A stretch of 64,000 nucleotides of DNA from Hyaloraphidium curvatum SAG 235-1 (Eukaryota > Fungi > Monoblepharomycota), in contig JAIVFI010000030.1 in the NCBI GenBank assembly GCA_025558095.1, positions 186,001 to 250,000 of the forward strand. Reading direction: 5' to 3'. Below the pieces are notes generated by a model that had not been told where the DNA came from, searched no databases, and worked only from the letters and a program-made list of their open reading frames with translations. Both the position numbers and the translations under genes were made by a program. This document shows, one piece after another, positions 1 through 64,000 of this stretch (position 1 is the first letter of the stretch; each line of letters opens with the position of its first letter).

Positions 1-472
1 CGCTGCTGTTCCATGGAAAGAGTGGCACCGAATGCGAGGATGTTGAAGCGGAAGCTTCTCTCCATGTAGGGAACGAGCAGGCCCGGATCCGCAGCGATGC
101 GGGCCTTGAGCACAGCGTGCAGCTCATCGTACGAATCTCCTTCGGCCCAAAGCTCCACCACGAGCTTGACAAGGACCGACCGCCTGGTGAGGCGAATCGC
201 TTCCTCCCGCGATGACAGGTGGATCTTCACAAAGACCGCGTCCTGTTCCGGACGAAAGCCGCGGGAGAGACAAGGATGGGCAGACAATACAACCGCGATT
301 AGGCCAGCATATGAGGAATGCTTGAGGGACAAACCGGGGGGGCGTTCTTCCACTCCGCGACGTCCTCCTCAGCCAGTTCGACGCCCTCGGCCTCCGCGAT
401 CGATTGGAACTCCGGCAGCCAGAAGTCCCGATGCACATTGGGATACTGGAGCAGGAACGGAATCCGTCCCAT
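1..472 (-). CDS. TRM11: tRNA (guanine-10-N2)-methyltransferase catalytic subunit, 5' part (runs off window start)
   Basis: ATG at 472. Exon 1 reads MGRIPFLLQYPNVHRDFWLPEFQSIAE; a GT..CAG intron spans 334-243; then DAVFVKIHLSSREEAIRLTRRSVLVKLVVELWAEGDSYDELH...SFRFNILAFG. This resembles the Trm11 N-terminal (THUMP-like) region. Confidence 0.8.
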
Positions 473-640
473 ATTCTCCTTTCTTCCCCCCCTCTTCTTC
501 CCCTTTTTCTCCCGTCTCCCTTGCAATCTGCTGTCTCGCTCGGTAAAGGACTTACTACTCTATGCCTGAGGTGCCAAGCGCGGCGGTTCGGACACACGGG
601 AGCTATCTCTGCGTCCTTTAGACGTGCGTATCGACTGCCG

Positions 641-3600
641 ATGTGTTTCCCGCGGTCGCGCCGGGGCGGTGGCTTTGGCGCCGAGCGGAGGTCGCGGGGT
701 TGCCGGGTCCGCTTTCCGGCCCCGTCGACACCCCGGCGGCACACCAACGGCGCCTGGGGAGCTCTCCTCCGTTGGTGGGCCGCGGTCTTTGTGCTTGGTG
801 CACGCGTGATGGCCGGTAGTTGCGTCCGGCGCGGCGTCGCCGGCGGTGCTCCGGCCCCGGCCCGAGCGCACGACGACACCGCGACCGAGGAACAGAAACA
901 GGCCGCACGGAATGCCCACCGAGCTCTTATGGAGACGGTGTTCTACCACCACCTGGTCGGCCTCGGCTCCTTTGCCTTCCTGGGCGCCGGCCGCTTCGCT
1001 GCCCGGACGGCCCAGTCTGTGGCTCCCATGCCTGCGGCGACTTTGCCCTCGACCTCTGCCACCGCCGACGACCTCGACGGACCTCACCTCCACGGGAACG
1101 CGGCCATCGAGCTCACGCAGTGGTCTTGCGTGGCTCTGGTTCCTCACCCTGACGGTAGCGGCCGCCTCCTCCTCGCCATGAAGTCGCCGCACCCCATCTT
1201 CGCCGTCTCGTCCACCGGCATCGCCGTGGACAGCCCACTCGTCTTTGCCGCGCAGCTCCTTTTGCCCCTGCTCCTGCGCCGCATGACCAAGCTGCGCGCT
1301 GGCGACGAGCTCTTCGACCAGCACTCGGACTGGACCGGCGGAGTCCCGCCACAGCTCGCTGGCTACGCCCGCGCGGCCCTCCAGCCCGCGATCAGGCGGG
1401 CGATGGAGCTCCTTGCCGAAGGCGGCTTCGACGTCATGCTCCGCGGACGGCTGCAAGGCGATGGCCTCAACAGCGCGGCTGCGTTCGAGAAGGAGGAGGA
1501 CGAGCTGTCGGCCCCACGGGTGCGCAGCTCCGGGCCGTCGTCCATGATCGCGCCCGAAACCAGCGTCAAGGCCATTGCGCCAGGGCTCAACACCACGTCG
1601 CTCGGCACCTTCCTGGACCGCGAGATGCTGCCCGTTGCACTCCTGATTCCGGAACGCGTGAAGGAAGCCCTGGACGTCAAGGCCGACGCCGCTTTGCAAG
1701 GCCAGCTCGATCGGATTGGGACGGAAGGCATCGACGCCAACGCCATTCCCGACAAGCTGCGCAAGAGCGCGCGTGGCTTGTTGGCGCGGACGGCGCGTGG
1801 CAAGTCGGGCAAGGCAAAGGTGCTGAAGGCCGCGCGCGGGGACGGTGAAGAGGACGAGGACGGTGACCTGGACGATTCAGGGGACGAAGAAGAAGACGGC
1901 GAGGAACCTGGCGAGGAGCCGGCTGCAGGAAGCGCGCTGGAGAGAGTTCGCACGTGGTCTACACGGTGGCGAGATACCATTGCCAAGCGGCAGTGGTCGG
2001 CAGCTCGCAAGGCCGCCTCGGAGGCTCTCCTTGCGGCTCTGGACACCTTGTTTGCCAACTGCACCGAGGAGGCTGATGTTCAGCTCGCTGTTTTGGACCT
2101 CTTGAACCTGACCGACGACGTGCGAGGGCTCTTTCTATCTGGCAACTGGACGCAGGCCGCTCTCAACTCGGCCGCAACCGCAGCACGATTCGCCATCGAG
2201 ACTCTACCCGAGTTTCGTGCTCTCGTTCCTGTTCCCTCGGCACGGGCAATCTCGATCCCCATCACCGGGACCCTTGCGGCGCGTCTCTTGGTCTCCTGGA
2301 TCAGGGCCTGCACCAGGGAGATCAGGATGACGGTGGCGAACAGCCTATCCGCAACCCTGTCCGGGATGGAGCAGCGGGGAACGGTTGGGCCGCAGGACGC
2401 GGCCGACATCAGGGCGATCATCGAGAACGTCAAGCTCGGGTCGGACATCGCCGCCAAATCCTTTGGCCCTTACCTCCTCTTTGCATTTGAGGCTCTCTTT
2501 GCCGGACTTCCTCCTCTCGATCCGCGACCACGCGTTGTTCAATACGGCGATCGGAAGCTTCAGCTCCCTCCGCAATGGATCCCCACGCCGTTCCTCCAGA
2601 TCAACGGCTACTCAACCGTTCCTCTCGGAACCGTTTCAACTCACCACACCGCGCGCAAGACTGGCAGCGCCGCCGTCACCAAGTATGGAGCCGAGGTCCT
2701 CGGCGTCAACTCGTCCCGCGGCGAGAACATTATCATGGTGAGCAAACTGCCTGGGCCACCTGACAGCGAGCCATCTTCTGACTTGCTGGCACCTGCAGCG
2801 CTCCCGTACGCGCCGCGATTACACTCTGCCGGAGCAACCCGCCGCCGCCATCGACGTCGCCCCTCTCCCCGCTCAACGGGCCGGAATGGCTCAGCCGATG
2901 GACACGGAGACTACCGACGACGCCATGAACACGGACGTGGATTTGCTCGAGGCGCCGCAGCAGGAATTCGGGGCCCAGTTGCGGCCCGACGTGGAGGACC
3001 TGGAAATGTCGGAGGCACAACGGGAGGGCTCTTCCTCCGAGGAACGCCCAGTCGTGGAGCCTGCCGCCGCCGTGGAGCCTGCCGCCGCCGTGGAGCCTGC
3101 CGCCGCCGCGGAGCCTGCCGCCGCCGCGGAGCCTGCCGCCGCCGCGGACCGAAGTCAGCTGCGCCCTACCTCCTCGCTGCCCTACCTGCGTGCTCTGCAG
3201 CTGCACATTGGAGGACGTCCGGATCCTCTTCATGCCGAGGGCATCGAGCCGCTACTGCCTTGGGATGCTCCCGCTGCGCCCGCTGCTCCGCCGCCGGGAT
3301 CGTCTGCGGACCCTTCCCCCGCGGTTCCACCGGCCCCGATCGATGAGGACCTGATCTTCGGCCCGGACATGAACGACACCAGCATCGACATGCTGAAGCA
3401 TCTGCTTGGCAAGTGCTCGTTCGGAGCCGGTGCCTCCCGCACCGACGGCGCCTTCCGCGGCTGCATCCCGGAGGCCGCCTTCACCGTCCACCCCGCCAAC
3501 CCGGCCTTCTCGACGCAATCGTTTGTGATGAAGCAGGGCGGACCCCGCTGCTTCGTCCCGCTCATGTTCCGGACCGCGGACCCGGACTACGCCCGCTCGG

Positions 3601-4802
3601 TCATGCTCAACGTACCCTTTGTGTGTGTCGACTTCGGCGAGAAGATCACCGCCATCTCGGTGCTCATGGCCTACGTAAAGCCGGACGACTCGATCGGCGT
3701 CGCTATCACGCGCTTCCACGTCAAAAACACGACGGACAAGGCGAAGCACGAGTCGGCACGAGCGGCTGCCGAGGCGCAGAAGGGCGACAAGTACCGCGCC
3801 GACTTCAAGTCCTACACGTCCGGCGCCGGCAAGGCCCGGACCTGGAGCAAGTTCGAGTTCGACGCCTACACCCAGAACCTCCTCGACACAGCCGGCCCGA
3901 TCTTCGACCAGTCGTACAGCCGCGAGTCGCTCAAAGCCGCCGAGACCCTCAACCGCGCCACGGACTCGCACCGATACAAGATCGCCAACGATATCCTGTT
4001 CGGGGTCGATCGCACCCAGCTCATGGTGACCCAGATCCAGGCCAGCTACGCCGCGGCGAAAGAGTGGGAGAAGCTGCAGAAGCCTGCGGCAGAGGAGCCA
4101 CGGCAAGACGGGGAGCCGCAGCACTCGCCTGCCGAGGCCGAACACGCCCAGGCGGCTACGATCGCGGAGGAGCTGATGGAGGCGATGGCGCCGGAGATGG
4201 AGCTGGTGCTCGACGAAGCTGATCGCGCAGCAGGCGCAGAACAGGCGAGCGCAGAGGAGCATGCCCAACAAGGCGGACCAGCAGCTGACGGGCAGCACGA
4301 GGAGGACAAGGAGCGCGCGCGGCGCGAGCAGCGCAACGCTTTCATCGCCGGCAAGGTCAAGGAGGCGGTCGAGAGCCTCAGGGCTGAGCTTGCCGACGGC
4401 CGCAAGGAGCACTACAACCCAATCGTGATCATTGGCGACGGCGGCCATGGCGGGCGGACCCCGGATCCCGACTCGCTCGCCGGGTTCCTGGTGCGGCTGT
4501 TCCTCGTGATCTTGCTCAACGAGTGGGGCTCTTCTCAGGTAGGCTGGAGCGTCCTGCTGCATCGGTGCTTCGTCTGACGGATCTCCGAGCGCTGCCCTTC
4601 GTGCTATTCGAAGCTACTCCCTACGGATTACCTCCACATCAAGCTCTGCCCCTCGTGCCCCGGGCATGACGGTACCGGGAAACTTAAGGTCGAGAAGAAC
4701 GTTTCGGCGACTCTCTGCTTTTATCGAATCTTTCTACACATCCTGGCAACGGGCACGCGGCCTCCGGCCTTCCGTGACCCGACTGCCAAACTCACTACCT
4801 GA
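641..4802 (+). CDS. Giant Fanzor1/TnpB-like RuvC protein (~1250-1350 aa), spliced; start codon uncertain (ATG at 641, 809 or 929)
   Basis: Exons ..2737, 2799-4538 and 4590-4802 are joined by phase-0 introns 2738-2798 and 4539-4589. C-terminal motifs in order: RuvC-I VCVDFGE (D codon 3630), IVIIGDGG (4422), LLNEWGSSQ/RCPSC (E codon 4521), second CPSC (4647), VEKNVSATLCFYRIF...GTRPPAF. This matches the Fanzor1 pattern DPG..GD..vdEyxTSkxCxxC..CxxC..RDxNAaxNi..RPxxF. Confidence 0.8.
3054..3143 (+). repeat. Tandem 18-bp repeat x5 (GYGGAGCCTGCCGCCGCC) encoding (V/A)EPAAA inside the Fanzor-like CDS
   Basis: Three GTG-start units followed by two GCG-start units, read directly from the sequence. Confidence 0.95.
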
Positions 4803-4829
4803 CAAACGAACCAGGTACTTTAGCTGAAT

Positions 4830-5000
4830 GCGTGAGTGCACTGTGGTCGTGCATCGTGGATAGTTTACTCATGCGATGAGCTGTTTCGTGGAATTTGGTG
4901 TCCACCGTTGTGTTTGGTGGCGGTTCCCGGATTCCGTAGGAATCCGTCCCATTTCAGGGACGCAAGGAACCGCAAACTTGACTCCTGTGATCAATATTGG
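4830..5000 (+). ncRNA. Candidate omega-RNA (Fanzor guide RNA scaffold plus 3' guide); boundaries approximate
   Basis: Lies immediately 3' of the Fanzor-like stop. Stems: GCGGTTCC 4920-4927/GGAACCGC 4966-4973 encloses CGGATTCC 4928-4935/GGAATCCG 4939-4946 and TCCC 4947-4950/GGGA 4957-4960. Further stems at 4830-4837/4867-4874 and 4888-4892/4901-4905. Confidence 0.5.
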
Positions 5001-5103
5001 AACTCTTTGCGCTTCATCTGATTCCTCTTCAACTCTACTAGAACATGAAAAAAACACAGCGCATCAAGGGAGCTCAGCAGGGTATCCATGGCAGCTGTTT
5101 CTC

Positions 5104-8100
5104 TCAAGAGGCAGCAGGCGGAACGGCGGCGATCGCGCCATCTGTCGTGACGCCTGAAGGTGGGTCGGAGGCGGCCACCGCTGTCGGTTGTGCAGACTGC
5201 CCGTCTGCGGTCAGTTGTGCAGGCTGCCCGTCCGCGGTCGGTGGTGCGGACTGCACGTCCTCGGTCGGTGGTACGGATTGCCCCTCTGCAGCAGGCGCAG
5301 TTTGGCCCGTGAATGTCCCGGCCGGAACCACCGGAGAAGACGGCGCGGGAACCTCCGCGCTCGGTTTCGGTCCACTGACAGGTGTCAGTTCGATCTTGAC
5401 GAAGAGCGTAGCCCAAGGCACAATGTTGCCGTACACATTGCGCAGGGGAATGTGACGGTAACCTGTCGCGGCGTTAGATTGTGTCCCGCAAAACACTTTT
5501 GGCCTCCTCCCTACCTTGCCGGGCCCGGATGGCGCGGATATTGGCGTGGCAGACGTGATCGTTCGCACCGTAGTCGGAATCCCAGACCTCGAACCGAATG
5601 AAGGCCGTGTCCACGTTGTCTACGACCCATGTCGCCTTTTCGTTCCAGATCGGAGCGAACCCGTTGTCCTCGATGACCTTGGTCTGGTACACCGTTCTGA
5701 AGACATTGGCCGCCCGCACTTTGTCGAGCTGCTCAATCATGCCCGGAGGGACCAGGCGGGCATTGCGGCCAAAAACTTCGACCTCGACGAACTGCCATCG
5801 CAGTGTCAGTGGAAAACGACCGGCAAAACGAATCCCGGGAACTTGCCGGATCGATGATCTCGCTCTCGTAGCCCTGGTCGGCCGGTTTCGGCAGTTGCTG
5901 CGCCGAGATGATCTCGATCGTGATAAAGTGCGGAGCTGGAGGTTCGCCGATGCCGCGCAGGTAGTCTGGCTTCAGCACGTAGCCCGAATCGCCGTTGGAC
6001 CAGAACATCGCCCTGTTCAAGGCCCTGAACTTGTCCACGGTTTGCATGTTCAGTGCGACCATTTGCGCGCTGGGACAGCAAGTCAGCCACGATGATGGTG
6101 ACCGTGCAGCAAGCCACCGACCCTGCATCCCAGAATGGCTGCGGATTGTAGTTTGACGAATCGACGCGCCCTCCCCAGGGGTAGATGCGGCTCGTCTGGC
6201 GCTTGTTGAACTCAACGGCACCCGCCCAGTTCGTAGCAATGAGCTTCAAAGCCGCCACCTCCGAGAAGCTGGACACGAAGCATGCCTTTGCTTCACCTGC
6301 GACAAAACCTCAGGCAAACAGTAGGAATGCAAAGCCCGGCTGGCACCAACGGAGCGCGACGTCTAGGCCTGCAAACTTGTGGTTCTGGAAGTAGACTACC
6401 ATTGAGCCGAGTACCTTCGAAACCTGCGAGACAAGTGGCTTTCCGTCTGCGCACGATTGCACGCGTCAACCACTGCCGGTCGCACATCAAGCACATCGCC
6501 AAACCTTTGCCGACAGCAGTTTCGTCAATGTCTCCTTCCAGAGCTTCGATCTGATTCACTTCGTTTGTGGAAATCCGCTTAACCTCCTTCTCGCCCGATT
6601 CCGAAGATGCCGCCCCCTCCTGCAATGTTGGTGGTTCCAATGGTTGCTCGACGAGCAGCGCCCCAGACACATTGGTCGATGCGGCTGTTGCGACAATCAA
6701 GCCCGACACGGTCGCTGTGGGTGTTAGTTCGGCATTGGAATCCGCGACCAGTGCCTGATCGCCCTCAGTTCCGAATCCCGTGTTCATCGAGCCGGTTCGA
6801 AGAGCCGTCGGGCCGGTGCTTGACTCCACGGGTGGCACCACGATGGACTCTGCGAGCAACACACACGACGACTGAGTCGCGATCAGGGTGACGTCGACAG
6901 TGACGCTACCTGAAACAATAGTAGCGGGAATGGATACAGTTTCCGGGGCTTGCGCGACTTGAGGCGCGGCGACCTCCGGCACAGCGGCAGGTTGAACAGA
7001 GGCAGCCGCGGGTTCGAGCTTCTTGGGCACATATGCCCGATCTTTGAGGAGGAAGCGCCCGCGGAGGCTCTCAGGGCTGGGCAACGTGTCGGGATCGGCG
7101 CTAGGTACTGGCTCTGTGATGAGAGCATCGCCAAGCACCTCGCGCAGGATCTTTGCCATTTCTTCTTGTTGCGGTATCGAGCAGTGGTTCTCCAAAGACA
7201 GGATCGCCGGGTAATCGGTGACGCAGAAGGCGTACTTCTTGATGGTTTCGATGACGTCGCGGAACTTGACCGCGGATGTGCTAGTAGGCAGCTGGTCAGA
7301 TGCAGGGAGATGGACTGCAGAGCAAACGCACAGGGTAAAGCCGTGGTAGATGACCGGCTGTCCGTCCGCCCCGTCCCAGGTGTCGAGCTCGACGCACTTG
7401 ACGCCCAGCTGGAACGCTCTGATGTAGCCTTCGACGCTGCTTTCGGACTTGAGCTGGTCCCCGAGAAGGTAGGTGTTGTGCGACGAGTTGATGTAGTACT
7501 CAGTCATTGGCCGAGTCATGTCCTGGCATGTGCCAAAGTCCATGGGGTCGAAGATCATCATCGAGCGAGACGTCATAATGGCAGCAAAGTCTTCAGCAGT
7601 CTGCGAGGCGGCCGTGGTGAGCTGCCGCCGTTTGCGGTTTGGGAAGGAACGCACGATGAACTTTGCATCTTTCGCGTAAGCCGTCACGAAGCTATTGAAC
7701 TGATCGTCGTCCAGCGGCATCTTCATGCGCACACTCAGATCACATTAACGCAAGGAGCGTTCGGTCAGCACACCTTTTGAACCTGTGTCAAGAACACCCG
7801 CAGCCGTTCCGGAGGAATGACCATCAACCCGTCGGACCCCGACTTTTCAGCCATGGTATCGAACAATGCCTGCACGTCCTTGCGTACTCGAACGAGCCTC
7901 CACATCTTGCTGAACTCGTCGTAGCTTAACTCGCCCGATTGATCAAGATCGGCAGTCTTTCTCGCGGGTCAGCGACACTAATGGCAAGCGACAAGGCTCC
8001 CAACCACCTTGAATAGCGCGCCAAGGGCATCCTTGGACAGGTTGAAGTTCAGCATGAAGAAAAGTTTCGAGAGGCGGTCCATGTTGACGTTGATTCCTGC

Positions 8101-9665
8101 TTGACCTTTCTTCGGTATGTCCGTCAGGGCCATTTTCCATGCCGCTGCCATCGAAGCTTCATGGCCCTCCGCGAAGAGCTGCATCGAAGTCGTGGCGAAG
8201 GCCTGGACGAGGGCCCGCAGCGTAGTAACCCAGGCAGTAGCGAGAGCCGGGGTCGGACAGACTGGCCACATAGAGCAAGTTTAGCCAGTACGGTGTGTCG
8301 AGCGAGCGTGAAGCCTCACCGAGCCGCAACGCTTGCGGTGTCCCGAGCTCGTACAGGACTGTGAAGCTCCGACCTTGGAGCTCCGCTCGTCCCGTGATCC
8401 CCTCGCGGATCTCCCTTATAGATGAGAGTCCGACTGCGCAAAGCTTGGTCACCCGAAGACAGGAGCCGCAACACGGTTCTCACTTTCGGAAAATGTCGGT
8501 TTCGCAGACGTCAAGCGCGCCAAATAGCTGGCGCCGGTTTCGACTAGGAGCTTGGACGTATCGGCATCCAGTTGCACCAGTCGTTCCTGCTCCGTGCCTT
8601 GAGAGTTGAACGTCGATAGGAAGATGCGGTCAGCTGTGGTCTTCGCAAGCCAGAGAGCCAAGAACACCATCAGACTTGACCTTGACGAGCTTCATCCCGA
8701 GGCACAATGCTTGGGACACGGCGTCGGGGTGGTCCGTGTTCAGATCCACAGCAGATTGTGTCCCTTCCAGAGCCAGGTTCAAAGCCTCCCTAAAGCACAA
8801 AGGCGCTCGTCAGCGCCAGGCGCCGAGGCGTTCCGATAAGACTTCACCTCGTACGCTCCTGCTCCGAAAGAAGCACAAGAACCTCGTACTCAAGAGATCG
8901 AAGCTGTACCCCTCCCCATCCGCATGACATGCCCAGCTCGTCGCCCACTCGAACATAACCGCTGTGGAGGCCTCCTTGATGCTTCACTCTGGCAAGGTAG
9001 ATGGGGACGTTTTGGTCCTCCACCAGGATTGTCCCGCCCTGCACTGCTCCGGGTGGAGGTTCCTTCAAAGGTCCGCTCTGCTGCCGCCACACCAGCAACG
9101 ACGCCGATGCCCCCGGGACGGTCAGAACCTCAAACTCCGGGGAGGCAAGCTCGACTCCGTCCAGCCCAACAAGCGCTCCGTGGACGAAGTTGGCGACTTT
9201 GCCTGTGGAAAGAGTGGGTTCATTCCCTCAAGCAATCACAGCGTCCAGAGCAACTGACCGGGAAGCAATCCGTACTGCGTCATGACCCGGGCGATTTGGA
9301 GGGGCCGGTCCCTGAACCGACCGGCTTCGAATCCGCCCTTGACGGCGTTGGGAGGTATCGTCGACACCGTTGCCGTCACCTAAGGCATCGAAAGCACCTG
9401 AGTTCAAGTCCCGCGGCCGACTCCGGCGACCGCAGCCCACCCATTGCAAAGGCTCCGGCGGGTCTGGTCTCGGGAAGGCGAAACGCTCGGCCGATGCCGC
9501 CACCTGCGCGGCATCTATGGTCTTGATCGACCGGTCCTTCCTGAAACTGAAGGTGCGCTTGACGGGCTGCGGATTCTGGGTCGCCAGGGGCACCGCGGTC
9601 GGGCGCTGCACCTCCGGCTTCGTGTTGACCACTGGTATGGCCCGGGGGGAGCCATTCGCAGCCAT
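5104..9665 (-). CDS. PLC1: Phosphoinositide-specific phospholipase C (PH, EF-hand, X, Y, C2), multi-exon; start approximate
   Basis: X box QDMTRPMTEYYINSSHNTYLLGDQL...CVELDTWDG; Y box SRIYPWGGRVDSSNYNPQPFW and QMVALNMQT..SGYVLKP; C2 YQTKVIEDNGFAPIWNE; EF-like ADLDQSGELSYDEF. Confidence 0.93.
5183..5290 (-). repeat. Degenerate 27-bp tandem repeat x4 (9-aa ADGQSAQPT-like) in the PLC C-terminal tail
   Basis: Units start at 5183, 5210, 5237 and 5264 (consensus GTCGGTTGTGCAGACTGCCCGTCTGCG). Confidence 0.85.
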
Positions 9666-10148
9666 CGCGCCAAGCAAGGGCGATGGCTACGTTCCGAGCC
9701 CTCAAGGCGAGGGATTCAGCGTGCACGGATCGCCCAAGGCGGGGTCATGACGCTGTTCTGTTGTCTCGGAAGTGAGTAGGGGTTGGGGGACGCTGCGCCG
9801 GTGGACCCCTGGGCCGTTGCTCAGGACCCTTACTTTCCACCAGCAGCTGTGAAAGCCGCAGCACCATTCTGTCAGCTACTTCACTCTCGGACTGATAGGG
9901 TGTTGCTTTGATATGATACTGTATGGATCGTTTTGATCTCGGCGGATCGGACGAGGACGCCCGGTAAAGCTGCAGCGCAATTGCCGCCCGGAGTCACTGC
10001 TTATAGGCTGCATCCTTTGCTTTGCATTGCAGTAGGACTGAGTGGCTCGTTGGCTGTGCCGCGACGTGCTGTACCACCGGCTCCCCCACCGTGGGCGGTG
10101 ATGACTGCACGAGTGAACTCGCTCTGCTTGGCGACCGCAAAAACAAAC

Positions 10149-12625
10149 ATGGCAGACGAGCTGCAGAAGCCGATGGAGGGGCTGGCGGTCGCGTCGGCAG
10201 ACGCCGATGGTGCGAAAGCGTCAAAGCAAGACAAATCCGGGAAGAAGGAGAAGAAACCCGTCGGGGACGGTTCCGCGAACCTCGAGGTTGGTGCAACTCC
10301 GCCGACCTCCCCAACGCCCTCTGACAACTGGAACGGTCGCAAACAGATGAGCCCTCCGCCTGAGGTTAGCGCGACACGGCCCCTCGCGAATGAAACGCGT
10401 TCCGGGTCGACTGACTCGGTCCTTCCGCTCGTGAAACCCAGTACATCCAATGGCGAATCTCCCTGTTCGACAAGTGGGTCCAAGATTACAACGCGGAGAT
10501 CGCCGGTATGCCATCAGCCGTTTCGGATTGCTTCGACCATGTGGGCTCACGGGACGGACGCCGCAGCCAAACCGCGGGTGCCAATCAAGGTGACCCTCCC
10601 CGACGGGCGTCAAATGGACGGCACGTCCTACGAGACGAGCCCCATGGACATTGCGAAGCTCATCAGCAAGTCGTTGGCCGAGCGGATCGTCATCGGAAAG
10701 GTGGACGGGAAGCTCTGGGACCTGGAGAGGCCGCTGGAGGCATCGTGCATGCTTGAGCTCCTGGACTTTGAGACTGAGGAGGGTCGGATGGTCTACTGGC
10801 ATTCCTCGGCACACGTTCTCGGGGAGGCATGCGAGCTGCACTACGGATGCCATCTCTGCATCGGCCCGCCGGTGGAGGAAGGCTTCTACTACGAGATGGC
10901 CATCGCGGACCGGGCGGTCACGCAGGCGGACTACCCGGCGCTCGAGACCCTTGCCAACAAGGCCATCAAGGAAAAGCAGAACTTTGTGCGCCTGTTTCTG
11001 AAGAAGGAGCAGCTGCTGGAGATGTTCAAGCACAACCCGTACAAACAGCACCTGATCAAGGACAAGGTGCCGGAGGAGGGATCGACGGTTTACCGCTGCG
11101 GCCCGCTCATCGACTTGTGCTACGGCCCGCACGTTCCAAACACCGGCCGGATCAAGGCATTTGCCGTAATGAAGAACTCGGCTTCTTACTTCCTCGGCGA
11201 CGCAAAGAACGACTCTCTGCAGCGCATCTACGGCATATCCTTCCCGGATGCCAAGCTCATGAAGGAGTACAAGGCGTTCCTCGAGGAGGCCTCGAAGCGG
11301 GACCACCGCAAGATTGGCCAACAGCAGGAGCTCTTCTTCTTCCACGAGCTCAGCCCGGGCGCGTGCTTCTTCCTGCCCCACGGTGCGCGGATCTACAACT
11401 CTCTGATAGAGCTTCAAAGGGTGGGTTTAAGCGCGACCCCAAAAGCCATAACACACCTGCTCACATCGCCGAAATGCTCCAGAGCGAGTACTGGAAGCGC
11501 GGTTTCTCCGAAGTCGTCACGCCCAACATGTACAACGCGAAGCTCTGGATGACCTCGGGACACTGGCAAAACTACCAGGAGGACATGTTCGTTTTTGACA
11601 TCGAGAAGGAGCAGTGGGCGCTCAAGCCCATGAACTGCCCCGGCCATTGCCTCATGTTTGCGTTCCGGGACCGGTCGTACAAGGAGCTCCCTATCCGGCT
11701 GGCGGACTTCGGAGTGCTACACAGGAACGAAGCCTCCGGAGCCCTCACGGGCCTGACGCGCGTGCGACGATTCCAGCAGGACGACGCGCACATCTTCTGC
11801 CGCGAAGATCAGGTAAGGTCTTGTTGCGTCCTGGGATGTGCTGTGCGACCTAACGTCCTGCGGAAGATTGAACAGGAGATCAACGGCGCCCTGGATTTCC
11901 TGAGCTGCATCTACGGGATCTTTGGCTTCACTTTCCAGCTGAAGCTGTCCACGCGGCCGGAAAAGTACCTCGGCGAGATCGAGCTCTGGGACAGGGCCGA
12001 AGGCATGCTCACGAACGCGTTGAATGCCTTTGGCCAAAAGTGGGAGTTGAATCCCGGTGACGGCGCCTTCTACGGACCGAAGATCGACATCACCATCTCG
12101 GACGCGCTGCGCCGCAAACACCAGTGCGCCACGATCCAGCTGGACTTCCAGCTTCCCATCCGCTTCAACCTCGAGTACCGCTCGGACGACGGTACCATGA
12201 AGCGCCCCGTGATCATCCACCGGGCGATCCTCGGCTCCGTGGAGCGCATGATCGCGATCCTGACGGAGAGCTTTGGCGGGAAATGGCCTTTCTGGCTGAG
12301 TCCCCGTCAAGTGGTGATCATCCCGATCGCCGCGGTGTACTACGACTACGCGGAGGAGGTCCGTAAGCGGCTTGCCGACAGCGGCCTCCATGCCGAGACG
12401 GACCTTTCGGACAATACCCTGAACAAGAAGATCCGGAACGCGGAAGTGGGGCAGTGGAACTTCATCTTTGTCGTCGGGGAACAGGAGATGAACGGGCGGA
12501 GCGCAAACGTGCGCAACCGGGACGACCCCAACTCGAAGAGCAAGGGGGAAGACAGGCCCCTTGACGAGCTTATTCCCAAGCTCGTCGAGCTCAAGCAGTC
12601 AAGGAGTCTGAAGCAGGAGATCTAA
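10149..12625 (+). CDS. THS1: Cytoplasmic threonyl-tRNA synthetase, multi-exon
   Basis: TGS domain, [74 protein letters not shown]. Confidence 0.97.
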
Positions 12626-12820
12626 AGTCAATAGATCGGTTTTCTTGCTGCGAATGACACCGAATTATGATGGAGGCCGCGCATGATGACTGACGCCTTG
12701 GGGGCAACTTGAGACCCAGTGCCTGTGTCCATCGCTCGCAATAATCTGCCTCCGCTAGCACTGCCGCCGACGAGGCCGCCGATCCCTTCCTTTGAACGGC
12801 AGTTGCAGACTGCTTCTTCG

Positions 12821-14437
12821 ATGAGAGGGAAGCCAACGTTCCGGCTGCTCGAAGAACGAGCGCTGTCACCCGGGACACGGAGCTACTCCCCGCAAATCGC
12901 GGGCTCTCTCGTCCACGGGTTTCCGTATCGGACCGAGATTCGGGGCGCGAAATCATGCGTCAATGCCATCTCTTTGGACAGCGACGGGAAGTTTCTTCTC
13001 GCGGGAGGAGACGACAGAAGGGTCCTTCTGTTTGACCTGGGCGACGACGTGACGGCTCTCCGACCCACGAAGGCGTTTCCGGGACACCAGAGCAACATCT
13101 TTGTCAACGTGTTTACCCCGGACGTGCAACGCATCTACTCCAGCGGCAACGATGGACTTATCGTCAAGCACAGTGTTGAAAAAGGCCTCGAGAGTGTGAT
13201 CCTTGCTCATGACGATGGCTGCCTTTCGATATCCTTGGACCCTCGGAACGACAAATGCCTGCTGTCCACGGGTCATGATGGAGCCGTGAAGCTGTGGGAT
13301 ATGCGCGACGATGAGGCAGCTGGCGAAATGCTCTTCCCCCACGAGATGAACTCCGTGGCCTGGAGTTCGGCCCCCAACGTGTTTGCCGCCGCCGGCAACC
13401 ACTCCGATCTTGCTCTGTACGACGCGCGCATGTGCTTCTCGTCGAGCTCGCGACGGGATCGTGCTCTTGTCCGTTACAACTTGCGGCTTTTCAGCCGGGC
13501 GCAGAACCGGCACGCGAAGTCGCTGGACGTCACGAACGTCGCGTTTTCTCCCTCGGGAAAGTACCTTGCGGCATCCGTCTCCAAATGGCTTCCGACGCTA
13601 TTTGCCACCGGGGAGCCATTGCCGGTCTGCGTGCTCGATCACAAGCCCGACGCCGATGCGCCCCCAGACGCCCCCAGATACCGCAACTCGTGCACCGTAA
13701 AGACGTGCAAGTTTGCATCTTACGCGGGGAAGGAGCTTTTCTTGTCCGGCTCCGATGATTTCTCTGCCTTTGCTTGGGCATTGCCGGCTACGTTCCCGAC
13801 GGGGGAAGCTGCGCGCCCTCTGGAAGACATTGGCTTCACGCATGCAGGAGGAATCCACTATCCGCACGCGATCGACAAGGCCAACCATGTGCTGCTCGGC
13901 GCGCGTTCCATAACGAACTCTGCCATAATGCACCCTACGTTGCCGTTCATCTTCACGGCGGGCGTCGAGAAGGTCGTCCGATTGCACAGCGCGGTGCCCC
14001 TGGACGATCGGCCTCCGGATCCGGCGCCGCAAAAGCGTACCTCGCACGTGGCCGACCCCGAACGGCGCAGACGTGTGCTGCGCGACATCATCGAAGGTGA
14101 CGGCATGGTTGCGGAAGAAGAGACTGAGCTCGGAGAGGACGAGCGAACGCTTGGTTTTTTTGACTTTCTGCTGAGCCGGGAAGGTCGGCGTTTCGGCGAA
14201 ACTGGGACGCTGACCGACGCCATGCTGCTTCCCGAAGGCGAAGGGCCGGAGTCGGATTCGTCGGAAGATGAGGACGACGACGAGTCGGCAGACACGGAGG
14301 AGTTTGAGTCCTGGCTGATGGAGGGGGCCGAGGACGACGATCAATCTGGCGGAGAGGGGTCGGACGGCAGCGACGGCTCCAGCGATGATCCGTCGGATGC
14401 ACGGGTGAAGCGTAGGCGTAGGATTGGCGACTTGTAG
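12821..14437 (+). CDS. WD40-repeat CUL4-DDB1 substrate receptor, DCAF5/WDR22-like
   Basis: LAGGDDRRVLLF, GHQSNIF, YRNSCTVKTCKF..LSGSDDF, RSITNS..TAGVEKVVRLHS; acidic tail. Confidence 0.8.
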   Translation: MRGKPTFRLLEERALSPGTRSYSPQIAGSLVHGFPYRTEIRGAKSCVNAISLDSDGKFLLAGGDDRRVLLFDLGDDVTALRPTKAFPGHQSNIFVNVFTPDVQRIYSSGNDGLIVKHSVEKGLESVILAHDDGCLSISLDPRNDKCLLSTGHDGAVKLWDMRDDEAAGEMLFPHEMNSVAWSSAPNVFAAAGNHSDLALYDARMCFSSSSRRDRALVRYNLRLFSRAQNRHAKSLDVTNVAFSPSGKYLAASVSKWLPTLFATGEPLPVCVLDHKPDADAPPDAPRYRNSCTVKTCKFASYAGKELFLSGSDDFSAFAWALPATFPTGEAARPLEDIGFTHAGGIHYPHAIDKANHVLLGARSITNSAIMHPTLPFIFTAGVEKVVRLHSAVPLDDRPPDPAPQKRTSHVADPERRRRVLRDIIEGDGMVAEEETELGEDERTLGFFDFLLSREGRRFGETGTLTDAMLLPEGEGPESDSSEDEDDDESADTEEFESWLMEGAEDDDQSGGEGSDGSDGSSDDPSDARVKRRRRIGDL

Positions 14438-14554
14438 CTTCTTCTATCGGAAGCTGTGTTCCTCGGGGTGTGAGGGTGATCTGACCTGGAACTCTGGGAG
14501 ACGCGTCATCATCGTCGGCCGAGCGCCATCCCCGGCCGGAACACCACCGCCGCC

Positions 14555-15899
14555 ATGGAGTTCACGTCGTCGCTGGGAGGCTCCCAGCGGCCATCGTTCT
14601 TTGAACTCTACAACGTGGAGCAGCTCCGCGAGATGATCCAGCCCGCCCTCAAGTACGGGCTCGCGGTCTACGCGCAGCGCTATCCGCGCTACTTCCTTCG
14701 GCTCGTGAACCGCCACGAGGAGTTCTACGCGTTGCTGATGACCGCGGTGGAGTGGCATTACCTCAAAGTCTGGAACGGGACCTTTGCCGAGAACTTCTAC
14801 GGCCTGCGACGCGTGCCGGTCATGGTCGGGCCCGGGGGAACGGACAGGGGCAGAGCTCTCTCGCTGCGGTCCCAGAACGCCGGTTTTGCGCGCAAGACAA
14901 AGGAGCCGGCTCCGCTCTCGGCCGCGGACGTCCGCTGGTCGATGTTCTTCTCGATTGTGGTGCCGTACATCAAGGTCAAACTGGACGAGGCGTACGACAT
15001 CCTGGGCGGCAACGTGGAAGCTGAAGGGCTCTTTGGGAGCTCTGATGAGGACCCGGATGAGGAGGTCGGGGTCGAGATGGACCGTTTGGGGGTTCCCCGG
15101 GTGGGTTGTGCTTCGGCAGCCCGCTTGTCCATCGCCAACAAGTTGGTCCTCCAGGGCTCGTTCAGGCACCGTTACGCCCTGTTTCAGTCGCGTCTGCGGC
15201 GATGGTTCAAGAAGATCTATCCATACACCAACGCCGCGTACCTTACGTGGATGCTGCTGTATCAGATCCTCTACCTCTACGGAAAGACGCGATACTTCAA
15301 CCCGTGGCTGCACTTCATGAAGCTGGAAGTCACGCGGATGACGATGGCCGACTATGTCAGTGTTCAGCGGCGTCGTCATTCTGCTTCGCTGATTGTCTCC
15401 ACCGTGACAGCGAACGGCACACGATCTTGAATCGGCGGCCCGCCCGACTTCCGCGTGGCGGATTATCAACTTTTTCCGCTCCATATCGTACAACCTCCTC
15501 GAGTTCCTGAAGTACACCTTGCCCCTTGCGCTTTTGAGCCTGCGCTTCCTGGAGTGGTGGTACCAGAGCCAGTTCAGCAAACGGGGAAGCGGCGTCGGGA
15601 AGCTTCCCGTCCCGCCGCCACCGGAACCTGTCGAGGTAAGCGATCACGTGGCCGTGTTACGGAGTCTTGCTTGACGCTTCTTGCAGCCGGACCCGTCTCT
15701 GACGCCGCTCCCCGCGGACCCCCTGACGTGCCCCATTTGCCTCCAACCGCGCACCAACCCCGCGGTCCTGCCGTCAGGTTACACCTTCTGCTACCCTTGC
15801 GCCTTCAAGGCCGTGGACGCGGATGGGAGGTGTCCGGTGACGGGGTGGGAGTGCACCACAGAGGAGATACGAAAGATCTTCGACGCGGGAACAAGCTAG
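14555..15899 (+). CDS. PEX12: Peroxin 12 RING E3 ligase, multi-exon
   Basis: RPSFFEL..QLREMIQPALKY, TFAENFYGLRR, LRFLEWWY, C-terminal RING CPICLQPRTNPAVLPSGYTFCYPC..CPVTG. Confidence 0.95.
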
Positions 15900-15939
15900 A
15901 GTCGTCGGTTGTGAAGACAAATGTCGACTTTAATGGCAC

Positions 15940-17610
15940 TTATTGCGCGATCCCTGCCTGTTTGGCCTCCTTCGAAAACTCACTGCGCAACGACGTCCGT
16001 TAGTGCGCCGCGGTCGGACGGAAACCCGGCTCGCCTCACCGTCCGATAAGCATTCTCCGGATCTCCGAAGTACCGGCGCCGATCTCGTACAGCTTCGCGT
16101 CCCTCACCAAACGCCCCGCCGGATAATCGTTGATGTATCCGTTGCTGATTGAGGAGGTGGATCAGCCGAGAACGGCGGCGCGGCGAGGGCGTGGCCAACC
16201 CACCCCCCAAGAATCTGCACCGCATCCAGCGCGCACTCCGTCGCCCGCTCCGCCGCGTACAGGATGACGCCCGCGCAGTCCTTGTTGGAAGCGTGGCCGA
16301 GCTCCGCGGCCCTCGCGACGGCGTAGGTGTAGGCCCGCGAGGCGCCGAGCTTGGTGTACATGTCGGCCAGCTTCCCCTGGATCAGCTGGAAGCTGCCGAT
16401 GTGCTGGCCAAACTGCTTCCGGCTGAAGGCGTAGGGGACGACGATGTCCAGTGCCGCCTGCATGATGCTGTTGGGCTGTCAGCCGCCGGTCTGGGCCTGG
16501 CTAACGGCAAACGCACCCCAGAGGCCCGGCAGAAAGAACGAGGCGTTCGAGGTCCAACCCGCTCATCAAGACGTAGACCCCCTTGTTGAGCTGGCCCAGC
16601 ACGTTTTCGGCGGGCACTTCGCAGTCTTCGAAGAACAGGGGGGCCGTGTTGCTGCCCCGCATGCCGAGCTTGTCCAGCTTTTGCCCAGTCGAGAAGCCCT
16701 TCATCCCCTTCTCGATCAGGAAAGCGGTCACGCCATGGGGTCCAGCCTTGGGCTCCGTCTTGGCGTAGACGACCAGGACATCGGCATCCTGGGAATAGGA
16801 GTGTCAGTGAGAATGCTGACACCGGCAGACGACGAACCAACCGGGCCGTTTGTGATCCACATCTTGGACCCGTTCAAAACGAAGACGTCACCCTCTCGGC
16901 GCGCGGTCGTCTGCATGGACACGACGTCCGACCCCGAGCCGGGCTCAGACATGGCGAGGGCCCCGACGTGTTCTCCCGAGATCAGCTGGATGGGAGATGT
17001 CAGCCACCGGGGACGCCCAGTCTCCGACAAAGCCCACCTTCGGGAGGTACTTCTCCTTCTGCTTCTCGTTGCCGTTCCGAACGATCTGGTTGACGCAGAG
17101 GTTCGAATGGGCACCGTACGACAAGGCCACGGACGCCGAGGCCCGCGACAGCTCCTCCATGGCCAGGACGTGGGCGAAGTAGCCCATGTCCGCGCCGCCG
17201 TACTCGGCCGGGGCGGTAATGCCCAGTAGCCCCATGTCGCCCATCTTCTTCCACATGTCCGCCGGGAACTGGTTCGTCTTGTCGACCTCGTCGGCGCGGG
17301 GTGCGAGCTCCCGCTGGGCAAAGTCGAAGACGGCCTCGCGGAGTTCCGCAAGCGCCGGAGTCAGGCCCGCGACGTGCGTCTGGGGTGGGAAGCACACGCA
17401 TCGCGAGCAGGGCATGTCATTGGGTGGATTCGAGTGCGGCTTTGGTTAGGGCAGGCCTGAATGCCGGTGTGACGGACGCACGTTGTAGCTGTCGTAGGCG
17501 AGGCCGCGGCGCGCATTCCGGGCCAGCGGCGCGGTGGCCGAGGAGCCCGGCGCCCGGCAAAGGGTCCGCGCGCCGAGCGACGCCGCTCTCCGGCCGAGGA
17601 CTCGCTGCAT
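15940..17610 (-). CDS. IVD: Isovaleryl-CoA dehydrogenase, mitochondrial, multi-exon
   Basis: Arg-rich presequence; [69 protein letters not shown]. Confidence 0.93.
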
Positions 17611-17749
17611 GATGCGGGAGGCTCTGACAGGATTCCGCACCGTGATCGGTACGCTGATCGGTAGGCACAGACGCTGCGTCAAAACAACCCAACAACTCCT
17701 CCCTCGCGCGAAGTCAGAAGGACTCGGGGAACCGTTCTGCGTGGAAAAG

Positions 17750-18277
17750 ATGACCAGAATACGGCGGAAGCGCATGCACGTTCGTGGCATCATCGGCCGC
17801 TACCCGGGACAGAGCCTCACCGCTTTTCTCGCTTCGATTTAGACCCGGATCCGCGACACCTATCGTAAGTTCAAGACTGCCAGACGGACGAAGGACCTCG
17901 TGGGCATCTTCTTCGTTGGCGGGAGCGTGCCCCCCGCTGACGTGTCTCTCTCCCGCGCACCCCAGGACCAAGTCGAAGACGACCTGAAGAAGGCCGCTGC
18001 AGGCGAAAAGATCGAAGCGCCGTACCACCTGGAAGCGGACGACCTTCCCGGCGGCGGAGAATTCCACTGCGCCGAGTGCGCCCGCTACTTTGTCTCGGAG
18101 GACGCTCTCGCGAAGCACACGGCCTCGAAGGTCCACAGGCGGCGGCTGAAGGAGCTGAAGGAGGGCGCCTTCACGCAGAAGGAGGCCGAGGAGGCGGTCG
18201 GCTTGAAAACGGACTCGACGCAGCGCCGCCGGACCACCGAGGACGTGACGATGGCGGGCACCGAGGAGGGCCGATGA
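17750..18277 (+). CDS. BUD20: C2H2 zinc-finger 60S biogenesis factor (Bud20/ZNF593)
   Basis: MTRIRRKR.., DQVEDDL, DDLPGGGEFHCAECARYF..HTASKVHRRRLKELKEGAFTQKEAE. Confidence 0.92.
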
Positions 18278-18292
18278 GGGAGGCCAGCGGCG

Positions 18293-20206
18293 TTACCGCC
18301 ATGCATTCGAGGGCGACGGGGGTATCGAGTGAGATACACCGTTGGCAACGGTTCCATCGCCCATGTGGGAGAGCGCTTTGATTAGGGTATGGAGGTTGGG
18401 GACGGTATGTCGGAGGTTGCTGACGGTGAGGCCGATGTGGTTCATGAGCTGGTCACGGAGATGCTTAGACAGGGTACTGGAAGTGGTAGAAAAATCCTTA
18501 CCTGTTCGATGTTCTTGTTGAGAAGAAAGACCCCGTAACCGTAACGGAACTTGTCCTGGCCCGCAGAGAAGAGCGGGAACCTGGTGCCAAACTTCAGACG
18601 CAGCGCTATCAGAGGCGGAGGCAAACGCACTCGGGGGCCGCCTTGTGCAGGCGGGATATCTCGTCGCGAACAGTCGACCGCGAGCACATCGGCCTCATGG
18701 GGTATCGCAAGTCCAAGCGGAGGTAAGAGGCTACGATGCAGACCATGTGGCACGTGTAGCCGAGGGCGGTTGCCGTGGTCTCCGGGTTAGGATCTGCAGA
18801 GAGCTGCTGAGCGCGCTGCAAGCAAGACAAATCGAATCCGAAGCCCACCTGGTGAATCCGAGTTCGGAAGCAGGATGCCATTGATCGTGAACGCGACAAC
18901 CCCCCGATCTTTGACCTGCACCGGACGGAGATGAATCACAGAGCGATGCGCCACAATGCCTACTGCTCACTGCTGCTATCCGGTAAATCTCGGCCAACTC
19001 CCGTACCAGGATACCGCAACGATTTCGCGTGGCATTCTGAATGCCCGCCAAACTCTCCGGCAACGCAGACTGCGCGGCAAGCTTATCGGCGAGCTCCTCC
19101 CGTCTCCTCGCCAGAGTGTCCCTCATGACGGCAAGGTTGCGCCGCCGATGTTCGAGCTCGCTCCGCCTCTCCCGCAGCTGGTTTGATTCCTGGTCCACCT
19201 CGAGCATCCAGACCACCGCGTCCTTGTCCAGGGCGGCGGTCTCCGACGCCTGCCTGTCCCGCTCGTGCAGCGGCTCCAATACGACATTGCGCTGTTCAAG
19301 AATGTCGGAAATATCCTTCCGCAAGATCTGGGCCTGGCGCACTGCCTCGGAAACCAAAGCCTGGCACTGATTCAATCGCAGGATCGTTTCGGAGTCGTAT
19401 GACCGCAGTGTCTGGAATGAAAACAGTGAGCGAATCGCACGGACACTGGACGCGAATAGACCAACTCGACTCTCCTCCACCCGCCATGGTGGAGGCACTC
19501 GGTCCGCTCGTGCTCGCTGGAAATGTGTCATGCATGGCCGACGGAAAGACACTTGATGCTACTTACAGCACAAGAAGCACAATAGACGTACAATCCGTCC
19601 CGAAGGAGGAGCAACAAGGTATTGGGGCCGTACTCGGTCAGCGACGAAAGCTGGAGACGTTGCCAGCTTGAGCCATTGGAGGCAGCCGTTGAGACTTCGA
19701 CTCACGTCCTTCCCAAGGTAGACCAGTCCAGCCAAATCGATCTCCAGATCGCGCAGTATAGCCCTCCGTTTTCCGCTCGCGCCCGGTCCGGGAGACACGA
19801 CCCAGACAGAGAGGAAAACCAGCCCACTCCGAAGGACTTCCAAGTCCTTGATCCGATCCTGCAAAGGCAACCAGCATGGATTTGCCGAATAGGGCGCGAC
19901 CTCGCTGGTATAGACGGGTTCCTCGGCTCCGGGAACCCGAATCTCGAAGAAGGAACAGGGTAGGTCCCGCAGCCTCCCCATCTTCTCCGCGCCGACGCCA
20001 TGTAGCCCATTTCCATCTCCAGCACTCGCAGAAGGGTCCGGTAGGCCTCGCCCATCGACCGCAGATGAGGCTGATCCGTCAACGGAGTTTGCCGGGAGCG
20101 AATCCGGTCCAGCTTCGCCGGAATCCCCAGCAGGCACACCCGCATCGAGTGCAACCTGAACGTTGCGCATCATAATCTCCACGACATGCCGAAGGCGAGG
20201 CTTCAT
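18293..20206 (-). CDS. UVRAG/Vps38 class III PI3K complex II subunit, multi-exon
   Basis: N-terminal RLRHV..C2-like PVYTSEV..SANPCW; coiled coil; TALGYTCHMV..YLRLDLRYPM; FPLFS..KFRYGYGVFLLNKNIEQL. Confidence 0.87.
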
Positions 20207-20464
20207 GGAGGAATCGCGTGAGGTGCGACCCGTTTATCCCCGTCGCGCGTCCTCACGCGAAAGAGGGTCGGCAGCTCCGAAAGACCGGCATGGAGGGCAC
20301 ATCCCGTGTCATCTAATTGTTCCGGAGGTTCATTCGACGCGTCCATGGCGTTTTGAGGCTACCGGTGGCATCGCCGGAATGCTCTTCCCTCCTCCGTGAT
20401 GGTTGCAGTGCGTGCGGAATGAAGTGCGACCCCGGTCCCTCTACCAACCGCGGAAACGGCATCA

Positions 20465-21223
20465 ATGGCCTCCACGATGAGCTCAGAATCGACTGCCATC
20501 GTGTCGCAAGGCGCGGACGAGGGGAGCCCGGCGTCGTCGAGGAAGAGCGCGAAGGGCGCGGACGCCAAACACCGAAGCTCGGGCGGTGCGAAGTCCAAGA
20601 CTTCGGCCGGCAAGGCCAAGAAGGGCACGCTGCAGCAGGTCAGCAACAGCTGCCTTCCTATCCGGCTTTCGCTGACGGGCGCGGACGCCGATCAAGACGA
20701 AGATAGACTTCACCAAATCGAAGACGCGAAACGAGGCACCCAACAAGAAGCGCAAGCGCGAGCAGCCGGACGAGGTGACCGAAGCCGAAGACAGCGAATC
20801 GAAACCTACGGAAATCGTGCTGCCGGAGCTTGAGCCGGGTTTCGGAGATGCGGGCGAGGAGGAGCGACCGGGTGGGTGCGAAACGGAAACACTCGCGCGC
20901 GACGCTCAAGGGGGGGACCCACGCCAGAGCCTGAAGTCAAAATCGAGGCGAAAGTGGTGACGATGACTGCAGAGGAGGCCGACGAGATCGAGAAGGTCCT
21001 GCGCGCCTTCGATCTGGACCCGACCTTCGGCCCGTGCGTCGGAATCACGCGGATGGAGAGATGGGATCGCGCGGTGGCCGTAGGTTTGCTCGTGTGGCTC
21101 GTGTGCTGCTTTCCTGATGTTTCCGCCGCTCAGCTGGGATTGGATCCTCCGGGACGCGTGCGGGACCTCCTCACCGAAAACACCTCATTTGCGTTCCCGC
21201 TGTGGCACGGGCAGGCGTTCTGA
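20465..21223 (+). CDS. POLD4: DNA polymerase delta subunit 4 (p12/Cdm1), multi-exon
   Basis: LRAFDLDPTFGPCVGITRMERWDRA..LGLDPPGRVRDLL..LWH signature. Confidence 0.88.
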
Positions 21224-21315
21224 ATTCAATGTATTCAATACCTCTCCTGCTGTGACAGTCACTCAAATACCAATCTGTAATATACCATCATCCGCTCCCT
21301 CGCTAATGTTCAAGA

Positions 21316-24300
21316 TCAGGCCTCGGAGAGTACCAGCGAGCTCCTGTGGTTCGACCCGACCGACGGCGGCCTGGCGATGTACACCTCGCTCTGCGGCCGG
21401 TTGCTGCGCTTGCTCTGACTTCCCACGCTTTTGCGCGAAGGCGTCGATGCCGTCGTGTGCGTCGAGTTGATGCTCCGCCGCCAGTTGGTCACTGCCTCGG
21501 TCTCCTCGCGCGGCTCGCGGTGCCTGGGCTCCGGCACGCCGGAGAACCGCCCGGGCCGCACGGCAGGCTGGTCCGCATCCGCGCTGCTCGAGAGCCCATA
21601 GTCGCGCGCGCTGTTGGCGGGCGTCCAGCTCCACCTCAGCCCGACGTTCCGCCCCTCGGCCTGGGCCGCCTGGGCGCTCCCCGACGAGTTGCTCGCAATC
21701 TCCGGCAACGACTCCCACTGCTCCAGCGCCAGGTGCTGCGTCCGGTTGCGCAGCTTGCGGCGGTAGAGCGAGTCCGTCTCCGTCTTCCGGTCCCGCCTCA
21801 GGGCGTCGCGGAGCCTCTGCACCTCCTCCTCGCCCTCCCACTGCACCGACTCGCGCGCCGCAGCCGGCGCCGCAGACTCGGGGCTCTTCTCGAAGGAGAG
21901 CGGCCTCCGTGCGTCGGAGCCCGTGGACTCCTCCCCGACGGAGCTGCGCTGCTGCCGCCAGCGGTCCCCGCTCGTCACGCTCGCCCTGCTCATGCGCTGC
22001 TGCACCTCCTTGGAGATTGCCGGCACGCTCGAAACCGAGCCTTCGCCCTCGACAAACTCGTGCGGCTCCTCCTCGACCGTCCCCGTTTCCTCCTCCTCGT
22101 ACTCGATGGGGCCAAACACCCACGACGCGTAGTCGATGAGCGTCTCGACGACGCTGCTGAGCACGGGCGTGTCCACGAGCAGCCGGTTCATGGCGATGGC
22201 CGACGCCGCCGTGCTCTCGTTGGCGGCGTCGGGGCTCTTCATCATGAGCGTGGGCGTGAACACGATCGCGAGGTTGCGCGACGTCATGCGGTTGACGTGC
22301 GAGTTTTGCGACACGCTGCGAAGCGACGGTCAGCTCAGGTTTCAAGGGGGCCAAGGCATCCGACGACGTACCGGTAGAGATGCTCGCTGATGTGCTTGAG
22401 CATCGCAAAGTGCTCTGGGCTCATGTAGTGCACGACGTCCTGGAGCGCAATCATGCGGCTGCGGTAGTCCTCGATCCTGGCCACCTCCAGAAACCGGTCG
22501 TAGAGCTTGGACTCGATCAGCGGCTCCTTGGTGGGTCCGAACCCGTCCCGCAGGATCGACTTGATGACCCCCGTGACGACGTGGATGTCGTTGTCGTAGA
22601 GGTGCCTCGGGTCGGCCGGGAGGGGTTCCAGGGGGGCGGCGGAGTAGGGCATGCCCGAGAACGACATGGATCGGCGGTGGTACGAGGGAGGCCTCTGCTG
22701 GATCGGGATGGAGATGGTGGCCGTCGGGGCGACCGCCGACCGGAGCTCCTCGGTGCTCGACGTCCGCGGGCTCTGCGGCAGCAGCTCGATCTCGTCGGCC
22801 TTCTCGGTAAACAGCTTCTTGAGCGTCTGCACCGTGCTGGCGTTGCCCGAGATGCGGTAGATCCCTTCCTGGTCCAGCCCGGCTTCGTCGACGAGGGCCA
22901 CGCACTTGCGCAGCCAGACGGGTATCGTGGGCAGGTTGTCCAGGTCCACGCCGCCCGCGGGCTCGGCGCCCAGCGGGTTGCTCGAGTAGTTGGACGCGGC
23001 CAGCGAGTGCCTGTTGTCCCCGATCGACCCGCGCCCGTCCCCGATCGACTGGCGGTTGTCCCCGATCGAGTGCCGGTTGTCGACGGGAGAGTCCACCACC
23101 CTGCGCCGGCGGGACATGCTCGTGCCCGTGGTCGCCGTCATGATGGACGGCTCCCTCCTCACGGTGCGCTGGGCCCACGTCATCGGCGCGTCGGCATCCA
23201 GCTCGCTCGCGGCCGTGCTCTGCCGCGTCGGCGAGGGCTGCCTCGGGGCCGAGGGCACACCGGACATCCTGTTTGCGTGCGTCGGGCCGGCATGCGGTAG
23301 CGTCTGGGCCCCCGGCATCGGCATCGTGGGCTTGGGAGGCGGCGGCGGCGGCGTCACGTCCCACGCCTTCCTCGAGACGATGTAGGTGTCGTCCCTGCTG
23401 ACCATGCCCGACATGCCCACGAACTTGCTCCGCAGCGAGCTCCGCGAATCCACGGTGCGGGCCTTTTCATCGACCCCGCGGCGGCCGCGCTTGGCGCTGC
23501 CCTTCCTCTCCCTGTCGTCGGGCTCCTCCCGGATCCGGGGCAGAGCCCCGGACGGTCCCGAGTCGTCGGGGCGGGCCGGCGGCGGCGGCGCCACCTTGGC
23601 CGCGTCGCCTCCCGAGAGCGGTTGGGTGGTCACCACCGGCGCGTCCTTCCAGCGCATGCCGAACCAGCGCGACATGCCCGAGGCCTCGCTGTCCGCGGCC
23701 GCCTGCGGCTCCTTGCCCTTGCCCTTGTCCCGCCCGGCGGGCTTCTTGGTGGGTTGCGAGGACTGCGGAGGCTGCACGAGGGTGGTGGTCCAATCCACCG
23801 CGGTGAAGGCGGCGAGCGCGGCGGGGGGCTGGAACGGCTGCGCCTGCGCAGCCGGCCGCGAGGGCGAAGCCGGGATGGGCACCAAGGTGGGAGCGACGGC
23901 GTCGGAGGATCCGAACACGAAGCCCTCGGCCGGCTTGGCAAAGTCCGGCGAGCGCAGGAAGGGGGCCTTGGATTCAGGTTCCGCCGGCGAAGGCACGGCC
24001 GAGTCGCCAGCGACCGCCGAAAAGTCCCGCTTCGGGCTCCCGGAGGGTTTTGCCGAAAGACCGATGCGTTCCCGCATCGCGCTCTCCCAGTGCAACATTT
24101 CCGAGTCGTCGCGCTTGAGGCTGCGCAGGGAAAGCGAGTGTTTGGGGAGGGAGAACCGGAGCACCAGCGGGTTCGCGCCGGCCTGCTCGAGCTTTGTCGT
24201 GGGCAGCAGAGAGAGGTAGTTGAGGGGTATCTGTCGATGGAATGGGAATGAGCTTGCCATCGTGCGGGCGTTGAGTGCGGTCAACCAACCATGCGGCCGC

Positions 24301-25189
24301 CCGGACTCGTGCCCTGCGCAGCATCGTCGTTCTCCGCATCCTTGTAGAAAACAAGGTAGCTGCCCCTGAGCTCGACGAACAGCGTGTCCCATTTGTCTTC
24401 GGTCCCCTTGGCGCGCTTGCCGGCCTTGTCCTTTGAGACAGAGCCGACGCCGTTCATGGGGGCGATGCTCCGGAACAGGTAGGCGCTCAGCCTGGGCTGC
24501 TCAGCAAAGCATGGTTGCGGCTGGTCGTCGTAGGACTGTGTGCAATGGGAAGTGAGCTCACTGACGGATGTTGGGCGCCGGCCGGGTCCCACCGCCAGGG
24601 AAACCAGCCCCTCGACGTCGTCCTCTCCGCAGTCGCGGTCCGACACCATGCTGGCCGTCTCGCTGCGCAGCGCCGGCAGCACGGGCGAGACGTCCTCGGC
24701 GTGGAACCCCGTGTGGTTCGACGAGATGGAGGATCGGCGCGAGCCGGCAAAGAGCTTCTTCCGCCTGGCGTCGCCGCCCTGGGCCTCTGCGTCCCTGTCC
24801 TTGCCCGCCACGGCGTGCTTCGCCTTGGAGATGAAGCTGGATACCTTTGACATGACGCCGCCCAGTGCGGAGCCGATGTTTGTGGACGAGGCAATCGACG
24901 CGGTGTCCGTGGTGTCCTTGCGGCGCTGCCTGGCGGGCCCGCCGCCGGCGGCCTGAGCCGCGGGCGCCTGCGAGCTCTGGCGCGGGCCGCCGTACTGCAG
25001 CACGTTCATTGTGCCGCCGAAGAACGAGTCGCGCGGGCGGCGGCCGGCGGGGGGGTCGCGCGGCACGGGGAGCGGCGCGGCGAACCCGTCCGTGGCGGGG
25101 GAGGCCGGCGTGGCGGGCGAGGGCGAGGGCGATGGCGCGGCGGCGCCATCGGCGGGGGGCGCCCCGGGCAGCGGGGGCCGCGCCGCCAT
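21316..25189 (-). CDS. PH-domain + RhoGAP protein, multi-exon
   Basis: PH-like WDTLFVELRGSYLVFYK; RhoGAP IPVWLRKCV..GLDQEGIYRISGN, DIHVVTGVIKSILRD, NRMTSRNLAIVFTPTLM. Confidence 0.9.
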
Positions 25190-26127
25190 GGGTCGCTTGT
25201 TTGCCGCGCGCGGATCCCGCGCTGGCGCCGACCGCCGCGCGAGTGCGGCCGCGGATGAGATGCGCCGCTGACGGCGAGCGCGGCGCGGGCACGGGCGGGG
25301 CCGGTCGGCTCCGGTCCTTGCCAGCAATGTTGCCGTGTTGGGACCTGGCGCTAGGTCCGACTGCACCTCACCCTTCACATGGGCCTCGGGCAAAGTGGCC
25401 GACCCGCGGAATCCGAGGAAACTCATCGCTTTAGACTGTTTGTGCATTATCCTGCATTGATGCACCGTTTCCGGGTCTCGTAGGTCTGGCGGCCAGGGGA
25501 TGCGGGCTCGAGTCAGCCGCCGTCGGACCGAGGAAGGAGCCAAGTCTCCGATCGGGACGCCGCACGCCATTGGATCGGTCCTCGAGCTCTATTTGATGGT
25601 ACGATGCGTGCGGGGGCCCGATCCATCCGCTTTGACTTGGCAGGCACATGTCCCTGGGCGGCTACCCTGACGATGGCCACTGATCCGGGTCCAGCCGCGA
25701 ATCAGGATTCAATCGGGCGCAAAGTGCCGTTCATAGAGCAGAAGACTGCAACACGGTGCCGATCGCTTACTCATTCGCCAATCCTTCTCTGCTCGTCAGA
25801 GTCAGAGCGAACAACTGCTGACTCGGTCAAGAAGAATCATCAAGCACATAACGCACAAAGCCAAGTTTGCTTCTCATCCAGACATAAGGAGTCACTTAGA
25901 TATGCGTCGAATGCGTATGCTTTGAGTTGCTGCTAGGATCGCGCGACTGTCCGGTCCCCAGCGGAGTAGCGGAGCACGCCGCGCAGCAGCGTAGGTGCCG
26001 CTCTCACACACAACCTTCTCCAGGGAGCTCTTCCCGCCGGCATCCGGGGCCGGTTGCACAGTCCACTTCTCCTTCTTCTCTCCCTCTCCCTCTCCCTCTC
26101 CGCGCCCCCGCGGCGCGATTGCCCGCG

Positions 26128-26464
26128 ATGGCCGCCCCCCTGCGCTCCCTCTTCTCGCGGCTGGCGTCGCTCGCCCCCGCCTTCGCCCGCCCCGCGCGGG
26201 CACCGGCACCCGCCGCATTGGCGCCCCTCGGACTCTCCGCGCTGCAGCGGCACCAGCCCCGGCCGTGGGAACCGGCGGCGGCGGCGCGGCCGTACTACGT
26301 CAAGTCGAGCATCAAGCTGCTCTGCGAGCACTGCTACTTTGTGCGGCGGAGGGGGCGGCTGCAGGTACGCGGTGCCCTCAGTGCGAGGCTCAATATTCGT
26401 CGCTCACGCGTCGTGGCAGGTCCAGTGCCACAAGACCGGGCGGCATAAGCAGCGGCAGGGATGA
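26128..26464 (+). CDS. MRPL36: Mitochondrial ribosomal protein bL36m
   Basis: Presequence followed by YYVKSSIKLLCEHCYFVRRRGRLQ|VQCHKTGRHKQRQG, with one intron. Confidence 0.9.
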
Positions 26465-26599
26465 AGCGCACCGAGTACGGACGAATGCCGATGCCGGCAG
26501 CTGAATCCAATGTACATCTTTGACGACAGAGGGTATACAATGCTCCTTCCCATCCCGATCCCGGCCGCCGCGCGCAAGAAGGCCCCGACCCGCCGCCCG

Positions 26600-28013
26600 C
26601 TACTTGAGCACCTTTGGCGCCGGCCTCGACCCCGACCCCCTGCTGCTCTGCAGCACGCTGCTGATCCGCTTGAACCGCGAGTCCTCGCCCTTGCCGCCCC
26701 CGGCGGCGGCCTTGGCCGCGCGCGCGTCGCTCTCCTTGTACTGCGACTCGGGCCGCTTGACGATGTCGTAGTTCATCGGGCGCGGGATCCGCGCGTAGCG
26801 GTACTCGCCGTCGCCGTCGTCCATGCCGTCGTAGTCCTTCTGGGCGGGGCGGCGCATGGGCGAGGGGGCGGCGGCCTTTTCGCGCTTGCGGTGCTTGTCG
26901 CGGATGAACTTGGACCAGTTGTCTAACGGGTGGGATCAGCAAAGGAGCTCGTGCGCCTTCACGAAGGACAACCCACCGACTAGCCGCTGGCACCGTGCCT
27001 TAATGTCCGGCATGACGTCCTCGTCCTTGGTCAGGTACATGACCACCCGCCCAACGGTGCACTCGCGCAGCCTGCTCCCAAAATTAAGCGGAGCCTTCCA
27101 AACATGCAGCAACACAACACCCACCTGTCCATGAGGTTGTCGTCGACATCGTACTTTTCCAGAACGCCGACCATAGCCCGCTGGACGTCGAGCGGCGGCA
27201 GCGACCCGTCGTGCTCCGAGGGCGCCAGCCACGCGCCGATGGCCTTGAGGATGTCGTTGTCGAGGAAAATCTCCCTGCTATCGCTCCTGGAAGGCGGCAA
27301 GGGTCAACTGACCGACCGCTGCGACCAACGGCAGGCCGAACCCACCTCGACAGCTTCTCGACGACCGGCTGCAGCATCATGAGCTTGGCCACGCTCGGCT
27401 GCCCGTTCTTGCGGAACTCAAAATCCATCTCGGCCGCGTTGAGCATCTCGTCCTTGGTGCGGACCGCGATGTCGTCCCATTTCTGCGCCGGACGCGCCCG
27501 TCAGCCGACCCGCCCCTCGGCTGCCCGGCACCGGCAAATCGCACCGTGTCCTCGTCGTCCCGCTTCTTCTTCCTCCGCGGCTTGAGCACCTCGAGCGCCT
27601 CCTTGAAGTCCCTCTCGACCTGCTTGACCACGTCGTCGCCCTCCTCCCCCTCGGCCTCCTTGTTCCGCTCCCGGTCCTTCTTCTTCTTCTTCTTGCGCTT
27701 CTTCTTCTCCGCGTCGTCCCCGTCCGCCGCCTTGTCCTTCTTCCGGCGCTCCTTGGGATCCCCCGCGGGGCCTTTGATCCGCAGCTTGAGCTTCGGCGTC
27801 CCCGAGAACTCGCCGTCGGCGGCCTGCGCCTTCCTGGCCTTGGCCTCATCTGTCCGGGAGCCGCGGTCAGCGCCGCGGGGTGGGGCGGGGAGCGGCGCGG
27901 GCACCTTCGGACGAGTCGTAGACGGACGAGAGCTCCGAGTCCGAGTCGCCGAAGAGGTCGCGCTCGTCCATGCGGCGGCGCGGTTCGCCGGCGGGGCCGT
28001 CCGAGTCGCTCAT
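26600..28013 (-). CDS. SPN1: Transcription elongation factor Iws1/Spn1, multi-exon
   Basis: Acidic/basic N-terminus; MLNAAEMD..PSVAKLMML, FLDNDILKAIGAWLAPSEHDGSLP, VGRVVMYL, YARIPRPMNYDIVKRP. Confidence 0.88.
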
Positions 28014-28289
28014 CGCGGCGGAGGCGAGGCCGGTGGACGGGCGCCGGAGCCGATGTGTCGCTTGGACTGGGAACAGCGTCGCAGGGGCAGGGGTGATCGA
28101 GCGGGTCGCGAGGCCGCCAACACGATTCGAAGCGACGTCCTGGCCCGAGATCGACCCGCGGAGACAATCGAGAGCCCGAATCCATTAGGAAACAAAGAGG
28201 GTATAACATTCTGGGTGCCCGTTTCCGCCCGCCGACTCCTCTTCCTGCCCCCAACCGCCGCCTCGGGTATCCCCCTCCATGCCCGGCGC

Positions 28290-29138
28290 TCAGTTGAGCC
28301 CCTCCGGCTCCCTGCACCATCTCTTGAGCCTGAACGCGTCCTGCCCGTTCAAATAGTACCTCCCCAGCCGCTTGTCCCTGACGAACCCCAGCCGCTCGTA
28401 CAGCGCAAGCGCGGCGGCGTTGGACACCTCGGTCTCGAGGACCACCTCGTCGGCGCCGTCGCGGAGGAAGGCGGCGAGGGAGAAGCGGACCAGCGAGGAT
28501 GCTGGAAAGGCATGGGGGAGTGAGCAGAGGGGGGGAGGTGGAGGCGAAGGGGACGCACCGATCCCGCGGCCGCGGAACTCCTTGCGGACGCAGAGCATGC
28601 CGATGTAGCCGCGGTTTGCGCCGCGGTGGGGTTCGAGGCGGTTAATGATGAGGCCGACGATGGCGTCGCCGTGCTTTGCCTGGGGTGCGGGGCGCGCAGG
28701 TCAGCACGATGCCGCGGGGAGCGACGCCCCGTTCCCGGGAGAGCGACCGCCCGCGAGCGGGAATGAAATTCCCGGTGGACGTTCCCCGCGGCGGGACAGC
28801 ATCCCTCCAATGCCCACCAGGAAGCACAGGTGCGGCCACTGCATCAGGAAGTAGCGGTACGTGTAGACCGAGTAGGGCTCCGACAGGTCCTCCTCGATCA
28901 GCGCGGCCATCTCCGGCAGCTGCAGCTCCGAGCGGTAGTACTCGTAGGCAATGTCCCCGCTGCGTGCGACCAGGTACGGGTCCGGTGCATCGCCTGCATG
29001 CGGTGCATTTTGTGCGTCGGCGAGCGACAGCGCGTCCAGCGAGGGGGGGATGCCTGCATCGCCGCGGGTGCCGCCCGCCGGGGGACGCGGGGCCGGTGGA
29101 GGGACGCCCGGTGGCGGGCCGGCCGCAATCCCCGCCAT
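28290..29138 (-). CDS. MAK3: NatC N-acetyltransferase catalytic subunit (Naa30/Mak3), multi-exon
   Basis: LIEEDLSEPYSVYTYRYFL..WPHLCFL, RGYIGMLCVRKEFRGRGIA, EVVLETEVSN..LYERLGFVRDKRL.RYYLNG.DAFRLK. Confidence 0.95.
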
Positions 29139-29388
29139 CGCTTGATTTGGCCTGGGGATTTTCGCGGCGTCCGCAGTCGATTACGGGGTGATGTCGCGGG
29201 CGTCCGCAGCGTCGCATCAACATCCCCCACGCGAGCCGCAGCTTCATCACTCCCGGGAGCCCGCCGGCGGCCGATGCGCTGAGAGCGGCCAGCGGAAGGA
29301 GCGCAGCGAGCAGAGAAAGCGGAGCGGACAGCGGGGAGCGGCAGCGGAGGGACCACCGGGCGGCAGCAGACAGCCGGAGGAACCCCCG

Positions 29389-30736
29389 ATGGCCGCCGCA
29401 CACGCCGCCGCACCCGGCCCGGCGATGGCGCCGCCGCCGCTGCCGAAGGGGCGCGCGCGCCCGGCGCCCCGCCCGCCGCCGCGGCTGCCCAACGAGACGC
29501 TGCTTGCCGTGTTCGCCGAGCTCGGCGCGCCCGACCTGCTCACGCTGCGCCGCGTGTCGCGCCGCTTCAAGGCGCTGGCAGAGTTCCTGCTGGCGGACGT
29601 GCTGCAGGCGCAGGTCGTCGAGGGCGCCCGCGCGCGCAAGCTGGCCGTCGCTGCGCTGCGCGAGCTGGAGCGGGAGAAGCGGCCGCGCATGCTGCACTAC
29701 AGGTGCCGCACCCGCCCTGCCTGCTACGCACCCGCTGACCGCGCATCGCTGTCCTCCGTGCACCGCTGCCCCGCACACAGGACGTTCCTGCAGCCGATGA
29801 CCTTCCAGGGTGCGTCGCACCAGATCCCCCGCTCGTCCCCCGCCCGCTCACACCCGCCCCCCCGCACGCAGAGATCAACGAGCTGCGCTTCATGCGCGAC
29901 CCGCCGCACGAGGTCCGCGTGGTGTGCGCGTGCCTGTCGCTGCTATACTCGCAGCCGGTCGTGCTGCCAGGCCAGACAGAGGAGGACGCCGTGCAGGCCG
30001 CGGGCGACTGGGGGCAGGTGCGCAAGGTCATGGCCAGCAGGGCGTTCAGGAGCTGGCTCGTGAACCTGGAGCCGGGCGTGGACGAGGTGCCGCTGGCAAA
30101 CGTCAGGCCGGTCGAGAAGTGGGTGTCACCACGCACGCGGCCGCTAGCCCAGCGCTTACCTGCCGCCCTCTTCTCTCCCGCACGCCGTTTCCCCCCCTCT
30201 CCAGGATCATAATGAACGACGCCCACATCTCCTACCAGAACGTCCGCCGCATCAACCAGCCCGCCTACAAGCTCCTCATCGTCGTCGCCGCCATCATCCA
30301 GATCGTCAACATCCAGGACGAGCTCCGGACCAAGCGCCGCGCGTGCCAGACCATCGAGTCGCGGCTCTCGCGCTCGTCGTACCTCCTGGGATGCATCGGC
30401 GGCCCGCGGAAACCGCTCGCCCCCGCGCCGGACGAGGAGGACGAGGGCAAGGAGCCGCCCTCGCGCGCCGACACGGACGCGACCCTCGCGGACCCCGGCG
30501 GCGCGGCGGAGCCGATCGACCTCAACGAGGACGACTTTGCGGAGGACGAGGCGGCGGCGTTTGCCTACGGGGTGGGGGAGCAGGCCGGCGGGGAGGAGGT
30601 GGACGGGTTTGCGGACGCGCCCGAGGACGCGTCCATGGGCGGGCCGTGGGACGAGGACGTGGAGATGGAGGCCGAGCCGGCGCAGGACGCCGGCTCGTCC
30701 GACGCGGGCGGCGAGGGGTCCGAGATGGCACCCTGA
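29389..30736 (+). CDS. F-box protein of unknown specificity, multi-exon
   Basis: LPNETLLAVFAELGAPDLLTLRRVSRRFKALA is an F-box motif; a helical region and an acidic tail follow. Confidence 0.75.
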
Positions 30737-30874
30737 CCGCCGCCTCGCGGTCTCCTTCTTGCCCGGGACTATGGGCGCGAAACGGACGCAACTGACGCAA
30801 CGCAACGAACGGAAGTGCACATGCACCCTGTACAGCAGACAACGACGATCCCGTGCTACCTTCGTCTATGGGAA

Positions 30875-33800
30875 TTAATCGGATATCTCTCGCGGGCCTC
30901 CGCTTAGGCCAGGATCACGAAGCCCTTGTACTCGATGGGCCTCTTGCCCTCCCGGGCAACCTTTGTCAGCCTCCACGCGTCGCCGGGAGAGCAGCAGGGG
31001 CAAGTGTATCTGGCAGCGGGAAAAGAAAGTGAACACAGTCTCTACCAATCGGCGAGCCTCCAAGACCCACTTTGCCGAATCGCCCGCGTCCATGAGCTTC
31101 TTGTACCGCACGTCGTCCATCCCCGGGTCGCACTGCGTATGCACCCAACGGTCGCACTTGTCGCACTGCACCATCTTGACGTCGTCCTGGTCCGCCGCGT
31201 ACGTCACCAGGCACACTGGGCAGAACCGGTCGCCCTCCCAGTCGGGGAAGCAGCCCGAGCAGTAGGTCGCCGTGTACGTGTTGCTCCCGTTCCGCGGCAC
31301 GAGGTGCGCCGGGGTCGGCACCACCGCGTGCTGGAACTCCGAGGCCACGTTGGCGGCCTCGACGTCCGCCTGCGGCGTGCGCTGCGTACGCGCCGCCAGC
31401 ATCTCGGCGAGCTCGCCCTTGGCGGGCTTTTGCTCCGACTTGCGGCCGCACGTGTGGCACACGGCGCACAGCGGGCACAGCCAGCTGCCTTCCGGCAGGC
31501 TGTCGGGCTTCGGGACCAGGCAGCCCAGGTGGTACCCGCGGTCGCAGGCGTCGCACAGCAGCAGGTTCTCGTCGTCGCCGGCCTCCTTGCAGACGCAGCA
31601 TAGCCTGGCAAACGAACGTCAGCAATCCAAATCGCGAGCGAACCCTGCAAAGAAACCCACTTGCACTCGCTGCACTCCCACGGGTAGGTCACGACCTTGG
31701 CGATCATGGGCGGCGTGCCCACTTCGGCGCAGTAGGCATGGAAATGCAGCTTGTCGATCGCGCACCGCAGCATCAGGTTCGGCATCGGATCCTGGCTCGT
31801 GTCCTTCTCGAGCCTCGCCGGCGTCGACTCGGTCTCGCACTCCTCGCATACGGGGTTGGGCTTGGGGTGCTTGGGCGGCCTGCCCGGCCCGCGCTTGACG
31901 GGCGGGAACGACGACTCGGCGACCGGCGGCGGAACGGGGGAAGGCGCGGCCGGCGTGCCCTCGGGCTTGACGCCGCCGGGGAGCGGGGGCCGCGGGCTGG
32001 GGCCCAGGCTCGGCGCCACTCCGCCCTGCTCCGACCTGTGGTACAGGCAGCGCTCCCCGTTCCTTGTCACGGGGCGCTTGCAGGGCATGCCGTGGTTCGT
32101 CTTGAAGCCGCAGAAGAAGGAGTAGTGCGGTTGCGCGTTGCGCTGCTGCGCCGCGATCATGGCCGGCGTCATGGGACCGCCCGGGGTCGGCTGCATCTGC
32201 ATGCCGGGGTATGGCGGGCCGTACGGCCCGGGGGGTTGCTGGTAGGGCTGCATCTGCGGGCCCGGGCCGCCGATTGACTTGGGGATGAAGCCGAGCGTGC
32301 TGGGCATGACCACGGGCTCGTGCTCCCGCCCGAAGCGGTGCGTGAAGCTGTGCGGTCGCAAATGAATCAGTCACCATCAGACGGACAAGCAAGTTAGAGC
32401 CGCCCACATGGAAAAGTTGGCCTGGTATTGGCCGGCGTCCACCGCGAGCGGGTACTTGATCGACTCCTCGGTCGGTTCCAGCGGCATCCACCTCGGGTCG
32501 TCGTCCTGCTCGACCGGCACGACCTCGATGTTGATCTTGCGGCCCGGGTCTACGTTGGAACCCCGCTCCATCTCCCAGCGCACGTGCACGTTGGCGGTGT
32601 AGACCGTCGGGAACACGGGTTGCCTCGTGTTGACCTCGAACTGGTGCACGCTCCGCTGCAGACGCTCCTGCGTGATGCGGTCGTTGGACTCGCTGCCGGC
32701 CACCACCATCCTGGCCATCCTGTTGCGCGCGGCCTGCGGGATCTGGTCCGCCTCCTTCTCGAGCTGTGCGCCGCCCAGGCCGGCCTGGTTGCCGTCGATG
32801 AGGTCCTTGACGATGCCCTCGGTCTTGCGCAGGGCATTGCGCCATGACGGGACCGTGCCCCGCTCGCCGAGGGGCTGCTCGCCCTCCTCCTCCTCCTCCT
32901 GCTCCTGGCCCCAGCTCTCCCAGTACTCGTTCTCATCCGGCTCCGGCTTGTCCCCGACGAAATAGTCGTCGCGCACGGGGATGCCGCGCTTGATGCAGCG
33001 GTGGCCGAACTTTTTGAAGAGCTGGCGGGCGGGGATGAGGTTGATGTTGCGGGTCTTGAGCTGCGGGATGAGGAAGCCGAGCTCGACGAGGTGGTCCTTG
33101 TCCTCCTCGCGCGCCAGCAGCTTGGGCAGCTCCTTGTTCTTGGCGTAGAACAGGAACGAGTCGCGGTACCCTAGCGAGCGCGCCGCGTCGATGGTGAACA
33201 TGAAGAGCCGGCTGGGGTGGCGGGGGAGTTTGAAGACGCGGAACTTGAATTCACGACCTGCGCGTGCGGGTCAGCAAAACCTTCAGATCAAGCATGGCAA
33301 TTGGGCCCACCTCCAAGCAAGTTGCCGTCCTTGTCGATTTTCTCCTCGCCGCGGGGGTCGTGCTCGCTGGCCTCGCTCCCCTCGGATTCCTCCTCGACCT
33401 CGACGTCCGATCCCTCGGCGCTGCGCATCGGCGGCCTGTTCTTCGGCGGCCGCCCGCGCCGCCTACCTCCGCGGGCGCCGCCCCTGCCGCGGCCCCGCCC
33501 GCGCGGCCGGTAGGTCCTCTCTGCCGGCGCGTCCTCGCCGCTTTTGTCGCCATCCTCGTTGTCGTGATCTCCGTCCTCCCCGTCGTCCCGGCCGCTGGCG
33601 CCCTCCGAATCCGCGCCCGACTTTCCCTCGTCGTCCTCTGCGCCGTCGGCGTGGCTGCCGTCCTCGTCCTCGCCGTCCGAGCCGCGGGATCTTTTCGGGG
33701 GAGGTTCCTGCGAGCCCGCCTTGCTGCGCCGGCGGCGGACCGGCAGTGGCACCGTGCCGGGCGCCCGCTTCGCCTGCTTACGCTCCCGCTGCCCCTTGCG

Positions 33801-34115
33801 CCGCACCGGCCGGCCGTCGTCGTCGCTGTTTTCCTCGCCCGAGGCGTCGGACGCGCCGGTTCCGCTCGCGACCCCGCCGCTCTCGCCGCCGTCCCCGTTC
33901 TCCTCGCCGCCGCCGCCGTCGGCCTCCGCCTCGTCCTCCGCGCCATCCGCCGCCTCGCCGTCCGCGTCCTCGGCGCCGTCGACGTCCATCGGCGCGGGCT
34001 CCGACGGGGCATCCGAAACCGGCGCGCTCTCCTCGGCCGGCGCATTCGACTCCGCGACGCTCTCGGGCTCCGCCGTCGGAGGCCCGGCGCTCTCGCTGTT
34101 TTCCCCGGATTCCAT
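30875..34115 (-). CDS. SWI/SNF-RSC subunit: Rsc7/Swp82-type CRC domain plus three C-terminal PHD fingers; start approximate
   Basis: [14 protein letters not shown]|[42 protein letters not shown] (CRC); AT-hook KRGPGRPPK; PHD segments [53 protein letters not shown]. Confidence 0.85.
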
Positions 34116-34242
34116 TACGCCCCTCCCGGTCTCCCGGGCCCGCAGATCAACGGGATCCCCGTCACCGGCAGTTTTCAAAAGCCAAGGGATTATTGCAGAA
34201 TCGCGGTTGGCCATTTCGGCGGCATCCCCGCCAATTAAAGCT

Positions 34243-35114
34243 ATGGAGGCAGCTGGGGCATCAGAGCCCCCTGCAGATCCTGCAGTTTTGCCTCCGCAAT
34301 CTGGGGAGCCCGTTCCGGACGCTGTTGCCGGGGCAGATGCCGGGATCCCGGCGCCCACCACGCCCTCCCCCCCAAAGACCCCCTCCCGGACTCAAACCCC
34401 CTCCGCTGCGCGGTCGCAGACCCCTGCGGACCAGCCGGCTGTGAAACTCTCGACGAGCTCCAAGCCGTCGGCGGGGAACCTGGCCCCGGCGGGTGCGGTA
34501 CAGGGGGCCGCGCCCGGCTCGCCGGAACGGAAGGCGTCGCCGACGAGGGCGTCGCAGGCAAAGCTGGCACCGAAGAGCACGCATGCTTCCAGGACCTCGA
34601 ATCTGGCTCTCTCCAAAGCGAACGTTGGGCCGGCAGAGGAGAAGAAGGCCGAGAACGTCCTTTACGAACCGACCTACCAGCTGGCTCCGACCCACAGGTA
34701 CTTCGGACTCCCGTGCCCTCGACCACTTCTCATGTCTTGTTGTTGAAGATTTAGGCCTGACGCCGTCCAGCAGATCGCGGCCAAGGTGCTGGACCGCAAC
34801 CTGTCAAAAATCCGATACTCGCCCGAGGAAGCCGGTGCCCTGTGCATCAAGTGCGCCAACGAGATCCAGCAGGAAACAAAGAGTAGGATTGTCTGCGCTC
34901 TCCACCGGCGAGGATCTGACGCCGGCTCGCAGAGCTCCCGCTGGACAGGTACCGCATCATCGTCGACGTCTCGATCGGCGAGTTTGCCGGCCAGGGCGTC
35001 CGCAACGCCTCGCGTTGCCTCTGGGACACGGCCACGGATGCCAGCGCGACGGCCGTCTTCCGGAATGGCTCCCTGTTTGCGGTCGCGGTGGTGTTTGGCA
35101 TCTATCTCTTCTAG
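34243..35114 (+). CDS. Tctex-1 family dynein light chain with long N-terminal extension (TCTEX1D2/DYNLT2-like)
   Basis: YEPTYQLAP|FRPDAVQQIAAKVL..RYRIIVDVSIGEFAGQGVRNASRCLWDTATD..FRNGSLFAVAVVFGIY. Confidence 0.85.
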
Positions 35115-35899
35115 ACATCTCCCGCGCCGGCTACAGATTCGGCCCCGCCGATGACCTCGGCCTGGTCGACGTCTCCTGCACCAGTGACGTCTTCGGCTCC
35201 CCCAGCAAACCCGCTGTCCGAATTTCGGTGCCTTGCCGGCTCCAGCACGTGCACAAAATGCGTGATGGCCGGCCGCGCCGGATTAACCTGTGCTTCCCGG
35301 GTGACCACCTCGACCATTGTCGCCAGCCTCCATCCCTCCACCACATAATCTGTCCGATCCGAGTAGCTGATCAACGCCCACTGGCCCCCCGGCTTGACCA
35401 CCCGTGCCAGGCTGCGCTGGTAGTTTGCCAGCACCTCTCGGGACCCCGTGCACGCCAGCGCGTCGAACGACGACTTGTCAAACACGAGGTCGACGCTCTC
35501 CGGCTCCACGGTGTCCAGCTTCAGCAGGTCGTCCACCCGGAACTCCAGCCGGTCGAGGTCCCTGTAGCGGTCCGACATCTTTCGGACCACGGTCTCGGAG
35601 AAATCCACCGAGACCACGCGCGCAGCGGGGTAGAGCGCGGCAAAGTCGGCGGGGAAGCGACTGGTCCCGCAGCCCGCGTTGAGGACCGTGAAGCCGTCCT
35701 CCATCGGCGAAAGACGGAGAAGCGGGAACACTTTCTTGGCCAGCTCGGCCGTCCCCATGAGCCACTCGAACTCGTTCTCCGACTCGAAACGCTCCTCCCA
35801 GTACGATCGTTCTGGGTACAATGAGCAAGAGCCGGGTGTCGATCAGCGATGCAGGGTTGGGCTTATTGGCACGGTTCGCTCACCGGCGTACGACGGCAT
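35111..35899 (-). CDS. Class I SAM methyltransferase, EEF1AKMT4/METTL13-N-like
   Basis: MPSYA|ERSYWEERF..FEWL, VLNAGCGTS, VDFSETVV, DLVFDKSSFDAL, RVVKPGG. Confidence 0.85.
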
Positions 35900-36111
35900 C
35901 GTTGTGCCCTTGTCCTTCGGTTCGGCTGCCCGTCTGAACCGGCGAGGAATCAATCGTCTCCAGAACGAGGCGAATGCCAGCCTGCCGTCCTCCCTCGTGG
36001 ACTGCCCCCCCGGACCGCTGCCTCGCGATTCCGCGAACCGCGGAAACCCCTTGCTGATTCCACCCAACGCGTCGAGCGACCGTGGTCGCGTCTGCACGCG
36101 TTTGAAACGCG

Positions 36112-37529
36112 ATGAAGATACCGCATTCGCTCTCCGCCGAGATCCATGCCGTGCGCGACGATCCCGAGTCGTTCTCCCTGCGCATCGACCCCGCCGCGGA
36201 GCGCGGGGACCGCCTCGCGGTGTCCTTCCTCCTCTGCGGGCACGACCTCCGCGCCGAGACCGCGACCTGCGTGTTCTACGACTCGTCGGACCTGGAGCTG
36301 CCCCCGGATCTGATACTCCCTCCGGAGCTCGCGTCCGTGACCCTGGACTCGCTCGCGAGCCTGAAGCCCCGCGGCACTCGGCTCTCGGAGCTCGCGGGGG
36401 AGCTGCGGAGGCGGTATGTGGAGGTGCAGTGGAGGAAGATCGAAGCGCTGGGCGTCGAGAGGCTCAGATTCGAGCTGTCGGCGGTGGACACGGGGAGGGC
36501 CGAGGGGTTGGTGAGGGTGAATCCGTCGGACGGGGGGACGATGGTGGGAGAGGCGGCCGTTCCGCGTCGTGGACGCTGACTTGCGGCGCTGACACGCCGC
36601 GGGGGCTAGGTCATCGTGGAGATACCCGTGGAGGTCGAGGTTCCAAAGGAAGCCAGCGGGCTTCCCAAGGACGCCTTGCCGTGCCTTACATGTGGGACCT
36701 TTTTGCTCGCAGCACGCGTTCAGGACCCGCCGCTTACTCCGTCTCTTGCCCTCAGACCGCCTTCGCGTGACCTACTACCTCAATGCCTCCCGCGACTCGC
36801 TGTCGCGCGTGGAGCGGCAGCTACTCCCCGGCAAACGCTCCACCTCCCGTGCGCCCGCCCTCCCCTCCTTTTCCCGGCCATTACCCCCATTTTCCATTAA
36901 CAGCATGCTGATTGATTACGTGCCGGACATCGGGGACTGGTTGCGCTATGAGCTGTTCCCGCCCGCGGACCTTCTGGAAAAGAGGAAGGGGCTCTTCCGG
37001 AGCTTGATGCACGGGTTTGAGAGGTGCGGGCGCGGCCTTACCGTTGTGCCGGCACGACTAAGGCTGGACTCGATACAGGCAACTGCTCGACATCAACGAG
37101 GCCGCGCTCACCGCGGCCTTTCTTTTCGAGGTATACTGCCCGCCTGCCGGCGCCGCGCGGGCGGGCGGCGGTCCGAACCCCGGCACGAACCCCAACCTGA
37201 GCGTCCCCCAGGGCGCCGCGGCTGCCCAAGCGCCTCAGACGGTGCTCGCGATCTGCCGGATCGACGTTTCCAACGCCGGGCGGGACGTGCCTCCTTTCGT
37301 AACTGCCATCTCGCCGCACTACTTCGTGCGCGGCAAGCCGCACGTGCCGCTGTCTCGGGAACTGACGGGGATGCTGCGGTGGGACTGGAGATTGACGTCG
37401 GACGAGCAGGTTGAGCAGTTCCGGTGGGTGTGAGCGCTGATCTGGCCGCGATCTCGGCTGACCCGGCTCCGGACTGCTTGCAGGGAGCAGCTGGTGCGGG
37501 TGCTGCCCACCGCATTCACCGGCGTGTGA
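36112..37529 (+). CDS. BRE/BRCC45 (BABAM2)-like tandem-UEV protein, multi-exon
   Basis: DRLAVSF..FYDSSDLELPPDLI..ELRRRYVEVQ..RLRFEL; LPPFSINSMLIDYVPDI..KRKGLFRSL..F; PFVTAISPHYF..RWD. The motif order matches BRE as recalled. Confidence 0.7.
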
Positions 37530-37875
37530 GTAAGGGCGTGGGAGACTAGCGATCTCTTGTTCGAGGTCGAGGCGTCCCACTCCATGAGGGCTCTCCTTGT
37601 GGGCCGACGCCGCACAGTAGATCCTGCTCCAAATACTAGTGTCTTTCTCACAAGCGAAAATCGAGTAGAAGTCGGGACGTCTCAGGCCTTGAAAACAAGG
37701 TTGCCTGCTCGACGACGCGAGGGGTGGGCGGTGGACAGTGGGCGGTGCGAGATCGCCAAGAGGTCCAGACAGCATATCTCACCCCTTTCCCACGCCCAAT
37801 GGCCGGCCCGCGGCGCCGATTGTTGTTAGCCGGAGCCGCCGAGCGACGCTGAAGGAGCACGGAGCGTGTCGCGCC

Positions 37876-40412
37876 ATGTCTGCGGCTGCTGCGCGTGAGC
37901 GGGGCCGGCCCGAGTCCCCGTTCGCGCGAGTCGACCTCGGCGAGCGGCCGCTGACCCGCCAGGGCTCGGCGCACAACGGCGTGGCGCCCGCGGCGGACCC
38001 GCCGGCCGAGACGCCGCTGCCGCCGGCGATCGCGGACGAGGTGCTCTCCGCGCGGCCGGGCGACCCGCCGGTCAGCTTCACGCTGCACAACGCCGCGGAG
38101 GGCGGCGCGGCGATCTCGATCACCTTCTCGCCGTCGGCGCGCGGCACGGCGTTCGGCTCGCCGCTCGCGATCCCGCCGCGGCCCGCCGACGACGCGCCGC
38201 TGCTGTCGCCCGCGCACTCGGCGCGCTCGGTGTCGCTCGCCGACGCCTCGCCGCGGCTGCCGGGCCCCGCCGACGCCGTGTACTATGCGCGGCTCAACGA
38301 CGTGCGGGAGACCGACGACGCGGCGGACGCCGACGAGGACGCGGACTTCGACTTCTCGGCCTTCGTCTCGCAGCGCGGCCGCCCGCCCACGCTGCCGCTG
38401 ACGCCGTTCAGCGACCAGGTCGGCGGCCACACGCCGTTCCTGCGCTTCTCGGACCGCGCCGTGTGCAAGCCGCTCGACGAGGTCGAGCGCAGCTTCTACG
38501 AGCGCGCGGACCCGGAGCTGACCGAGTTCATGGCCGGCTACCTCGGCGTCGTCAACGTGACGTACGGCGCCCCTTTTTTCGGACCCGGGGAGAAGCTGGC
38601 CGCGGAGGGGTGGTGGGAACGGACACCGATGGTCCTGCTGGACCACGCGGCCGCGGCGCTCGACGAAGGCGACGAGGACCATGCCGACTCCGCGGCGATG
38701 CCGCACAGCGCGCCCTCGCCACACTACAACGCCGCGCTGCGGCGGCAGGTCTTCAGGGAAGCGCTTTCGCCGCGATCCCTGAAGGCGCGTTTCGCCCAGC
38801 TGAAGACCACGATGGGCCATCTGGCGCGGCCTGGCAAGTCGCGGCGGCATACGGACACGGACGAGCCCGTCGTGAAGCAGCTGAGCACCAGCCTGGGCAA
38901 CACCAACATCTACAAGCGGCGGAGCAGCACCAGCCTCGAGATTGAGCGGGGCGGTGCCAGCCCGGGCAGCATCAGCAGCGGCGAAAAGTTCAGCTTCATG
39001 GGCATGAACAAGGACGGTGGGTGTCCGAGTTCCTTTTCTGCTCGATTGCCGGTCGCCTCATCCTTCCCGGTGCTGCAGCCGCGAGCGAGGGCCAGCTTTC
39101 CCCGCCTTTCCCGTCCTCCGGCGTCCCAGATTCGCCGCCGCTGCTGCAGGCCAGCGGTTCCTCCCCCAGCCTGCCCTCCCCAGGCATGAACCCCATTTTC
39201 CACATGTCGGACGACGAAGGCGACGACAACCCGCGGCGCCAGCCGCAACTGCCCCCGCCGATGAAGGCAGCAACGCTCCCGGCCAAGCTGCCGCTCCGTG
39301 CCACCACGCGCCAGGCCTCGCAGGGCAGCTTCAACCCCTGGTCGCTGCAGATGCTGGAGAAGCTCAACACCCAGCTCGCAGAGTCCAAAACGCAGCAGTT
39401 TTTGCTGCTCGAGGACCTGACCGGCGGGATGAAGCATCCCTGCATCCTGGACCTGAAGATGGGCACGCGGCAGCACGGCATCCACGCGTCCAAGGAAAAG
39501 AAGGAGAGCCAGGAGCGCAAGTGCGAGCGGACGACGAGCAAGCACCTCGGTGTGCGGATCTGCGGGATGCAGGTGGGCCCTTCTGTTGCTGAACGCCTCC
39601 ACCGGCCTCACCGTTCGGCTCCTCAGGTCTTCAAAGTCGATACGCAGGACTACTACTACACGGACAAGTACTACGGTCGCCGCGTGCAGGTGGCCGGGTT
39701 CAAACAGGCCCTGCTGAGCTTTCTCGACAACGGGAGCCACCTCCTGCTCGGCTACGTGCCCGTGATCCTGAAGAAGCTGCGGCAGCTCGAGACCGTGGTC
39801 GAGCGGCTGAGCTCCTACCGCTTTTATGCTTCGAGCCTTCTGATCCTGTACGACGGGGACTGGGTCGGGGACGCCGGGGACGGCCCCGAGTCGCCCGAGA
39901 CGGCGCACGACGCCGGCGCGGAGTCGGAGTCGGATTCGGACGGCGGACCGGCTTCCGACGGCGGGTGGGAGTCGGATTTGGAGGAGGACGCGGTGCCCGT
40001 CCGAGGCGCGGGCCGCAAGCCGCGGCTGCGGGGACGACATCCGCCTGAGGCCAGGCACGAGGTGCTGATCAAGATGATCGATTTCTCGCATTCGATCACC
40101 AACCGACACCTGCTCCTGCCTCTCGACGGCCGGAAGGATGCCGGCGGGGAGGAAGGCTACGTGACGGACCCCGAGTCGGGGGCCAAGGTCCCCGGAATCC
40201 GGTGCAGCTACCCGCCGACCACGCGGGGGCCGGACAATGGGTACCTCCTCGGCCTGCGGAACCTGATCGCTGCTTTCGAGGAGGCGCTAGACTCGTACCA
40301 GGCGGACGGAACCCGTGTTGCGGGGCACATCACGCTGGAGGAGGCACGGAGGATGGGTGGGATCCTTCCGTTGGAACCGCTGGAGGGCGATGACATGCCG
40401 ATTGATGATTGA
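37876..40412 (+). CDS. KCS1: Inositol hexakisphosphate kinase (Kcs1/IP6K family), multi-exon
   Basis: [83 protein letters not shown]. Intron 39017-39078 restores the frame. Confidence 0.93.
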
Positions 40413-40447
40413 TTCGATTCATTTTGTCATTTGAAATTCAACACGCA

Positions 40448-43400
40448 TCAATCAGTATTCTGCGGGCCATATTTCTTGAGGATTGAGACGAAGGCGACCA
40501 AGACCTGGGAAAGTCCGTCAGCTGGCTATGCAAAGGGCCAACCGGACGCAGACACACCTTGGACCGCTCCTGGTTGTTGAAGTCGAGGGGTCTCACGTTG
40601 TTGGTCTCGATGCCCAGCTTGGTCATGAAATTGATCAGGACCTGCAGATTGTCCATTTGCTGGGCCTGCATCATCGCTTTCTTGTTGTAGCGGCCGGCCG
40701 AGGCGCCCGAGGCGCTCTCAAGCGCACGGATGAGCACTATGCCATCCGTCAGGCTCGAGTACAAGTTGTCCTTGGTGATCTCTTTGTCCGGCACGTGCTT
40801 TTGCAGCCACAAAAGCATGTTTTCCTCGACCACGGCGTCGTTGCTGGTGTCGATCGCCGTCTTCTTTTGGATCTGAGAAAGTTGATCGTCAACTGACGAG
40901 CGATGAGACAATCCTCGATGAAACGCACCACCAAGGGCACCGCGGGGCCAGTCCAGGATACTTCGGGCCCGCCAATCGTCGGCTTCTTCTCGAGGGTGGC
41001 CCTGCTTTCGCCGTCGCCCTCCGCGGTCCCAGGAGTGGGTTCGGCAGAAGCATCCCCAGATGGAGACGTCTGTGGAGGGCCAGTGAAAGAGGTCTTGGGC
41101 GGGAGCTTTGGGGGTATCTTTGGCCGAACGGGAACGGCAGGCTGGTGGGCGGAGTAAGACCGCGCCAACACGATCGACGATGTCTGACTAACCTTGGGAG
41201 CAGCCGCAACCGGTTCCGGTGGCGGCGCAGCATCAACCTCGGCACCCTCTTCGGCCTCTGCTGCGGGAGGCTCCGCCCCCGCCTCCGTAGGGCCCTCCTC
41301 CGCTGCGGGCGGTGGAGGAGCCTGCCTCTTCTTGAGCTCGCCCGATATCGCGGCGACCATGGCGTCCGGCCTCGCCCCATAAACGAGCTTCGGCTTCCGA
41401 GCCACGGCGGGCTCCTCGACTGGCGGGGGCTCTTCCACGGCAGGCGAAGGCGGGGCTTCTTCGGCAGTCGAGGGAACCACGGCTGGCGCAGGTGCTGCGG
41501 CCGGCGCGGGGGAAGGCTCCGCGACCGATGTCGGCCTGCCGATCGTAGCAGGAGTTGCAAGGTCCATGTCAGCAAAGTTTGTGGAGCTCATGAGTTCGCT
41601 ACGTGCCGCGACGTCCGCGGCCGGTGGGGCTTCAGCAATCGGCGGTAGAGCGGGTGCTGCTGCCGACTCCGACGGGGTGTGCTCGACCGGCTCAGGAGGA
41701 GCCGACGGCTCCGGGACAACAACATCAACCGGGGCTGCTGCGCGTAGGCTGTTGCCGGCAGATCTCCGCTTCTGCAGGTTCGCCGGAGAGACGCCTCCCC
41801 GCATAGCAGCGGCCTGGCGGGCCCACATTTGTCACGAGGCGCAAAATCGGGCGGTCGAGTGCCACTCACCAGCGCCGACATGGCGGCGTTCGGCACATAC
41901 TTCTTGGGCTTCACCTCCTCGCCGTCCTCCGGGGCCAACTGCTCGCCGTCCGCGCCCACGACGGCCTCCAACGACGTCCGCGTGTCGACGCTAGTCCGAG
42001 GGGCCGAATCCGTGCTCATCCGCGGGGCTTCTTCGGCGACTGCGCCGACGTCCGTAGAAACGGAGACGGGCCTCGCCGGGAGCGATGGCCGCTGGGGGGG
42101 TGACGGCTGCGCGGGAACCTGCGGCGGCAGTTGCGGCGCGGCCCCTGCCGGCGGGCCAGCGACCTGGGACCACTGCACGCCCTCCGCAGGCGGTGTGGGC
42201 TGAGATGGCGGAACCGCGGCCGGCTCGGGGAACACCTGGCTTGGAGGGCGCACCTCGGGCACCACTTGGCTGGGCGGCTGCTGTGCCTGCACAGGAGTCT
42301 CCGCGGAAGCAACAGACATGCGCTTGTCGACGTCCGGGGACTCGACCGAGCTGCGCGAGGCCATTGATGCGCGGGGCGCGAGCTCGGCAGAGGCGTGCGC
42401 AGAACTGCTGCCTGCCGGCGGCGTGGTTGGCGACGTATCCTTGTGTCCGTCTTTCGGCGGCTTGCTGCCTTTCTTGAACATCTGCGGCAAGTCGTTGAGA
42501 CAGAGTCAAAACCGAGGCATTACCGTGACTCACCGATTTCATCCTCGAAAACATGTTCCCCCCTTTCTTCTCATCGTGATCGTGGTCCGCTGCTGCCGCA
42601 GCAGCAACCGCAACGGGAGCGATCGGGGAAGGCTGCTGTTGAACGGGCTGCCGGGCCTCGACCGAGTTCCGCGACAGGTCGCCCGAGACCGACGTTGCGG
42701 GGGAGGGCGAGATCGGCTGCCCGATCCCAGGCGAAGGCTGGGACACGGGGTAGGCGTCAGGAATCTGCGGGGAGGAATGTCGGAATGAGAAATGGAGGCT
42801 CGGCTCCACGGTGTTGTTGCTCACATTGGACTCGTCCGGCTCCTCGTCGGGTTGGTGCTCCTCCACAACAGGAACAGGCGGCACAACGCGTCTAGGAGGG
42901 ATGGGAGGGAGGGCCTGGGGCGGTGGGGCAGCAGCGGGAGCGGGGACTTCCGCTGCAGGCACGGTCGCGGGTTCCTCGGGCGCCGGCGGAGTCGGCGGGG
43001 CCGCCACCGGGGGAGCCGAAGCCTCGGCCGACGGCTTGTCCGCGTGCACCATGCCGGGGAGTTCAATGGGCGAACTCTGCGGGATTACCGGCAGCGGAGG
43101 TATCGGAGGCGGGGTGTCCTGAGGAGGAGAGTCAAGGTGAAGGCGTTCGCAATTTGGGAGAACCTACGTCCTCGGTGAGCGGCGCCGCCGCCGGAGCCGC
43201 TGCCTGTTCCACAGGCTGCTCCCCTTCCTCCTCATCGTCCTGAACCACGTGGAGGGCCTTGCCCCTCGGCGGGCGGGGGGGCTTCGGCCGCGTCTTGCGC
43301 ACGTCCTCCAGTGGCTTCGGAGACGCCGCAGGTTCCGGAGGTGCCGAGGCGGGGGCAACCACGGGAGCCGGAGCGGGAGCGGCGGGCTCCCGTTCCTCGC

Positions 43401-44193
43401 TGGCTGCGGGCTCCGCGGGCGCGGCCGGCGCCGGAGCAGGTTTGGGCGGACCAGTCAAGCCAGGAAGCGCGATGCCCATGCCCATCATGCCCGGTCGCGG
43501 TCCCGGCTGTGGGCGGCGATCCGGCATGGGCGGGGCGGTCGCGACTTCAGGGGCAGCAGCAGCCGCGGGAGGGGGCACGGCAACATCGAGCGCTTTCGTC
43601 GGGCTCGGGGGCGAAGGCTTCGTGGGGCTCGGCGGCGAAGGCTTAGCAGGGCTCGCCGCAGCGGGGCCGGGAGCGGCGGAAGACGCCGGAGCAGGGGACG
43701 CAGCCGCGGCGAGCGCGCCCGTGGCGGCGGCGAGGTCGCTCTTTTCCTGCTCCACGAGCTGCGCGATCGGTCAGATCGGGCGCTAACCGTGCAGCCACGA
43801 GGCCCACCGTATCGCGCAGCAGCGTCAGGAAGCTCCGCTTGCTGCGGACGCGAGCGAGACCCGATCGGAGTTGGGGACGGGAGGGAACGTGTCTCCGGGT
43901 CAGGGCCGGCCAGCGCGCGGGCGATCGGCGCACCTCGCGTCGTCCCACGCGTCCGCCAGCGCATCGACCACCGCCTCGACGTCGTCGTCTGTCCACGCGG
44001 CCACGTCGTCCGGCGGCGCGGCGTCGGGGGCCACGCGCTTCGCGGCGCGCTTCAGCTGCGCGAGCAGCTTGTCGCGGCGCTTGCCGGGCGGCAGCTTCGC
44101 AATCTTGGGCGCCGCGAGCATGTCGAACGCTGCCAAACCGTCAGGCGCGTCCCGGCGGCACGGAGCTTCCCGTACCCGGCGCGTCGGCGACAT
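40448..44193 (-). CDS. Large Pro/Ala/Glu-rich protein with C-terminal calponin-homology (CH) domain; exon structure and start approximate
   Basis: C-terminal LLWLQKHVPDKEITKDNLYSSLTDGIVLIRALE..QMDNLQVLINFM is CH-like. Successive low-complexity exons are linked by GT-AG introns. Confidence 0.65.
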
Positions 44194-44483
44194 TGAAATC
44201 GTATATTGGCGGCGAACTCGCCATAGTGTCCACCCGGAAGTCGATGGCCGGCGGTCGAAAGGCTGCCCCTGAGAACAGCCCGGTGCCGGTGCGAGGCCCG
44301 CGGTCCGCGGAAGGGCAGGCAGTGCGCCCGGAAGTTGCTGGCCCGCGAGTGCTGGGTCCGATCAACTGCGCGCGATCGGAGGCGACACGGCAACAGTACA
44401 TCACTCCGGTCGGCGCAGCTCTCCATCAGGAGCCGCGTTACCGGGCCGGAAAGTGCCTTGGCTGGACAGCATCGCGGTCGGGA

Positions 44484-45702
44484 ATGTCCGGCGCTGCGAT
44501 GGACGTCCCTGCGATCGCGGACGAGCCCAGTTCGGAGGCTGACTTTTCACCGGACGAGCTCGCCGCCTTCGGCCGTTTCGCGGTGTATCCTTTTGAGAAG
44601 GATCGCGTCTATCTCCAGGGAGAAGCCGGGGTGCGACGGAGGGCCGAGGAGCGCTGGCGAAAGGACCATGCCGGGTCGGGCGAGGCGGATGACGGGGGCC
44701 CCGGCGCGGACGGCGCGCAGAACGGAGACGGCGGCGCGGACGACCAGGAGGCGCTACGCGCTTTCATCGAGACGGAGCTAGTTGGGGCAAAGCTCTTCTA
44801 CTTTGAGGTGGGCCCGTTTGCCGCCGCTGGCCGCCGTTCGCTCATATGGTGGTGCCGGCCTGCTTCAGAGGTAGGAAGCCGTGCTTAACAACAGCACTCG
44901 ACGCCGCTGCCATCTCATGTGACCCCAATCGCTGACACTCCCTGTGGCCGACAGAATGCACGATGTCAAGCTCGACATCGGTCGGCTGAACACCTACCTC
45001 GCCCTCCGCTCCTCTGGGACCCTCCCGTCCTCCGCTCCCCCTACCTCCTCCTCGACTTCCACGCCGACCCACGTGTTCGAGGCTTTCCAGCGCTACGACT
45101 TCTCCGCCGACCCCGGTTTCGAGGCCGGTGCTGCGGCGATTCGTGCCCGCCATCCCGAAGGCCGCGAACGGGACGACGCGGTGGAGAAGGCAAAGGCGTG
45201 GTACTACAACCGGTGGGCTTACCTGCGGGAGTATCGGGCCGGCTGAGCGCTGAGCGGCTTTGGGGGGCCAGTTTCATCCAGCCGATGGACTACGCCGAGT
45301 TCGTGGCCTGGAAGGCGGCCAAAGACCGGCCAGAGGGGACGGCAGAGTCTGCGGACGGGATTGCGGCCGCGGCGGAAGGCGAGAGCGCTGGGCAAACCGA
45401 TGCTACGTCGTCGCGCGCGGAAGGTGCCGGATCGGAGGCCGCGGCAGCAACGGCCGGGGCCGCACCGGGGACGCAGACGGCTTCATCGGACGAACCCAAG
45501 TACCCGGCTTCGTTCATGGAGCTGTGCCAGATGCTGGCAGAGGGGAAGCCCATACCAGGTGTGATCGGTCGGCTTTTCACGCCTGCGGGGGAGCTGATCT
45601 GATCGCGGCACCCCAGGCATCCGGGAGATACCAAACAAGATCAACGAGGGCACACCGAGCGAAGCCAAGGAGGCGCCGAGGAAGAAACCTTGGGAGAAAT
45701 GA
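44484..45702 (+). CDS. PEX39-like (C6orf226/YJR012C, DUF5572 family) PTS2-import factor, multi-exon
   Basis: FQRYDFSADPGFEAG..AKAWYYNR; YPASFMELCQMLAEGKPIPG|IREIPNKINEG..RKKPWEK* with the terminal KPWE motif. Confidence 0.8.
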
Positions 45703-45814
45703 TGGCAGACTCTTCTTGCTGTGTCGACTCCCGAAGCACGGCCAAACAAACGCCCTGAAATTGTATCCCGTCCGCAACCCGTGCCAACCGCGCCCCGAGA
45801 TCCGCCGGCGGAAC

Positions 45815-48784
45815 ATGCGTTTATCGGGGCTGGCAGCGCTCCTGCTGGCCGGCCTGGCTTCTTGTCGCCCCGGAACCGCGCACGGCACCGGGCATTTGGC
45901 GGAGGACGCCCACGGCACGCACGCGCCCGAATCCCCGCCGTTGCGGTACGCCGAGCACGTTTCCAGCTCTTTCTTGCGCGTTCTTCCCTCGGGCTCCGAG
46001 GAACGCCTGGCCCGCGCCCCGCTGTCGCCTCCCCCGGCCCAGGTCGACCTCGCGGCGGCTCCGGATGCGTCGCTGCTTCTCGTGCTCGACGCATTCAATG
46101 CCACCTTCCGCTTTGTCCTTCGACCGGATTCGAGGGTGCTGCACCCGCGCGCGACATGGGTGAGCCTCGACGGCGAGGGCCGGGTGCAGGAGGAGCCCCT
46201 GGTTCGTAGGGTCTACCGGGGTTCGGTGCTGCGCGAGCGCCGCGAGCAAGGGGAGCACTTTGGGATAGACCCCCTCGACTTTCTTTCTCACATGCGCGGG
46301 TCGGCATTGGGGCGAGGACCGTACCGTGCCGCTGTGGGAGGAGTCTCGGACCGCTTCGACGACGTCGGCGAGGCCACCTTCGTTTTCGGCGACGAACAGC
46401 GGCGCTCGGGCTACCGTATTGGGGCGAGATCGTTCCAGAGTTTGATGCCCGAGTTCCGCGGCCAATTCTCGGTCAACGGCGATATGCACCACGTCCTTAC
46501 ATCGGGCCACTACAGGCGATCCAAGAGGGAAGAGGACGCCGAGCCGAGATCGAGGCACGACCGTGGCATCTTCGAAAACGGACCGAGTGCACCACTGGCG
46601 CTGGACTCAGACCCCGTCATCTGGCGGGAATCGGACCGCGGACGCTCGAGCAGCTTCGGCCCGCGCGAGCGGAAGATCCGCGGTCTCTGCGCGGTGGCCG
46701 ACCCGACTTCTTCCGATGCGCTCGGGAAGGCCGGCGAGGTCGCCCTGCATCGCCGTCTGCTCGAAGAGTTTGGTCAGGACTATCGCTCGTCGCCGCTGTA
46801 CCGGCGGAGCGTGAGCCTCGGGTGCCCTGCCCAGCTTGGGGAGCTCATGCTGTACATGACCGCCGTCGCGGACTGCAACTACGTCGCCAAGTATGGTGGA
46901 GCTTCGCAGGCTCGGGATGCTATTATAAACACCTGGGCACGGGTAGGTTACAGCATCCGCAGACAGATCTCCGGCTCATCTCTGAACTCCAGGTGTCGAG
47001 CATATTCGAAAGCAACATGAACATCTACATCGGCCTCGTTTCCGTTCAAACGTTTGCAACTTGCGGAACAAACTCGACCCCCTTCAATCGCGCATGCTCC
47101 GCGGGATACACCATAACCCAGCGGTTGTCTGACTTTTCATCCTGGAGAGGCACACAGACCGGCAACGTCAGCGAGCTCTCGGGCCTTTACCACCTCGTGT
47201 CCACCTGCGCGTTGGTTGCTCGTGCCGAATCTCGCCGTGCCATGCCTGACCGCACTGTCCCAATGCGCAGAACCGGTCCTCAAGTTGGTATTGCATGGTG
47301 AGCTCTCGTGTCGTTGTTGTCGATCGATGAGAAGAAGTCGTCTTACCGCGCTCTGCTCAGGCTCAACACTCTCTGCCAGAAGAATAGCTTCTCCCAAGCC
47401 GATTCGACGTACGGCCAGCTCTACGTAAGCGGGACGGGCGTTTCGGCGATCACCACTGGCATCCAGGACGAATCCAAGGTCGTTGCGCACGAGATCGGGC
47501 ATAACTTTGGAAGCGTTCACGATTGCACGTCATCGACCTGCCCGGTGGTCATGGACGGGGGCTCGCCTTCCTGCTGCTCGTGCACGGCCGAGTTTGGGTG
47601 CGACTGTCGGGAACAGTTCCTTATGAATCCTTTCGGCAAGTCTCTCGAAAGCTCTGGCATCCGGATACTCAGGACTGACGTTCCTCACTGCCGTTGGCGA
47701 ATCTAGATGACTCCAAGAGCCGCAACTTTAGCACTTGCACCAAAGACATGATGTGTCAGAAACTAGGAACAATCGGGCGATGTCTGGAGGCACCCGGGCT
47801 GCACGAAACGGCGAGCAGGTTCGTCTGTGGAAACGGGATCCGCGAGGGCAGCGAGCAGTGTGGGTCTCCTTCCATGCGAGCCCAGGGAGTACACCGTGCT
47901 GATGCTAAATATTGGCAGGCGATTGCGGAGGCGCAGAAGCTTGTGCCAGCGACCCGTGCTGCAATTCGAACTGCACATTCAAAGCAAACGCCACCTGCTC
48001 CCCGCACCACGACACCTGTTGCACTCCGACGTGCCAATTCCGCGCCAATGGTACCCTCTGCAGACCCTCGACGGGCGAGTGCGACGTCGCAGAGTACTGC
48101 ACTGGGTCTTCCGGCACCTGCCCGAGCGACACGTTTGTTGCGGACGGATCGCCCTGCAACTCGACCGAAGCCCTTTCAGGATCGGCAAAGTGCTCGAGCG
48201 GGCAGTGCACGTCGCGAGAGCTGCAATGCACAGCCCGCAATCCAACCATATCGCTTGTGAATCAGACAGGCACAACGCAGCAACTTATCGTGGGCGAGTG
48301 CACGCAGTTTGGCAAGACATGCTCCCTGTTCTGCCGATCGGCATTCGGAGAATGTTTTCCCTTCAACGATTACTTGTAAGTCGACCGCCTTATGGGGTAT
48401 GGAGCGACAAGTCTCACAATTGGCCCCAGCCTCCCCGGTACCGAGTGCGGCGATGGAGGAATCTGCGTTGCCGATAGCAGCTCGGGCGCAGTGACGTGTT
48501 CCAACCCAGACATCATCACACGCGCCGTCGAATGGGTGCGGGGGCACCTGACCATTGTCATCCCCTTGGCCACGGTCACCGTCTTGCTCCTCATCGTGCT
48601 TTCGACAAGGTACTGCATTCGGAGATCACGGATTTCACCCCAGAAAGCGGCGAAGGCTATCCTCAGGCACGATCAAAGCGTGCTATCGGTCGATCTTGCG
48701 CGCGCGCAACGTGACATAGGCTCCACGGAGCTGAGAAACCAGATGGCGCAAATCCAGTCTTCCGCCCCCGCACGGGACATTTGA
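45815..48784 (+). CDS. ADAM-family metalloprotease-disintegrin, type I membrane protein, multi-exon
   Basis: Signal peptide MRLSGLAALLLAG; prodomain; VVAHEIGHNFGSVHD zinc site and Met-turn FLMNP; CGNGIREGSEQCDCG; disintegrin ECDVAEYCTGSSGTCPSD; TM LTIVIPLATVTVLLLIVL. Confidence 0.92.
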
Positions 48785-48792
48785 AGGCGACG

Positions 48793-51208
<2,416 letters not shown>

Positions 51209-51291
51209 GTTGCCCCTTCACCGACGTGTGGGACCAATCCCCTTTGGGACGAGCGTTGCGGGCCGGCTGTTCTGAATTCTCAACGCCCGCC

Positions 51292-54200
51292 ATGTCGGCA
51301 AAGGCTACGAGTACATCGGCTGTCCATCAAGGAAATGCTACGGCCTGTGTGAGCTCGCCCGACGGCAAGTGAGCGGTCCCGGCGATGGTCCGCAGCCGGG
51401 AACGTCTCGAGCGTTCCCCCCACAAGACATGTGGTCACCGCGGGCCGCGACGGCTTCATCAAGATCCACGATCCGAAAAGCGCGGGCTCGGCGCCCAAAA
51501 TCATCACCTACGGAGGCCCGGTTACGTGTCTGGACGTTTCGGTTGGAGATCCGCGCCCAAGGATCCGTCTCGATTCTGACTTGGTGCGTGGAAGCGCGAC
51601 CACATCGCCGTCGGCGGGGACGACTCCAAGGTCGCATTGCTGGAATACCCCTCGGGCAAGGTGGTCAAGACCTTGGTGCACTTCACCTTGCCCATCCGGG
51701 CGGTCGCTTTCAGCCCCGACGGCAAGCATGTCGCGGTCGCGTCCGAGTAGGTCGACCGAGCCATTTCATCCTGACCATCTCATAACGGCGCTTTATACGA
51801 CCGGTGCCAGCGAGCCCACCATTCGCGTGGTGTCGGTGGACGACATCTCTGATCTGCGCGTCTTCAAGGGCCACGCGAAATCCGTGAGATCAGTGGCATT
51901 CGATCCGCGCGGCGACTTTCTCGCGTCGAGCTCCATCGACGGAAGTGTGCGCATCTGGGATCTGCGCGACGCTTCGGACAATCCCTGCGTGAAGGAGCTG
52001 AAGGGTGTGCTCGCACCGTCGGACGTGGACTCGCTGGATCGTTGCAGCGTGCATTGGGCGCACGACGGGAAGAAGTTTGCGTTTCCGGGGCGAAAAGGTT
52101 CGGTTGAGCAAGGGCCAGCGTTCGCGTGGGAGCTGACGGCCTGGATCAGACGTCATGGTGGTCGAGAACGAGACGTGGCTCACGCTCTACACGGTCTCGG
52201 GAAGTCACTCCGGTCCCGTGGACATCGTGGCCTGGAATCCGAATGGGCACCATCTCGCGACGATCGACAAAAGCAGCGACTGTCAGGTGCTCGTGTGGGA
52301 TACGAGACAAAAGGCGGTCGTTGCCAAGGTTGCTGCAAAGCACCGCGTCCTTGGTTTTGCGTGGGACTCGACGGGGCAATCTGCGACTTTCGTGAGACCT
52401 TTCGCGGCAGCAGTCTAGCTCTGTTCCGACATCGCTTCACCGGCAGGTCGACGTCGAGGGCACAATGACGACCTGGAAAAGCGTCCTCTCCAAGGACCGC
52501 GGCGACGGGGCTCAGGTCAAAGCCAAGGCATCCGAAGCTCCGGCCTTGAAGTCACTGTTTGACGATGAAGTGAAGGAGTCCGTGGGAAATGGCCGCAGCG
52601 GCAAGCGCATTCGAGGCCTGGATTCGGACGACGACGGGGACAGCGAATCTGAGGAGGGGTCCAAGGATGCCGTGCTCTCGGACGAAGACGGGGTCGGAGA
52701 TGGCTTTGTTGTGGACGACGACGGTGCGGGTTACGCCGAGTACGGGATCGACATCCCCAAGAAGGCGATGGCATCGCGCGCTAGGGGGCCGCGGAATCGT
52801 TTTGCGGACACCGATTTCGCGTTGCCCGGAGCCGCTGTGGTTCAGACCTCCTACCAAAAACCGTTTCAACCCGGCGCAACCCCAATGAAACCGGGCAAAA
52901 CCACGCGTTACCTCGGTAAGCATCCTCATCGTGTTCACCTTCGTCGGTCTCCCGACCGTTTGCTGCCCAGCCTTCAACCTCACCGGCCTGATCTACACCA
53001 TCGATCAGTCGACGCACTCGACTGTCCACGTCGAGTTCCACGACCGGTCGGCACAAAGGCCGTTCTCCTTCACGGACCACTACAACTACACCCTTGCGAC
53101 GCTCGGCGATCGCGGTGCATTGTTCGCATGCGAATCGGCCCTCGGATCGCCGAGCAGGATATTCTACCATCCGTTCGAAAGCTGGGCGACCAAGTCCGAT
53201 TGGCAGGCTGAGCTATCTACAGAAGAAAACGTCAAAGGTTGGCAAGCAGTGTTGGTGCGGCATGCGGCTGATCGGTTCTGAGCAGCGATCGCGCTGTCTA
53301 CGCGAGGCGCCCACGTTGCAACGGATCGCCACTATCTGCGCAGCTTTTCCTACGCTGGTGTACAGACCCATGTGATGTGTCTTCCCGGTCCGATTGTCTG
53401 CCTCTGCGCAGGCGCCGACGACACGCTTCTGGTCGTGTTCACCGCCGGCACCGGGGTTGCAAGGACGCACAATCTGGGCTACATGCTCTACGACGTCTCG
53501 GACATGACGTGTTTGCGCAAGGACTCTCTCCCCGTCAGTCCGGGGGCCGATCTGCAGTGGGTTGGCTATTCTGAAACCGGGGTATGCGTCGGCCGGTCTC
53601 CGTGCGGTGATCTCTTTTTGACTCGTGTTTTCAATCAGAACGTGTCCACATATGATTCGACCGGCATACTGCGGATGCTCATGCCGCATTCGGATTTCAT
53701 TTGGGTCCCCATGCTGGATACCCGGGCCGCCAAGGGCGACAAGGTCGAGAGCTACTGGGCAGTGGGGCTAACAGCCACCGAGTTCATGTGCGTCATTGTC
53801 AAGGTGTGCCTTTCGCTGCCGTGTTCTGTTGCTGCAACTCAACAGCCTGTCCTCAGGGGGCAGGGGATCCGTTCCCTACCTATCCGAACAGACTCATTTC
53901 GCAGCTCCCGCTGCAGGCACCGCTCCTGCATCTCAGCACCCCTAGCGGTGCCATGGAAGAGGATTACTTCCGTCGAAAACTGCACGCGGCACATCTGAAG
54001 GGCACTGCCGCGGCACAGGGGACTTTGGAAGACCGTGAGGCGGAACTGCTTCTGGCGGAAAAGGAGATGGACAAGCTGCTGCTGAAGCTGATCCAGGCGG
54101 CCGTGAAGGCCGAGAAGCTACAGCGCGCGCTGGACTTGACCACGCAGCTCAATCTCCCGAGATCCGTTGACGGTGCCGTGAAGATTGCCATTAGCGACCA

Positions 54201-54946
54201 CTTTCCTGGATTGGCCGAGCGCATGAACCTCATCAAGGAGGCGAAAATGATCCGCAGCCAAGCCGAAGAGGAGCAGAAGCTTGCCATGCTGCAGGATGGG
54301 CGCCACGTCAGAAGCCGCCCCGATGTCTATCTTTCGCATGCTTCCCCGGACCGACCCCAGGCTCGGATCAGGGACGATCATTTGGAAGCCGCTCTCTTCG
54401 CGGACGACCATCAGTCCCGCCCTTTTCAGGACCCTCATCCTCAACAGCGAGAGCCGGAGGAAGTTCGGCCCGCTGCGCGAAAGCATGAGCCTGCGGGTTG
54501 GTTCGGACGGGCGCCCCGATCACCCATAACCTGACGTTACGTTGCACAGAGCGGCCGACAAAGAAACCCTCCAACCCCGTGGAACGGCCGAAGCAGACTT
54601 TCAACCCTTTCGCAGTGGCTTCGGAGCGAGCTGCCGACTCCCAATCAACAGGCGCATCTAACTTGCTGAACGCGATGGACGAGTCGGAGCGCCAGAAAGC
54701 CGGCAAGGGTTCGTGCGTTGCCGTAATCGTCGATCGCCTCTGATCGTTCGCACAGACGATGCCACAGCGCGCAAGCGGAAGTCGCAAAAGATGGGCGATC
54801 AGCCGGGGAAGGGAAACGAGAATGTTCCCGACCCGAAGAACAAGAAACCCAAGACAATCGACCAGATGTTTGGGTTCAAGCCGAGTAGCCAGAAAACGGA
54901 GGCAGAGACTGCTGATGGGGATGAGGCACCAGAGAAGCCCACATAG
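51292..54946 (+). CDS. CTF4: Replisome hub Ctf4/AND-1/Mcl1 (WD40 + SepB domain), multi-exon
   Basis: N-terminal WD40s (GHAKSVRSVAFDP); QKPFQPGATP..RYLAFNLTG..VHVEFHD; WVPMLDT..YWAVG; MDKLLLKLIQAAVKAEKLQRALDL. Confidence 0.92.
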
Positions 54947-54978
54947 GTGTGGCCCGCGGCCGTCCCCAACTTCACACA

Positions 54979-56539
54979 ATGGAAAACCTTTTCGGCAGCG
55001 ACGACGAGCGCTCGGACGCGGCAAAGTCCGAGACGGGGCGCGATGCCGACGTCCCTGCCGACGTGGTGCGATGCGCCGGGTCTAGTCGCGAGACGGGAAC
55101 TTGAGCCGGGCCTGGCATCCAGAGAACGCGTACGAGCCCCAGCAGCCCCACGAGTCCGCGGCGGGACGTCGATGGTGTTCCAAAGGACGAAGATGACGAC
55201 CGGAATCTGTTCGGCAGCGACGATGAAGAGTGTGTAGGGCGTCGGTGGGGTTGGACGCGTTTGACACCATCCTGACCAGGAGCGACGCGTCTCGGCGGGA
55301 CGACAGCGAGGACCTTCGAGAGGATGTTCAGGAGGAGGATGGGCGGGACGAGTTTGAAACGGGACACATCGCCGCGCCACCGCTGACGGTAGCGGTTCCG
55401 AACGTGGAGCTGCCAACGGACCAACAAGTGGGACATGACCGGCGATCTGGTAGCGCGGTGCCTCATCGCGTCGGTTGCAGCTCTTCTCTGCGCGGCTTCC
55501 CAATTACCTGCAAGTGGAACCGGAGCCGTTCAACGAGGCGGAGTTCCGGGAGAACTTGGCGGGCGGGGACGGCGAAGAGGACGACGAGCAGCTGCGGATC
55601 AAGCTGGAATCAACTATTCGGTGGCGATACAACAAGCAGGGATTGAAGGATGAGCAGGTCTGGCAAAGTTGCCAGATGCGGGCGACATCCGGCTGACGGG
55701 TCGTTGCAGGGCGGGGTCATCAAGGAATCCAACGCAAGGATGATCCGATGGTCCGACGGCAGCTGGTCTCTGCTCCTTGGGGACGAGATGTTTGACGTGG
55801 TTCTGTCGACGACGCAAGAAGAGTTCCAGTACCTCGTGGCGACGCACAAGTCGGAGCAACTCTTGCAAACGCAGGCTCGCTTCAAGGAGCACATGACTTT
55901 CCGGCCATCCGGCCTCCAGAGCTCTATTCACAAAAAGCTGACGGCGTCGATCGCCGCCAAGCACAAGAAGGAGGCCAAGACGCGGTTGACGGACGTGGAC
56001 ATTGATCCGGAGAAGGCGAAGGAGGAAGCCGAGAAGGTTTGCCCGAGGTCCCCGCTCGATGGCCACTTACGATCGAGTCGTCTCCTAGCTCGAGATGGAG
56101 CTGCGCAAGACGAATCGCAAGCTACAGCAGCGACGGAGGAACTACAACAGAAGCCTCCGGACCGGGGATCTTGACGACGATTCGGATGATGATGCTTACG
56201 CTGCCGGGAACCGGAACATTGCCCGCAACCTGTCGCAGGACGCCGTGGAGGAGGATGACGAAGACGACGGTTTGTGTGCCCTGACTCATCGAGGTGTGCC
56301 TTCTCACGAAATCGCGTCCAGATTCCTTCATTGAAGATGATGAAGAGGAGGAGACGCGCGAGCGCGAGCGCGATCAGAGGCTTCTGAAGGTGAAGCGCGG
56401 CGTGGACGATCGACCCAAAGCGAAAAGCACGGCCAGCATGGTGAAGGAGCTGGACGCCTCGTCGGGGTCGGACTCGGACGACATCGGTCGCCAGAGGAAG
56501 AAACGGCGGACAGTGTTGAGCGATAGTGATGACGAGTGA
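54979..56539 (+). CDS. LEO1: PAF1 complex subunit Leo1, multi-exon
   Basis: Repeated NLFGSDDE; RLPNYLQVEPEPF; LESTIRWR; ESNARMIRWSDGSWSLLLGDEMFD; FRPSGLQSSIHKKLT. Confidence 0.93.
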
Positions 56540-56922
56540 TGAGTTTTGCCCCTACGCCCCTTGCGTCCTGCACTGAAATGAAATGGTGATCGGGCGGGGG
56601 AAGTGGCGGATGGGGGACCCCGGCACTCGCCGACGGATCAGGCACCCCAGCGCAAGCGCTGCTGGGTCCTCCGCAAGCATTGTCCCACGAGATGTCCCGG
56701 TGTGCATTGGCCATCATGCTTGTCCTTTTCGTGCTCTTGACATGCCGGCGCTCCTTTCCGCGTACGATGGCCCCGCTCCCGCCGTCTCGCGCTGGAACCC
56801 CAACTCTGCCGCCGCGTCCTGCCCGCTCGAATTGGCTCCTTTGCTCGCTAGTAACCGGACAAATGAGTTGCAGGTAGCTTGAGGGGACACTGCCTTGCAA
56901 AGCGGCGGACGCTCAACTGAGG

Positions 56923-58230
56923 ATGTCCGCTTCACAGGCCGCCTCGGCAGCGTCAAGCGACCCCGCCATTGCGGAGACGGCGGTGGAACTGACCCCGCAG
57001 GCAACGTCGCCGGCAGCTGCCGAGTTCTTACAAGAGGTACGGGCCGTTGAAGAGCGGCAAATGCCGCCTCGTGCTCAGACCCCTCGGACAGATAGACGCT
57101 TTAAAGTCTGGAATCGACCAAATCCGGGCATACATCGGGAACTTGGAGCAGTGCCATGCTAGCTCGCTGACTAATGTCAGCACAGACGAGGCCAACCGTT
57201 GGGTGAAACACGTGGGCCACCGGAGCTCTGGCTCATGGGCGCTGCAGGGAACCACCAGATGATCGACGCGCTTACGAATGAAATCAACCGGGGGCTGCAG
57301 TATGTCCAGGTTCGCTTGAAAAGTGGGTGGCACAGCTGTTGGTCTCGAGGCGAGGCTTATCGTCGTCTGGGCAGCTCTTGACCAGGTCACCAAGAATATG
57401 CCGAAGACTCCGGAGTATTCGATGAGGAAATCGCAGCAAAGCGCGGTGGCCAAGAAGCTCACCGAGGTCGCACGCTACTACAACGAAGTTCAGTCGAAGT
57501 ATAAGCAGAAGTACCGCGAGCGCATGGAACGGCAGTACCGGATTGGTGAGACTGGTTGTGCCCGCCACGGTTGCTTTTTGTGATCGACCGGCCATCGCAG
57601 TGCGACCCGAAGCGACTCCGGAACAAATCGAAACCGCCCTGGACCAGGACATGTCGCAGATATTCTCCCAGGATGTGAGCCCATTGTCTCCTGGAGATGT
57701 GTTTCGTCGGCTCATGGCACCGGCAGATCCTTACTTCTAAAGTTTCGGACGCGACATCTGCTCTGCAGGAAGCAAAAGTCAGGCACGATGACATACAGAA
57801 GATTGAGCAGTCCATCGAGGTGCTTTCGCGAAAGCCTCGCGGTTGTCATGCTCCGCTGACCAGCACGTCTTAGGAACTCGTCCAATTGTTTCAAGACATG
57901 TCGCTCCTGCTCGACACCCAGCAGGAGATGGTCAACACGATCGAAGCGCAGGTCGAAAACACGGCGCAGTATGTGGAGGAGGGCTCCAAACAGGTCGAGC
58001 AGGCGATCGAGTACCGCAAGAAGTCGCGTCGGGTGAGTGACCAGGCCTTGGCTTCTCAAGATAACACAGGTTGACAACGAAATAACAGCGATGGTGGTGG
58101 ATTTGCGGCTGCGTCGTCGTTCTCGTCATTGTGTGAGTGTTGCAGTTCTCCGCCTCCATGTTCATGCGCTGACGTGGTCCCTCTTTTCAGCCTTGCCCTT
58201 GTGTTATACTTCACGATCGCGAAACGATAA
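56923..58230 (+). CDS. Plasma-membrane syntaxin (Sso1/2-like Qa-SNARE), multi-exon; start uncertain
   Basis: Habc region YKQKYRERMERQYRI|VRPEATPEQIE; SNARE motif EAKVRHDDIQKIEQSI|ELVQLFQDMSLL..QQEMVNTIE; C-terminal TM WWWICGCVVVLVIV|LALVLYF. Confidence 0.9.
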
Positions 58231-58408
58231 GGTGTCGCTGCGGACAACAGGCGGCCCATCCAGGCCCCCATGCACGGTTATCCTTAATTCGTCGTGGAGT
58301 TCCAATTCGTCGTGGAGTTCGGTCTGCGGTGTGGGCTGGACCCAAGAAGGCTCGGCGTGCGTGAATCGTTGTGTAATTAATGCTCGTACTTTGTCGCGAA
58401 TTGAGCAT

Positions 58409-60110
58409 CTAGATCTTGAGCGAAGTCGTGAACATGACACGGTACATCTCGTGGTCCTTGCTGCCCCGGTAGCTAGCTTCGGACACCGGCTTCAGCAGCT
58501 CGCTCTCGATCAGTTGCTCAAAGACCTGCATCAACCCGTCAAGAGCCTGGCACGCCGAGCTTGTCCGAGTTGCCCCCACCTTTCGCACCGCATTCTTGCG
58601 CTGCAAGATATGCCCGCTCGATCCGCCGGGGCCGGATGCGCGCTTCGTCGCCCGGTATTCGTCGTATACCATGGCAAAGTTCACCAAGCTGGAACGGTCG
58701 CGGACGGCCAAAATAGCGTCCGTTACGGGCACCGCCAACGGAGGTAGCGCTGCAAGGGGCGATCGTAAACAGAAGTTGACAAGACACGCTCAAGCAATGC
58801 CCACTCTTTACTACACGAGCTTTCGAGTCGCGGAACTGCGATCTGAGGACGCGACTCAAGGCAGTGGCAAATTGACGGTCGTTCAAACGGCGAAGCTCCG
58901 CACTCGAGTATGCCTGCAACGCAACACGTCGTCAGCTTGCCGTCTACCCGCGACGGTGAACGGTCCCTCACAAGGGCAACATGCAGGTGCCGCACGTTGT
59001 TTGCATTTTCGTGAGCGGTCCGCAGCACCTTGGCACACTCCTTGCGCTGCAGTGTTGTCTTTTCCCTTGGTGAGCCGAAGGCCACAACGGGTGCAGGCAT
59101 TGGGGGTCACCACCTTGACTACTCCAGTGATCTGTCCCTCGCCATCACCAAAGTCCAGCGAAGACGCCTTTTCGAGAAACGCTTCCAGAGAAGGGCTGGC
59201 ATGGATGTGTAGGAAGCGGTGATTGAACCGCGATTTGACCCGCTTCTCCAACAGCTCCATGACGTCCTAAACACCCGGGTAGGAACGCCAAGCGTGACTG
59301 ATGGGCATTCCTTGCCCGTGCCGCACACACCAGTTGGGTAGCCATTCCTACGACGATGATGGGATTCTTGCTCGACTGCGCCGTGTCAAACAGGTTGTAG
59401 AGAAGGGTCTGGCGGGGTTGCTGCGTGAAAACTTCGAACTCTTCCAGGGTGATCACTATCGGGAGCGACTCGGTCGATCCGCGACTGAAGATGCCCAGCA
59501 AGTTCTCGAAAGCTTCGGCGAAGGATCCCTGAAGAACGGGGCCATCAAGAGAAGAACCAATAACATGCGGAGACGTCCGGCCCGCACAAAGCTGGTGTCC
59601 TCGACGTGCTGGTCCAACATGAGCTGCCGCATGATTTCCCGCAACGCAAGCTTGTCGTCCGAGTGAACGAGGCCGTTCAGCTTCACTGTGGCGAACTTCC
59701 TGTTCTCCCCCGCATCGAGGTCGGCGCTGACGTCTCTGAGCACCCTCTTGAGGAGCTTGGCGGGACCGCGTCCAGAATTGTCCAAAGGCGAGGTTCGCAA
59801 CCGCCTACCATGGACTTGCCGGCCCCCCTCGGGCCCATAAGGAGGATCGAGTTGCCGTGCCCGAAACGAACCGTATCCTCGACCACGTTCCGCAGCTGAC
59901 TGCGAAAGAGAATTGCGCTGTTGAGATGGCGTATCCGGGCGAGAAGGTTGATGAGGAAGCCCACGCGTACTCCTTGGATTCGCGAGCTCCGCTGGACGCG
60001 TGTCCCGAAGGGCTGCCGGCATCGGCCCTAGCCGACGCGTGCTCCACCAAGCGAGGCTGGAGCTCGAAGGCAACGGCCGCACTGCGCTTCTTCCCGCGGC
60101 CCTCTGCCAT
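58409..60110 (-). CDS. ORC4: Origin recognition complex subunit 4, multi-exon
   Basis: GHGNSILLMGPRGAGKS, VKLNGLVHSDDKLALREI, EEFEVFTQQPRQTLLYNLFD, ELLEKRVKSRFNHR, NFAMVYDEY. Confidence 0.93.
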
Positions 60111-60216
60111 TGAAGAATTTGGACGAGTGCGAAGGATGGCACTGATGATCACCAATCAACCATACATTTGCTTCCACCGACGCCGCGTTCTCCCGTAGCT
60201 GCGCCGGAGCCGCACG

Positions 60217-60814
60217 ATGGTGGTGGGTAGTCAATCATTCCGGAGGCGCTTTCGCCTCCGGCCAGGAGTCCAGCGACTCACCCGGCACTAGAAACTGGAG
60301 GAGCTCAGTGGCGACGTGGAGGTCGTGGAGGACGGCGCGGATCTGAACGACTCCGAGTACGAAACCGAGGAAGAAGCAGAGGAGGAAGAGCTTGCCGCTC
60401 CCGAGAACGAGGTCGGGCTTGCGTCAGGCCGTCCGGGACCAGCGTGGCTGACGGCACCTCCGGATCGTTTCGCCTGGACTAGACCCTCCTTGAGCGGATC
60501 TATGCACTCGCGGACATCATTCCTCCCGCACGGAGAGCAGACATCGCGAAAACTTCCGCCAAAGTCTACGAGACCGGCTTGACTGTGGCCAAGTTCGTCG
60601 GGAGCGCCACGTGGATCATCGTTACCGGGGCCATTCTCCTCGTGCTGCCAGTAATGCTCGAAGTGGAGAAGGAGCAGGCCGTCATCGCTCAAGAGAACCA
60701 GATGAAGCTGTCGCAGCAGCAAGTGAGCGCGCAACAGGTGTGTGCATCGGGCTCGCGACCAGTTTCCCGCGGCCAACAATCGCGCAGCTGCTGCAGCCGG
60801 GACCGTCCTCGTAG
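60217..60814 (+). CDS. TOM22: Mitochondrial import receptor Tom22, multi-exon
   Basis: Acidic N-terminus; ETLLERIYALADIIPP; TWIIVTGAILLVLPVMLEVEKEQ. Confidence 0.92.
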
Positions 60815-60892
60815 CTGGCACCGCTGTGACTCTACGTCGGAGCGCGAACGGACACTGACTTTGGCGGCGATTCGATGTTGCTCGTCTTTGTC

Positions 60893-63800
60893 TCAACCAA
60901 TACATGTGTAATGCACCAAGCCGGCCGCTGTTCGTATGAAGCCCGCGCTTCCGAGCTTCTTGCTGCACCTCGGGCACAGGCGCTCTCCCGTCACGCTCAC
61001 GCGTTCCTTCATGACGTCGATGTGCTCCTGGCGCACCTAGGATTTCGGAAAAATGCGTCAGCCAATGCACGTCGGCGGTGCGCGCTGGGACTTGCCTGCA
61101 TGAGTTCCGCTTCCGAGAGCCTGCCCACGAGCTGCACGACGCGACCCTCCATGACAACTTCCTGCAGGGATTTCTCCCAAAAGTCTGAAGTCTTTGCCAG
61201 CGCCGTTTTCGCTGGAAGTCTTGCCGTGACTCCCTCTGGATCAAGATAAGATCCATAGGCCTGCAGCAAAGCGAGCGCCCGGTCTTGGTTACCCGATTCC
61301 ATGTAGAGATCCAGGAGGTCGAGGAAGATGCTCTTAGCACCCGGCTTTCCGTGCATATCCAAGCAGTATCTGTGGCCTTGCTTCACCATGGCGGTTTCGG
61401 TTCAGCTCGTGGTATGACTCACTCTTCCGCCGAGGCCCACGAGCTGCCTCCCTTCAGGTAAGTCGAAAGCGCCTCTCTATGGAGGCCCAGATGCGATAGG
61501 AGGAGCGCTCGAATGTCGTAAGCATCTTGAGGGAGAATGAGCATCAAAGGAGCTCCTGTGGTTCCCGAATGGTCGGCAGGCGGCCCACCTTCCGGGCACA
61601 TCGCAAGGAGGGCTTCCGCATTGTAAGACGCAGACTCCCGGAGGAAGCGGCGGAGACGAAGACCATCTGCCAAAGAAGCGTTACGAAAAGGTGACAAAAA
61701 GAGAGGCCGAGTTCACCTTCACTCCCCTCCGAAAGCAAAGAAGCACCGAGGTACTCTTCTGCCAGTTTGTCGTGGAATGCGGGGGTTGCATCGCCGAGCA
61801 CAAAAACGAGAAACTCCAGGTAGCCGGTGCACAGCTCCGCTGAGACTCCGTCAAGGAACACTGCGATTGCATATCTGTCGGTGCTCTTGCCGTTGAGTTG
61901 CCGATCGCAGAAGAGCTAGGCGGGGTTGTACTTGGTTTGGGCTTGCCGCACGGCGGAACCGGAATCCTACCTTCAAAGATTCGGTAGGCCGGGAAACCAG
62001 AGGCTCGAGCGCGTATTCAAACACGATCTCGAGGTTCGTGGAGTAGAGTCGGCCAAGATAGCCAATGATGAAGTCCAATCTCTCGTCCGGACCTAATGGC
62101 ATTCTGCGATTCGCCGATGACCCGATCAAGCCAATGTGCGAGCAATCTACGCCAAACCATCCACCTTTGCAGATAGTCCATAGCTGCACGGTGCATGCCG
62201 CGGGAGTAGAAGTAGTCCAAAACGGCACCGTACATCTGCGGAAAGCTGAACCCAAGGCAGCTCAACCAGCACAGAAGACCAACCTTTCGAGGAGACAGGA
62301 ACGCCTCGACGAAACTAGAACTGCAAGAATTCTTCGTCCTCAAAAGCTGTGCTGCCATTGCAAGGTCGGTAACAGCATAGATCCTGACAAGCGATTCATC
62401 CACAAGCTGAGCTTCCTTGCCTGCATCGCCCGGCCCGTCGGCGGAAGCAGTTGCACTGCTCAACAGGCGCGCGACTCGGCGATCGGTTAGGAAACGGCAC
62501 AACGCCGCAAGCGCCGATCGATCATCATTCGTGAGATCTGATGACGCCAAATGAGTAACGATGCGTAGGACGGAGAGCGTACTCACCAGAGACAAGGCCG
62601 GCGTCTTCGAGCTGCGGATAGAGTTGCAAAACCATGCCAACAGGCACGTGCAGCTCCTGAAAGAGACTCATGGCATTCTCGTAGTCGTGCTGGACCGAGA
62701 ACAAGTAGTGTGCCTGGAGCAGTCGTATCCGATGGATCTCTGCGTCCTACCAAAAGACGGTCAAGTGCAATAGCGTGCGCCGATATCCAGCGCTAACCTT
62801 TCCTTGCTCCGTCATGTCGCTCCGTTGAAGCAGATCAGCTGCTTCTTCGTAGCTGTGCCGTGAAGTGAGTGCTTGCACCTACGACGGGGCGCGTTCAGCA
62901 TCGGTAATGCCGGCAAAGTGAACAACGACACACCTGCTCTTCAAGCGAAACCACTCGGACGCTGTACAGCGATCGCATGGCAAGCACGAGGAAGCCGGAC
63001 TCGGTTCCGTGCAAAGCTAAGCCGCCTTCGATGGCATCCGTCTGGAGAAGCTCCCCGTCCGCGACAGATCGCACTTCGATACGATCCTTTGCCGCCGCAG
63101 CGCAACCCATGACCGTGAAAGCTCGAAAGTCGTCAGATATCTGGAACCCGTGAACACCGCATAGTACCAACTCAAATCTCGCGGGTGACAGGTCCATCGG
63201 ATGTGAGTCTCGGGCACGGCAGCTTCCCTAGACAGCAACAGGGTCGTTTCTAGATCAATCGGGTCAAGATGGAACAGTTTCGACCTAAAATGCCGAAGCT
63301 AACCTTGCCGAGTTATGGCCAAACTCCCTGATGTCCCCATAGGCGAGAAGATCACGTCTCCGGATTGTGGAAGTGATGATGGGAGCTTGAAATACTCCAC
63401 AACATAGGTATCGGCGTTTGCCAGGGCATACTGGTCTCCGAGCCCCACGCAGAGGGTGGCACTGTCAACCCACGACAGCGAGTTTGGCAGCCCGATGATG
63501 GCGACATCCTGCGAGACCACACATGTCAACGAATGTGCTACGTTGAACGACAAGCAGTAAAACCTTGCGGGTGCGTCTGCTCTCGGCGTCGAAGACAACG
63601 ATCCTGTTCCTGACGGAGGCGTAGAGAAAGGGTCTGTTCGGGTCCAGAGCCAAAAGCTTCGTTCCGCGAAGTCCATCGGCAATGTGCACGGGTTTCAAGG
63701 AGTGGACATCGTGCAACGTCACATTGCCGTCTACAGGCTGTGTCAGGGCAACCGACTTGTCCGTTGCGACGGGGTCCACCTTGAACAACCCAAAGCGAGT

Positions 63801-64000
63801 CTGGGCCCCAGTCAGCGCGGCTAATCTGGTCGACCTTCGCCCGAACAGGGAATCGCCACGCGCATCTGAGCGCAACCGCCTCCTCGCCGTGTGAGGTGTT
63901 CAGCTCATAGTCCAGAAGGGCGCCGTCCGCAGTCCCCAAGAACACACGAGACCGAGTCCCCCCGCCATCGGGTAGAGTTGCATAGCAAAGAGCGGAGAGC
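60893..64000 (-). CDS. Vps39/Vam6 (or TGFBRAP1)-like HOPS/CORVET subunit; 5' end at or beyond window end
   Basis: CNH-like start LGVFLGTADGALLDY; GYLEFLVFVLGDATPAFHDKLAEEYL; C-terminal VSVTGERLCPRCSKKLGSAGF..VHYTC. Confidence 0.82.

Follow-up and report, generated by a model that had tools for sequence, protein, structure and literature searches.

In our opinion, the locus near the left end of the window (by which we mean the whole analysed stretch, 64,000 nucleotides of a Hyaloraphidium curvatum contig) is a non-autonomous, deleted copy of a copy-and-paste DNA transposon of about 10 kb. The full element is predicted to carry a single gene with nine exons and about 2,900-3,000 codons, and it would spread by one-ended, target-primed copying with the aid of its giant protein. 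We place this explanation, taken as a whole, slightly above an even chance. The genome carries five copies of the element, one in the window and four others that we call C2, C6, C11 and C13; none of the five is intact. The window copy, which is probably silent, lacks the true 5' end of the element (~420 nt) and a further ~5.7 kb internally. Its layout is as follows.

459..472, plus strand: left target-site duplication, 14 bp, with an exact second copy at 4939-4952
473..529, plus strand: pyrimidine-rich filler that separates the duplication from the element's first base, with no match in the other copies
530..867, plus strand: fragment of the 5' non-coding region of the element, 91-96% identical to the C2 and C13 copies
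868..874, plus strand: deletion joint with a 7-nt filler, where exon 7 has lost its start and exons 1-6 are absent altogether, and with them the FEN1/XPG-like motifs
875..2737, plus strand: remainder of exon 7, a conserved region upstream of the RuvC part, collinear with ORFs of L038, a locus of another organism (E 3e-15 and 3e-10)
2738..2798, plus strand: predicted intron A, phase 0, with canonical signals, at a position common to C2, C13 and L038
2799..4538, plus strand: exon 8, with a low-complexity linker, the RuvC-I D, an acidic insertion, the canonical RuvC-II G and the rearranged catalytic E
4539..4589, plus strand: predicted intron B, phase 0, at a position common to L038 and to L039, a locus of a third organism
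4590..4802, plus strand: exon 9, with a C4 zinc finger, RuvC-III with N for D, the RPxxF tail and the stop
4795..4938, plus strand: conserved structured 3' end, candidate omegaRNA scaffold; 4938 is the element's fixed right end
4939..4952, plus strand: right target-site duplication, expected to supply the guide's first 14 nt, by inference from known Fanzor omegaRNAs (PMC10711439)

The preliminary description of this DNA dealt with a gene, and neither its surroundings (the target duplication, the fixed 3' end, the sister copies) nor the D-to-N change at RuvC-III appeared in it. The duplicated 14-bp sequence occurs exactly twice in the window, while the longest random matches were of 10 or fewer bases in all 5,000 trials. 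On the minus strand the first bases of the left duplication are a TRM11-like gene's start codon, and this is where the insertion lies; the idea that the element interrupts a phospholipase C gene was dropped.

All five copies end 3' at the identical base, followed by G, and their 5' ends are ragged and differ from copy to copy. The target duplications measure 8-17 bp and have G as their first base; those of 14, 16 and 17 bp are exact, and those of 10-12 and 8 bp are weaker. Four copies (the window copy, C13, C6 and C2) carry C/T-rich fillers, that of the window having C or T in 52 of 56 bases, a richness met in one per 10,000 stretches of the window. The filler of C11 holds an inverted 16-nt piece of the element's 3' end. 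Internal deletions lie at short microhomologies; across the joint of the window copy (867/875), 5,669 nt of C13 (2600-8268 of the C13 stretch compared) have no counterpart. All long copies retain every intron, and the C6 copy consists of the candidate omegaRNA stretch alone. That 3' end has a folding z of -2.5 and probably yields an omegaRNA, although it has no compensatory changes and no Rfam match.

These features do not describe a DDE cut-and-paste element, given duplications of 8-17 bp rather than of a fixed length and ragged 5' ends, nor a non-LTR retrotransposon, given the kept introns, the missing 3' tail and the lack of a reverse transcriptase match in the exons tested. Indeed, no exon tested matches any transposase, HUH or reverse transcriptase family. 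The family is so divergent, though, that the roughly 1,500 residues with no assigned function could conceal a transposase or polymerase that escaped recognition.

The preliminary description proposed that the locus itself encodes a functional Fanzor1 of 1,250-1,350 amino acids, roughly twice the usual size. We disagree, and regard this as very improbable. The arithmetic of the fusion is right (699+580+70 = 1,349 codons), the frame from the ATG at 641 stays open through the deletion joint and both introns, and the RuvC exons are intact. However, that frame crosses a joint which is a deletion scar, and the ATG is specific to this copy: the other copies read GTG there and have one extra base close by, and in them the stretch is 5' non-coding. 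Besides, the ~420 nt lost from the 5' end contain CCAAT-like boxes in C13, and the last acceptor is GAG. The twofold size is not supported as that of a functional product; the locus is both 5'-truncated and internally deleted, in a family whose predicted gene has ~2,900-3,000 codons.

The two phase-0 introns of that same description are, on the contrary, borne out by canonical signals and by homologues that have predicted introns at the same codons. Intron A (61 nt) has the donor GTGAG, the branch site CTGAC and the acceptor CAG; intron B (51 nt) has the donor GTAGG, the same branch sequence and an acceptor that reads GAG in the window copy versus CAG in C2, C11 and C13. L038 has both at the same codons, and L039 has intron B there as well. 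For the whole element we predict eight introns of 49-64 nt, and a single frame is kept once copy-specific lesions are set aside; protein size was taken as the sum of the exon lengths, and searches were run exon by exon. Four intron positions are common to the element and L038, and the ORFs of L038 correspond to exons 6-9 in the same order. Exon 8 finds homologues at E 9e-28 and 3e-8, and profile searches of the protein set and of metagenome, viral and phage collections returned nothing beyond two homologues. Related loci lie at C8:89299, C8:331220, C31:133865, C14:250935, C5:742072, C15:287803 and C17:485244 (contig and position). Between window and C13, the remainder of exon 7 has 40 synonymous against 46 non-synonymous codons, and because this ratio runs from 0.7 to 0.9 between copies, it points to past selection on the protein.

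One may ask whether at least two genes, one nuclease-like and, downstream of it, one for a large Fanzor, have been joined here in error. In C2 the publicly available annotation does stop after 447 amino acids, and one homologue, P0003, has a short and different N-terminus. Nevertheless we consider separate genes unlikely: the stops are confined to short GT-AG introns with branch sites, the phases fit from each exon to the next, L038 has introns at the same codons as those after exons 4 and 5, and there is no space for a second promoter.

As to the C-terminal part, the motifs quoted earlier (VCVDFGE, IVIIGDGG, CPSC and the others) all occur in the order given within one spliced frame. The RuvC-I D is at 3630, the canonical RuvC-II G at 4434, the E at 4521 and the RuvC-III N, in VEKN, at 4698; the two CxxC of the zinc finger are at 4593-4604 and 4647-4658, and an 18-nt repeat fills 3053-3148 of the linker of exon 8. 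D, G and E, the VEKN and the four cysteines are invariant in three organisms. The rearranged RuvC-II, with its E just before the zinc finger, aligns with ordinary Fanzor1s, the [TS][TS]xx preceding the C4 finger is present and spans intron B, and the RuvC-I D falls on a beta strand in the model of a homologue. With hhalign the C-terminus matches ordinary Fanzor1s with a probability of 87% (E 3.8e-6), and a profile of this genome's ordinary Fanzor1s gives exon 9 a score of 16.6 bits (E 2e-4), against 7.2 for the best shuffle. Hence the proposal of a divergent, intron-split end of Fanzor1 type is supported, as is a predicted D-E-N triad. Structure searches, resting on shallow alignments, gave weak results: the best Foldseek match of a poor RuvC model (pLDDT 49) is a Cas12 at E 4e-3, other Cas12s following lower, and a wide structure search with that model gave helical bundles only and no RuvC. 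Searches of the exons against Pfam, PHROGs, NCBIfam and PDB sequences gave nothing significant.

The RDxN ending reported before is not what the sequence holds, since RuvC-III reads EKN, with KN for RD. An RD after the zinc finger belongs to the Fanzor1 definition of Bao and Jurka (PMC3627910); it is KN in all three organisms, while the ordinary Fanzor1s of the same genome keep RD. GtFz1 is active with a D-E-N triad (PMC11423790), for which reason a reading of D-to-N as a dead nuclease was dropped. The KN therefore lowers strict membership in Fanzor1, not likely activity. Compared with SpuFz1, GtFz1 and PpFz1 (PMC3627910, PMC10530073, PMC11423790), the element has in common the RuvC-I D, the G at the canonical site, the E before the C4 zinc finger, the RuvC-III helix, the RPxxF tail, introns, and a gene that reaches a structured 3' end at the right boundary; with GtFz1 it also has the N at the third catalytic site. 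It differs in lacking the terminal inverted repeats of a DDE superfamily and any detectable match to solved Fanzors or Pfam. It differs most in size, since a typical Fanzor1 has 600-700 amino acids (PMC11423790) and the full gene would be four to five times that, with about 2,400 extra N-terminal residues.

The beginning of this extra part is possibly a 5' nuclease resembling FEN1/XPG. In C2 and C13, the acidic motifs of the N and I regions and an H3TH can be seen by eye in the expected order across exons 1-3, as in FEN1/XPG/Rad2 nucleases, from which the protein differs by long insertions. The best profile alignments of these exons fall in order on DG, DxD and H3TH, although their hhalign E values (0.09-0.2 per exon) are non-significant. 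The likeness has no match in Pfam or PDB, the single-sequence model of the N-terminus has pLDDT 35, and Atlas matches to the PIN clan stay below 0.8. The searchable literature yielded no Fanzor-XPG fusion.

The mechanism we prefer would run as follows. Two nicks 8-17 nt apart would open the target, and the bottom-strand 3' end, beside the G, would serve as primer for copying the donor, starting at the fixed 3' end of the element. Synthesis would jump at microhomologies, leaving internal deletions, and would often halt early, leaving 5' truncations. The new strand would then acquire purine-rich untemplated bases before being joined to the other target end, and fill-in would create the duplication. 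The giant protein would most likely make one or both nicks and, by way of the omegaRNA, hold on to the element's 3' end; the polymerase would be that of the host or act in trans. A point against this view is that the Helitrons and the many reverse transcriptases of this genome could do the mobilisation in trans.

A bolder version, which we hold only tentatively and think rather doubtful, is a transposase-free Fanzor element that mobilises itself. Its protein of ~3,000 amino acids would combine a FEN1/XPG-like nuclease with an RNA-bound RuvC and make a staggered break of 12-17 nt: the 5' nuclease would cut the opened target at its near junction and RuvC would cut the opposite strand, after which copying of the element would be primed by the free 3' end and start from the end defined by the omegaRNA. 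If true, it would establish a new chemistry of transposition and provide the first TnpB/Fanzor as core mobilising enzyme in a eukaryote.

A somewhat unlikely alternative is that the element is a non-autonomous one of Helitron2 type, copied by a RepHel in trans through one-ended rolling-circle replication, its Fanzor having an ancillary role, either in cutting the second strand or in restoring the donor. The element resembles CRe-1/2/3 of Chlamydomonas reinhardtii, Fanzor elements associated with Helitron2 that have 7-19-bp duplications and extra bases after the 5' duplication (PMC3627910). The same signature is seen in both: 3' ends stay intact while 5' ends are truncated, and there are internal deletions, duplications of variable length, additional bases at the 5' joint and kept introns. 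Moreover, the genome has three Helitron_like_N loci, at C2:541600, C35:92638 and C8:491059 (contig and position), and the element's 5' end begins with T, with an imperfect repeat and possible hairpins at both ends. No RepHel was found in the element, however, and its G-first duplications, C/T-rich fillers and far larger protein set it apart from CRe-1/2/3. A 16-bp duplication flanks the apparently full-length C13, but full-length CRe copies lack duplications; the targets lack a common upstream motif such as TTTT; and a conserved gene of 2,900 codons is hard to account for as a passenger.

Target-primed reverse transcription (TPRT) classically leaves 5' truncation, variable duplications, untemplated bases on the new strand and inverted pieces. 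Retro-mobilisation, in which a LINE- or Penelope-type enzyme acting in trans would copy unspliced element RNA or the omegaRNA, fits these marks through the truncations, the 8-17-bp duplications, the untemplated purines and the inverted piece. C6, moreover, is exactly the candidate omegaRNA stretch, and the genome holds about 150 reverse transcriptase matches. We nevertheless judge this route quite improbable, given that every intron is kept in all long copies, a poly(A) or repeat tail is absent, and no donor flank is found beyond the fixed end even though an omegaRNA would extend into it.

Two other systems deserve comparison with the element. MCi-2 of Mucor circinelloides, an unclassified Fanzor element (PMC3627910), is likewise fungal and long, with a constant 3' and a variable 5' part, no terminal inverted repeats and duplications of 11-12 bp, but its targets follow a fixed pattern and it carries part of a Crypton transposase; neither is seen in our element. 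Replitron-1 (PMC10288648) resembles the element in its copy-and-paste movement, variable duplications and a short repeat at both ends; it differs in that our element has no recognised HUH domain and a right end that is fixed, not fuzzy.

Whether Fanzor or TnpB by itself drives transposition, and what causes the variable duplications of some Fanzor elements, has been asked since 2013 (PMC3627910) and again more recently (PMC10288648). The element makes this question testable because it joins the variable-duplication signature and the lack of a recognisable transposase to a conserved protein several times the size of a typical Fanzor1. Intron-rich, very divergent D-E-N Fanzors are missed by Pfam, by PDB and by surveys that filter on motifs, and they may supply natural two-nuclease RNA-guided architectures.

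Regarding the choice of targets, guide-directed homing to new sites was considered and dropped, for the five right flanks have only the first G in common, and the sites show no common guide-like sequence. There is a faint likeness of the targets to the element's last ten bases, with a post hoc p of about 0.004.

The giant open frame at 641-4802 is real: it is a Fanzor1 variant, bigger and odder than the preliminary description reported, seen via a damaged copy. Once two short introns are removed in the sequence, all of the motifs listed there do fall in one common frame, and both introns (2738-2798 and 4539-4589) are indeed phase 0, as had been claimed. We regard the introns as credible because homologues from other samples keep their positions: two of these homologues have the second intron at the same codon, between SQ and the first CxxC, and one of them also has the first intron at the corresponding codon. 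The acceptor of 4539-4589 is GAG in the window copy versus CAG in three sister copies. Spliced in silico from ATG 641, the window copy gives 699 + 580 + 70 codons. The frame of a 1,350-aa protein exists, but it is not the product of an intact gene. Between 867 and 875 the window lacks 5,669 nt present in the copy on contig C13; the equivalent of 530-867 is 5' non-coding in the full element, and ATG 641 is GTG, with one extra base nearby, in the C2 and C13 copies. The 1,350-aa protein is the product of an internal deletion.

The feature is a copy of a transposon. A DNA search of the genome returned sister copies on C2, C13, C11 and C6 at 90-95% identity, with an older fragment also on C2; the longest copy measures 10,017 bp. 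One sister copy has a 100% protein match in Hyaloraphidium curvatum, an early-diverging fungus, which identifies the host. The right end is identical in all five copies (window 4938, followed by G), and target duplications flank them; chance matches in the same test were at most 10 bp throughout.

Target duplications of the five copies
459-472 and 4939-4952: window copy, exact, 14 bp
C13 copy: 16 bp
L019:4114-4257, minus strand: C6 copy, 17 bp; restricted to the last ~145 nt of the element (the candidate omegaRNA stretch), C-rich filler
C2 copy: 10 bp exact, 12 with one mismatch
C11 copy: possibly 8 bp

The left side is ragged. The C13 and C11 copies start at the same base, and those of C2 and the window begin later. 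C/T-rich fillers separate the left duplication from the element's first base (52 of 56 nt in the window, elsewhere 20/22, 16/17 and 14/19); the C11 filler is longer and includes 16 nt from the 3' end of the element itself, in inverted orientation. The internal deletions of C13, C2 and C11 have their junctions at short microhomologies or small fillers.

In the full element the gene starts about 120 nt past the left edge of the window copy's deletion. From the sister copies we predict nine exons and eight introns (49-64 nt each); apart from frameshifts and deletions particular to single copies, the intron phases preserve one reading frame. No copy is intact. The spliced gene model was searched exon by exon, and the protein size, as the sum of exon lengths, comes to about 2,900-3,000 codons, whereas most Fanzor1s have 600-700 aa (PMC11423790). 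The earlier estimate of twice the usual size, which took the deletion product of 1,350 aa for the whole, is not supported for a functional product. Introns as such are common in Fanzors (PMC10530073). One homologous locus, L038, comes from a public run and has neighbours of fungal type; its collinearity with the element extends over 6.2 kb, until the contig stops. It matches exons 6-9 and has four intron positions in common with the element. Between copies there are 0.7-0.9 synonymous differences per non-synonymous codon difference. The neutral expectation is about one third, and a ratio so well over it implies that selection acted on the protein during the time in which these copies formed. 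P0003, a homologue protein (L039:525-2015), carries a CCHC zinc knuckle and a basic patch directly upstream of its RuvC part, and its 3.7-kb contig has no sign of the giant N-terminus; the element family may include short forms.

By its sequence the C-terminus is derived from Fanzor1. D 3630, G 4434, E 4521, four cysteines and VEKN are invariant in three organisms. Against the ordinary Fanzor1s of the same genome the family profile gives a probability of 87% (E 3.8e-6) over RuvC-II, zinc finger and tail, and the last exon by itself reaches 16.6 bits on the ordinary-Fanzor1 profile (best shuffle 7.2). The structure model is of low confidence (pLDDT 49) with a RuvC-like strand order; queried with it, Foldseek's best match was Cas12 (E 4e-3), and a wide structure search matched mostly helices. 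In the Atlas the matches were clusters of Mucoromycota and giant viruses (0.90-0.91), and the recognition score was low. The proposed kinship to Fanzor1 stands, but the RD motif does not: RuvC-III reads KN, versus RD in this genome's ordinary Fanzor1s, and KN fails the 2013 motif definition (PMC3627910). Since GtFz1 cleaves with a D-E-N triad (PMC11423790), by analogy the enzyme of the full gene may be active despite KN. The 140-nt 3' non-coding stretch is conserved, and its predicted folding is more stable than that of shuffled sequences (z -2.5); a search for covariation and an Rfam search of it found nothing. By analogy with known Fanzors (PMC10711439), it is a candidate omegaRNA scaffold.

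As for the N-terminus, exons 1-3 of C2 and C13 have acidic motifs ordered as in FEN1/XPG nucleases. When each exon was aligned to a profile built from 80 FEN-like proteins of viruses, the best alignments hit the DG, DxD and H3TH motifs one after the other; these alignments are non-significant (E 0.09-0.2; 4-16 of 60 shuffles score equally well). An earlier small FEN1/XPG profile was negative on the N-terminal exons, and the single-sequence structure model of the N-terminus was unusable. In our opinion the chances of a FEN1/XPG-like assignment are about even. About 1,500 more residues are conserved. The exons tested match no transposase, HUH or RT family. Among the open-access papers searched we found none on Fanzor together with XPG, and none relevant on TnpB with XPG.

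How does the element insert? The fixed 3' end, ragged 5' ends and variable duplications argue for a copying process that begins at the 3' end, takes its primer from a staggered break in the target and reads a template that is either DNA or unspliced; the purines added to the bottom strand, the template jumps and the retained introns also fit. The giant protein would make the nicks. The Chlamydomonas elements CRe-1/2/3 have the same insertion signature, ascribed there to Helitron2 (PMC3627910); what causes it is still a matter of speculation (PMC10288648). The rivals to the giant protein are a Helitron RepHel acting in trans, for which the genome has three loci, and an RT in trans, with about 150 matches in the genome. 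One consequence is odd: with 14-17 bp duplicated, most of what the guide targets is restored at the left flank of the element itself, and a nuclease that is active would have to avoid or tolerate self-cutting; the fillers seem to be situated where such self-cuts would fall.

A donor guide choosing new sites was considered and rejected: the right flanks have only the first G in common, with no upstream motif. The five right-flank target sites show a slight likeness above chance to the element's last ten bases (post hoc p ~0.004). An imperfect repeat of 11-17 nt, which can be read as direct or inverted, is common to the 5' start (L015:1843-1865) and the 3' end (window 4922-4938), and is possibly a protein-binding site.

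Neighbouring genes and other Fanzor loci
window:341-472 and L021:8446-9354, minus strand: UPF0020 match, TRM11-like tRNA methyltransferase gene
window:5104-8300, minus strand: phosphoinositide phospholipase C gene (X, Y and C2 domains), 27-nt repeat near its 3' end
L044-L053, e.g. G000:C5:5540 and C3:632898: ordinary intron-containing Fanzor1 element, at least 10 copies, 99.6-99.9% identical
L040-L043: four further Fanzor1 loci, RD present
C8:89299, C8:331220, C31:133865, C14:250935, C5:742072, C15:287803 and C17:485244: related RuvC subfamilies (family profile, E 1e-24 to 1e-7)

The insertion lies precisely at the TRM11-like start codon. The duplication retains the ATG, but the 150 nt upstream are cut off from the coding sequence. 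L021 has a second PLC-like gene on the plus strand. The Fanzor1 family of L044-L053 is very young; its RD is intact, and its 3' end is sharp, with TA as the next two bases in most copies. Long open frames lie upstream of Fanzor1 at L040 and L042.
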